From NCBI GenBank assembly GCA_000388065.2, contig KB932209.1: DNA of 63,994 nucleotides; one strand, 5' to 3'. This document shows positions 1 to 63,994 of this stretch, one piece after another; position 1 is the stretch's first letter, and each line of letters starts with the position of its first letter. Source of the stretch: Fonticula alba ATCC 38817. Its lineage: Eukaryota; Protista; Nucleariida. The notes beneath the pieces were generated by a model. It searched no databases and was not told where the DNA came from. It saw only the letters and a program-made list of their open reading frames with translations. The translations under genes were made by a program, and so were the position numbers.

Positions 1-11007: not shown

Positions 11008-13862
11008 CGGAGTAAAGGACGAGGGGAGCATTTGGTGCCTGGTTGGGGGGCGGGGAGGGGGGAACGAGAAGGAGATCAAGCACCAGGAGACAAGGGGGCT
11101 GGCGGATGGCAAGGGGGGCCGGAGACGGAAGGGGAGGGGGAGAGAAAAAAGGGGGGAGGGGTTGAGGAAGAGGATGCCCAAACTGAAAACCGGCTTGTTT
11201 GTGGGCGCCCGGAAAATGTGCCCCTCAGGCGGGGGGGGGGGGGGCACCCTCGCTCGCACGCACGCCCCGAACACCGGCACAGGGAAACACATTCGAAAGT
11301 CGCCAGGCTCGCGTAATATCAGCTGNNNNNNNNNNNNNNNNNNNNNNNNNNNNNNNNNNNNNNNNNNNNNNNNNNNNNNNNNNNNNNNNNNNNNNNNNNN
11401 NNNNNNNNNNNNNNNNNNNNNNNNNNNNNNNNNNNNNNNNNNNNNNNNNNNNNNNNNNNNNNNNNNNNNNNNNNNNNNNNNNNNNNNNNNNNNNNNNNNN
11501 NNNNNNNNNNNNNNNNNNNNNNNNNNNNNNNNNNNNNNNNNNNNNNNNNNNNNNNNNNNNNNNNNGGGAGGGAGGCGAGGACTACGTCATGAAATTCACA
11601 TTTTCTGCCAAGAAATGATGGCCGCATGGGGGAATGCCTTCGCCGGGTCCAGCTGTGGTAAGTAGAGGATCGAACGCCGATATACCCTCCTCTTCGGCGG
11701 GGGGAATGCTTTTTCATTTCATTGGGAAGGGGAGGGATCCGCCCGCCCCAGCCAGGAGGGAGAGATGATGTCAGTGGTTGTATTCGGGAGCTTGCATTTT
11801 CATTTTGCCAGTGCTCCCAGGAGAAATCGAGCACACCTGGTGGGAGAGCTTGACCTTGAGCGCGCCAGTTCGGGAGCCGGTCATGGGCCGCATGTGTGGG
11901 CAAGGGACCCCGGGAGGAGTGCCATGCACTCGCTGGCCAAGAAGACCTCCTGCCACAATATCGCACGGGGGCGGGGAATGATTGCACTTGCCACCGGCAC
12001 ACCGGCCGGGCTACTTGTGTCGGTATTGTTCCCCCCATCGCTCCCCAACAGGGCCCTGTGACCTTCTCTCTTCCTCACAGCCCCCACGAGGGGCGTTTAT
12101 TTGTTCTCGCTCTGGGAGAGGACCTTAGGCGGTCCGGGGGAGGGCAGGATGGTCCTCGAACTTTGTCCGAATATCATTATTCTTGCCGTCGTGCATGGGA
12201 CCCGGGTGGGGGGGAACGCCTTCCCGCCCATGGTGCACCGCAGGAAGAATCCCGGGGGGGGGGGGATCGAAAAATGGACATTGGTCGTGAAGTGCCCCCG
12301 AGATCCGCATACCGAAGCCAGGGCACTGGGCATGATGCCGGCTTCACCCAGCTCGAGGATCCGCGCCCCGCCATGCTGCCTGGATAAAATGTGAAAATTA
12401 TAGCCCGAATAAGCATCTGGGCTATTGCCTTTCGGTGCCGGCCTTGCGGCAGCATGGTGCGGCGACCGCGAGAGCTCCTCCCCACCCCCGCGGTGCTGGT
12501 GGTCCGGGAGGCCGCGAGTGTTTATTGATCATTTTTTCCCCCAACACGGCAGGCAATCCTCTCGGGACCTTTTACCTGCCGGTTGCCCGAGCCGCATTGG
12601 TCCTGTGCGAGCGGAACCGAGCACATGAAGAAGCACCAGCAATGCCTGAGGTGCTCCTGGCCATGGTGAAAGGAGTGTCCCGGACCGCGACATACCACAG
12701 ATCGGGGCTGGGGGCGATGGGTGTTGAATGGGCCCCCTTGGCTGCGAACTCGACGATCGGGGGAACCCGGCTGCCAGAAGAGGCCATGGAAGTTCCGGAA
12801 TGGGGCAAGACAATCCGACGGCTCGTGGGTGCCTTGCGTGTCTCACACCGTCCTTCGGGGTCACCGGCCGGCCCGCTGCCCTGGGCGGCTCTATACGGGA
12901 ATGGCTAGACCTTAGCCATCCACCCACCCCCAGGGACAAGGAGAGAGGCACAGGCGGCCATCCCCTGCGGGGAGGCCCGACAACGTTCCAACCAATTGAC
13001 CAACATTCGCTCGATCGTGGACCATAGCTGGGGGGNNNNNNNNNNNNNNNNNNNNNNNNNNNNNNNNNNNNNNNNNNNNNNNNNNNNNNNNNNNNNNNNN
13101 NNNNNNNNNNNNNNNNNNNNNNNNNNNNNNNNNNNNNNNNNNNNNNNNNNNNNNNNNNNNNNNNNNNNNNNNNNNNNNNNNNNNNNNNNNNNNNNNNNNN
13201 NNNNNNNNNNNNNNNNNNNNNNNNNNNNNNNNNNNNNNNNTGCTCCTGCGGCGCCGTCCGAGCCCGCGGTGCGCGGGATCCGGTGATCGCTGGTCTGCGC
13301 TATAAGGGCCGGTGATATCAACCACCGAGAGATTGGAGCCTTCCATCCCAGTTTTCCCCCTCACCAACCCCGCCTCTTTTCCCTCTACCTCCCGTGCGAT
13401 CGCCCCCATCCCTTCGCCCGAGGTTCCTTGTTGGTTGACGCCGGCGTCAGCACTTTGGTTGGAAAACCCCCCACTCGATACACACGCGCACCCACAGACC
13501 GCTGCCTCAGCACCAGGTACTTTGACGCCCATGCACTCATCCGTCCAGACGCAACACACACGCACCCAGACACATACACATACACACCCACACACAGCCA
13601 TGCATGAAGATGCACCCCTGTTGGGAAGACCATTGCCACGAAGCAGCAACCCCTGGGCGCATGCCGAGCATCGGTGCTTCGTGGCATGCACACCGTGACC
13701 AGCCTGCCAGCATGGGCGCCGGCAGGGGAGGGGGGGGGGGGCAAGAAACATCCTCTCTGGCTCTTGCCGCCGCCCTCTAATCACCGCGGACATCAATCTA
13801 ACACTCCTCGCCCGGCTGCTGTGCTTTCCCCGGACGGTGGTTGGTAGTGCGTGACCGCCACC

Positions 13863-14945
13863 ATGAATGACTCCCTGAACGAGGACCCCTCCATGCAGGC
13901 GACCTATGCTGAGGGGTTCCCCATGGCCAAGTCCATGCCGTCCCCTCCGCAAACCAGCCGGCCGCTGGTGGTGGAGCCGGTCGAGGCCGTCCGTACCACG
14001 GTCACTCGCACCACCACCGTCACGCCGGTCCAGCAGGAGATCGTCGAGCCCCGAGGGCCGGTCATCTACCAGCCGCCCAATCCGCCGGTGGTGCCGGACG
14101 GCGAGGCGCGCCGGTTCAGCGTCGTGTCGCCCTACTCCAAGTATCGCGATCCGCAGCAAATCCGCCGGCTACGGTGGATCTACATCATTGCCGGCCTGCT
14201 GATGCTGGCCCAGATGATTGTCCTGGTGGCCATTGCGGGCAGTCTCAACCAGCCGAAGTACCGGATTTACACCATGTTTGCCGGGTATGCTCGTGGTGAT
14301 CGGCGCTTCCGCTACATCAACCTCCATCCGCGCGGGTTCATGACCGTCGCGCCGTATGTGTCCATCTTCATGGGGATCATCGGCGCCTGCTACCTGCTGG
14401 GTGGAATCTTCGCCGGCAAGATGCAGTCCTCCATTGCCCGGCGCGGCATCAACTACTGGCACTGGTTTGGCATGCTCCTGTCCTTCACTTGGCTCAGCTT
14501 CATTGTGGCCTGGGCCGTCGGTGTGTCGGACATGTTCCTGCTGATGAACATTGCCTTCCTGACTTTCGGCATGGTGGGCCTGTGGCTCATGCAGCATGTG
14601 GTCAATCCGCCGGTCGACGGGACGCGCAACTTCTGGGGCCATATCATGGGCTGGATTCCCTTCCTCATGATCAGCACCACCCTCATGGCTTTCCTTTGGA
14701 ACCGGGAGAATCGCTCGGCCAATGCCCTGATCTATGTGGCGGTCTTCCTGACCGTGGTCCTGTACCTGCTGATCGGCCTGGTTCAGATGTTCCACTTCAT
14801 CAAGCACCGCCGGTATGAGGCCAGCTACACCACCGACAAGATCTACCTCTTCCTGAACTTCATCTTCCTCAGTGCCATCGGCTGGGTGATCTTCGCCTGC
14901 TTCACCGGCAAGTTCAACGACTTCGACACGGACGATCCCAAGTAA
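13863..14945 (+). CDS. Heliorhodopsin-family 7-TM protein lacking the retinal-binding lysine, 360 aa, intronless
   Basis: ATG in GCCACCATG context and strong C/G-ending codon bias. Seven hydrophobic segments align by eye to heliorhodopsin motifs: IAGLLMLAQM, VSIFMGII, INYWHWFGMLLS, GVSDMFLL, FWGHIMGWIPF, IGLVQMFHF and DKIYLFLNFIFLSAIGWVIF (HeR consensus ERAYIVLSLVAKSALAWQIF). Confidence 0.85.
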   Translation: MNDSLNEDPSMQATYAEGFPMAKSMPSPPQTSRPLVVEPVEAVRTTVTRTTTVTPVQQEIVEPRGPVIYQPPNPPVVPDGEARRFSVVSPYSKYRDPQQIRRLRWIYIIAGLLMLAQMIVLVAIAGSLNQPKYRIYTMFAGYARGDRRFRYINLHPRGFMTVAPYVSIFMGIIGACYLLGGIFAGKMQSSIARRGINYWHWFGMLLSFTWLSFIVAWAVGVSDMFLLMNIAFLTFGMVGLWLMQHVVNPPVDGTRNFWGHIMGWIPFLMISTTLMAFLWNRENRSANALIYVAVFLTVVLYLLIGLVQMFHFIKHRRYEASYTTDKIYLFLNFIFLSAIGWVIFACFTGKFNDFDTDDPK

Positions 14946-16538
14946 AGGTGTCACTTGGGCGGAGGGGGGAGGGGGCGGGGAACTCGGGTGCGCTATGCCC
15001 CCATGCCTGCCGCCCTCCTCGCATCCGTGTCCCTTTGTGCGTCCCGGGGGAGACCCCGAAGAAGGGGGACCGGGAATGGCGGAGAGTCGTGTCGGGGTGT
15101 GGCACGAAGGATGAGCCTCGGCAGGAGGGGGAGGGATCCCACAAAGGGGAGGGCGACGTCGGTGGAAGCACGAAGTTGAATCTGTGCCTCACGCTCGCCC
15201 GCCTCGGTTCCCAGTGCCCACCCGACCCTTCGGGCCTGCTGTCTAATGCAATGTACGTGTGTGTTGGTGTGTGTGGGGGGTGCCTTTCCGAAAGTAGAGC
15301 CCACATGCCATGATGTGACCCCCTTCGGGGAGTCGATTGGGGGATTGGGCGGCAGGCCGGGCCAGGGGGTGTGGATGGGCCTGGGCGGTGCGTCGCATTG
15401 TTGTTCAGACCCACGGGGCGCACAGGAGAGGGACTTGGTCCGCGTAATCAAGATCCCCTTTTTGCATGTGCCCTCGCCTGCGCACGCACACACGCCGGCC
15501 GAAACACCTCCTCCGGGCTTGCCCTTCTTCCCGTGGCCTCAGTGAAAGGAAGTTCCCGAGCAGTACCCATCGACAAACACACGCACACACACACACACAC
15601 ACACACATGGATAACAGGCGAACTTGGCACACATCGAGCATGAAACCACACAACAGATGTGCGCGTACATGAACCCGAACCCTGCTTCTCGTGTCCCCCC
15701 CACCCCCCCCACACCCCCACCCTCCTTCGCCTCTCCCCCTCTGTCTCTCCCTTTCCCCACGTTCACGCCGGAAGTGTGCCTCACCGGGAAACGGGGAGAG
15801 CGCAATGTGCGCACCCACACATCACCATAATACACGCCACTATGTCCATATGCATGCCGCTTGCCGGCAACAAAACACCGGCGCACGTAGCTTGTGCATC
15901 GGGAGAACCGGGGGGGAGGGGAGCGCCTTCTGTGCGACGAAGAGAAGGACACACGCGCGCGGGGGCAGGAAAACAAAGCAACCCCCACAGAGGAGAGCGG
16001 GTCGTGGGAGGGGGGGAGAAAAGAGGGGAGGGGAAGAGGAAAGAAAACAACAACAACAACAACAACAACAACAAGAGGGGGGATTTGGTTTTTCCATATA
16101 ACAACCGGGGAGAGAGATGTGTATATGCGCATGTGTATACAGCAAGAGAATGGCCGACATAGAAGGGGGGGGGAGGGGGAATTTGAGAAGAACTGGGGAG
16201 CCCCTTATATGCCGGGCGCGCCCCTTTTGCCAGGTGGTACACACACACGGAGGAGCCAGGCGCAGGGACACAGGGAAGGAGAAGGACCGAGGGAGAGAGA
16301 GAGAGAGAGAGAAGGAGGCGGCGTGCACGAGAGCACAGCAGGCGCAACACGCCGATCCGTCGCCACGGCACCCTCTCCTCCTGCCCCTCCGTTGGCCTAA
16401 CTCCCCTCCTCCGGGACATCATCACGCCCGGGGGAAGGGCGGACGAGGACGAAGGGAAAGGGGAGGAGGGGGGGGGGGAGGTGCTCACACACGCGCACAC
16501 ACACGCTAAGCCGGATGTGCTCGAAGAAACAGGCTCCC

Positions 16539-17930
16539 TTAGTTGCCGCCCTCCAGGGTGGTGATCTTCTGCTCGAGGACACGGATCTGGATGTCCTTCT
16601 GGGTGAGCTTGTTCTGGAGGTCGGTGACCTCGGCCTTGAGCTTGGCCCAGGCCTCGCGGTACTCCTTCTCGTTCTTGGGGGTGTCATCCTTGACCTCCTC
16701 AGTGAGGACGGACTTGAAGGAGACATCCTTGCGAGCGCCGGGGACGAAGCCGTTCTCGAGGCTGATCTTCTTGGGGCCATCGACGGACTTGCCGCCGAAG
16801 AACTCGGCGCAGGACATGGGGGCCTCGCCGGAGGTGGCCTCGGGGAAGAGGTCATCCTGGAAGAGCTCCGACTTGCGGGGGACCTTGAAGGAGATGGGCT
16901 CAATGAAGGAGGTGGTCAGGCGGTAGGCACGGCCGATCTCAACCTCGTTGACGTTGACGGCGCGCTTGGGGACGAAAGCCACACCACGAGACGGGTCGGA
17001 GCCGGAGTAGTTGGAGATGTGGTGGATGTGGGGCTTCTCGTCGGTGACCTCGAAGTAGCGGATGGTGGTGTCACCCTTGCCGGCCAGGTAGAGGATGTGG
17101 CAGTCCTCATCGTAGAAGGGCATCAGCATACCGGCGGAGGTGTCCAGGTTGTCGGAGTAGATGGGGTTGTCCAGGTCGTTGACATCACGGATGGCCATCT
17201 GGCGATCGGAGGCACGGGAGAAACCGGTGGTGGCGATCTTGTTGGAGTCGCCGAGCCACAGGCAGCGGGAGCCCTTGACACCCTGGTGGGACTCGGTCTG
17301 CTGGACGAGCTTGCCGGAGCGGACATCGAAGATGCGGAGCTGCTTGTCACGGCAGCTGGTGACCATGAGGTTACCGTTGTAGTTGAAGTCAATGGAGTTG
17401 ATCAGATCGGTGTGGTGGGCCTCAATGTCGACCTTGGCCACGCCAGCCTCAATGTCCCACAGCTTGATGACAAGGTCACCGCCGACGGTGGCGAGGGTGT
17501 TGTCGGCGGTGGGGTGGAAGAGGACGGCACCGACACGGCGCTTGTGGCCGGCGAGGGTGGACAGGGGGGTGTCCTGGCTCTCCTTGAGCTCCTCGGGGAT
17601 CTGCCAGATCTTGACGGTGCAGTCCTCGGAGGCGGAGGCAATCAGGTAGTCGTTGAAGGGGTGGAAGTCCAGGTCCAGGACGGCGGCCTTGTGGCCGGTG
17701 AACAGAGGGGGGGTGGGAGAAACCTTGCCGACATCCTTGGTCTGGTCGAAGACGGCGAAGGCACCACCACCACCGGCCTCCCAGCAGACACCGAGGTACT
17801 GGGAGTTGGCCTTGATCAGGTTGGTGTCATGGGCAGTGCGAGAGGGGCGAACACCATCGAAGCACAGGTCCTTCTTGGCAGCGGTGCCGAAGACGTGGCG
17901 GAACTTGGAGTTGCGGACAAAACGGGACAT
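16539..17930 (-). CDS. CORO1: Coronin (WD40 actin-binding protein), 463 aa, intronless
   Basis: Starts MSRFVRNSKFRHVFGTAAKK. Coronin WD40 motifs (GHKAAVLDLDFHPFNDYLIASASEDCTVKIW, PFYDED, KGDTTIRYFE, VPRKSELFQDDLFP) and a C-terminal coiled coil. Highly biased codon usage. Confidence 0.98.
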   Translation of the reverse strand: MSRFVRNSKFRHVFGTAAKKDLCFDGVRPSRTAHDTNLIKANSQYLGVCWEAGGGGAFAVFDQTKDVGKVSPTPPLFTGHKAAVLDLDFHPFNDYLIASASEDCTVKIWQIPEELKESQDTPLSTLAGHKRRVGAVLFHPTADNTLATVGGDLVIKLWDIEAGVAKVDIEAHHTDLINSIDFNYNGNLMVTSCRDKQLRIFDVRSGKLVQQTESHQGVKGSRCLWLGDSNKIATTGFSRASDRQMAIRDVNDLDNPIYSDNLDTSAGMLMPFYDEDCHILYLAGKGDTTIRYFEVTDEKPHIHHISNYSGSDPSRGVAFVPKRAVNVNEVEIGRAYRLTTSFIEPISFKVPRKSELFQDDLFPEATSGEAPMSCAEFFGGKSVDGPKKISLENGFVPGARKDVSFKSVLTEEVKDDTPKNEKEYREAWAKLKAEVTDLQNKLTQKDIQIRVLEQKITTLEGGN

Positions 17931-18250
17931 GACTGAGGCCGGGCGGGGGGGGGGAAGGGGGAAGGGGGTGAGTAGGCGGGTCGCGGGGAGGCGGGGCGAG
18001 GGGGGGAGGAACGAAAGAAGGAGGGGGAGGGGAAGGAGGTGATGACGGTGGCAATTACAGTGCCAGCAATCATCAAGAAGAGCCTCGGAGAGACCGAGAC
18101 AGAGAGAGAGAGAGAGTGCCACTGCATTGAGGCTCGTGCTGATGACACCGGCGGTGCCACCAACGCGAGCAAACGTCGGCGGGGCCGAGACGACACGCAA
18201 GCGCGTGTGTGTGGACACGGCAAGCAAAAGGGCAAGCACACCAAAAAAAA

Positions 18251-18437
18251 GAGGGAGGAAGAGGAGAGAGGGAGGAAGAGGAGAGAGGGAGGAAGAGGAG
18301 AGAGGGAGGAAGAGGAGAGAGGGAGGAAGAGGAGAGAGNNNNNNNNNNAGAGGGAGGAAGAGGAGAGAGGGAGGAAGAGGAGAGAGGGAGGAAGAGGAGA
18401 GAGGGAGGAAGAGGAGAGAGGGAGGAAGAGGAGAGAG
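18251..18437. repeat. 17-bp polypurine minisatellite (GAGGGAGGAAGAGGAGA)n, about 10-11 copies, upstream of coronin
   Basis: Direct sequence; contains a 10-N gap at 18339-18348. Confidence 0.9.
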
Positions 18438-21400
18438 AGGCGAACCTGCGGAGAAAGGAGTTAGAGACAAGAAGGTCCAAACACCAAAAACACACAAATC
18501 GGTTGCCCCCGACTGGTTGGGTACCCGCGCGAGACGCCCCCATAAAAATGTCTCCCCCGCGCCCCCCCCCCCCCCCCCCCCTACCCACCACACACGCACA
18601 CACAAACGCTATACCTATACGGCCGCAGACCCTCCTTCCTTCCCGCACACGCCCTGTCCGATGGTGCGGGAAGGCGCCTGGGCGGGGAGGGCCCCAGGTT
18701 GTGAAGGGCGGCGCGTTGCTCCTTCTGCTGGCCTCCCCGGCCGACGTGCGGCGCCCCCGGCGCCTTCCACTCCCGTCCCTGTCCCCGTCCCGGACCCGGC
18801 TCCCCCCACACCAGCCCGAGAAACCCCCCGGTGGCCGTCGGGCGGACACGAAGCTCCCTCCCACTCCGGCGTTTATATATGCACCCTGTCCCGGCCGGTG
18901 CCCGCACCGGGGAATCACCAGCAAGACATGACACAGAGGCCTCGCCCCTGGGTGGGAAGGGGAACCGGGAAACCGCCGAGACGAGAGGGCAGGCGAAAGA
19001 GAGAGAGAGAGAGAGAGAGAGGGGGAAGCAGAAAGACACGGAGAGGTCAGAAGGCTGCGGCCTCGCCACCGCCCCCGACCGGGGGTGCTCTGGCGACGAG
19101 CTAGCCTCTACCCCCTTCCCCTGCTATTACTGGCCAGGCACGTTCCTCCCCGCCCCCGGCTCGGGGGCGCTAATTTGAAAATTAGCTTTTCAAAAAAAAA
19201 TAACTCCGACCAGGAATGCCCCGCCCCGCCGCCGTAGCCCCCACCGGAGCCCCGCCCTCCGCGTCCCGGAGACACTTGACCGCGGGCTTGCGCGGGTGCT
19301 TTGGCCCACCGGTCCCCGGGGGGGGGCAGGCAGCACGCGCCTCGACATGCCCGAGAAGAAGACGCCCGGCTCCCCCTCGGGCCCGGCTCTTGGCACACCG
19401 AGGACCGGCCGGGCGAGAGGCGGCTACCGGGGGCCACCGGGAGCGCCCTGAAGGGCCGGCCCGGCCTCGAGCGCCTGGGCGGAAGGGGCCGGCGCACGGC
19501 GACCTCAAATCATCGCCACAGGGCCCACACAGGGGGGAGGGGGCCTGGAAGGAGACGCCTGGGCAACGAGGGGCCAACGCCAGCGGCCGCTGTCCAGGCC
19601 CTGTGGCGCGAAGGCTCGACCGACCATTGTTCCCCCTCTCCGGCTCCCGGGCGCCGTGGCCGGGGCTCCTCACACAACCCGGTGAGAGGGGAGACAAGAG
19701 CAAGGAGAGCCGGTGCCAGAAACACGGCGCTGGAATTCGGCCAGCCTGCACTATTCTCGACCCCTGCTGGCCGACGATGCCCAAAAACGACCCTGGCAGA
19801 GAGGGCCTCCTCTCTGTCTGTCTCTCTCTCTCTCTCTGCCCCCCAGGGGGGGACGACATCGGGGGAGACCTCGGGCCGTTGGCCAGGCTCGGCGGGGTAC
19901 TTGCATTAGCTCCTGTGTGGCTGCGCGTGCCAAGGAAACAAACAAGTCCACTTGACGGTGGCCGCCCCCCCCCCCCGGCTTGTCCGGAAACGCGGCCCGC
20001 CGATCGGGTTAGGCCATCCAGGGGGAGGGGGGCCGAGGGCCGGAAATACAAGCCGCAGCGTCCGCCGCCACATCACAGCGAGATGACGACCACCGGCCGG
20101 CGAAACGAGTCCCGGGAGAGCCGCGCCAGGGGCGGGGGGGGGGCTGGCGGGGGAAACAAAAGCACCCGAACCCCTGGCTGTTCGGGACGCACACGCTCTT
20201 ACGCACACACACACACACACACACACATGCACGCTCGCACCTCCGGCGGGAGAAATACAACCGGCCCTCCAGCGGAAGTGGGCGGGTGGACGCCGGACCC
20301 CGCTGGCGCGCCAATGTGAGGCCACATGCCGACCCCTCCCCCTGGCGGGGAAGGCCGTTTCCAGAGAAACACCCCTCCGTGAGGGCCCACACATACACAC
20401 ACACACGCACCCGGGCACACACAGACAAACACACACACACACACACACAGATACGGAGCACACCCCCCCCCCTTGGAAACGACTAGCAGCGAGAGGTGGG
20501 GAACACCCCCGCCCTTAGGGCGTGCGGCGCGGACGCAGCCCGGCCTGCCGTGGTGGCCGGTGAATGGGATCCCCGAGAATGAAGCGCTCCCGGCTGGACA
20601 TTTGGGGCGTGGTGGGTGCTTTGTGCGACGGTCGGGCGGGGGGACCCAGATGAATGGGGGGAGGGGCGGCTTTCGGCCGGGGGCGTTCGAACGCATGCGT
20701 GCGAGTGTGCCCTCGCGCGCGCGCGCGCGCGCCCACTCGCAACAACAAGCACCCCTGTCGCCTGTGCCCGTGGGAGTAGTCTCTAGACGAGGGCCTTCCC
20801 TGGAGTGTGCGAGGCGCCGAGACTCGGGGGCATCGGCGAGCGCACCTTGCCACCGCCTCGGAGAGGCCGAGCAAATGCCCGGGCAGGCAACGGAAAGCCG
20901 CGCCCGCCAGCAGGCCGGTCACAACCGGCGTCCAGAAGGCGGGACCTCGCCAGTCACTGCGCAAGTTCAACCCCCCCTTGCGCCCGGTCCCCGCGCGCGC
21001 TCGCTCGCTCCCCCCCTCCCCCGTGCCCCTCTCGCCGTCGAGGGGAGAGCCCCCGGGCGATCGGCCCCGCGAGGAGGCAGCCGCGGGCGCCGGCGGCGCC
21101 CCTAAAAAATATGGGTCATACGAGGGGCGCCCCATAGCGCGGATGGCCATTGGTCGGGCGGGAAAATTCCGCCCGGGAACGAGTGCCGAGGGGCGGCGCG
21201 CCGGACACGGGGGCCAGGGCGGGGGGCGGAAGGGGGGGGGGGGCGGGGACCGGAGTGGGGTACCCCGTTCCCCCCTCTGGACTGCCACACCAACATGCCG
21301 CGCTGGTGGCCACTGGCGCGGCCGGCAGCCCCGGACCGGTCCCCGTAAACTCGGCTGAGAGAGCGAAAAAGATGTCTTTTTTATTACGCGCCCAAGTAGG

Positions 21401-23220
21401 TGACGCACCTTCACCACGTTATCCTCTCGGCCTTGTGAGCCCGTTTTTCAACCCGAGGCAGGGGCCACAAACAAGAGCGCGGGGGGGCAAACGTCCCCAA
21501 GTCATGTAGGCTCCCCCGGGGGTGTATGAGTTCCGAAAAGCGGCAAGGGGGAACGGGGCAGGCGCGCTGAGACCCCCCCCCCCCCCCCCCGGCTGCCCTG
21601 GCGTTGGCCCTCTGCGTTCAGGCGCGGCGACCGGCACGCCACGCGTCGTAGCCCTGGCGCGGCGTCCGCCCCTGACCCAGGCTCGCCCGGCAACCAGGGC
21701 ACAGCCGAAAGGCCAGGGGGGGTAAACTTAGGGCCGGCGGCCACGCCTTTGCCGGCCTTGTGCCAAGGCTAGGGGCCTTCAGCCCGTTCCCCCCCCCCCC
21801 GGTGGGATGGTGTATTGTGTGTGTCTATGAGGTCGTCGACCGGATGTGGCCTGCTCCCTCCGGGCGTTCTCCGCCTCGGCGGGGGAGTTCCCCTGGCGCC
21901 TACTCGCGTGCTCATACTTGCCCGGAAGCCGCACACCATCGGAATGCCGGAGGAATGCCCCTCCTAATCCAAGCAAATTGCGCCCCCCGGGGCGCCGGTG
22001 TTTCACTGGGACCGCGCTCGGGCAAACGGCCTGAGCGACCGGCGCCTCCGGCGCCCTTTTCCGCCTTTCGTCCCGGCCCGCGGTGTTCCCTCATCATCGC
22101 CCCCGGTGCGTCTGGACGTTCCTCGGTCTTGACAGCTTGCATGCTCCCCCGCTCGGGTTGTTCGCTCCCGTCCCTCCCCCCGGCCCCCCCCCTCGCTCCC
22201 CGCTGCCCACGACCCGGAAAACGCGAAAGCCCCCGCCGGACGCCGTCCGTCTCGACCATTCCCTCCCGAGTGGACCCCAGCCCGGATGCCCCGCCTTCCG
22301 GCCTCCCCCCCCCCTTTCAGCTGTGGCTTTTATCATTTCACGGATGGCCTCCCTGCCCAGCATTTCCGGAGGGCAGGCCAACGCCCCCTTTTGGCTCGCA
22401 TTTCCACGATCGCCGATCACGACACCGACATCACGGATGCCAAATCAATTGCACACATGACATCGCGGGAGAGGTGCCAATGGTCGTGGCCTCAGTCTAG
22501 GGGTCTGTATTGGGTGCGCTTTCAGCCCCCCCTCCCCCTCGCGGAAAGGGGGGAGGGATGAAAGCGGGAGAGAGAGAGAGAGAGAGAGGAGGGGGGTGAG
22601 CCCGCTCCTATGTGCCTCGGTGTACTTTTGCCAGCGAACGGACAACCGGGGGCCGAACGATGGGGCAGGCAAGGGGCCGCGCCAGCGCGTCAGAGAGCAT
22701 CCCCCCGAAGAGGGAACGGGGGAATGGCGACGATCTATATGGGCACGAGCGCACGCCGAGCGGCCGCGCCCCCTGCGCGTGCCTCCATCCTTCGCACCGT
22801 TCTTCTCTCGGCAAATGTCGACAGCGTGGCGGCGAGGCACAGGGAGGAGGGAGGAAAGAGACAAATATGGGACACAGTAAAGGGGGAAGGGGGCAAGGAC
22901 AAATGTGTGTGTGTGTGTGTGTGTGTGTCTGTGTGCGTGTGCGCGGAGCAGGTGGGAGGAAAGGGGGCCATCCTTGGTAGGAAGGACATGCTGATTGTCA
23001 TCCGTGCGGAGGGGAAGTGGGCAGCAGCAGCAGCAGAGGGAGGGAGGGGAGGGGGGGGGGGAGATGGGAGAGGGATATACATCACGACCCACCAGCACGC
23101 GCTCGGAGAGGAAGATAGACGCGCCCCTGGGGGTGGTGAATGAGAGAAGCGAGCCCCTGGCCCGTCTCCCGGGACTCCTCCCGCCGCCCCCCCCCTGCTC
23201 CGGGTGAGACTCGCCGATGG

Positions 23221-25773
23221 CTACTTCTGGATGGGAGGGTCGTCGTTTTCCTCGAAGAAGACGCTCGTGTCGGTCGTAGACTCGGCCGCCGAGGAGGAGG
23301 GCTGCTGCTTCGAAGCCACGGCATGCGGGGCGGAGTCCAGCCAAGTGGGGTCCAGCATGGTGCCCAGGTCACCGGAGCCGAACATTCGGCCGGCCCCCGC
23401 GCCGGGGTTACTCGGATCATACGACCCCCCATCAAGGAGCGAGGACATTTTGCCTCCGCGAGTGAGGAGCTGCAGCAGGGGGGCACTCATCGGCGGCGAG
23501 TCCGGCGACAGGGAAAACTCCCCGGACAGTTCGCTCGCAACGTGGGCTCGAGCTGCCAGGCCAGAGGTGGGCTCATCTGCATGCGAGTGATGGTCGCCCG
23601 GCGAGGTGGCCCCATCGCAGGTGTCGCGCGGCTCGGCCACACCATCCTGATCGCTGCCAGGCACAGGAGTGCCCGCGGCCGGGGGGGTGTCTCGGCTCTC
23701 AGCATCGGACGCGGGGGGATTCGGGTTCAAGCTGTCCCAGTTGAGAGCATCGTGTACCCAACTGGACGGAGCACGCCGGGGGAGGACCGCCGCGCGGTTG
23801 CTGATGAACATGTCGTCCGGGTGCAGGCGCACCGCGCATGGCAGATCACTGGCATGCAGGCCACACCGAACGCACAGGCCGGCCGACAGGCGCTCATGAT
23901 ACGTCCGCGAGGGGATGGACAATTGGCCGTTCATGAAGTAGATGTTGAAGTCCGCGAGCAAGGTTGGACAGGTGGTGCTCGAGGGATGCTGGAAGCAGAA
24001 GGTACACACGGATGACCGGGTGTATGGCGATGGAGGGAGCTGGAAGCGCAAGCGCGCGTCGTGGGATTCCGTCAGCAGACGCAGGCGCAAGCGCGGGTCC
24101 ATGTTGAGAGCCGGGTTCCGCCGGGGATGGGGAAGATGCAGCTCATCCGGCGGGAGGTAGGGCAACCGCGGAACCGAACTGCCATGGACCACCGGCAGGG
24201 CGAACTCCTCACGCAAGGTGGTCCCCTGAACCAGAGGGCACGGCCGATCCGGCGGGTGCGTGCCACAATCCATGCAGAGGTTCTCCACCCAGCGCCGGGC
24301 ATACTCGAAGAGGAGATTCGGCTGCACGGTATCCGAGCCGGTGGGAATGGGCCGGCGTCCGCATGCCGAGCAGGGCAGCAACGGCGCACCATGGCACTTG
24401 CCACACAGATGCGCCCCGAACAGCCGGGGGAAGTACTCCACCACATCCCAATTGACCAGATTATCCGGGCGAGTTGAGCGCCGGGCGGAGGCTCGCGCTT
24501 CGGAGATGGTTCGCGCCACATTGCTCGACAGCGGGGTCTCCCGGTGATTGAGCTGCGGCTTGATCGGGTACCGCTGGCGCATTGGACAGGGGATGGAGGA
24601 TGAATGGAGGCCGCAATTGATGCACAGGCCGTAGCGCTGTCGGCGGGAAATTTCCCCGGGCAACTGCTCCCGGTGTTGGTTCACGGCGAGGGTACCCTCA
24701 CGCAGGAGCTTCGGACAGAGCTGATCCGCCGGGTGGGAGCCACAGTAGGTGCACAAGAGGGAGAAAATGCGCCGGTGGCGCTCGGCCGTCGAGAGACTCA
24801 TACGCCCGGGGAACAGGCTGGATGGCACGAAGTTCCCCTCGACACTGGCCATCGACCGACGGTGATGGGGACAGGGCTCGGTGATGGGATGCCCGGCGCA
24901 CATCAGACACACCCGAGCCCGAACACGGGCCTCCATCTGCTGCCGGGTCAGGGACACCGTGCCGTAGATGAAGATCTGCCCCCGGCGCAGGAGCGATGGG
25001 CACACCTCATTCACGGGATGCCCGCCGCAGTAGGGACACAGGCGCTGCTGCAGGCGCAGGCGCTGGTGGAATGGCCGGACCTTCAGCACTCCAGCCTCAT
25101 TGGTATACATGTGGCGATAGAAGTGCGGCCGGCAGAGCTCCTCCTTCGGGTGCATGCCACACCGGGGGCAGAGCCCTTCGGCGGCCCGCTCGCGTGCCAC
25201 CTCCGGCGTCACAAAGAGCACTGGCCGCAGGTTCGAACGAAGCGGCGAGTCGGCCAGGGGATTTGAGTGGACCAGCAGCCCGAGGGGGTCTTCCTCCAGG
25301 GCGGCGGGATATCGCCGAGGGCAGGGCAGGCTTTCGGGATGGTCGCCGCAAAAGGCACACAGGGCGGCCTTCTGGCGTCGGGCCATCTCCTGTGCCAGGA
25401 GGGGGGCCGTCGAGGGCGGGGTTCCATATGGACAGGGGGTGCGGCTGCTGTGCGTGCCGCACAGGAGGCATCGCCCGGCGGCCAGGCGGCTGGCCGTGGT
25501 GGCGGAGGTGATGAGCATCTGTTCCCGCGGCAGCCGGTGCGTCGGGTCCCAGGTGGTTGGCAGTGAATCGGGGCGCTCATATCGAGAGGGGGTGCCTTCA
25601 GCTCGACGAAGGAGCGAGTCACGCGACTCGGGTAACTTGCTCGGTGCCAAGGTGGTGAACATGGTCAGGAAGTCCGGCGCGTCGGGCGGACGGACAAGCC
25701 GGTTGGGGAGGGAGGCCGACCCAGAGCTGGACGGAGTTCTGCGCACATTCGTCATCATTGTAGGCGTGGTCAT
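23221..25773 (-). CDS. Intronless 850-aa protein with ten C-x2-C-x2-H-x5-C zinc-knuckle-like repeats plus one C-x2-C-x7-C-x2-C module
   Basis: Long ORF with ATG in gccATG context. The ten repeats have identical 13-residue spacing (23836-25470). The termini are Pro/Ser-rich. Confidence 0.85.
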   Translation of the reverse strand: MTTPTMMTNVRRTPSSSGSASLPNRLVRPPDAPDFLTMFTTLAPSKLPESRDSLLRRAEGTPSRYERPDSLPTTWDPTHRLPREQMLITSATTASRLAAGRCLLCGTHSSRTPCPYGTPPSTAPLLAQEMARRQKAALCAFCGDHPESLPCPRRYPAALEEDPLGLLVHSNPLADSPLRSNLRPVLFVTPEVARERAAEGLCPRCGMHPKEELCRPHFYRHMYTNEAGVLKVRPFHQRLRLQQRLCPYCGGHPVNEVCPSLLRRGQIFIYGTVSLTRQQMEARVRARVCLMCAGHPITEPCPHHRRSMASVEGNFVPSSLFPGRMSLSTAERHRRIFSLLCTYCGSHPADQLCPKLLREGTLAVNQHREQLPGEISRRQRYGLCINCGLHSSSIPCPMRQRYPIKPQLNHRETPLSSNVARTISEARASARRSTRPDNLVNWDVVEYFPRLFGAHLCGKCHGAPLLPCSACGRRPIPTGSDTVQPNLLFEYARRWVENLCMDCGTHPPDRPCPLVQGTTLREEFALPVVHGSSVPRLPYLPPDELHLPHPRRNPALNMDPRLRLRLLTESHDARLRFQLPPSPYTRSSVCTFCFQHPSSTTCPTLLADFNIYFMNGQLSIPSRTYHERLSAGLCVRCGLHASDLPCAVRLHPDDMFISNRAAVLPRRAPSSWVHDALNWDSLNPNPPASDAESRDTPPAAGTPVPGSDQDGVAEPRDTCDGATSPGDHHSHADEPTSGLAARAHVASELSGEFSLSPDSPPMSAPLLQLLTRGGKMSSLLDGGSYDPSNPGAGAGRMFGSGDLGTMLDPTWLDSAPHAVASKQQPSSSAAESTTDTSVFFEENDDPPIQK

Positions 25774-28520
25774 GGCATGAGGGGGAGGGGGGATGGGGTC
25801 AGATCGCGCGGGGCATCGGCCCAGCCGGAGACCGGTCCGTGAGGGCGGGAAGAAGGAAGAAGAGGCAAAGAGGGCAAGGGAAAAGCAGGTGGGAGTGACA
25901 CGAACGGGAAGTTGCCTCGGCGGCCAAAGGAGCCAGCAAGCCAATGTGAGCTCGAGGACCTGCTGGCATCTTTGTTGGCACCACCGCTGCCACGCGAGTC
26001 GGATGGCGGATTGCTCGCATTGGGAAGAGCCCTGCCGGGGGGCAGCGACGCCGGCGTCATAAAAGATCGTCCACTAAAGTGCCGAGCGCCGGTCACAGAG
26101 GGACCAGTCAGCAGGACATGCACCGCGGCCGGCGCCGGTGGGGGGGACGTGTGCAAGGCGCGAGCATGGGTGGCCAGGGTCCACATCGGGGGGAGGAGGA
26201 GCTCGTCAAAGGGGAGAGGAGAACGCCTTTAGCGGCTTCCAGCCTCGAGCTGAGGAGCGGGCAAGGACCAGGTCAGCTGGCTGTGGCCTCCAAGCCCAAA
26301 AAGGTGCGTGTTCACACGCACATACACGCAGGAGGCCGAGCTAAGACAGGCCTTTGTGCGTGCGTCGGTGCGTGTGTGTGCGTGTGTGCGCGCGGGGGGA
26401 GGAGGGGAGAGGCAAAGGGAGAGGGGGCGGCAACATACAGCAAGAAAGGTGGCTGGCGTGTGTGGTCCGCAGAGGTGCTGACTCAAGGGAACAGGCCGCT
26501 AACGGGAGGACTGCCTTGGCGGAAGGTACAGCAGCAGCGCAGAGGGTCAGAGTCCATGGGGCCGGTGTGAATATGGTGGTGGTGGTGGCGGTGGTGGTGG
26601 GGGTGGGGGGGGGGCGAGGACGATAGGGGGGTCGCTCGTGGCCAATGCCGCACCCATCAAAATCAAAGAGAGACGAGACCCACAGAAGGGGAAAGCCGGG
26701 GCGAGATGCACACAGGAGGTGCTCAGGCCCGCACGGAGGTCGGCAACAGCGATCGGGCTCGCGGGCGGGCGGTCGTGCTTGGCACAGGTCCGGGAGGAGG
26801 GCAGGGGGGAAGAGCGCAGCCGGAGAAAGAGCAAGGAGGGGGCCGCAGGAGCAGGAGCAGGAGGAGAGAGAGGGCGACAGCTGCAGGTGCGCTGGGGGGG
26901 GGGGGGGGGCCCGGGGGGTTGCAGCTGTTGGTGCTGTTCCGGCGCCGGAGGCCGAAGCGNNNNNNNNNNNNNNNNNNNNNNNNNNNNNNNNNNNNNNNNN
27001 NNNNNNNNNNNNNNNNNNNNNNNNNNNNNNNNNNNNNNNNNNNNNNNNNNNNNNNNNNNNNNNNNNNNNNNNNNNNNNNNNNNNNNGATGGCGCTGACCG
27101 TGCTGTTCTCCACCTTCTTGCAGGTGGGCTGGGGGGGGGGGGGAGGGTGGGCAGGGAGGGAGCGTGGGGACAGGCGACAGGGGAGGGGGGCAGGGGGAGG
27201 CAGCGGCGGGGGGACTTGAGGGCTTACTCGGAGGCAACGCGCCAGACCCACGGCCCCATGAAAATACCCACACCCGGAGGACAGGGCTCGACTCTTGGGA
27301 GCTGGCCCTGGGGGGGGGGCGGTCCTCCCGAGAGGAGGGACTCCCCGCACGCGCGTGTGTACGTGCATGCTGGGCCATCATTGGTTCCTGTCCTTGGCGG
27401 GGGGGGGACGAAGCGGGGGAGCCTGCACACGCGCCCCTCCGGCTGTGCTCGCATGCATGCATGCGAACCCGCGGCACTCAGACACATGGGAGGAATCTCC
27501 AGCTTAGAAGCCGGGAGATTCTGGGAGCCATCCCGGAGCGTGGGCATAAGCCCAGAAGCCCGGGCGTCGGAGGGCACGCGCGAAGTCTCGCATGGGTGGC
27601 GGATGTCCAGGCCAGATCTGGAGGGCCCTTTTCGGGCCTCCCCCTGCTGTGCCCGGATGACGACCACGGCCGAGAGCACACCAACTCTGATCCACCCTTG
27701 CACGTCCCCCCCCCCCCCCCCCCCCCCGACCCCACGGCGGTCCAAAGCAGCCCACACCAAGCCCCGCCGACCCCAGGTCGTCCTCGTCGGTTGGGGACGA
27801 GCAGCCACATGCATGCTTTTTTCTCAGCACGGAATACGCTGCGCCAGCGACCTAAAGTCTTGGACCTAAACCTGTCAGAATAACGCACCGTTCTAACATT
27901 GGAGACCGCGATGAGTATCATTCGAGATTGCAGAAAATGTTGCGAGGATCTGGTTTTTCCCATCTTCCCCCGGACCATGTGTGGTAGCGGCGCGCTTGGG
28001 GCATCCTCCCTGGCCGGGGTGTGGCAGACCGGCTGGGGGCCCGCATACCACCCTGCCGGACGTGGCCTCTGACGCGATCGACAAGGCGACTCCAGGCTGA
28101 CCATCCCTCCCACCCTCCCCCTCGCCCTCCCCTTCGCTCCCCCCCTTCGCTCCCCCTCGCCCCCCCTCGCTCCCCTCGGCCTTCTGGCTGACTCTCCCTC
28201 TCCCCCGCCACAGACACAGCCTCCGGCCCCCTCATGGCGAGCCCTTTCCTCCGTCCAGGACAGTCCATCTATCCTGCGGGTCGTCTTTTTGGTGATGGGA
28301 TGTCGAGCCAGGCCCAGTACTGTAAATGTATGTGTATATGTCTATTTCAAAGTGCCGAGAGGAGAGCCGCGCTCGCGGGGTCTCCCCTCCTGGCGCGCAT
28401 CTGTTCGCGGTATTTCCGACTTTCCCCCGCCGCTCCCGAAGAACGAAAGAGGGACCCGGTGATGGAGGCGGCGCCGGGGACTGGGTGTAAAAAAAAAGAA
28501 GGACACCAACCAGGCATATT

Positions 28521-29135
28521 CTAGTTCGAGCGAGTCGGGCCGACGCCCGGAAGCTGGTTGCTTTGATCGTCAGATGCAGCCCCTCCAGGGGGAAGGGCAT
28601 CGGCCCTGGCTCCGGCTCCGGCTCCGGCCCGGCCGGCGCTCAGTTGCGGGGTCAAGTCCGACGTGGCGGACGGGGTGAGAAGGACGTGCTCGCCATCGGC
28701 CACGTAATCCACTCCGTGCTCGTTGATGGCGGCCAGCAGCTGGGGCACGGCCCCGGCCTCCCCGTCAGCCAGACGGTACCAGAGATCGGGGTCCGGGGCG
28801 CCACTGGCAAGCGTGGCTCCGGCCTTGGTGCAGGCACGGGCCAATTCCATCACCTGTTCCGGTGTGCCGAACTGGGCAGTTTCGGCCAGTAGGCGCCGGG
28901 CGGTCCGGGGAGCTGGCCGGAGGAAGGCATCCTTATTCATGAGCTCCACCACCCGGGGAAGCTGCTCCAGCCGGGGGGGCCCGATCTCATGGCGGGTGGC
29001 CATATGGAGCAGAAGTGACTGGGTCACTGCATCTGGCCGGTGCTTGGATTTGCCAAACCAAATGGTTCGAGTGATGTCGTGCATGATTTCCATGACCTCG
29101 AAAGCCTAGGGCATGATTTCCCGCCACATATATAA

Positions 29136-29171
<36 letters not shown>

Positions 29172-31012
29172 ATGTAGATGGGTGAGCTATCGATCGAGTG
29201 TGTAGATACACGGGCTGCCACCGTGTCAGGGGGACGTACGTAGTCATAGTTGTGCGTGCGCATGCAAACCTCCAGCATGCTGTTGTAGACGTGGCGGTTG
29301 GGCAGGAGGAAGGGCTTGGTTGTCATGTACTCGAAGTACTTCTTGGCGCGGCGGAATCTTCCACACTTGCCGCTGGAGAGGTGGCATGGCAGGCAAGTCA
29401 GACGCGATTCGGTCCATGCGTTCGCGGGGGAAGAGAGGCACAAGCGCGGCGCCGGCATTTGGGGTGCTCTTCCCGCCGGGGAAACATACCTGGCTCGGAT
29501 CATCTCGTGGTAGGTCCAGGTATCGGGCGTCAGCTTGAAGTCCTTCATGGCCTGGAAGAGCTCGTCCACCGTACGCCACAGGCGCCGTGTCAGGGGATCA
29601 GCCACGCGGAAGGAGGGGGCCGGCTGCATGAGAAGCACACAGCCACGAATGAGCAGATCAAAAGTGACACGTGTCGGCTTGGCACCATGGTCCAACATTT
29701 GCCGGAGCGTGTCGAAGGCGGCCGGCAGGTCACGCTGTCGGAGGTCCCGATGCATGGGGGGTGGGGGGGGTGGGGGAGGGCGAGAATGCGGCAGACAAGC
29801 AAGGAGCACACACAGGGGGAGGGGGGTGGGGGGGTTCGCAGCGGGCGGGAAGGGGGGGGGGGGGGGGGGGGTGGGGGGGGGGGGGGGGGGGGGGGGGGAG
29901 GGGGCGATGCATGGGGGGGGGGGGGGGGGGGGGAGGGCGAGAATGCGGCAGACAAGCAAGGTCAACACTCGGCCACTGCCCAGGATGGGCATCCTCTTCC
30001 GGTGAGATGCCCTCATTCGTGAGGGGTCCCAGCGGCCGGGACACAAGGAGGCAGGGGAGAAAGGGCACGTACCCGCTCAACATGGTCATGGATGAGAGTG
30101 TCCCAGTTCTCGCCGACGACCCTGAACATGGCCTTGCGGAATTTCTTGACACTGTCGGCCGTCGGGCCGAGGTAGCTTTCGCCACCGACCTCGGGCATCA
30201 TGCCGGCCTCGGCCGCGGGATCGACACGACGGAAGTCCCCGTTGTCGGCTGCCTGTTCGCCCGGACCGTTGGCCGCATACTCGGCTGCCTCAGCTCGCAT
30301 CCAAGTCCGGAAGAGGCCGTCGTCCAGGTCCGAGTCGTTCATGTCGTCCTCCACCTCGGCCACATGCGCCAGGCGCCCACTGCGGGCAGCCTCCGACAGG
30401 GACCGGTACGCCTCATTCACCTGGAGAAAGCGCCGGGCATTCTGGCATTGGCAAACAGTGCCCCGAAGGGGAGGGAGGTAGTTAGACGCTGGTGCGTGCG
30501 TGTGTGTGTGTGTGTGTGTCTATCTGCGTGTGTCCACCTACGGCACCCCAGCAGGAGGGGCAATCGTGACGTACAGTTTCGCGCTCCTCCTCAGTGACAG
30601 CCTTGTCGGGATGGAGCTGGATGGCCAGACGGTAGTATGCACGACGAATTGTTCTGAGATGTGTGCAGCACAGCGGGTCAACAGGATGGGACGCATGGGA
30701 TGAGGGGGGGGGGGCGATTGGGAGAAGCGAGGGGGAAGGGTAGAGAGAAGAGGGTCAGGAATCGACGTACGTCATCTCCGAGGTGGGATTTACCCCAAGG
30801 ATCTTGAATGGGCTATCCTCATCCTCGGCGGAGCCCCACACGTTGGAAGAGTCGTCCGGGTGGGCAGCCGAGCAGGAGGGCGACCAACGGAAAAAACGCC
30901 GGTTGATGGCGGTGGCAGCCGGGAGGGCAGCCGGCCGGGCCGGGGGGGTTGCGACAAGCCGCACCAGGGGCGTGCGCAGGGCGGACCCCCTGGTGGCCAG
31001 GAGAGAGAACAT
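28521..31012 (-). CDS. J-domain (DnaJ) plus pentatricopeptide-repeat protein, probably mitochondrial, about 550 aa, 6 exons
   Basis: Exons 31012-30771, 30653-30575, 30441-30073, 29734-29490, 29372-29240 and 29105-28521; all GT-AG and phase-consistent. Arg/Ala/Leu-rich presequence. J domain SPFKILGVNPTSEMTTIRRAYYRLAIQLHPDK...FLQVNEAYRSLS. PPR motifs NWDTLIHDHVERRDLPAAFDTLRQMLDHGAKP, TRVTFDLLIRGC, PDTWTYHEMIRASGKCGRFRRAKKYFEYM and PNRHVYNSMLEVC. Confidence 0.88.
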
Positions 31013-31524
31013 CGGGAGGCGAGGAAAGGGAACTGGCGAGAGAGAGGGGTCCCGCGCGTGTGTCTATGGGTGTGTGTGTGTGNNNNNNNNNNNNNNNNNN
31101 NNNNNNNNNNNNNNNNNNNNNNNNNNNNNNNNNNNNNNNNNNNNNNNNNGGATGATTTCTCCCTTGCGATCCTCCCCCTTGGGGTTTTCTCTGGCGGATC
31201 CCCCCCCCCCCCCCCCGGTTCTCGGCCGATGATGCGTGGCGCCAGTGGGGGCAAGGGTGGCCTGACCGGAGGGGGATCATCGAATCGGACTTCGGACAGG
31301 TGAGGCAGAAGAGGCTCCGATCAGGACAAGCAGGAAAGAATGCCGACGCCCTCCGAGCAAAAGAGCGCCATATGGGCTACCCTGTTCATGAACGAGTCGT
31401 TCCCAATCAATGGGAGGGGGGGATTGTATTGGGTATGGTGCCGGCGATAGCTGGCGGGCTGTGAAAAAAAAAGGGAGAAGAGAGGGGCAGGCGAAGGACG
31501 GCAGTCCGAGATGAGTCCGTGTCT

Positions 31525-31987
31525 TTAGGAGGAATAGAACTCCAGAGCCTTTTCGATGTCGGAGATGGCTGGCAGAAGGTGAGCAGCCAGGCCGTTGCGG
31601 GTGAGCTCGAAGGTGTGGTGCTGGGTCTGGGGCGGGGATGGGGCAGGGTCGACAGAGCAACGAGGGGAAGGGCGTCAGCACAGGGAGGGGGCGTGCGGGC
31701 GTGCGGGCGTGCGGGCGTGCGGGCGTGCGGGCGTGCGGGCGTGCGGGCGTGCGGGCGTGCGCAAAGAGCACATGGGGTGAAGGAGGGCAACGCACAGCTT
31801 CAGAGGCGTCGGGGCTCAGAACAGCGAGCTGCACGAAGGAGGTGGTCAGATCGGCATTGCTACCGCCCGGCGAGGTGGGGCCTTCACCATCGAGGGCGGC
31901 CTGCGAGGACCAGGTGACGGCGTCCGTACGCCAGCTGATGGACTTCAGGGAAGGACCCATGAGGTTGGTGGATGTCGAATTGGACAT
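31525..31987 (-). CDS. COMM-domain protein (Commander complex subunit-like), about 97 aa, 2 exons; extra 5' exons possible
   Basis: Exons 31987-31796 and 31626-31525 give ...LKSISWRTDAVTWSS...SFVQLAVLSPDASEATQHHTFELTRNGLAAHLLPAISDIEKALEFYSS. The W-R motif and the 'FEL' segment are typical of COMM domains. Confidence 0.7.
31691..31760. repeat. (GCGTGCGG)n octamer repeat, about 9 copies, in the COMM gene intron
   Basis: Direct sequence. Confidence 0.95.
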
Positions 31988-32542
31988 GGGGAAGGACAGG
32001 GGGGGGGGAGAGGGAGGGAGGTGCGAGTAGGGTGCAAGAGGAGAAGGAGGATGCTTGCTCGGTCGCCATCCGGCTTTGGGGATGCTGCTTCGGCACCATT
32101 TCAGGAGCACGAGCCCCCGTTGCGGTGGGGGGGCGGGGAAAGGGGACGCTGCGCTCCGGTGCCCTGTCCCGTACTTGCTCCGGCGGTCGGCCCTGGGGAA
32201 ATAACAAAGCATCCTTTCGTTGGCACTCCGCCATAGCCCACCGTCCCCAAACCTGAGATGATTCTCTGCGGATAATCGGTTTTCTGTTCCGGGTCCTGTG
32301 TGTTGTCTTCGGCCTGCTGCTCGTGCGGATGTGCATAAATGTGTATGTGTGTCTGTGTCTGTGTCTGTGTGTGTGTGTGTGTGGACGTGCCTGTGCGCGG
32401 GGGAGAGGGGTGGGATGGAGGACAAAAGGGTGCCCACCCCCCGATGCGTCGGCGCCCACCCCGAACATTCGCGCTCTCCTGAACCCTGCTGCCCTTCTCC
32501 CCTCACGAGTGATCCTCTTGCTCGCGCATTGCCGCCCTCGCC

Positions 32543-32993
32543 ATGCCCATTTCGATACCAGCCACCCTTTTCCAGAGGTGCGTCTCCCCCCTGTTAATGT
32601 GGCTTGCGCTCACTGCCTCTCTTTCCACCTGGCTTTACATATGCCCTCTTCGGTGTCTTGTCTTTCATCTTCGGACCCTCTCCTTCAGGGTGCTGTGTTT
32701 GTGTTCTCTCCCCTTCCCTCTCTCCCTCTCTCACACACACACACACACACATGTTTGCCCTGACTAGCGATCCGGCGATCATCGAGTTCATCGCTTTCCA
32801 CTTCTCCCAAAGGGCCCAGACCGGAAGCAGCGCATCCGGCATATCGGAATCGCCAGTGGTCGCTGTCTTGGACTCCTGCCGGATCCTCATCCGGCCTGGG
32901 TCTGAGCAGTTGGTCCACCAGGTGGTGCAGGATTTCATCAATTCCAACACCCACACCGACGAGGCGGACCTGCCACCGGGCGAGGACAAATAA
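32543..32993 (+). CDS. TFB5: TFIIH subunit Tfb5/TTDA, 86 aa, 2 exons
   Basis: Exons 32543-32577 and 32768-32993 give MPISIPATLFQSDPAIIEFI...VVAVLDSCRILIRPGSEQLVHQVVQDFINSN, which fits the Tfb5 pattern (xDPxi...lDdthxxv...v...l..N). Confidence 0.8.
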
Positions 32994-33334
32994 TTGAATA
33001 CCAACAAAAAGGGGGGCCTCATCACCCCGACAGACTTTCTCTCCTCCTCGTGCGCGCGCACCGGAGCAAGGTGCAATCCATGTTGCTGTCAGAGGAGGAG
33101 GGGGAGGGGGGGGGGGACACAAAATGATGTACAAAAGATTTTGTATATTTTTTGGTTCTTCGCCGGGGAGGGGGGGGGAGGGGGGCAGAGAAGGAGGAAT
33201 CGTGTGGGCCAACTTGTCCTCTTTGTGGGGGCACAAATGTACACACGGGCGCACACGCACGCACACACGTTTATGGGGGAGGGGGGGGGGGGGGAATGCG
33301 AGTGCGGATGTACGGGGGGGGGGGGGGGGCACAT

Positions 33335-34029
33335 TTAGAGGAGGAGCTTCTCGATCTCGATCTTGATGTTGTGAATCTGGTTCTTCAGCTCGGAGGAGTC
33401 GTTGGCGGTGACAGAGCAGGCGATGACCGGACGGGTGACACCGCAAGCACGGCCGAGGGCCTGCTTGGAGGCAACGAAGACGTAGGGGACGTTCTTGTCC
33501 TCGCACAGGAGGGGCAGGTGGAGGAGAATCTCCAGGGGCTCGGCGTCAGCGGCGAGGACGATGAACTCCGAGGTACCACGGTTCAGGGTCTTGGTGGCTG
33601 TGGTTCCCGGAGTCCCACAAGGACACAGGGGCACACAGGGGCGAAGAGGCGCGAGGCGCGGGTCAGACAGGGCGGCAGCAGGGGGAATGGCGCGTGCATG
33701 TGCGTGTGACGCATCGGGGGGGGGGGGGGGGGGGGGGGGGAGAGAAGGGGACCATGTGTGGACGTACACTCGTTGGCGCCCTTCTTGAGCTGCATGTAGT
33801 GGGTGGCCTGCTGGACGAGGTCCAGAATCTGGGCGGAGAGGTTGGCCTCAGCGAGGGGGAAGACCTTGGAGTTGGCGGCAGACTGGGCGGTGTGTTTTCG
33901 TCCCCGGGCGACAAAAGGGGAGACATGCGGTCAGAGGGGGCACGGTGGTGCTCTCCGCAGGGACAGAGGAGGGAGCAGCATGGGCGGGAGCAGAGGGGAG
34001 GCAGGAAAGGGAGGGACGAGGCGTACCAT
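33335..34029 (-). CDS. SNU13: Snu13/NHP2L1 (15.5K, L7Ae family), 126 aa, 3 exons
   Basis: Exons 34029-34027 (ATG only), 33882-33768 and 33597-33335. Product contains KVFPLAE...[16 protein letters not shown]...[43 protein letters not shown]. Confidence 0.97.
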
Positions 34030-35361
34030 GATGAAAACCGGGTGCGAAGGGAGGGCAAGGAGAGGGAGGGGGGAGGGGAGTGGCGAAGAGGGATAACCTC
34101 GTCAGCTTCACTTTGTGAGACAGAGATCACAATCTGTCAGACAAGGGGACCGGGCACCTGGCGGAGGTTCCACGGCTGCGAGGGCGCTCTTATACTTGTC
34201 CCCGGGCCGCCTGGGCCTGGTTGGGCCTCCGTCTTCCTGTCCCCGCCCGCCCCCCGCCCTCACCCCTGCACCGCCCGATTGTGTGGGTGGGGAGGGGGCG
34301 GGGGGGGGGGGGGGGGGCGGGCACCGTCTGCGGTCGTACATGCGCGAAGGTGCGGCCAATGCCGGTGGCTCCCCCCCCCCTCCCCGCATGGGCGTCCCCG
34401 CGCTCGGCTCGGCCTGGCGCGCGTGCGCCTCCTCCTGCACCGAACACGGCTGCCGCACATGGGAGACGACATAATGAAAAAAAAGCGACACGAGCCGATA
34501 TGACGGAAATCGGCCCTAGCCTTTTCCCGCAAATAACAGTGGATACCCGCNNNNNNNNNNNNNNNNNNNNNNNNNNNNNNNNNNNNNNNNNNNNNNNNNN
34601 NNNNNNNNNNNNNNNNNNNNNNNNNNNNNNNNNNNNNNNNTCCTGCACCGAACACGGCTGCCGCACATGGGAGACGACGTAATGACATTATGGCGTCACG
34701 TGCCGATATGGCGGGAATCGGCTCTAGCCTTTTCCCGCAAATAACAGTGGATACCCGCGCCTCCTGCCTCCGGAGGGTGCCTCTCGGCCTTGTCCTCTGG
34801 GCCGTTCTCATCCGCCAGCCTTTGTCCCCGGTGCTCGGTGGAAGGGGCCCGAGCCAGCCTCGGGCGGGACGCATTCGGAGCGGGCCGGGCGCGCAACGCG
34901 CGCGCTTTTCCCGCCCATCTTTTTTTACAAGCGTCTAACCCCCCCGGCCCCTTGTCGTCCCCCTCCCCCCCCAGCGGAGGAACACCGTCCGTCGATTGAG
35001 TCGGCCCCCCGCTCGCAGGTCTCTGGGGCTTTCTGGAGTCTGCTCCTTCAGAGAGAAGGAGAGAGAGAGAGAGAGGGAGAGCCAAGCACTGAGCGGGGGA
35101 GGGGGGGCCGCGTTCTTCGGCCCGCACCCCGTCCCAGGCCGGCACCCAGCCATCTAGCAACACTCTCCGTTCCGCCTGTTTTGCCTCCTTCTCGGTATTC
35201 ATCCTCCCCCATTCGCACTTTACCCGTTTCTCTGTCCTTCTCCTCCCTCCTCCCTCCTCCCTCCTCCCTCCTCCCGGCCTCTTACCTTGTCCTGCCTCCG
35301 TCCTGCCTTCCTCTGGCTTCCCCTGGGGATAAAGCTTCGGTCACACAGCGTTCACACGGAT

Positions 35362-36636
35362 ATGACGTCCCCCTCTCAAGAAGACCGGGGCCGCTCGCGG
35401 TCTCGCTCGCGGTCTCGCTCGCGGTCGCCCGACGACGTCGAGCGTGAGGGCCGCTGGGGCTCGCGTTCGCGCTCGCGCTCCGGATCACGGTCTATGTCGC
35501 GGTCGCGGTCTCGGTCGCGGTCCTTGTCGCGGTCGCGGTCTCGCTCCCGCTCCATTTCCCCATCTCGCCGTGATGTTCGCTCGCGGTCGCACTCTCGCTC
35601 CCTTTCGAGGTCGCGTTCCCGTTCCCGGTCGCGGTCCATGTCCCCGCGCCGGGGTCGGTCGCGGTCCCGCTCCTTCTCGCGGTCGCGGTCGCGGTCGCGT
35701 TCTCCGGGCATGCGCACCCGTGCGTCATCTCCTCCCCCTCCCTCGTTCCCGCTCGCCCGTTTTTATTTCATCGTTTCAATTGTGTAGCACCTTGCCTTGG
35801 GCCGCTTGTTTTTTCTTTTCCCCCAGTGTTGCCCATTCTGCTCCTGCTGCTTTCTTCTCCATTCTGACGTACTCCCGCTGGCCATGCTCCTTGTGCTTCA
35901 CTTGCTGCAGGGTCGCCGGGCCGCCGGTCTCGGTCCCGGTCTCGGTCTCGGTCCCGGTCCCGGTCCCGGTCTCGGTCCCGGTCGCCCGAGCCGGTCACCA
36001 ATTGCAAGCGTGTCATTGTCCATGGCATCTCGCGCAACGTCCTGCGCGCGCACCTGATGGAGATTTTCTCCGAGTATGGCACCGTCTCCTCGATTGATAT
36101 TCCTTCTGACAAGCGTGCGTGCTTCTGGCTTGCTACATGGCGCGGTCCCCTCGCCAAATACGGCTCCCTCCCCCCCCTCCCGGGTCTCGGGGCCCTTTTC
36201 GCCTGTGTCCTGCTTGTTTGTCCTTTCTCTGCTTTCGTGACTCACATGCAGCATGCGTGTGCCGCCCCCTCGCCCCCTTTTGCGCATGTAGCCGGCCTTC
36301 ACCGTGGCCTCGGCTACGTTGTCATGGAGACCCACGAGCAGGCCCTTGAGGCCATCTACCATATGAATGGCGCTCAGATCGATGGTATGGTCGTCACGGT
36401 ATCCCTGTCCCCGGTCATCGGCAGTACGTTTCCCTGAACACCTGGCCTTGCTTCTGCTTTGCCAATGCCTTCCAAGCTCACATCTCCGTTGCATCTCTCT
36501 CCCTCCCTCCCTCCCTCTCTCTCTCTCTCTCTCCCCCTCAGAGCGCGGTGGCGGTGGCAGCGGCGGTGGTAACGGCAACAATGGTGGTGGCAAGCGTGGC
36601 CGCCGGACTGGCTCCAGCCGGCGCAACCGTCGCTAA
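35362..36636 (+). CDS. RNPS1: RNPS1-like SR-rich RRM splicing/EJC factor, 4 exons
   Basis: Exons 35362-35719, 35911-36114, 36292-36423 and 36542-36636. RS dipeptide runs are followed by an RRM (VIVHGISRNVLRAHLMEIFSEYG...RGLGYVVM...AIYHMNGAQIDG) like RNPS1. Confidence 0.88.
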
Positions 36637-37012
36637 AAGCTCCTTCGCCCTGTGGTTTCATTCCTCGAATAAGTTCCCTGGCATGGGGGTACCCCTTCCT
36701 GGGTGGTTGTATCCCCAAGTTTCGCTCGCTTGCTCTCTCTTCCTGTCTCTCTCTCTCTCTCTCTCTGTCGCCTGTGTGTGGTGTGATTCATATGCCTCGC
36801 CTCTCTTGCCCCTTTTCATGTACTTCTATCTCCCTCTCAATGCGTGAAATTGCCACACACACACACACACATATACATTCGCACATACACACGTAGGGTT
36901 TTTATTTTTCTCGGTAAAAGGCAGCCCCATGAGTGCTTGTAGGGATTTTTCTCGGGCCCACGGCATGATCGGGGGGGGGGGGGGGGGGATGTTCTCGCCG
37001 GCGTTCGGCTCT

Positions 37013-38260
37013 TTAGCTCTGGATTGCGCGGACCAGCTCACACAAACGATCAATATGGGCGCAACGCGTCTTCGGGTGCTGGATGGTCCAGTTCTGGAGT
37101 TGGAACAGATACTCGGAGTTGTCGCCAGATGGGCCTTCATCGGAGGGGGGCAGGAGGAGGAGGGGGATTAGGGGCCGGGACAGGGACCGGGGCCAAGGCC
37201 GGGGCCGAGGCATTAATGTGCACGTGCAAAATATCGTGCGACCGAACATACCGACACTATGGGCGATCTGATTGGCGATCGACTCCTCCGAGTCTGGTCC
37301 CAAGTACTCGGGGTTGTCCTCAGTGGCCACGTAGATGATGGCCTATCACCGTGTGGATCGGTATTTGAAAGCACATACACACGGGCACATATTTGCATGT
37401 GCGAGAGAGGGAGGGGACAAGTCCGGAGATGAGGGGTTAGAGGCAACCAGCGCCAAAAAAAATGCCGTGAATAGGACAGGCAACGACAAAGTACCTTCTC
37501 GACCAGGGGACATGTATCACCCTCATTGGCGTAGACGGCCACAGTATGGGTCTCGTATCCGTTCTGGCGTTGGGACGGAGCAGCAGCGGCAGATGTGAGA
37601 GGCATGTGCGCAGTGGCTTGCGCCGATGTGCATGTACCGATGCCCGTGCTCCAAGAAGGTGCCGTGATTGAAGGGGGCGAGAAAAAAAAAGGCGCACCTT
37701 TTCCCGGTAGTCCAAATACTCCTTGATCTTGGGCCAGTCGCTGGCCGGGATGCGATAGGCCACACCCCAAACAAGCTGGATGGCAAGCCGGAAAGTGGAG
37801 GTCGGTGGGTGAGGGGAGAAATCCCGAGAAGAGGATGGGCCGGCGGCGGGCAGAGCTGGCACAGGTAGTGGACACGCACACTGGCTTCTTCCAGGGGGGC
37901 CGGAATCAGGGTAACCACGCGACCGGGCTTCTCCTCGGTGCCGCGGTGATCGGTGCTCCGCTAGCAGGGAAGGAGGGGGGGGGGAGGGGAGGGGAGAATG
38001 GCACAGGCAAGGAGTGAGACGATGGAGAGGGAGTACTTCTTCCTGTGGCTCGCCACCGGAGGCGTACCTGCCAGAACCGGCGCTGGAAGTGTCGGATGTG
38101 CCCGACATGGCTGACATAGCGTCAGGGGTTTTGGATGTTAGTCCTGGGCGAGCACAGGCCATATAAGCAATGGGAGGGATGCGGCGCACGAATCAGCAAA
38201 GTGGAAGCCGGTCTTCCAGACCAGGCTGCCATCTGGAGATCATGTCGCGTGAGTGGGTGA

Positions 38261-38296
<36 letters not shown>

Positions 38297-38435
38297 GTGT
38301 GTGTGTGTATATGTCAGCTAAATGTCAAGGGAGGAGGGAGGGGCAGAATGAGGCAGAAGAAGAGGTGATGAAAAAGCAGGACTGGGCGCGTGTACAGCCA
38401 AAGATCCAAATGTCATCAACAAGATCGCAGGTCAT
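37013..38435 (-). CDS. CHAC: ChaC glutathione-specific gamma-glutamylcyclotransferase, 188 aa, 8 exons
   Basis: Exons 38435-38396, 38232-38190, 38110-38068, 37960-37880, 37775-37698, 37563-37495, 37342-37252 and 37134-37013 are all in phase. Motifs [57 protein letters not shown] and GPSGDNSEYLF. Confidence 0.95.
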
Positions 38436-41141
38436 CTTCCAGGTTGACAAAGTGTTGCCGGGCGAGCAGACGCAAAGATGGGCGAGGAGACCGAAAGTAG
38501 GGGGCTGGAGTATGTCGGAGGGAGGGGGGAGGAGGGGAGCAGAGAGAGGGGAATGCCTTCGGGGGGGCGGGACCCTCGGGCACTCCGGGGCCGGTGGAGA
38601 AAAACACCTTCATCTTGTCACTGTTGCAGGAAGGAGGCGCGAGGGGGGAGATACTCCCCAAAGCAGGGGATCCCACCAGAGAGGCGGAGTCTACGCAGCA
38701 CATTCCTCTCCGCTGGCGGGAGGAGGGGTCCTGTGGAGTGGGGGAGGAGGGTCAACACGCCTGCATGCAAGGACCCCCCCCCCCCCCCCCCCGGAGACGG
38801 GGCAGCTCGGCAATCAGGCATCCGAGGGTGCAACGGGGGCGGCATCCGCGGAAGGGACGGCACAGCGAGGTCACCAGGCCAGGGAAGGGATCTGACCGGC
38901 AACACCATGCGCTGCCGACGTAGCCGATCGGCGGCAGTGGGCGGGGCGGCAAGTCATGAATGGGATCACATGGACGCGCGTCACACGCCCCTGCGAATCT
39001 CATGGTCAACCCTTGTCTACGGCGCTCTGGAATGGGCCTCCCCCCCGGGCGGGCCGGCGCTCCGCGAGCGAAGTACGCGGGGGAGAGAAGGGGGGGGGGG
39101 ATGAACGGGGTCTCCGCATCCGCCGTCTTGGCGCCCCAGCAGCTGGGAGGGGGGGGGGGGGGGGGGGGGCGGGGCTGAGCGCGCGTGCCGCTGCCCCTGC
39201 CTTGCCCCTCTTCTGTCAGCATGCCAGGAGCGTGTGGCGGGTTTGTGGCCCGTCGTGCCGGCTGCTCCTCGCGGCTTGGGCGTGGTTTCCTAAAAGGATA
39301 CTTTCGTTGGCAACTATCCGCCCCTCCGAGCGCGCCCTCAAGGGATGCTTATGCGCGTGCGCCTGCGTGCGTGTGTCTGTATGTATATGCAGGTAGTTGT
39401 GCGCGCGGTTGCGATGGCCGCTGCTCGCCACACCCGGGCCTATTGCGCAGCCGACCAGCGTGGCCGATCCTTCTCGTCTGCCGTCAGGTGAGGTGCCCCC
39501 ATTTTCTGTTCCACCACAGGGCAGCATCCCGCCCGCCCTTGGGGGCCTCGGGCCTGTGTCGTCCGGTGGAAGAGGTGCCTCGCCCATGACGCGTGGCGGA
39601 CTGGACCGCTCCCGGCGCGTGTGCCTGGGCTCTCTTCTCGGGCGGAGGGGCCGGCCGAGAATTGTCGCGCCGTCTCAGTGAGATGTCCCGAAAAATTCCT
39701 CCGCCCCGGAAGGGTCGATCCCCCCCCCCCCCCCCCCCTCCGCGCTCTGCCCGGCAGCCGCAGCTTGGACGGGGCGGCGGAGCACTCGCGATCTGCCCCA
39801 CACTCTTGTCGATGCGCCCCCTCCCCCCCTGGAGGTTTGCCCACGCGCGTGCGTGCGCAATATGCGCCTGCCCTCCCCGTGCCCCCGTCCCCTGTGGAGA
39901 AGGGGCACAAATGCACACATGCACACATGCCCGGCGCCGAGGGATCTGCCTGGGGATACCTCCTGAGTTCCAAGGTTTGTTATTGTCCCGCGTCCTGGGG
40001 GCCTCCTTGTTCTCCTGTGCTCTCGCGCGGTGGCCTTTCGTGGCGGCCGGGATTCAGCCCTCGATCCCGGTGGTTCTCTGGTCGCGCTCTCAGCGGCGTC
40101 CCGGCGTCCAGGAGGGTGTTTCAGTGGCCCTGTGGTGGTGGCGAGGGCACTCCTGTCCCCCCCCCCCCCACACCCCAAGCCCCCGCCCCGTGGGCAAGAA
40201 TGCTCAAAGAAAAGCGACGGTCGCTGAAGCTCCCAAGGAGTTTCCCCCACCCGACGACGCAGAGCCCCCCCCCCCCCGCCCCGGAACACCCACCCCGGTT
40301 GGGGACGGCTGAGGATAAAAATGGCTCTTCAGCCGCCCGGTCCGGGCAGAACTCGGTCAAGGCCGGGACTCCCCCCTGTCCCTCTGGGTGGGATCCACAG
40401 GCCGCGGATAAATGAATGCTCCCGGGGCTGGGCGAAAGAAGGGGCCGCGGGGCGGGGGGGGGGGGGGACTCTGGGCCCACCCCCTTGCTCGCCCGATTGG
40501 TGTCGTGCGCTCTTTGGCCGATTGGTCCCCCCCCGTCCCCTGGTCCTGGGAGGGGGCCGAGGGACAGGGGGGGGAACTGGGGGCGAAGGGCGAGAGCCGG
40601 GTCAGGCACACATAGTCATCGCCTCCTCCTCGCCTTCTCCATCCCCGGGAAAGGCCGGCCGGGCTGGCCCCACGCCCCTCCCTCCGCATCGCCGGGAGAA
40701 CGTCGGCACTCACAGCGTGAGCGCCGCGGCCTGCGCGCCATCTCTTCGGGGTGTCCTCTGGGAGCTCTCCCCTGGTCTCAGGGGGGCAGCATCCCCACTC
40801 TCGGCCTGCGATCCCTCGGGCGCCCTCCTCACCCTTCCTCCTCTCCCCTTTCCCCTCGCCCCGCCCCCAGCTGCTGCTCGCGCATCGTCCCTACCCATCT
40901 TCCTCTCCGGCCCGTCACGGCAGGATGTCCCGCTTGCCTTGCTGCCTGTGTTTGTAGATATCCTCCCCCCTCCTTCCCTGCTTTCGTTCCTCTCTTTCCT
41001 CCCTTTGCACCAGACGCCGGCCGCATTTGCGCCCTTCCCCTTCCTTTTCGCCGCCCTCTCCCTTCGGTTTCTTCGCCCCTCCTCGCCTCTGCTCGCATCG
41101 TCCTCGCCCGCTCCGCGCGACTGCGCAAGGGAAGGGACCAG

Positions 41142-41451
41142 ATGTCGGGCGATCCGCCCATGCACTTGCCGTTCAATGGGGAGCATGCTCCGTCGGCCAT
41201 GGGGGTTGATGCTCCGCCCGGACACCTGCCCCCGAGCATGATGGCCTTTGAGGCCGAGGGCCCGGGGCAGGGCCGGTCAGCCGATCCCGGCGACTTCGTC
41301 AACTTCTCCGGTCCATCCCACCCCCACGCTGGGACCTATCACCTGGCGCCCGGACATCGATACCACTTCCACCCAGGGTCATACCAGCGCCCGAATGGCG
41401 GCAGCTCCGGGGGTCCTGGCGGTGGTGGTGGCGGCGGCGGCGGCGGCGGCA

Positions 41452-41493
<42 letters not shown>

Positions 41494-43444
41494 CCAGCGG
41501 GCAAGACAATGGCACCAACCATCCACCCTCCTTCCAGGAGGGCTCTTTTCCCACGGGCGTTGACAGTCATCAGCACCATCCCCACGCAGGCAGTCACGGG
41601 CACTTGTATGGGCCTCTCGCACACATGCACACGCGCGCGCGCACACACACACACACATTGCTCATCCCATCGCATCTCGCACCCGTGTCTGACCCAAGGC
41701 GCATGCGCCATTAGTTTCACGTCCCCCATGCAGCACGATCAGTTCCCCGGGCATCCGGGCGATGGGCCGGCCATTTACGGCGATCCTGGAGCCTACTTCG
41801 ATCCGGGGGCCAATGCCTCCTCGTCGGACATGAACCTCGACGCGCACTTTGACCCGGGCGCCCCACCATCCCCGGGTCCCGGTGACAATGACCGGACGCC
41901 CCTCCCCCCGGGACCCGGCCCAGAGGCCACCCGGGGGAGGTCCTCCTCGACCGCGGCCTCCTCTTCTTCCTCCTTCTCGGGATCGATGGCACATCAGGCA
42001 CCGACGCCATCCCTGTCGCGACTGGTTCCCACCGGAGCCACCTCCTCGCTGGGCAGCTCGCCGCATGCCCTGCTGGCGGCGTCCAACATGGCGGCCGTGG
42101 CGCAGGGGGTCCCGCGCTTCCGGGTGACCAGCTCCCCCCGGCGCCTGGGCGGGCATGGGCGTTTGCTGACCGACCCGCCTGCACGGCCCTCGCCGCCCCC
42201 CACGCCGGGGCACCTGTCCAAGCCGGCGGTCAAGCCGGCCGCCCCGCCCAAGGCCTTCCCTGTGACCCCGGCCGCCATGCTGGTGGCCGACCGGAGCGAT
42301 TCCAATCGCCCGCCGCCGCTGCCCACGCCCCCGCAAATGGGCCAGGCGACCCTGGTCCCGGCGTCCTCGCGCGGGGCTGTTCACCACTTTGCCACGTCGA
42401 CCACTTCCCTGTCGCCCTCGTTCCTGGCCGAGTCGTCGCGATCCTTCGCCCGGTCGGCTTCCGGGTCCTTTGGCGGTGGCTTCCACCCCCACCCCCACCA
42501 CCCTCATGCCCACCACCACCACCACCACCACCACCACCACCTGCACTATCCCCATCAGGGGTATTCCGCGTCCGCCGGTGCAAGTGGCAACTTCCCCTCT
42601 TCGGTGTCGGGTGGCAGTCCGAACTTGGCCACCGGTCAGGGCCCGGGCCCCGGGTTTGGGAATGCCCCGAATGGGACCAATGTTTTGTCGGCCCCATCGA
42701 CCCCGTGCTTGGGCTTCCAGCCGGGCACAACTCCCTGCTCGGAATCGCCGGCGTCGGTGTCGGGCGCATCGCCAGTTGGGTCCCTGTCGCCATCGGACTT
42801 CCCGGCCGGCTATCAGCCCTCCCAGCGGGCGCGATCTTTCTCGCTGTCGGCCGCCTCCGCGCCCTATGGCGGTGGGCCCGGGGTCGGGCCCAGGCACCGG
42901 CCCCAAGCCCCGGCCGCCGAGTTTGGCGATCCGACCACCAGCTCCGACACCGCGCAGGCCAATTCCGCTCTCCGGGCGGATGCCAGCGGCGGTGCCGCCC
43001 CCCTGGCCGCCAGTGCCCGGCCGCAGCCCTCCGAAGCCAGCATCTTCTCGGCCACCTCGGCTGCGTACATGGCGGCCGCGGCCTCCTTCGCGTCGAATCC
43101 CCAATTCCAGCTGCTGCCCAAGTTGCGCCCCGCCCCGAGTCCGGCGGCAGCCTCATCGGCACCCTCCTCGGCCACCGGGGGCTTGGCCCCGGCGTCCGGG
43201 GCTTCGAGCTCCGCCACGGCCGGCGCCTCGCCCTCTCCGTCGGCCACTTCGGCGGCACCAGGCCGCGCCGGCGGGCCCAACACCGCCCGGAGCTCGCTGT
43301 CCGCCTCGTCATCCTTCCCCTCAAGGGCCGGTGCTGGCACCGGCTCTGACGCCCCTGATGCGGAATCCTCCCCGCCGGTATCCTCGTCGCCGGTATCGCA
43401 CATGCATACCCTGTCTGGCGAGTGTGCGTCTTCCCCCTGTGTGT

Positions 43445-43475
<31 letters not shown>

Positions 43476-46233
43476 CGCGCATGGGGGGCGTCCCGTGTTG
43501 CCTCTTTCTTCCCTCCCTTCCCGAGGCCTTGTCTTTGAGCTGCCCATGCTGACTGTTTGTCGCCCCCCTCGGCCCGACGGCTCCTCCTTTTCCCGGCCCC
43601 TTTCTCCTGCTCTCTTTTTTCCTCCCTTCTTCTGTCGTTCTCGGCTTTCTCCACTTGCCAGTTATCAAATTCGAGATGGGTGACCCTCGGCAGTACGTGT
43701 ATCCCCCCAGGGGCCTTTCCTCCCATCCTGCGGCGGTTTTCTGATCCTCCCTCCCTCCTCCGCCGGCCGGCCTCGCCGCGGCTCGCCGTTGTCCTGCCGG
43801 ACCCAGGGTGTCCATGGTCGACAAACGCGCAAACCAGAACTTCTTCGAGCGCGCTCGGCGGGACAACTTGAACGAGAAGTTTTCCGAGCTCTCGCGCCTG
43901 GTGCCAGAGCTCAACCAGATCCGCAAGCCCTCAAAAAGGTGTGTCGGTTCTTTTGTCTTGCCGTTGGTCCTTCCCTCCCCTCTGCGGGGATCCTTCTCAC
44001 CGGGTGTCGCTCCTGCGCCCTCGTCCGCTTTCCTCTTGTCCCGCCCATTTCTGACCGATGTGATTGGGGGGGAAACAATCCCACAGCGTCATTCTTCAAA
44101 AGTCCGTCGAGTACATCCGGTCGTTGCAGAACCGGTCGCGCGGGCAAAACCGAGAGCTGCACAACCTCCGGTCGGAGTTGACTCTGCTCAAGAGCACCGT
44201 CGGCACGGAGGAGCTCAAGGCCGAGGTGGTCCGCTTGCGCAAGCACTGCGAGTCCCTGGCCCAGGAGAACTTCGCTCTCCGACATGAGCTTGGCTCGATG
44301 GCCACCGGCGAGGCCTTCGATCCGGTACGGCTCCTGCTCGGCCTGTGGCTCATGCTCCAATGTGGGCTGGGTTTATTTTTATTTTTTCCTCCCCATCACT
44401 GACACCCATTTTCCTGCTTTCGCTTTGGGCGGCAGACCCTGGAGGCCGACGGGGGCCCCTCTCGTCCGGCGACCGGCGTGTCGTCTCCCTTCGAATCATC
44501 GGCCATGACGATGTCCCCCTCGGGGCAGGCATGCTCCCCGGCCCTCGACTCGCCCTTCATCCAGTCGATGAGATCCTGCTCGCCGATGCATGCGTCGTCC
44601 GCACACTCGCGGTCTTCCTCGCTGCCGGCCGTTCGGCGAACCCCCTCGCTGGATGAGCGCGGTGATCGGGTTTTCATGGCGGCTCCGGGGGAGCCGTGGC
44701 CCGGTGGGGCTTTCCCGGGCGAGCCTCCCGAGTACTCGGATTATCGGCGTCCAATGCACCCGGTGGATCAGGGGCCCTTTTCGCACTCGCCCTTCGGGCA
44801 ACGGCCCGCCCCTCCGGCCCAACCTAATGCGCCCTTCGCCCCGGAGCCCGGGCACCGACATGCCGAGGGCTCTGGCTTCCACCACTTGGCCCACTCGGGC
44901 GAATCGCGCTTCCCCTTGTCCCACCCCCATCATCAGTTTTCGTCGGCCACCCCCGCGGCCAATCGGGGGCCCTTCTACGACTCGGCCTTCACCGAGTCGG
45001 GGTCTTTCCATGAGCAGCAGGTAGGCCATCATCACCATCCATACCACCATGGTCCGCCGCCGCCGCCGCCGCCACCGCCGCCGCCACCACCACCGCCACC
45101 GCCGCCACCGCCGCCGCCGCCTTCCTCCGAGCCCAATGATCGCCATCTGCCTGCTCCGCAGAGTGGCGGCCCGGTGCTGCCATCGCATTCGCACCTGCAG
45201 CCGCACCCCCCAGGCACTGAGGGATCGGAGAGTGGCACTGCCGGGCTGACCTCGGCCGGGGTGTCGGACATCCTGCCGAAGGAGGACACCCAGCCGCCAT
45301 CCACGCAAAGTGCCCCATCGGCGGGGTTGCAAGATGTGCCGCCGCCCACACATGACCCGGCTGCCGACCCGGCCGGGGCGGTCCCCTTCTCCGGGTATTC
45401 GTTCTCCGGCCTGGGCGCCGCATCGGCGGAGGGCTATCCCCTTGCCTCGCCACACTGGGCTCCGCCGCATCCCCACTTGCAGCATTATCCCTTCCCGGAG
45501 GCCGTGTCCATGGGCGGGTCCCTTTCTTCGCTCGGGGGCAACCCGGCGCCGGGGGCCATTCCCTCCCCGAGCACGTCCACTGGCGGCCCGGCGCCGGAGG
45601 CCCTGGCCGCGGCATTGGTTTCTTCCTCACAATCGCGAAGCACGCAAGAACAGCTGTTCGGCGCGCGGACGCGCGCTGGTCGAGTGTCATCGACCGGCGA
45701 CTCGGCATCTCGCCCCCGCACGGGATGCTCTCCTCAGCCGCCACCCTTCAGCGAGCCGATGGAGAAGCGCCCGGCCCTCTTTTTGCCCTTTTCCGGTCCT
45801 GGTACGTGTCAAGCGCAGGAGCGCCGCCTCCTCTCGGGGGAGGAAATGGCTCTGGCGGCCTGCTTGGTGGCTTCCCTTTGCGCTGGCGCCCTCTCCGGCA
45901 ATCATGAAACTGACTGCTCCTCCTTGGGGGGTGTCCCTCTGGAAACATCGGCCTATCCCTTTGCCCACGTGTGTCGGGTTTTTTTTTCCCTCGGCCTCAG
46001 ACGGCCGCCCAGCTGCCGCGTCACGTCCCCCCGCCGGGATGGATACTGGAGCCTCGCCTGACATGGAAGCCGGCTTCACCTTCGCTGGTGATTCGGTCGT
46101 TGGACCGGTCGAGTCGGCAGCCGAGCTGTACATGATGCAGTCCCAGATTGACTTTAAGCTTCGCCGGCAGAGTTTCCAGGAGATGTCCACCCGGCATCTG
46201 TCCCCTGAGCCACCGACCCCCTCGGCAAGTTAG
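41142..46233 (+). CDS. bHLH-leucine zipper transcription factor embedded in long low-complexity regions, about 1379 aa, 6 exons
   Basis: Exons 41142-41605, 41715-43421, 43807-43938, 44087-44324, 44436-45801 and 46001-46233 are phase-consistent. bHLH DKRANQNFFERARRDNLNEKFSELSRLVPEL...KPSKSVILQKSVEYIRSL is followed by a heptad zipper. Confidence 0.88.
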
Positions 46234-46735
46234 TGCGTGCATGCGTGCGTGCGTGCGTGCGTGCGTGCGCGCGCGCGTGGCCAAACCGACCTGCCCCGGT
46301 CCGTGGCGCGCACGCTCACTCGAGTATTTGCTCGGCTCCTGTCCATCCCTCTTTGTGTCCTGGGCCGCGCGGCGCGCGCGGGCGTCTTTCGACAGGTAGC
46401 CAATCAGGGCCGGTCCCCTCGCCGTTGGCTACTGCCCTCCTTCCCCTTCTCCCTCCCCCTCTCGCCCCTCCCCCCTTGTACCATATGTATAAACTTCTGT
46501 CCTTGTCCAAGGTATTGTTTTGTCGCCCCCTCCTCCCCCCCCCCCCTGTCCCTTGTAGTAGAGACGTGTATGCCCTCAAGAAGGGAAGACCTAGCACAGC
46601 GATGGGCCGCGTACACTGGCGGGTCATTTGTTTGTCTTCTTCAAGCGGCTGTAGCGGCGGAATCAACATGGCCAGAATTTAAATGGATGTCTGCCGGGAG
46701 CTTGGCACGGCCCGGAGCAGGAGGCGAGAGGCCGG

Positions 46736-47771
46736 CTATTTGTCCTTGGAGATGGACTTCATGACTCGCGCCACACGCTTGCGCTTGGCCACGCGCTCGG
46801 CCACCTCCTCCGGGGAGTACACTGTGCAGGCGGGAGGGTGTCAGTGTGGCTTCTTTCCTCGAGACACGTTCTTCCGGTGTCTGGCACTTCCGGGGCGCAT
46901 GTGTCGGGGCCGGCCCCTCATCAACAACGAGCAACGAAAGCGCGTGGCAAGGGCCGATAGAGGGGCGAGAGAGAGGAAGAGGGGAAGCAAACGCACACAT
47001 GGTCTTGCGTGAACGAAGCGGCACGTAGGCCGCGCCCGGGACCTTGCTCATGGAGCAAGCCGCGTGCGGGATGACCGCCACACCAAAGCCAAAGCGCTGG
47101 TCCAATGAGGCGATCAGCTCGCTAGATGGCAGGACCTGGGGTTCCGGCTTCACCAACAACGGGCTGGCCTCCTCGGGCGCCATCGTGGTGGTTGGGGTGG
47201 TGACGGATGGCAGCAGGTCCTGGGGCTCATGGTCGGAATCCGCATCATCGGACTCGGCCAGCCGCGGCAGGGCGGGCAGATGGAACCCCGGCACCACCAA
47301 CCCCGGGATCTGGGGACGAGAGATGACCCCCAGGCCGTGGTAGATGGCTGGCAGGGTGGTCTCGGCCGTGGGATCCGGGCGGTAGGCCATGGGTTGGGCC
47401 GGCGCCGCATCGCCATGCACGAACGCCGGGTTCGGCAGCGTGGCCAGAATGGGCCGGCCATCGGCCGTCAAGCCAGCCGGGCCGTCAGCCCCGGCGGAAG
47501 GATCCCCACTCGGCCGGTGGTACTGCCAGCTGAGGTTGCCCTTGTGGCAGGTGTCGAGCGAATGGACATCCGGAAAGATGGGCAGGACCCCGTCTGCGCC
47601 CTTGGAGGCGGTGCGAATTTCGGCCGTCGGCAGGGCGGCCACCATGCCCAGCAGCAGGCTTTGAATGTGTGCCTGCGTCTGGGTGGCGTGCCACTGGTTC
47701 CAAACCGACTGCGAAACCCGGCGCAATGTGTCTAGAGGTCGAGTGATTCAGGCGAGAGGTTGCGCGCGCGC

Positions 47772-47868
<97 letters not shown>

Positions 47869-49717
47869 NNNNNNNNNNNNNNNNNNNNNNNNNNNNNNNN
47901 NNNNNNNNNNNNNNNNNNNNNNNNNNNNNNNNNNNNNNNNNNNNNNNNNNNNNNNNNNNNNNNNNNNNNNNNNNNNNNNNNNNNNNNNNNNNTGTGTGTG
48001 TGTGCGAGTGTGTGCGAGTGTGTGCGAGTGTGTGCGAGTGTGTGCGAGTGTGTGCGAGTGTTGGCGGGAATGGAGGGAGGGGAAGGCGGTAAGCACAGGC
48101 GCAAGTTGGACAGAGGGGATGTGGGCCCTATCGAGGGACGAGGGAGGCACAGGCACAGAAGGGGAGGGGGGGGGGATAGGACGCACCTGTCTCATAGATC
48201 ATGTTCAGATTGGGATAATCCGCGCCAACCATGACCAGAGGATACTCCAAAGCCACATCATACACAGGACGCAGAGGATGCTTCTCGATGTCGAGCAGGT
48301 GGCGCACAACGTCCGGCGTCTCGCGCCCTGTGCCGACCGCCGCCAACACCGCCACCATGGCTCGGACCTGGTTGTAGAGGAACCCCCGGCCGTAAACCCG
48401 CACCATCAGATACCGCAGGTGCTCGCTGTGACGGGGCGTCCGGGGAGGCCCGAGAGCCCGGGCAGGCCAGGGGCCCGAAAGGCCGAGGGGAAATGTCAGA
48501 GGAGGGATCCCAGAGAGGGGCGTGCGGGGAGGGGGGGGGGGGCAGGCAGAGAGGCCACGCACGGCAGGGCATTGGACGGGGCAAACGGCTCGACAGTCAC
48601 ATTGAAGACAGTCCGGTCGAAGCGGATCTGCGTCTTGGACTTGTCCAGCCGGCAGAAATTCCGGAAATCATGGCACCCGACAAAATGCCCGGCAGCTTCA
48701 CGCATGCGCTGTTTCGGGCGGTGCCGGGGGAGGCGTACCGCGAGCCGAGTTAGCATGTGGCAATCAGCGAAGGTCGAAGGAGAGCGCCGGGAAGGGCAAG
48801 GGGCACAGAACACCACGCACATCGAGGTCGAGGCCGTGGCTCGGCAACAGATATGCATAAGACCGACCTTGGCAGGCGAAGCGCGCGTCGAAGTCCCACG
48901 AGACCGGGGCCCAGCCAAGCACGCGGATCCCCTCCGGCAGGGCGTCATTCAAGAGGCGCGGATAATTCAACTCGGCCCGGTCCAGGACCGGATGCTGTGG
49001 GGCCTCGCCGTCGACGATGGCGGCCGCCGGGCCGAGGGCCTGCGAGCGGACATCCACCGCGATGAACTGCGACAGAGCCGACACGCCGGCATCCGTGCGG
49101 CCGGTTTGCGACAGCCGGCAGGCGGCGACAATGTCCGGCGCCGCGGTGGTCGCCACCTCCGGGGAGAGCTGCGTGATGCCATGCTTGCGGCACACCTCGC
49201 TCGGGACGCTAATGAGAAAAGTCTTGGCCAGGGCCCGGAGCAGGTGGCCATTGACCGTGTCCGGGGAGTTGGCCTGTGCCTCGAGGCCGCTCAAATTCCA
49301 GCCCATGTAGCTGACGTGCAGGACCACTCGACGCTGGCCATACCGGCGCGGATCGAATTCCCGCCGCGGGGCCTTGCGCATGGTGGCCGGGGGGGCAGAT
49401 TCGGGGATGGGGTCGGCCTGGCGGCGGAGCTGCTTCAGCTCGGTGCGTGCCGAGGCCAGCTCCCCCTGCAGGCGTCGGACCAGGTTTTGCAGCTCGTCAT
49501 TCGACAGAGCCTCAATGCCGGCTGACGGCGGGGTGGAGCTCCCCTCCGAGATGGCGGGATCGCCGGGCTGCGGCGGGGTTTCGGCCATGGCTTGGCGGGA
49601 GAATGTGGCCCTCTGGAGAAGGGCGCCAACAAAGGGGCGAGAAAGACGAGCAGCCGGGGGCGAGGGCGGGCAGAAGAGGGGAGAGGCAAGACGGAAGACC
49701 CCCAGCAAGCGGGCCAT
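46736..49717 (-). CDS. PUS3: tRNA pseudouridine(38/39) synthase, TruA family (Pus3/Deg1-like), about 700 aa, 5 exons
   Basis: Exons 49717-48821, 48708-48563, 48425-48187, 47731-46997 and 46821-46736. Motifs RREFDPRRY..RRVVLHVSYMGW, catalytic GRTDAGVSA, FDARF, GCHDFRNFC, GRGFLYNQVRAMV and YVPL. Confidence 0.93.
47761..48060. repeat. Compound (GC)n-(GT)n-(GTGTGCGA)n microsatellite in a PUS3 intron (alternating purine-pyrimidine)
   Basis: Direct sequence; an internal N-gap is present. Confidence 0.95.
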
Positions 49718-50431
49718 TGGCCGTGCAGAAGAGTGGTGGAGGCCGGCGGGTGGCGGGGGAGGAGGTGGAGGCACGTGGAACGTGTGTGTCCGTGTGTGTC
49801 CGTGTGTGTCCGTGTGTGTCTGTGTGTGTCCGTGTGTGTCCGGGTGCCGGGAATAACACCGGATGCGAGCGGTAGATCAGCCGGTCCGGGTGCCCGAGTC
49901 TCCTGGTGCGGGGAACAGGCGGCGCGAGAGGATGGAGGAGGCAAGGGGGGTTGTGGTGACCGGGAAAAAATGTCGCGCCGATCGCCGGCCCTGTTTTTGA
50001 TGGCCGCCCAGATGGGTGGCCCCCGCCCTCGGGCCTCTCCTCGCAGGGCCGGCGTCGCGCGAGGCACGCCCCCCTCGGCGCACCACCGGCCCCGCACGCC
50101 CAGAGAAGTCATCTTCCTCGATCTACGGCCACGGCCGGGAATGCCTCCTCACGCATGGCATCCCAAGTGCCGACGGACGGACGGTGTTGTGGACTCGCCA
50201 TCGGGGCGGCGGGGCTGCTTCTCCCACGGGAGCAGAGACCCCTGTGCTTTTGTCTCGGCCCTGCCCCCCGCCCCCCGCCCCCCGCCCCCCCCTCCGACCG
50301 CCGCGAGCCAGCCGGTATTAATCGGCTGGCGGCGGGATCGGCCGGGCCCGGTCGGCCCCATGACGGCAGCCCGTCTCGCTCCTTGCCTCCCCCACCCCTC
50401 TCTGCCTTCCCTTCCTCGGCTACCTGCAACA

Positions 50432-52496
50432 ATGGGCCTCCTCCTGCTCGGCCACCGGCGCCTAGTGCCGGTCCTTCGGCCTGTGGCTCCTCGTGGGGTG
50501 GCTTTCTTTTCCTCCCGGGCCCCGCCGACCGATGTTCCCCCTGCTGCGGGCGCCGCGGCTGCGGTGCCGCCAGCCGACCCTCCCAAAGCTCCTCCATCCG
50601 CCGGCCCCGCGGCTGTCGCCCCGCCCGAGGCTGATGCCCCCAGTCCCCGGATGTCACTCTGGGCGCGCCTGACTGGGGGCCGGCCGGGGCCTGGCTCTGT
50701 CGCCCCCGGTCCCGGGTCCTCGGAGGGCAGTGCCCACATCGGCAGCCTGCTTCCCCGCTTGGGAGAGCTGCTATTCCATGACGCCGCGCACCGGGAGCAC
50801 ACCATCCAGGAGCCGGTTTACCCGACGCTGACTCCCCTCCGGCCGGAGTATCTGGAGACCCTGCCACCGGTCTTCTTTGACACGCTCCGCCCCTCGCCAG
50901 GGCCCGGGCTGCCGGAGCACCTCCGGCGCCATCACAAGCTGCTGTCGGACTTCGTGTCCGAGCACTTCGCGCATGTGGAAATCCGCAACGCCATTGGCTA
51001 TGGATCCGGGGCACTGCCGCAAAATGCGCAGGCCGACTTCGGCCAGGTAATGGCCCCATTGCAGCCCCCGCACCGCTTGACCCGTTCCTCATTGCCTCAA
51101 AAAAAAAGAAGAAGAAAAAGACCCCCCCCCCACCGCCCCTGAAGCCCCTCGCCCATTCTCACGGCTCTGCTCCTCCCTCCCTCCCTCCCCCTCTCCCTGC
51201 TCCCGCCTCGCCCTCCTCCTCCTCCTCCTCCTCCTCCTGGACTCTGTTGACTGTCGATGCCAGGGAAAGATGCTGGATTTCATCTTTGTCGTCGACCGCC
51301 CGGAGGAGTTCCACCGGCGGAATATGGAACGCTATCCGGACCACTATCCGGCATACGCGCGCCTCCTCGGGGCTCGAATGGCCACTCGCATCCAGGCCCT
51401 CGGTGGGGGGATCTATTATAACTCCCAGGTGACCCTCCAGGAGCAGCCAGTCAAGTATGGGGTCATCTCGACCGAGGCCTACATCGGGGATTTGCTCCGG
51501 TGGGACTCCTTCTACACGGCGGCACGACTGCAAAAGCCGACCATGGAGTTGGCTCTGCGCGGGCGGCCGACCCCGGCGGCCGTCGGGCCGGTCCTCGGCA
51601 AGCCGGCATACCGGCCCCCCGGCTCGGCTCCCGGGCCTGCTCGCATGGCCGGGGCCTTGGGCTGGGAATCGGACCCGATGAACTACTTCTTCCTGGAAAG
51701 CGCCATCTGGAACACCAACCGGCCGGTGGTGGCCTCGCCGAGCGCGCAGGATACCGCCATCGGAGCCATGATCCGGCTGCTGAACCGGGCCCTGCACCGG
51801 CCGGCCGCCAGCCAGTCCCTTCTCGGGGTCCCCTCGTCGGATCTCGATGCATATGCCGATGGGGTCCTGCAGGCGGCCCAGCGGCAGAACCTTCGCCATG
51901 CGGTGGCCTATGCGCGGCTGCTGCTCGGGCCGGAGTTCACCCTGCGCGAGCTCTTCCTCACCATCACCCGGCTGTCGTACTACGGCGATGTCCGGACCCT
52001 GGTCGGGGCCGAAGACCCGCGCAAGGTGGCCAACATTGTGGACAACCAGTTTCCCCTGTTTGCGGCGCTCTATGCCCCGGTGCTGGGCGAGCTCCTGGAC
52101 TATGGGTCGGGGCTGGACCGGCCGGCCGGGGAGTCCTTCGCCGACTTCCTGGCCCGACCGGAGGCCCTTCTCCGCCAGCCGGTCAGCCGGGTGAGTTTGA
52201 ATCAGCTTTTCACGGCCGGGCTGCCGCCGGCGATGGCCGTGCGCGTGGTCATCCGCGACCTGCATCGCACGGATTTCCTCCATGTCATGCGCTCCTGGAC
52301 GCATCTGGTCGAGGGTCCTCGGGCCCTTTTCGGTGCCAGTCCATATGCCGGGCGTTTGTTGGTCTTGCGCACGGCCTCCCAATCGAATCTCCGGTCGAGC
52401 GTGGCCCAAACACTGAAGGGGCTCTGGACGGCGGGGCCCTTGCGGGCCGCCATCTATGCCCGGGCCAAGCTTCAGAAGGGTCGTGCCAAGCCGTGA
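50432..52496 (+). CDS. TAM41: Mitochondrial phosphatidate cytidylyltransferase Tam41, 2 exons
   Basis: Exons 50432-51046 and 51264-52496. Motifs AIGYGSG, MLDFIFVVD, GIYYN, KYGVIS, DLLRWDSFYTAARLQKP, LSYYGDVR...EDPRKVANIV and QTLKGLWTAG; N-terminal presequence-like region. Confidence 0.95.
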
Positions 52497-52978
52497 CCGA
52501 TGCTCCGTCAATGCGACCGGACCCGGACACTTTTGGCTGTGTGTCGTCGCCCTGTGATCCTCGGCGGGGTCTTTTTTTTTCCCTCCCCCCGCCTCTTTGC
52601 CCCTCCTCCCTCCTCTTCCCCCCAGCTTGTGCCCGCCGTGGCCGCCACCCAAGTGAACNNNNNNNNNNNNNNNNNNNNNNNNNNNNNNNNNNNNNNNNNN
52701 NNNNNNNNNNNNNNNNNNNNNNNNNNNNNNNNNNNNNNNNNNNNNNNNNNNNNNNNNNNNNNNNNNNNNNNNNCCCCCCCCCCTGCGACGGTGAATTATA
52801 CATCCAACGACCACTCTCGCCCTCTTTGTGTGCGTATGTGCATGTATGTGTATGATGCCCAATGGTAAAATGTAGGGGCGGGACCAAGAGGGAGGGGAGG
52901 GTGTATTATGCTTCTCTTTTGTCGGGCCCGCTGGCGCGTGCCCAGGCACGCGCCAGCCCCAAGTGGGAAGGGGCCTTC

Positions 52979-55900
52979 TCAACGGCTACCAAGGCCCGAG
53001 CGCTCGCGACGGACCAGGACCTCGATGTTGTCTACCTGACCGGAGCCATCCCGGCCGAGGCCCTCGCCCGAGCGCCAGCCCATGCGCTCCAACATTTGCC
53101 GGCCGACATTGGTGGCGTCGATGGGCGGGGCATCGGCACCAACCGCCATCCCAGGCAGGGGGGTCTGGTACTTGCCCAGCCGCGGGCCGGCAGTCCCCGC
53201 GGGAGAGCCAATGTCCCGGCTTGGACGAACCCCAGTCCCGGCCGGGGTCATCAGTGAGGACACATCGCTCAGACGCTCGCTGGACCAGAACTGCCGCCAC
53301 AGGGCCGCCGGTTGTGTCGGCAGGGAGCCCTTTTGGCGCTTGGGCTGGGCCGGGGACAGCTGAAGGGCGGCCACCGACATTGGCAGGGTCTGCTGAAGGG
53401 CCTGCTGCTTTTGCTCCTGGCGCATTTGTCGCTTTAGCTCCCGACGAGAGGGGACCGGCTGTGGTGCCACCTCGCTCGGAGGCAAAGCCCCAAGGGGAAC
53501 CAGTGAACTGGCCGTCGGAGTCCGGCCCCAGACCGCCGGGGCCGCCTCGTTGGCCGACATGCCGGGGGTGGTATCGTGGAAGAACTCGAATGGCTCCAAC
53601 TCGCAATCCGGATCTGCCGGCGGGGGACTTGGGGATCCCATGCGGAAGGTGAAGACCTCCTCCTCAGCAGGGGCACTGTCCGCCGGGGCGTCGACATCTG
53701 ATTGGCGGGGCTCCGAGCCGGGCTCTTGGCCTTCTTCCGGGGGCACCGGAGACCCGGACCAGGACCCTGCCTGTGGCTGGTCCACCTCCATCGGCGCCGA
53801 GGGGGAGGGATCGACCGACCAAGTACCGGAGCCATCGTCAGACTCGGCCCCGGATTCGGACCGGGCATCCGGGCGGCCGACTGGCTCATCATCCAGGAAG
53901 ATGGAATCGTCCCCGAAAAGCGGATCATTCATGGTCCCGGAAAGCACCGCCGGCCGGGAGAAGGACACAAAGCCGGATTCCAGCCGTGGGTGATTCCGAG
54001 ACTTGCGGCCATTCGGACCGGCGTTCAGGGCAGGCACCTTGGCCAGCTTCCGCCGGAGGATGCTCCCCACGGCGCTGTCAAACTGGGACATCAGCCCAAG
54101 CAGACGCCCGCCACGGGCCCCGATCGGCCGGCCGGCCTCGGTGAGGTCGGCCGACGCCGCGCGTGACCGCCGGCTCCGGTACACAGACAGGTGCTTGTAG
54201 TTGCCCTTGCCGGCCACCTTGTGCGTGAGCCCCAGGTGACTGAGGATGTCCTTGACAGAGCTCCGGAGCTCCGGGGCCAGCAAGACCGCCGGAAGGGCGA
54301 TGCTGAGGGCCGAGCGCGTGCGGCGGCAACGAGCGAGGGGGGGGGGGCGAGGCAGAGGGGAAGAAAGACAGCCGTCAGAGGGGGGGAGGGGGGCAGCGAG
54401 GCAGAAGGGAGGAGCAGGTGGCCCGGAGATGGCGGGAGCGAGACAGAGAAGCAGGCGAAAGTGGCCGACCGGGAGGCAGGAATCACCCCACCCCCGACAC
54501 AACAACCAGCAGCATCAGCAAACATACTTCTCACAATGTGGCGAGGCCGTGAACTGGTCCAGCCACGACACCAGCGGCGCAGCCGTGCCGCCCATCTGTC
54601 CGGCGAACAGGCGCTGCCAACAGATCAGCAGTGATAGATCATTGACCGAGCCATCGGATGAGGAGGCCGGCCGCAGGACATCGACCGCCACCCCGAGGCT
54701 GGCCAGCAAACTCCGGTGTAGCATGCCCTGGGCCTTGAGCTGAAGCGACCGGAATTCCGCCCGCTCATGGGGCGTCAGCTGGCCGAAGTCCACCCCGGCC
54801 CCGTGGCCCTCCGAGGCGTTGGCCGAAAGCTCGCGGGCCATGGCCTGTGCATCGGCCGCCGGGAGCGGGAGACCGATGGGCAAGTGCGCCGACAGGACTG
54901 CCAGCTGGGCAATGGCGTCGTGGCGGTGACGCGCCGCCGCCCGCCGCCCGGATGAGGGCGTCATGGGCGCCATTGGGGGTGTCGATGCCGGCGGAGGCAG
55001 CTCCATGGACGCGGCGCTGGTCGCAGCACGACGAGCCTCGCGAGCCATCTGGGCCTCAGTGGGAGCCTGGCTGGGGGCGTTTGCCGGTGCGTCGACAGGT
55101 GCCACCTCCACGCCGGCATCATCATCATCATCATCATCACCATCATCATCATTGTCGTGGTCGTGGTCGTGATCGTCATCGTCATCGTCGGAGGAGGATG
55201 AGGAATCGGACAAGTTGCCGGCCGGAGTGAACCCCCGGACGCCAAGATCACGGCCCCGGTGGCCGGCAGGGCCACCGCTGCCCGGAGGGTCGCCTTCGTC
55301 TCCACCGGGGGCCGGCTCGGACGTCGCTCTGACCAGGGTCAGGGGCGGTCCCAGGGCGGCCACCGACAGCCCGGCCACCGTGGCCGGGACCTGCGAGAAG
55401 CCGGAGTCCAGGGCCAGGCGCAGGATCTCGGAGAAGACGGCATCCTGCAGGACCGCATGGGCGCGGATTTGCCCGGCGCCCTTCGGCTCGAAGACCCGGT
55501 CCCCGGTCGGCAGAGTGCCCACCCGGTAGCCCATGAGCCGAAGGTGGGACTTGCTGGGGGGGGCCAAAAGTTGGCCCTCATGCACTCGACCCACAAAGGC
55601 CTCCATGGTGTAGTCCAAGCCCAAGCCCTCGAGGGCTGCCTGGATCGAGGGCTGCGCCCATGCCAGGTGCCGGAGGACGTGCGCCAGCAGGATGCGGAGG
55701 ACTTGCTGGTAGACCTGCCCGGTCAAAGAGGGCGACCGTGACCGGGCGGCAGCCTGGCCCTTGGTTCCGGAAGACAGGCGCATCCGGGCCACGGACACGA
55801 AAAGCGGGTGGTTATTGACCGCCCGATCGAGGAAGGCACGTGCAGACCGGGCGTTCGGCGCGTCGAGCCGCGAATCGCCCACATACCCCCGCAAGGAGGG

Positions 55901-57117
55901 CAGGTTCTTGCGCTTACCATTCGAGGCGGGGGAAGCGTCACCCCCGGCGGGGAAGGATCCAAGAGTCAACTTGAGATCCACCAGCAGGGCCAGGTGGAGG
56001 AAGGGGTCACGCTGGCATGCCGCATGCACGACGCCAGACCCGGCAAGGTGGGGGATCGCCTTCGGGGCGGGGACATCGGCGCCCGGGCGGAAGTCCGTCA
56101 AGAACAGGTCCCGGATGTCCGAGGCTGGCGGCCGGTCGAAGGCCCACGGGACCGGGATCCTCGGGGCTCGGCGTCGAGACCCCCGGGCCTTGCCATGGTG
56201 ATCGATCGGCGCCGATGCGCGGGGCCTCTGCCCGAAGGACTGCAGATGCTGGGCCAGGCACATGTCGAGGGGGTTCTCCGGCTGGAGGGCCTCCTCCATG
56301 CTGTCATAGTCGTCCTGGTCGTCGGAATAGTCGTCCATGCTGTCGTCATCGCTCTCGAGGCCCGGGGCATTGGCGTCCCCCCGGTGGCTGTGATCGGCAG
56401 CGCCATCATCATCCTCAGCATCAGCGTCCTCGGAGGCGTCCGAGTCGCTGCTGGACATGAGAGCATCGATGAGCTTGCTGTAGGCCGCGTCTGACAGGGG
56501 GTCGCCCTCATGGGCCAAGGCGAACAGGGGATCCTCGGCGGCATCCTCCGGGCCCGCGTCATCGGTGCTGCCATCACTCGAGTCGGACAACTCCTCGGAA
56601 GACCCCTTCAGCGCGGACAGCAGGGACCAGTTGGTCAGGGGCAGGTCATCGCCGCCGAGGGTCATCTCATCCTCGGACGAAGAGGAGTCAGCCTGGGCCC
56701 GTGGCACCGGGGCCGGTGCTGAAAATCCATCGCCGCCACATCCGCAGAGGGGCCATCCATGTCAGGGCCGGGAGAAGTGCGCAAACAAAGAGAGGGAGAG
56801 AAGGGGAGAAGGAGCGGATGCAGAGGCATGGCCCAAGGTGCCGGAGTCGTACTATCATGCCGGATGATGGTCGCCCCTTCCAGGAGCGACGCTGGTGGGC
56901 GGAAGTCCAGATGCTTGCTCTTGTAGCGCGGCCGGGAAGACAGCAGCTTCGAGTATTTACGTCGGGTGGCGGGTTGAGTAGCACTCTGGACGGGACTCGG
57001 GTCGGGATGGGGGGCAGGCAAGTTTGCCTTGGCCTGCTGGTCCTGGCGGTCTTGAAAGGACTTCAGGGCATTCTGGCGGCGGCGTGGCTTCTTCATCGAA
57101 GACACGGTATCGGTCAT
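52979..57117 (-). CDS. Large protein with an R3H-like domain and a C-terminal G-patch (Sqs1/Pfa1-like), about 1259 aa, 3 exons
   Basis: Exons 57117-56853, 56718-54528 and 54302-52979 are phase-consistent. C-terminal G-patch IDATNVGRQMLERMGWRSGEGLGRDGSGQVDNIEVLVRRERSGLG. R3H-like segment LLAPELRSSVKDILSHLGLTHKVAGKGNYKHLSVYRS. Acidic low-complexity tracts. Confidence 0.82.
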
Positions 57118-59829
57118 CGCAGACGGGGGAAAGGGGGCAACAGAAACAGGAGGCAATCGAAAGAGAGATGGAGAAGGGGGAGGGAGCCACAGAAAAGAAG
57201 GGGAGGGGGGGGGCGGATGGTGGATGCAGGGCGAGGCCGGTAACCTTCGGGGAGGTGCGACATAATTGGCCTCCTCTCCCCGCACCGGCGGGGAGTCGTG
57301 CCAGTCTGCCCTGCCGCCCCCTCCGTGTCCTCCTGGCCCCATTGCTCTCCCCCCTTCCGCCCTGAATGTGCCGTTTTCTCTGCTCGCCAGTCGGAGAAAG
57401 ATCGCGCCTCCCCCCCCCCCCCCGCCCGACCGACGCAATCGATCACCTCGAAGCCGCCACGCCGCTGGGTGGCGTCGATATTGCGTCGGCACCAGTGGCG
57501 GCGTTCTCTTGACCCGCCCCTCTTCGGACGGAGCGGCAGGACGGGAGGGGCCTGGCCTGCTTCCTTCCCGCCCCCCGAGCCCCATGGATCTCGGCTCCCA
57601 TCGGCATTGGAGTCAGGTGACAAGAGGGAGCCAGCATGTGGGCCCCCTTTCAGGCCGATGGACGCGCTGCATCTAATTCCGCCGCAGGGCCAGCCTCCCG
57701 GCCGGAAACGCAAGGTGGCGGACACGCCATAAAATCACCGACACTCGTCCGCCCTCGCGCCCGTCCCGGCCCCCCCTGAGGCTGCCGGCCTGGACGCGCG
57801 AGGACCCGCCTGATATGAGCACGTGCTCTACTGCCGACGCTTCGGTACTGCCTAGCCCGGGAGCGCCGCGCACGCCCATGCCTTGGCGGGTGGTGCCCTG
57901 CCTCGTCTCGATCTTCAATGCATTTCCGGCAAATGTGCGCGCCCCTTTGTTTTTCCCGTGCCGCCCCCGGCCGGCGCGGATACGCCGCAAGCCGATCAAA
58001 AGTAGAGGGATCTCACGGGCGGGTCTTGTGCCGCCCTTGTCGGGATTGTACGAGAGAGAGAGAGAGAGAGAGATATGCCGGAAATCCAGACCATAACCAT
58101 AACCGTCGGCCGAGGCAGAGGGCGCGGTCCAGCCACGGAATCCGTGGTCGCCAAGTACAGCGCGGGCGAGTTAGGTAACTCGACCCAGGGAGGAACAGGC
58201 GGGCAAGCAGGCACCCTTGAACGAGGAAAAGGGATGCCAAGGGGGGGACCGTGGAAGTGGGGCTCCGGCTATCCTATCGCCGGAGCCCCGACAGCTGCCC
58301 TCTTGTCCCTGGCCACAGGCCAGGAACAGGGACCTGGGAAGCGGGTTGGCGCGTCGGCATGCTTGCCTCCTCCTCCTCCTCGTCCTACTCCTCGCCGCTC
58401 CGACATGGTCCGGGCGTGAGAGGGGCCCGATCGATGGCCGGGGCCCACTCCCGGTGGGAATGCTATTGTTGTTATTCCTGATGATCTGGACACGTGCCCC
58501 TTTAACCCAAAGGCCCCTCCCTGAAGGCAAGAGGATATGCCTCAAGCCTCGACGAGTGTCTCCGGCCATTGGTGATTAAGGTCCTTGCAAATAAAAAAGG
58601 CCAAAAATCCGGAACTTGGGAATACATTCGAGGGCATGCGCGAGGGCCGACGCTTTTCGCGGAGCCAACTTTGTCGCCTTCGCCGGCTATCGGAGCCTGC
58701 CTTATGGAAACCAGAGCATCCACCCTCCCCCCCCTCCCTTGGCGGACGGTGGCCGTTCTCCGCGCATGGGTCAGACTGCCTGGGGGTGCCCCGCCCGAGC
58801 GAGAAGCGGTGGGCCTGTTGTCGCGCCCGGGCCTTTGTTGATATCCCCTCCTGCCCTGGTGTGATGGCTTGGGAGCTGGATCCTCTTTCAGCGCCCCTCC
58901 TGGGATGGGGGACGATGTTGCATGTGCCAATGCCGATGGTGGTGCCGGTGCCGGTGCCGGTGCCGATGCCGTGCCCGGCCCGGCCCGGCCCCGGGAGAGA
59001 TACCATCACCCGGGCTCAAGTGAGAGGGGGGGAGGGTGCCTTCCCCTCTTGAGTATCCTCAAGAGGCAAGGACGAATGCCTCTCGAATAGCCTGGTCGTT
59101 CCTTGGGCATACTTCGGCCCTGGGAGAGTGGTCGGGCCGGCTTCGGATGGACGCGTGTGTTATTGCCCGAGGGTTGCCTTCGTCCGACCTCCGGCGTGCC
59201 GGGGTGTTATGATTTCCCCAGCTAGTTCCGGTTGTGCTCCGATAAATTGGCCGTCACATTCTCCCGGCGTCTGTGTGGGGCCTCCCCCGCCTGGGACATG
59301 TCGCATCTCCGGGGGAGCGCTTCGTACATGGCTGTACCGTCGCCCTGCCCCCCCCCCACGTGGGGGAAACCGAACACTAGTGTCCCACCTATTCATCGGC
59401 CACCGCTCAACAGTCGCGATGTCCCCCCCCCCCCCCCGGTCGGTTTGCGCGAGCATGGAATCGGCGCCGGGGCACCTGCCGGGTGAGGGCCTCTTTCGGT
59501 CTCTGAGTGTGTTCAAGCAGCACCAAGTCTGGACAGCCAATCGACCTGGACTTCGGCCCGCATGCTGGGCGGGAAATTCCCGCTCGAAACGCCGGATCGA
59601 CCGGCGCGCCGCCGCACCCTCCGACGCCCCCTCCGGCATGGATCACGGCCCTGAGGGCTCCTCCAGCATCGGGGTATCGCCGGGTACCGGAGGGCCTGAC
59701 AAGCGAAAGCGTGCCCGGGTGTGCCGGGCGCCCTGGCGCCTGACCTGACACAAGGGAGCTTGGTGGCCGGGTCTCCTCGGTCCCCTCGGATGAGTCAGCG
59801 GAAACCGATCGATCAGAGCCCGGGGAGAT

Positions 59830-59863
<34 letters not shown>

Positions 59864-60281
59864 NNNNNNNNNNNNNNNNNNNNNNNNNNNNNNNNNNNNN
59901 NNNNNNNNNNNNNNNNNNNNNNNNNNNNNNNNNCCCCCTACCACGGCCCCTTTCAGACTCCCTCCGGCGAATAGGCCACCCTTGGCACAGGTAGAGCGAC
60001 CCAGGGCCGGCGGCGTCTCTCGGGCGGGCTGCCATCTTTCCCGCTGGCCCCTCCCCCCCGGCGTCGTCGTGTGCACAGACGTCACCAGGACCGGACACCT
60101 CACACCTTCCTGCGGGAGGACGAAAAGGCGGGCCCCCGTGAGGCTGGCAAGCCGATGGACCCTGGTCAGTAATGTCCTGCCCTCGTCCCTCGTCCCTCGT
60201 CCCTCGTCCCTCTCCTCCTCCAGCGCTCCCCTCCTGACCCCGCTGCCCGAGCCTTCGCCCCTTGTCTTTCCTCGCCGAATC

Positions 60282-63200
60282 ATGGGCACGCAGCCTGTTG
60301 TAGCATGGCGCCGAGGCCGGGCACCTTCGGGGCACCGCTGCTCCCTGCTGCTGGCGCGCCTGGCTCTGGCTGTGTTGCTGGGATCCCTACTCGGCATCGC
60401 GCATGGGGAGGATGCATACTTGCATGCGGCATCGTACCCCGTTATGCCGTACAGCCGACCACTGGTCTACTCGGTGCCAGCCAGCCACCCCTCCACCGCC
60501 AGCGAGCACAGCAGTACGAAGTACATCCAAACCCGGATCCAGTCGGATACATTGAGCAGCCTGGCCGAGATTCGTTGGGGAGCCTTTTTCGGCAGTTCCC
60601 CATATGGCCTCCATGGCTCGTTCCCTGGTGCAACGGTTCCCGAAAACTTCATGTACCTGACCAGGGATCTGGCCACCAGCCCGCTCGTCGTGTGGCACAG
60701 CCGGAGCATGGTGGGCTTCTTCGACTCGAGCATCGCCCATCCACTTCCAGACGGGAACACCGAGCTCCTTGCCGGGTTGGCCTTCGGACAATCCCAGGCC
60801 GACTTGCTCGGCCTCACCGGCACCCCGGGCCAAGTTCGAACCATCTTCCTGGCCAGCATGGATGCCGACGACCTGGAAATATCGGAGGTCAGCCTGCCTC
60901 CCGTGGGGCCGGGGCCCAGCGTGGCCGCGGCCGGGGTCGGTCGGTCCTTCTATCTGGCCCATGACGACCACGTCATGTACCTGTCCGTGGACAATCCGGA
61001 CGCCTCTGTCTCCGTGAATATCGGAAGTCCAGTGAACGCTTTGCAGATCGCGGCCACGCGCCTTTTCCCCCCCACTAGCGGGTGTTCGGATTTCGCGGAC
61101 ATACTTCTGCTCCTGGATGACCAGGTGATGGTATTCTCCTGCTTCCATGGCCAGTCCGCCGGAAGGGCATCCAGTGCTTGGCCCGTGGGGGCGCCCTCGG
61201 CCGGGGCGCGGCTCTTGGTCGCACCGGTGGCCGCCATGCATGACAGCACCACGCCCTTCTACTTGGTCCTGCCCGGGGCTGCTTCCTCCCGAGATCGTCT
61301 ATGGATGGCGGTTGCCGATGGGGAGGATCTCTCCTGGCGGCGAGTGGTCCTACCACCGAGCATTTCGGACCTCGGTGACCTGCAGCTGGTTCGCTTGCGA
61401 ACCACCGACACCGGGCCCGGTCGGTGGACGCTGCTGTCCAAGAACACCGCCCTCTTCGGATCGCAGGACTTCGCTTGCGAAAGCGATGACAGTGTCCAGT
61501 GTGACGGGCCTAGCTCGTCCTCCGGGTCGGTGACAGGATGGGCCTGTGTCGCTGGCCGTGCCAGGTCTGCCTCCGTGTCGCCTGGTCGTCTCTGCGCCGG
61601 ATGCGCGGACGGCTGGTACCTCAGTCGGCAAGCTGGTATGCGTGGTTGTCCCTTCTTCGGTGGCCCGACCTGGCCGCCGGTCGCCGGTATCCTGATGTGC
61701 CCGCAGCGATGACTGACCCCGTGCATGCCCTGTGCTCCCCCCCCCCCCCGGTGGCCGGATTGCCTCGCCTGCCAGATGAAGTGCCCTTCTCCCAGCCGAG
61801 CCATGCTTGTACCCAGTGCCCCTTCGCCAATTGTCGGACCTGTGTGCCCAACGACTGTTATGTGTGCAACCAGGGCTTCCTGCTGGAAAGGAGCGGCTCA
61901 AATGGCTCCACCATCTGTGTGGCCACCTGCTCGGCCGGGTACACGCAAGTGGCCGACACCTGCCAGCCGGTTGGGCAATCGCCGCCGGCCCTGGCACCAT
62001 CCACGGCGGAGCTAGAGATCCTGCCCAGCTTGAATCCGACGGACCGAGTCACCTGCGCCAAGCAAACGTGGCTAGCGATTGATGAGACCTCCGGGCGGCT
62101 GAAAGTCCCCGCTCCCGGTCTTGCGACCACCGGCAGTGGTATGCTCCTCTTCACGAAGGAGAAGAAGATCTACTTCATGTTGGCCGAGGACATTGGCCAG
62201 GAATTGAAGCCCTCCCTGCGCGAGGTGGACGGCTTGGAGTCCGTCCCCTCGGCCGACGTGGTGGACTTCGCCGAGGCCGGGCCCTTTGTCCACAACAACC
62301 GGCTGCTGTATTTGCTGGTCTTCTGCCTGGACAATCGGGACACCTATAGCAGTTGGCTGTCATGCGAGGGGCCGGACAGCTGCATTGCCACTGCCACCAG
62401 CCCGGTCAAGGCTAATATCGCGGGCTGCCTCGGCGCCGAGCGCCTCGATGGAGAGCTTATTCTTTTACGGCGTAATAACTGGCTTCTGACGCTGATCAGT
62501 CCCATTCCATCTACTCAATCAGTGGGGTTTGTGCTCCTCAGTGGCAGCACGGGCATGGTCAGCTTGCCGGGGCCCGTGTTGCCGGGGCTTTCGGTCCCGA
62601 CTTTGGACAGGTGGCTGTTCTCGGCTAGCAGCGATGGCCATGCCATGGCCGCTCGACGTGAGCTCATCCTCGCGGCCGACTCGCGAAGGCAGATGCTCGC
62701 GGGGCAGTTCCTTTCCGGCTCGTCGGACGCCGATGGGGCATTCGTCCCGGTGGCCATGCATCGCAATGCATACACCATGGAGGAGGTGGTCTTTTGCAAG
62801 TTGCTCGGCACCGAGTGGGTGGTCCTGCATCCCCCGGGGAATATGCTGCCCGCTGGCCGGTCTTTGGACCTGCCCACCCGGCGGCTGGTCCTCGGGGTCC
62901 TGCCCAAGATGTTGGAAATCCCCCCGAGTCAACATGTGAATGTCCTCTTCCAGGGGATTCTCCTGCCAGATGCCGGGACCGAGTATCCAAGCGCGCTGAT
63001 CCTGCTGACGGGCACCTTCCTCGGGGTGTCGCTGTACCATTGCCCACAGGGGGAGTTCCGGACGTGTAACCTCCAGCCGGCGGTCTTTATGCCGCTGCCG
63101 GAAAGCCTGCGAGTTCTGACCCAGAGTCGAACCTGGACGTCGGTGATCGTCCGGTCTCCCGGCACCTCGGGCTCCATGCCCGAGATGCCTCTCCTGCAGG

Positions 63201-63994
63201 GGTACAACTTGCGGTTCTTGTCCTCCTCGCCGACCGTCGGGGCGGTGGTCTTTTCCCTGGTGCTGGCCTGTCCCGAGGGGACTTGGCCCAATGCCGAGGA
63301 CCATGTGTGTCAAGCCTGCGCGGCTGACTGTGCCACTTGCGTCTCCGCCGTCGGGTGTGCCACTTGTCGCACGGACTCCTATCTGGGCGCCGACCAGTCC
63401 TGCCACGCATGTCATATTTCCTGTGCTCGATGTGAAGATGCCGGCAGTTGTGTCGCATGTCGGCCGGGGCTGGTGTTCCTCGGGACCGATGTGCAGGTGC
63501 CGTCCCTGTGCGGGGGGGCCTGCCTGCCGGGCCAGTACATCGGTGCTGGCCGGTGCGCCGAGTGCGACGCCAGCTGCGAGCTGTGTGCCGGGAGCGCGGC
63601 CGCCTGCCAGGTGTGCGCCGATGGCTTCCGCTGGGCCAGCCGGCCGGCGCCCGGGGCCACCGGGACATGCGTGCCCTGCGCGTCGGGCTGTGCCTCCTGC
63701 ACGGCAGACAAATGCCTGGCCTGCGAGGCGGGCCTCTTCCTGGCATCGGACGGGACATGTGTGAGCACGTGCCCGGCCGGGGCCTGGCCCAATGGGGAGT
63801 CCTGCCAGCCGTGCGACATCTCGTGTGCCACCTGCACCGGCGGCGGCGGGGCCGACCAGTGCACCGGCTGTGGGGTGGGCTTGGACTTCGTCGAGAGCGC
63901 CCCCGGCGTCGGGGCATGTGTTTCCGGCTGCGACGAAGGCCAGTACCGGGACCCGGACGGGCTGACTTGCCTGCCGTGCGACGCGGCCTGTGCC
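60282..63994 (+). CDS. Secreted or cell-surface cysteine-rich protein with furin-like (growth-factor-receptor) repeats; 3' end beyond the window, possibly a receptor kinase ectodomain
   Basis: Exon 60282-61635 has a signal-peptide-like LLLARLALAVLLGSLLGIAHG. Exon 61776-63994 is open to the window end with many CxxCxxxCxxC and CPxGxY/W units (e.g. CVSTCPAGAWPNGESCQPCDISCATCTG). This second exon is absent from the ORF track because it has no stop in the window. Confidence 0.88.

What the first reader, a model, noticed from the sequence alone, without database searches (positions are those of the whole stretch)
14190..14900. The heliorhodopsin homolog has dismantled its retinal pocket: Lys to Leu, counterion Glu to Gly
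By manual alignment to HeR 48C12 numbering, the Schiff-base Lys241 in SLVAKS is Leu (NFIFLS; codon CTC at 14868-14870) and Ser237 is Asn. The TM3 RWxEY motif reads HWFGM: Arg104 to His, Glu107 to Gly (codon 14469-14471), Tyr108 to Met. His23 is Met and His80 is Tyr. These are multiple coordinated substitutions, several needing more than one base change, while the scaffold motifs and the reading frame are intact. This implies selection for a light-independent function such as a ligand/lipid sensor, enzyme regulator or channel. It would parallel the Lys-less type-1 opsin-related proteins of fungi (e.g. yeast Hsp30/Yro2/Mrh1), but in the heliorhodopsin fold. This is one of the two best candidates for an undescribed system here.
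Basis: partly seen in the sequence, partly recalled or inferred. Interest (0 to 1): 0.82.

Follow-up and report, generated by a model that had tools for sequence, protein, structure and literature searches.

The report
Retinal-free heliorhodopsin relative in Fonticula
A soil amoeba related to fungi (Fonticula alba) keeps an intact heliorhodopsin-fold membrane protein that has lost the lysine and the charged residues needed to hold the light-absorbing retinal, so it most likely now works without light; its job is still unknown.

Summary
The ORF 13863-14945 (+) encodes a 360-aa protein. Its residues 103-345 match Pfam Heliorhodopsin (E 2.9e-15), and its alignment-based AlphaFold model superposes on all solved heliorhodopsins (TM 0.75-0.80).

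HMMER and MAFFT alignments both give these replacements:
- Lys241 (Schiff base) is Leu336 (CTC, 14868-14870).
- Glu107 (counterion) is Gly203.
- Arg104, Tyr108, His23, His80 and Ser237 are His, Met, Met, Tyr and Asn.

No lysine lies in any membrane core. Soil, sediment and compost metagenome assemblies carry the same CTC codon.

It is not an isolated oddity or a dead gene:
- Two intron-bearing relatives (37-41% identical) also lack the Lys and Glu.
- A sister group holds one Lys/Glu-keeping member and four Lys-less members. Their 7TM dN/dS is 0.04-0.23.
- A bacterial subclade lost the Lys separately.

The function is inferred only. The most likely role is a light-independent regulator or scaffold.

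Lys-less type-1 opsins are well known. I found no description of Lys-less heliorhodopsins, and three studies filter such sequences out. I therefore class it as a new variant of a known kind, of moderate interest. The scan had already noted this same stretch (s1-065895).

The parts
13863..14945 (+). Complete intron-less CDS of the HeR-like protein (360 aa plus TAA stop); identical to the database protein P0001.
   Evidence: GC by codon position is 0.54/0.41/0.86.
13863..14147 (+). N-terminal tail of about 95 aa. It is Pro/Thr/Val-rich with no Pfam match and no transmembrane segment. It ends in KYRDPQQIRRLRW just before TM1 and contains RRFS, a basophilic-kinase-type motif.
   Evidence: Comparable tails with a KY(R/D) motif occur in L010, P0004 and P0005. 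The kinase-motif reading is inference.
14169..14897 (+). Seven-helix heliorhodopsin-fold domain (aa 103-345).
   Evidence: Pfam PF18761 at E 2.9e-15. AlphaFold2 model with pLDDT 83.9 and pTM 0.83. Foldseek top 10 PDB hits are all HeRs at TM 0.75-0.80. ESM Atlas HeR cluster at TM 0.81, rmsd 2.3 A.
14868..14870 (+). Leu336 codon CTC at the position of the Schiff-base Lys241 of 48C12.
   Evidence: Confirmed unchanged in three environmental assemblies.
14460..14474 (+). TM3 motif H-W-F-G-M in place of R-W-x-E-Y: Arg104 to His200, Glu107 (counterion) to Gly203, Tyr108 to Met204. Trp105 is kept.
14856..14858 (+). Asn332 (AAC) at the position of Ser237.
   Evidence: The Lys-keeping relative P0004 also has Asn here, so this change predates or is independent of the Lys loss.
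14202..14204 (+). Met114 at the position of His23 (Schiff-base cavity).
14391..14393 (+). Tyr177 at the position of His80 (Schiff-base cavity).
   Evidence: The same His-to-Tyr change is in P0005 and P0013.
14595..14597 (+). His245 at the position of Glu149. Together with His200 (Arg104) and His311 (Gln216, 14793-14795), the conserved Arg104/Glu149/Gln216 polar cluster has become three histidines in this species only.
   Evidence: The cluster is described in PMC7049168. It is not shared by L001 or L010. Its significance is unknown.

Best explanation
This is a selectively maintained, chromophore-free descendant of a eukaryotic heliorhodopsin, a 'HeR-noK', in the nucleariid amoeba Fonticula alba.

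Shown: it keeps the seven-helix HeR scaffold. It has replaced the Schiff-base lysine, the counterion glutamate and 13 of the 17 polar residues that Kovalev et al. list as conserved across HeRs. It therefore cannot bind retinal covalently and cannot be a visible-light photoreceptor of the HeR type.

Inferred: it works in the dark as a membrane scaffold or regulator of a partner protein. The 7TM body would be the interaction platform and the long, disordered, cytoplasmic N-terminal tail the regulated interaction arm. Precedents are canonical HeRs that bind and regulate soluble enzymes (glutamine synthetase, photolyase) and yeast Lys-less opsin-related proteins that regulate the plasma-membrane H+-ATPase.

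The light-independent part of the ancestral job would have been kept when light control became useless to a bacterivorous soil and dung amoeba.
For: - Family and fold.
- Loss of the site: Lys241, Glu107, Arg104, Tyr108, His23, His80, Ser76, Asn16, Glu149, Gln216 and Tyr226 are all changed. Scaffold residues L12, Q26, P40, F72, N101, W105, S111, G124, D127, M141, Q213, Y233, S242 and W246 are kept. The list of conserved residues is from PMC7049168.
- No lysine in any TM core.
- The sequence is real. Three environmental assemblies agree, and the only two coding differences (14435, 14684) are synonymous third positions.
- The loss is old and the gene was kept. L010/L011 and L001 are 37-41% identical to the window protein and 49% to each other. 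They are intron-bearing and have Phe/Thr and Met/Thr at the Lys and Glu positions.
- Descent from a true HeR. The tree gives (canonical eukaryotic HeR, (clade A, (P0004 with Lys and RWFEY, Lys-less clade B))) at 100/99 support.
- P0004 and Lys-less L007 sit at the same locus, next to Nop58, whose copies are 83% identical.
- Purifying selection on Lys-less forms: 7TM dN/dS is 0.043 for P0005/P0013, 0.086 for P0005/P0015 and 0.23 for P0013/P0015.
- HeR-enzyme regulation and the ORP precedents are cited in PMC10308929 and PMC7714340.
Against: - No function was tested, and no partner is known.
- Expression of the window's own gene is not shown. One RNA run held no reads of the organism, so it was no test.
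- dN/dS in the window's own clade is uninformative: dS is about 1.1 and likely saturated, giving an apparent omega near 0.5.
- No new polar constellation is conserved across the Lys-less clades. The sequence therefore does not point to one mechanism.
- The AB loop, extracellular in HeRs, carries 7 Lys/Arg, so the inverted topology is not secure from charge counts alone.
- Eukaryotic gene neighbours (coronin, Coa1) say nothing about function.
Confidence: 0.6

Rival explanations
1. It is a binder or sensor of a hydrophobic ligand, or a lipid scramblase. The former retinal pocket stays hydrophobic and aromatic and holds a lipid, fatty acid or carotenoid non-covalently. Alternatively, the 7TM bundle flips lipids, as opsins do without retinal.
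For: Pocket-lining positions remain hydrophobic or aromatic: F169, W201, M204, F208, L211, M237, V238, F267, Y301 and L336. Foldseek also lists a retinal-free proteo-opsin bound to decanoate (8cnk). A dark scramblase activity of a proteorhodopsin is reported in PMC10730872. A carotenoid site is claimed for most HeRs in bioRxiv 10.1101/2025.11.27.691015.
Against: Pocket residues are not conserved among the Lys-less clades, which argues against one specific ligand.
Confidence: 0.2
2. It is a decaying relic: a former heliorhodopsin gene that is no longer useful and happens still to be open in F. alba.
For: Long ORFs arise easily in 65% GC DNA; the antisense strand of this very gene has a 261-aa ORF. 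There is no expression evidence for the window's gene. Apparent omega within clade A is about 0.5. HeR studies treat Lys-less hits as possible pseudogenes.
Against: - Three clade-A genes, diverged to 37-49% identity, all keep full 7TM frames without stops or frameshifts inside exons.
- The 7TM part is conserved while the N-tail is not alignable, so decay is not uniform.
- GC3 is 0.86, a coding signature.
- Both environmental variants are synonymous.
- Lys-less clade-B genes have dN/dS of 0.04-0.23.
Confidence: 0.08
3. It is a constitutive ion or proton channel, or a transporter, derived from a HeR.
For: Some giant-virus HeRs transport protons (cited). In this species three histidines (H200, H245, H311) replace the Arg104/Glu149/Gln216 cluster. 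They could bind protons or a metal, and zinc binding to HeRs is cited in PMC8612252.
Against: The His triad is not shared by L001 or L010. The extracellular half remains hydrophobic, as in non-transporting HeRs. No conserved polar pathway is visible.
Confidence: 0.07
4. It is still a photoreceptor that uses a non-covalent retinal or another chromophore.
For: None is specific. Lys-less type-1 proteins regain pumping when the Lys is restored (cited), which shows that pockets can outlast the lysine.
Against: The Lys, the counterion and both cavity histidines are all gone. No Lys lies in any TM core. The residue at the Lys position varies (L, F, M, H, S) among relatives.
Confidence: 0.04

Closest known systems
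Heliorhodopsins 48C12 and TaHeR (PDB 6su3, 6is6) and eukaryotic HeRs such as Chromera velia Cv06
   Same: Same Pfam family (PF18761) and the same seven-helix fold (TM 0.75-0.80). It shares scaffold residues P40, W105, S111, G124, D127, M141, Q213, Y233, S242 and W246. It descends from Lys-containing eukaryotic HeRs.
   Different: It has no Schiff-base Lys, no Glu107 counterion, and neither His23 nor His80. Arg104, Tyr108, Glu149, Gln216 and Tyr226 are changed. It has an added 95-aa N-terminal tail and a very basic AB loop. It therefore cannot be a retinal pigment.
Fungal opsin-related proteins (yeast Hsp30, Yro2, Mrh1)
   Same: Eukaryotic (Holomycota) rhodopsin-fold membrane proteins that lack the retinal lysine and work without light. 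They are reported as regulators of the H+-ATPase and of pH homeostasis (PMC7714340).
   Different: Those belong to the type-1 (bacteriorhodopsin, PF01036) lineage, with the opposite membrane orientation. There is no detectable sequence relationship beyond the fold, since type-1 structures come only after all HeRs.
Bacterial and archaeal Lys-less rhodopsins (Rh-noK, freshwater FArhodopsins, haloarchaeal opsins without the lysine)
   Same: Natural loss of the Schiff-base lysine with retention of the gene. Regulatory or sensor roles have been proposed (PMC10308929).
   Different: All described cases are type-1. Rh-noK keeps a pocket that works again once the Lys is restored, whereas here the counterion and cavity residues are gone as well.
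Lys-less HeR homologues found here (clade B: P0005, P0013, P0015, L007; bacterial: P0008, P0010, P0028, P0029, P0031)
   Same: HeR family, Lys replaced (H, S, Y, V, C, Q), and most also lack Glu107. P0010 and P0028 share the Ser237-to-Asn and Glu107-to-Gly changes with the window protein.
   Different: They are separate lineages on the tree, so the losses were independent, with a minimum of 4 state changes. The bacterial ones have Lys-rich N-tails and come from a MAG (GCA_030428125.1).

Membership tests
Heliorhodopsin family (Pfam PF18761), membership by descent | Significant match to the family profile over the whole 7TM domain | tested here: met
   E 2.9e-15, 56.7 bits against a gathering score of 26.7, profile positions 1-239 of 242. 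phmmer hits five HeR PDB sequences.
Heliorhodopsin family (Pfam PF18761), membership by descent | Seven-helix fold superposable on solved HeRs, better than on type-1 rhodopsins | tested here: met
   The top 10 Foldseek PDB hits are all HeRs (TM 0.75-0.80). Type-1 structures follow at TM 0.53-0.68. Atlas HeR cluster at TM 0.81.
Heliorhodopsin family (Pfam PF18761), membership by descent | Nests within Lys-containing HeRs on a tree | tested here: met
   IQ-TREE LG+C20 places it at 100/96-100/99 support inside a group with canonical eukaryotic P0006 and Lys-keeping P0004. The program gives a long-branch warning.
Heliorhodopsin as a retinal photoreceptor (functional class) | Schiff-base lysine in TM7 (SxxxK) | tested here: not met
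   Leu336 is at the Lys241 position, the motif reads NFIFL, and no Lys lies in any TM core.
Heliorhodopsin as a retinal photoreceptor (functional class) | TM3 Arg and Glu counterion (RWxEY) | tested here: not met
   The motif is HWFGM.
Heliorhodopsin as a retinal photoreceptor (functional class) | Schiff-base cavity residues His23, His80, Asn16 and Ser76 | tested here: not met
   They are Met, Tyr, Tyr and Ile.
Heliorhodopsin as a retinal photoreceptor (functional class) | Inverted topology (N-terminus in the cytoplasm) | tested here: inconclusive
   The N-flank, BC loop and FG loop are basic and the C-tail is acidic, as expected. However, the AB loop also has 7 Lys/Arg.
Heliorhodopsin as a retinal photoreceptor (functional class) | Binds retinal and shows a photocycle | not testable with these tools
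   This needs expression and spectroscopy.
Lys-less rhodopsin-fold proteins (Rh-noK / opsin-related proteins) | Rhodopsin fold with the retinal lysine replaced, and the gene otherwise intact | tested here: met
Lys-less rhodopsin-fold proteins (Rh-noK / opsin-related proteins) | Belongs to the type-1 (PF01036) lineage, as all described members do | tested here: not met
   The only Pfam hit is PF18761.
Lys-less rhodopsin-fold proteins (Rh-noK / opsin-related proteins) | Maintained by purifying selection or expressed | tested here: inconclusive
   Relatives have dN/dS of 0.04-0.23. In the window's own clade synonymous sites are saturated. Expression of the window's gene is not shown.
Pseudogene | Stops, frameshifts or uniform neutral decay | tested here: not met
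   The frame is intact, GC3 is 0.86, the 7TM part is conserved while the tail is not, and both population variants are synonymous.

The most novel reading that the evidence does not exclude
Heliorhodopsins have a core, light-independent activity, such as binding and regulating a partner protein. That activity survives loss of the chromophore. Lys-less HeRs, lost independently in nucleariid amoebae, a second eukaryotic lineage and a bacterial lineage, would then be a natural 'dark' series that isolates this activity. The Fonticula protein, from a culturable organism, and the orthologous pair at the Nop58 locus (P0004 with Lys, P0005-type without) would let the long-unknown function of HeRs be dissected without light.
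Probability: 0.3. Interest if true: 0.72.

Novelty: new variant of a known kind. Interest (0 to 1): 0.55.

Why it matters
The biological role of heliorhodopsins is still debated; sensor, enzyme regulator, antenna holder and transporter have all been proposed. A chromophore-free descendant that is conserved in a non-photosynthetic amoeba, and that arose repeatedly, suggests that part of the HeR job does not need light.

It also offers comparison pairs for finding that job, namely Lys-keeping and Lys-less orthologues at one locus.

It further shows that the common practice of discarding HeR hits without the TM7 lysine as 'spurious or pseudogenes' removes a real class of proteins under purifying selection.

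For Fonticula itself, the Pfam 'heliorhodopsin' match on this protein should not be read as evidence of light sensing.

Tried and rejected
- Word-indexed protein search with the single protein found only itself. With alignment A2 it added P0015 and P0016. With A1 it was swamped by the Lys-rich tails of a bacterial HeR clade; that still revealed bacterial Lys-less members.
- Single-sequence AlphaFold gave a poor model (pLDDT 55) and was not used.
- The search for related loci failed three times: alignment A2 was too divergent, JGI metagenomes held no relative, and genome contigs held none for P0010.
- RNA evidence: the listed RNA runs carry only a shared species label. The one laid (X8) had zero reads, so it was no test.
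- AlphaFold DB clusters confirmed the fold, but organism names were masked.
- The idea that the window protein shares ancestry with the bacterial Lys-less group (similar NF[IV]xL/VSA and G at Glu107) is rejected by the tree; the changes are convergent.
- The idea of a conserved new metal site is not conserved. Clade B has HxxxH plus two Asp, and Fonticula has three His, but neither pattern holds within its clade.
- Two independent eukaryotic losses are favoured by the ML tree (99/92) and by synteny. The AU test does not reject a single loss (p 0.087).
- Poly(A) tails were sought on L004-L006 and L008 to prove that they are transcripts. None were found.
- Literature searches for Lys-less HeRs, for HeRs in nucleariids or Amoebozoa, and for the SRA run identifiers found nothing relevant.
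- The supplements of the Fonticula paper held no rhodopsin entry.

Full report
WHAT IS THERE

The + strand carries one uninterrupted ORF from ATG 13863 to TAA 14943-14945, encoding 360 aa. GC by codon position is 0.54/0.41/0.86, the coding signature of a GC-rich genome. The product is exactly the database protein P0001. It lies on NCBI assembly GCA_000388065.2, scaffold KB932209.1, at about 931.6-932.7 kb. A preprint identifies that assembly as Fonticula alba, a nucleariid cellular slime mould (bioRxiv 10.1101/2023.12.07.570557).

Residues 103-345 match Pfam Heliorhodopsin PF18761 at E 2.9e-15 and 56.7 bits, against a cut-off of 26.7. The first 95 residues or so are a Pro/Thr/Val-rich tail with no family match.

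CHECK OF THE OBSERVATION

phmmer against all PDB sequences aligns residues 99-345 with residues 8-250 of HeR 48C12 (6su3) and with TaHeR. Counting along that alignment gives:
- K241 is L336 (CTC, 14868-14870) and S237 is N332.
- R104, E107 and Y108 are H200, G203 (GGC, 14469-14471) and M204.
- H23 is M114 and H80 is Y177.

MAFFT alignments with canonical HeRs give the same register. In those columns the 14 canonical sequences read N16, H23, H80, N101, R104, W105, E107, Y108, S111, E149, Q216, Y226, E230, Y233, S237 and K241, as in 48C12.

Kovalev et al. list 17 polar or charged residues as conserved across HeRs (PMC7049168). The Fonticula protein keeps only four of them (S111, N101, W105, Q213) plus one conservative change (E230D). 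It does keep scaffold residues: L12, Q26, P40, F72, G124, D127, M141, Y233, S242 and W246.

Its eight lysines are at positions 23, 93, 132, 186, 314, 326, 350 and 360. All lie in tails or loops or at the cytoplasmic end of TM7. K326 pairs with R231 of 48C12.

IS THE SEQUENCE RIGHT?

Logan contigs from a soil, a sediment and a compost metagenome carry near-identical copies. All three cover 14868-14870 without a difference. The only two coding differences are 14435 T>C (ATT to ATC, Ile) and 14684 C>T (CTC to CTT, Leu), both synonymous. The one RNA run laid held no reads of the organism, so it was no test.

FOLD

A single-sequence AlphaFold run was poor (pLDDT 55). With a 29-row alignment the model reached pLDDT 83.9 and pTM 0.83 and showed seven helices. 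The ten best Foldseek PDB matches are all heliorhodopsins (TM 0.75-0.80). Type-1 rhodopsins follow. The ESM Atlas gives a HeR cluster at TM 0.81 and rmsd 2.3 A.

RELATIVES

An exhaustive phmmer scan of 1.84 billion representative proteins found only 11 hits. Together with two further searches and the contigs behind them, three groups emerge.

Clade A is the window's own group:
- Fonticula has L at the Lys position and G at the Glu107 position.
- L001 is a Logan contig with an intron and has M and T.
- L010/L011 come from a eukaryotic contig of a bioreactor metagenome, have at least four introns, and have F and T.
- Identities are 37-49%.
- The nucleariid preprint cites a 2015 study, spelled 'Cantor', among earlier nucleariid sequencing efforts. 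I suspect this is the bioreactor data set behind L010, which would make L010 a nucleariid too. That link was not checked.

Clade B:
- P0004/P0012 keep the Lys (LNAITKTV) and RWFEY, together with N16, H23, S76 and H80.
- P0005, P0013, P0015 and genomic L007 have H, H, S and H at the Lys position and V, V, L and F at the Glu107 position.
- Both P0004/P0012 and L007 lie head-to-tail with Nop58, and the Nop58 copies are 83% identical. They are therefore the same locus in related organisms.

A bacterial clade with Lys-rich N-tails also appears. One member lies on MAG GCA_030428125.1. It contains many canonical HeRs and a Lys-less subgroup: P0008 (Y), P0010 and P0028 (V), P0029 (C) and P0031 (Q).

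TREE

IQ-TREE (LG+C20) gives (canonical eukaryotic P0006, (clade A, (P0004 with Lys, Lys-less clade B))). Support is 100/99 for A+B and 99/92 for P0004 with clade B. The bacterial Lys-less group is placed separately. The program warns of long branches.

At least four changes of the Lys state are needed on this tree. The AU test does not reject a single loss in eukaryotes (p 0.087). Two eukaryotic losses are therefore favoured by the tree and by synteny, but not proven.

The similarity between the Fonticula TM7 and TM3 motifs and those of P0010/P0028 (Asn at S237, Gly at E107) is convergent.

SELECTION

Among the Lys-less clade-B genes, Nei-Gojobori dN/dS in the 7TM part is:
- 0.043 for P0005/P0013 (dS 1.28);
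- 0.086 for P0005/P0015;
- 0.23 for P0013/P0015.
Their N-tails evolve several times faster than the 7TM part.

In clade A, synonymous sites are saturated (pS about 0.58), so the apparent omega of about 0.5 says little. However, three genes that already lacked the Lys at their common ancestor have kept full 7TM frames down to 37-49% identity. A dead gene would not do this.

WHAT IT PROBABLY DOES

Shown: this is a HeR-fold protein that cannot form a retinal Schiff base, derives from true HeRs, and has been kept for a long time.

Inferred: it has a light-independent role. I favour a regulator or scaffold role (about 0.4-0.45 within the overall reading) for three reasons:
- Canonical HeRs are reported to bind and regulate glutamine synthetase and photolyase (references in PMC10308929).
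- Yeast Lys-less opsin-related proteins regulate the H+-ATPase (PMC7714340).
- The eukaryotic clade has acquired a long, fast-evolving cytoplasmic tail suited to regulated interactions.

No new polar motif is conserved among the Lys-less clades. The activity is therefore more likely to sit on surfaces and loops than in the old pocket. In the AB loop, the basic 'RRFRY...RG' stretch is shared by Fonticula and L010.

The rivals are a hydrophobic-ligand binder or scramblase, a relic, a channel, and a non-covalent chromophore. Each is listed with its test.

Specific to Fonticula, the Arg104/Glu149/Gln216 cluster has become three histidines. This is unexplained and is not shared by its relatives.

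COMPARISON WITH WHAT IS KNOWN

Lys-less type-1 proteins are well documented. They include fungal ORPs, Rh-noK, freshwater FArhodopsins and haloarchaeal opsins.

For heliorhodopsins I found no description of such proteins. Three studies set the lysine as a criterion:
- One excludes sequences whose Schiff-base lysine is missing through truncation or misprediction (PMC13295031).
- One checks for the SxxxK motif (PMC9166423).
Neither the family survey of Kovalev et al. nor Bulzu et al. mentions Lys-less members.

The library searched is limited to open-access papers and bioRxiv, so a mention elsewhere cannot be excluded.

VERDICT

This is a new variant of a known kind: the first documented case, as far as I could find, of the 'opsin without lysine' phenomenon in the heliorhodopsin lineage, with evidence of repeated loss and purifying selection. 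Interest is moderate at 0.55. The class is expected by analogy and the function is unknown, but it opens a practical route to the unresolved function of HeRs.

The scan had already noted this same stretch as a heliorhodopsin-family gene (s1-065895).

Noticed in passing
L012:6001-6942 (P0010), also P0008, P0028, P0029, P0031: A bacterial HeR clade with Lys/Thr/Ala-rich N-terminal tails contains a Lys-less subgroup, with V, V, C, Y and Q at the Schiff-base position. One member lies on MAG GCA_030428125.1. P0008 has lost only the Lys and the two cavity histidines, which looks like an early stage of the same process.
   Followed up: partly
L002:2125-5191, L009:925-3988, L007:100-2381: A Lys-keeping HeR (P0004/P0012) and a Lys-less HeR (the L007 gene) occupy the same locus, convergent with Nop58, in related unidentified eukaryotes. 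This is a natural with/without-lysine orthologue pair.
   Followed up: partly
window 14460-14462, 14595-14597, 14793-14795: Three histidines (H200, H245, H311) replace the conserved Arg104/Glu149/Gln216 polar cluster. This occurs only in the Fonticula protein. It may be a metal or proton site, but this was not tested.
   Followed up: no
window 14247-14345 (AB loop, aa 129-161): The loop that is extracellular in HeRs carries 7 Lys/Arg and a 'RRFRY...RG' stretch shared with L010. This is unusual under the positive-inside rule and may mean a different loop function or a different membrane.
   Followed up: no
window 16542-18605 (-): The downstream neighbour is a coronin gene (DUF1899 plus WD40 plus WD40_4).
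   Followed up: partly
window 10672-11292 (-): An ORF with a Coa1 (cytochrome oxidase assembly) domain, E 7.9e-06.
   Followed up: no
window 13036-13240 and eleven other N-runs (e.g. 1146-1470, 2670-3365, 11326-11565): Assembly gaps. One lies about 620 bases upstream of the start codon, so the promoter region of this gene is incompletely known.
   Followed up: no
window 14169-14954 (-) and 12912-14159 (-): Long antisense ORFs (261 and 415 aa) overlap the gene and its upstream region. They are typical spurious ORFs of 65% GC DNA and a warning against reading ORF length as evidence of coding here.
   Followed up: yes
runs X29, X31-X33: DNA runs filed in 2025 under a different species label ('organism A') hold 86-89% of the gene's sampled words. 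Either Fonticula DNA is present in those samples or the label is broad. The many RNA runs offered under that label are therefore probably not Fonticula.
   Followed up: partly
window 15584-15607: A (CA)12 microsatellite lies in the 3' intergenic region. GT/CA-rich tracts also flank the gene.
   Followed up: no
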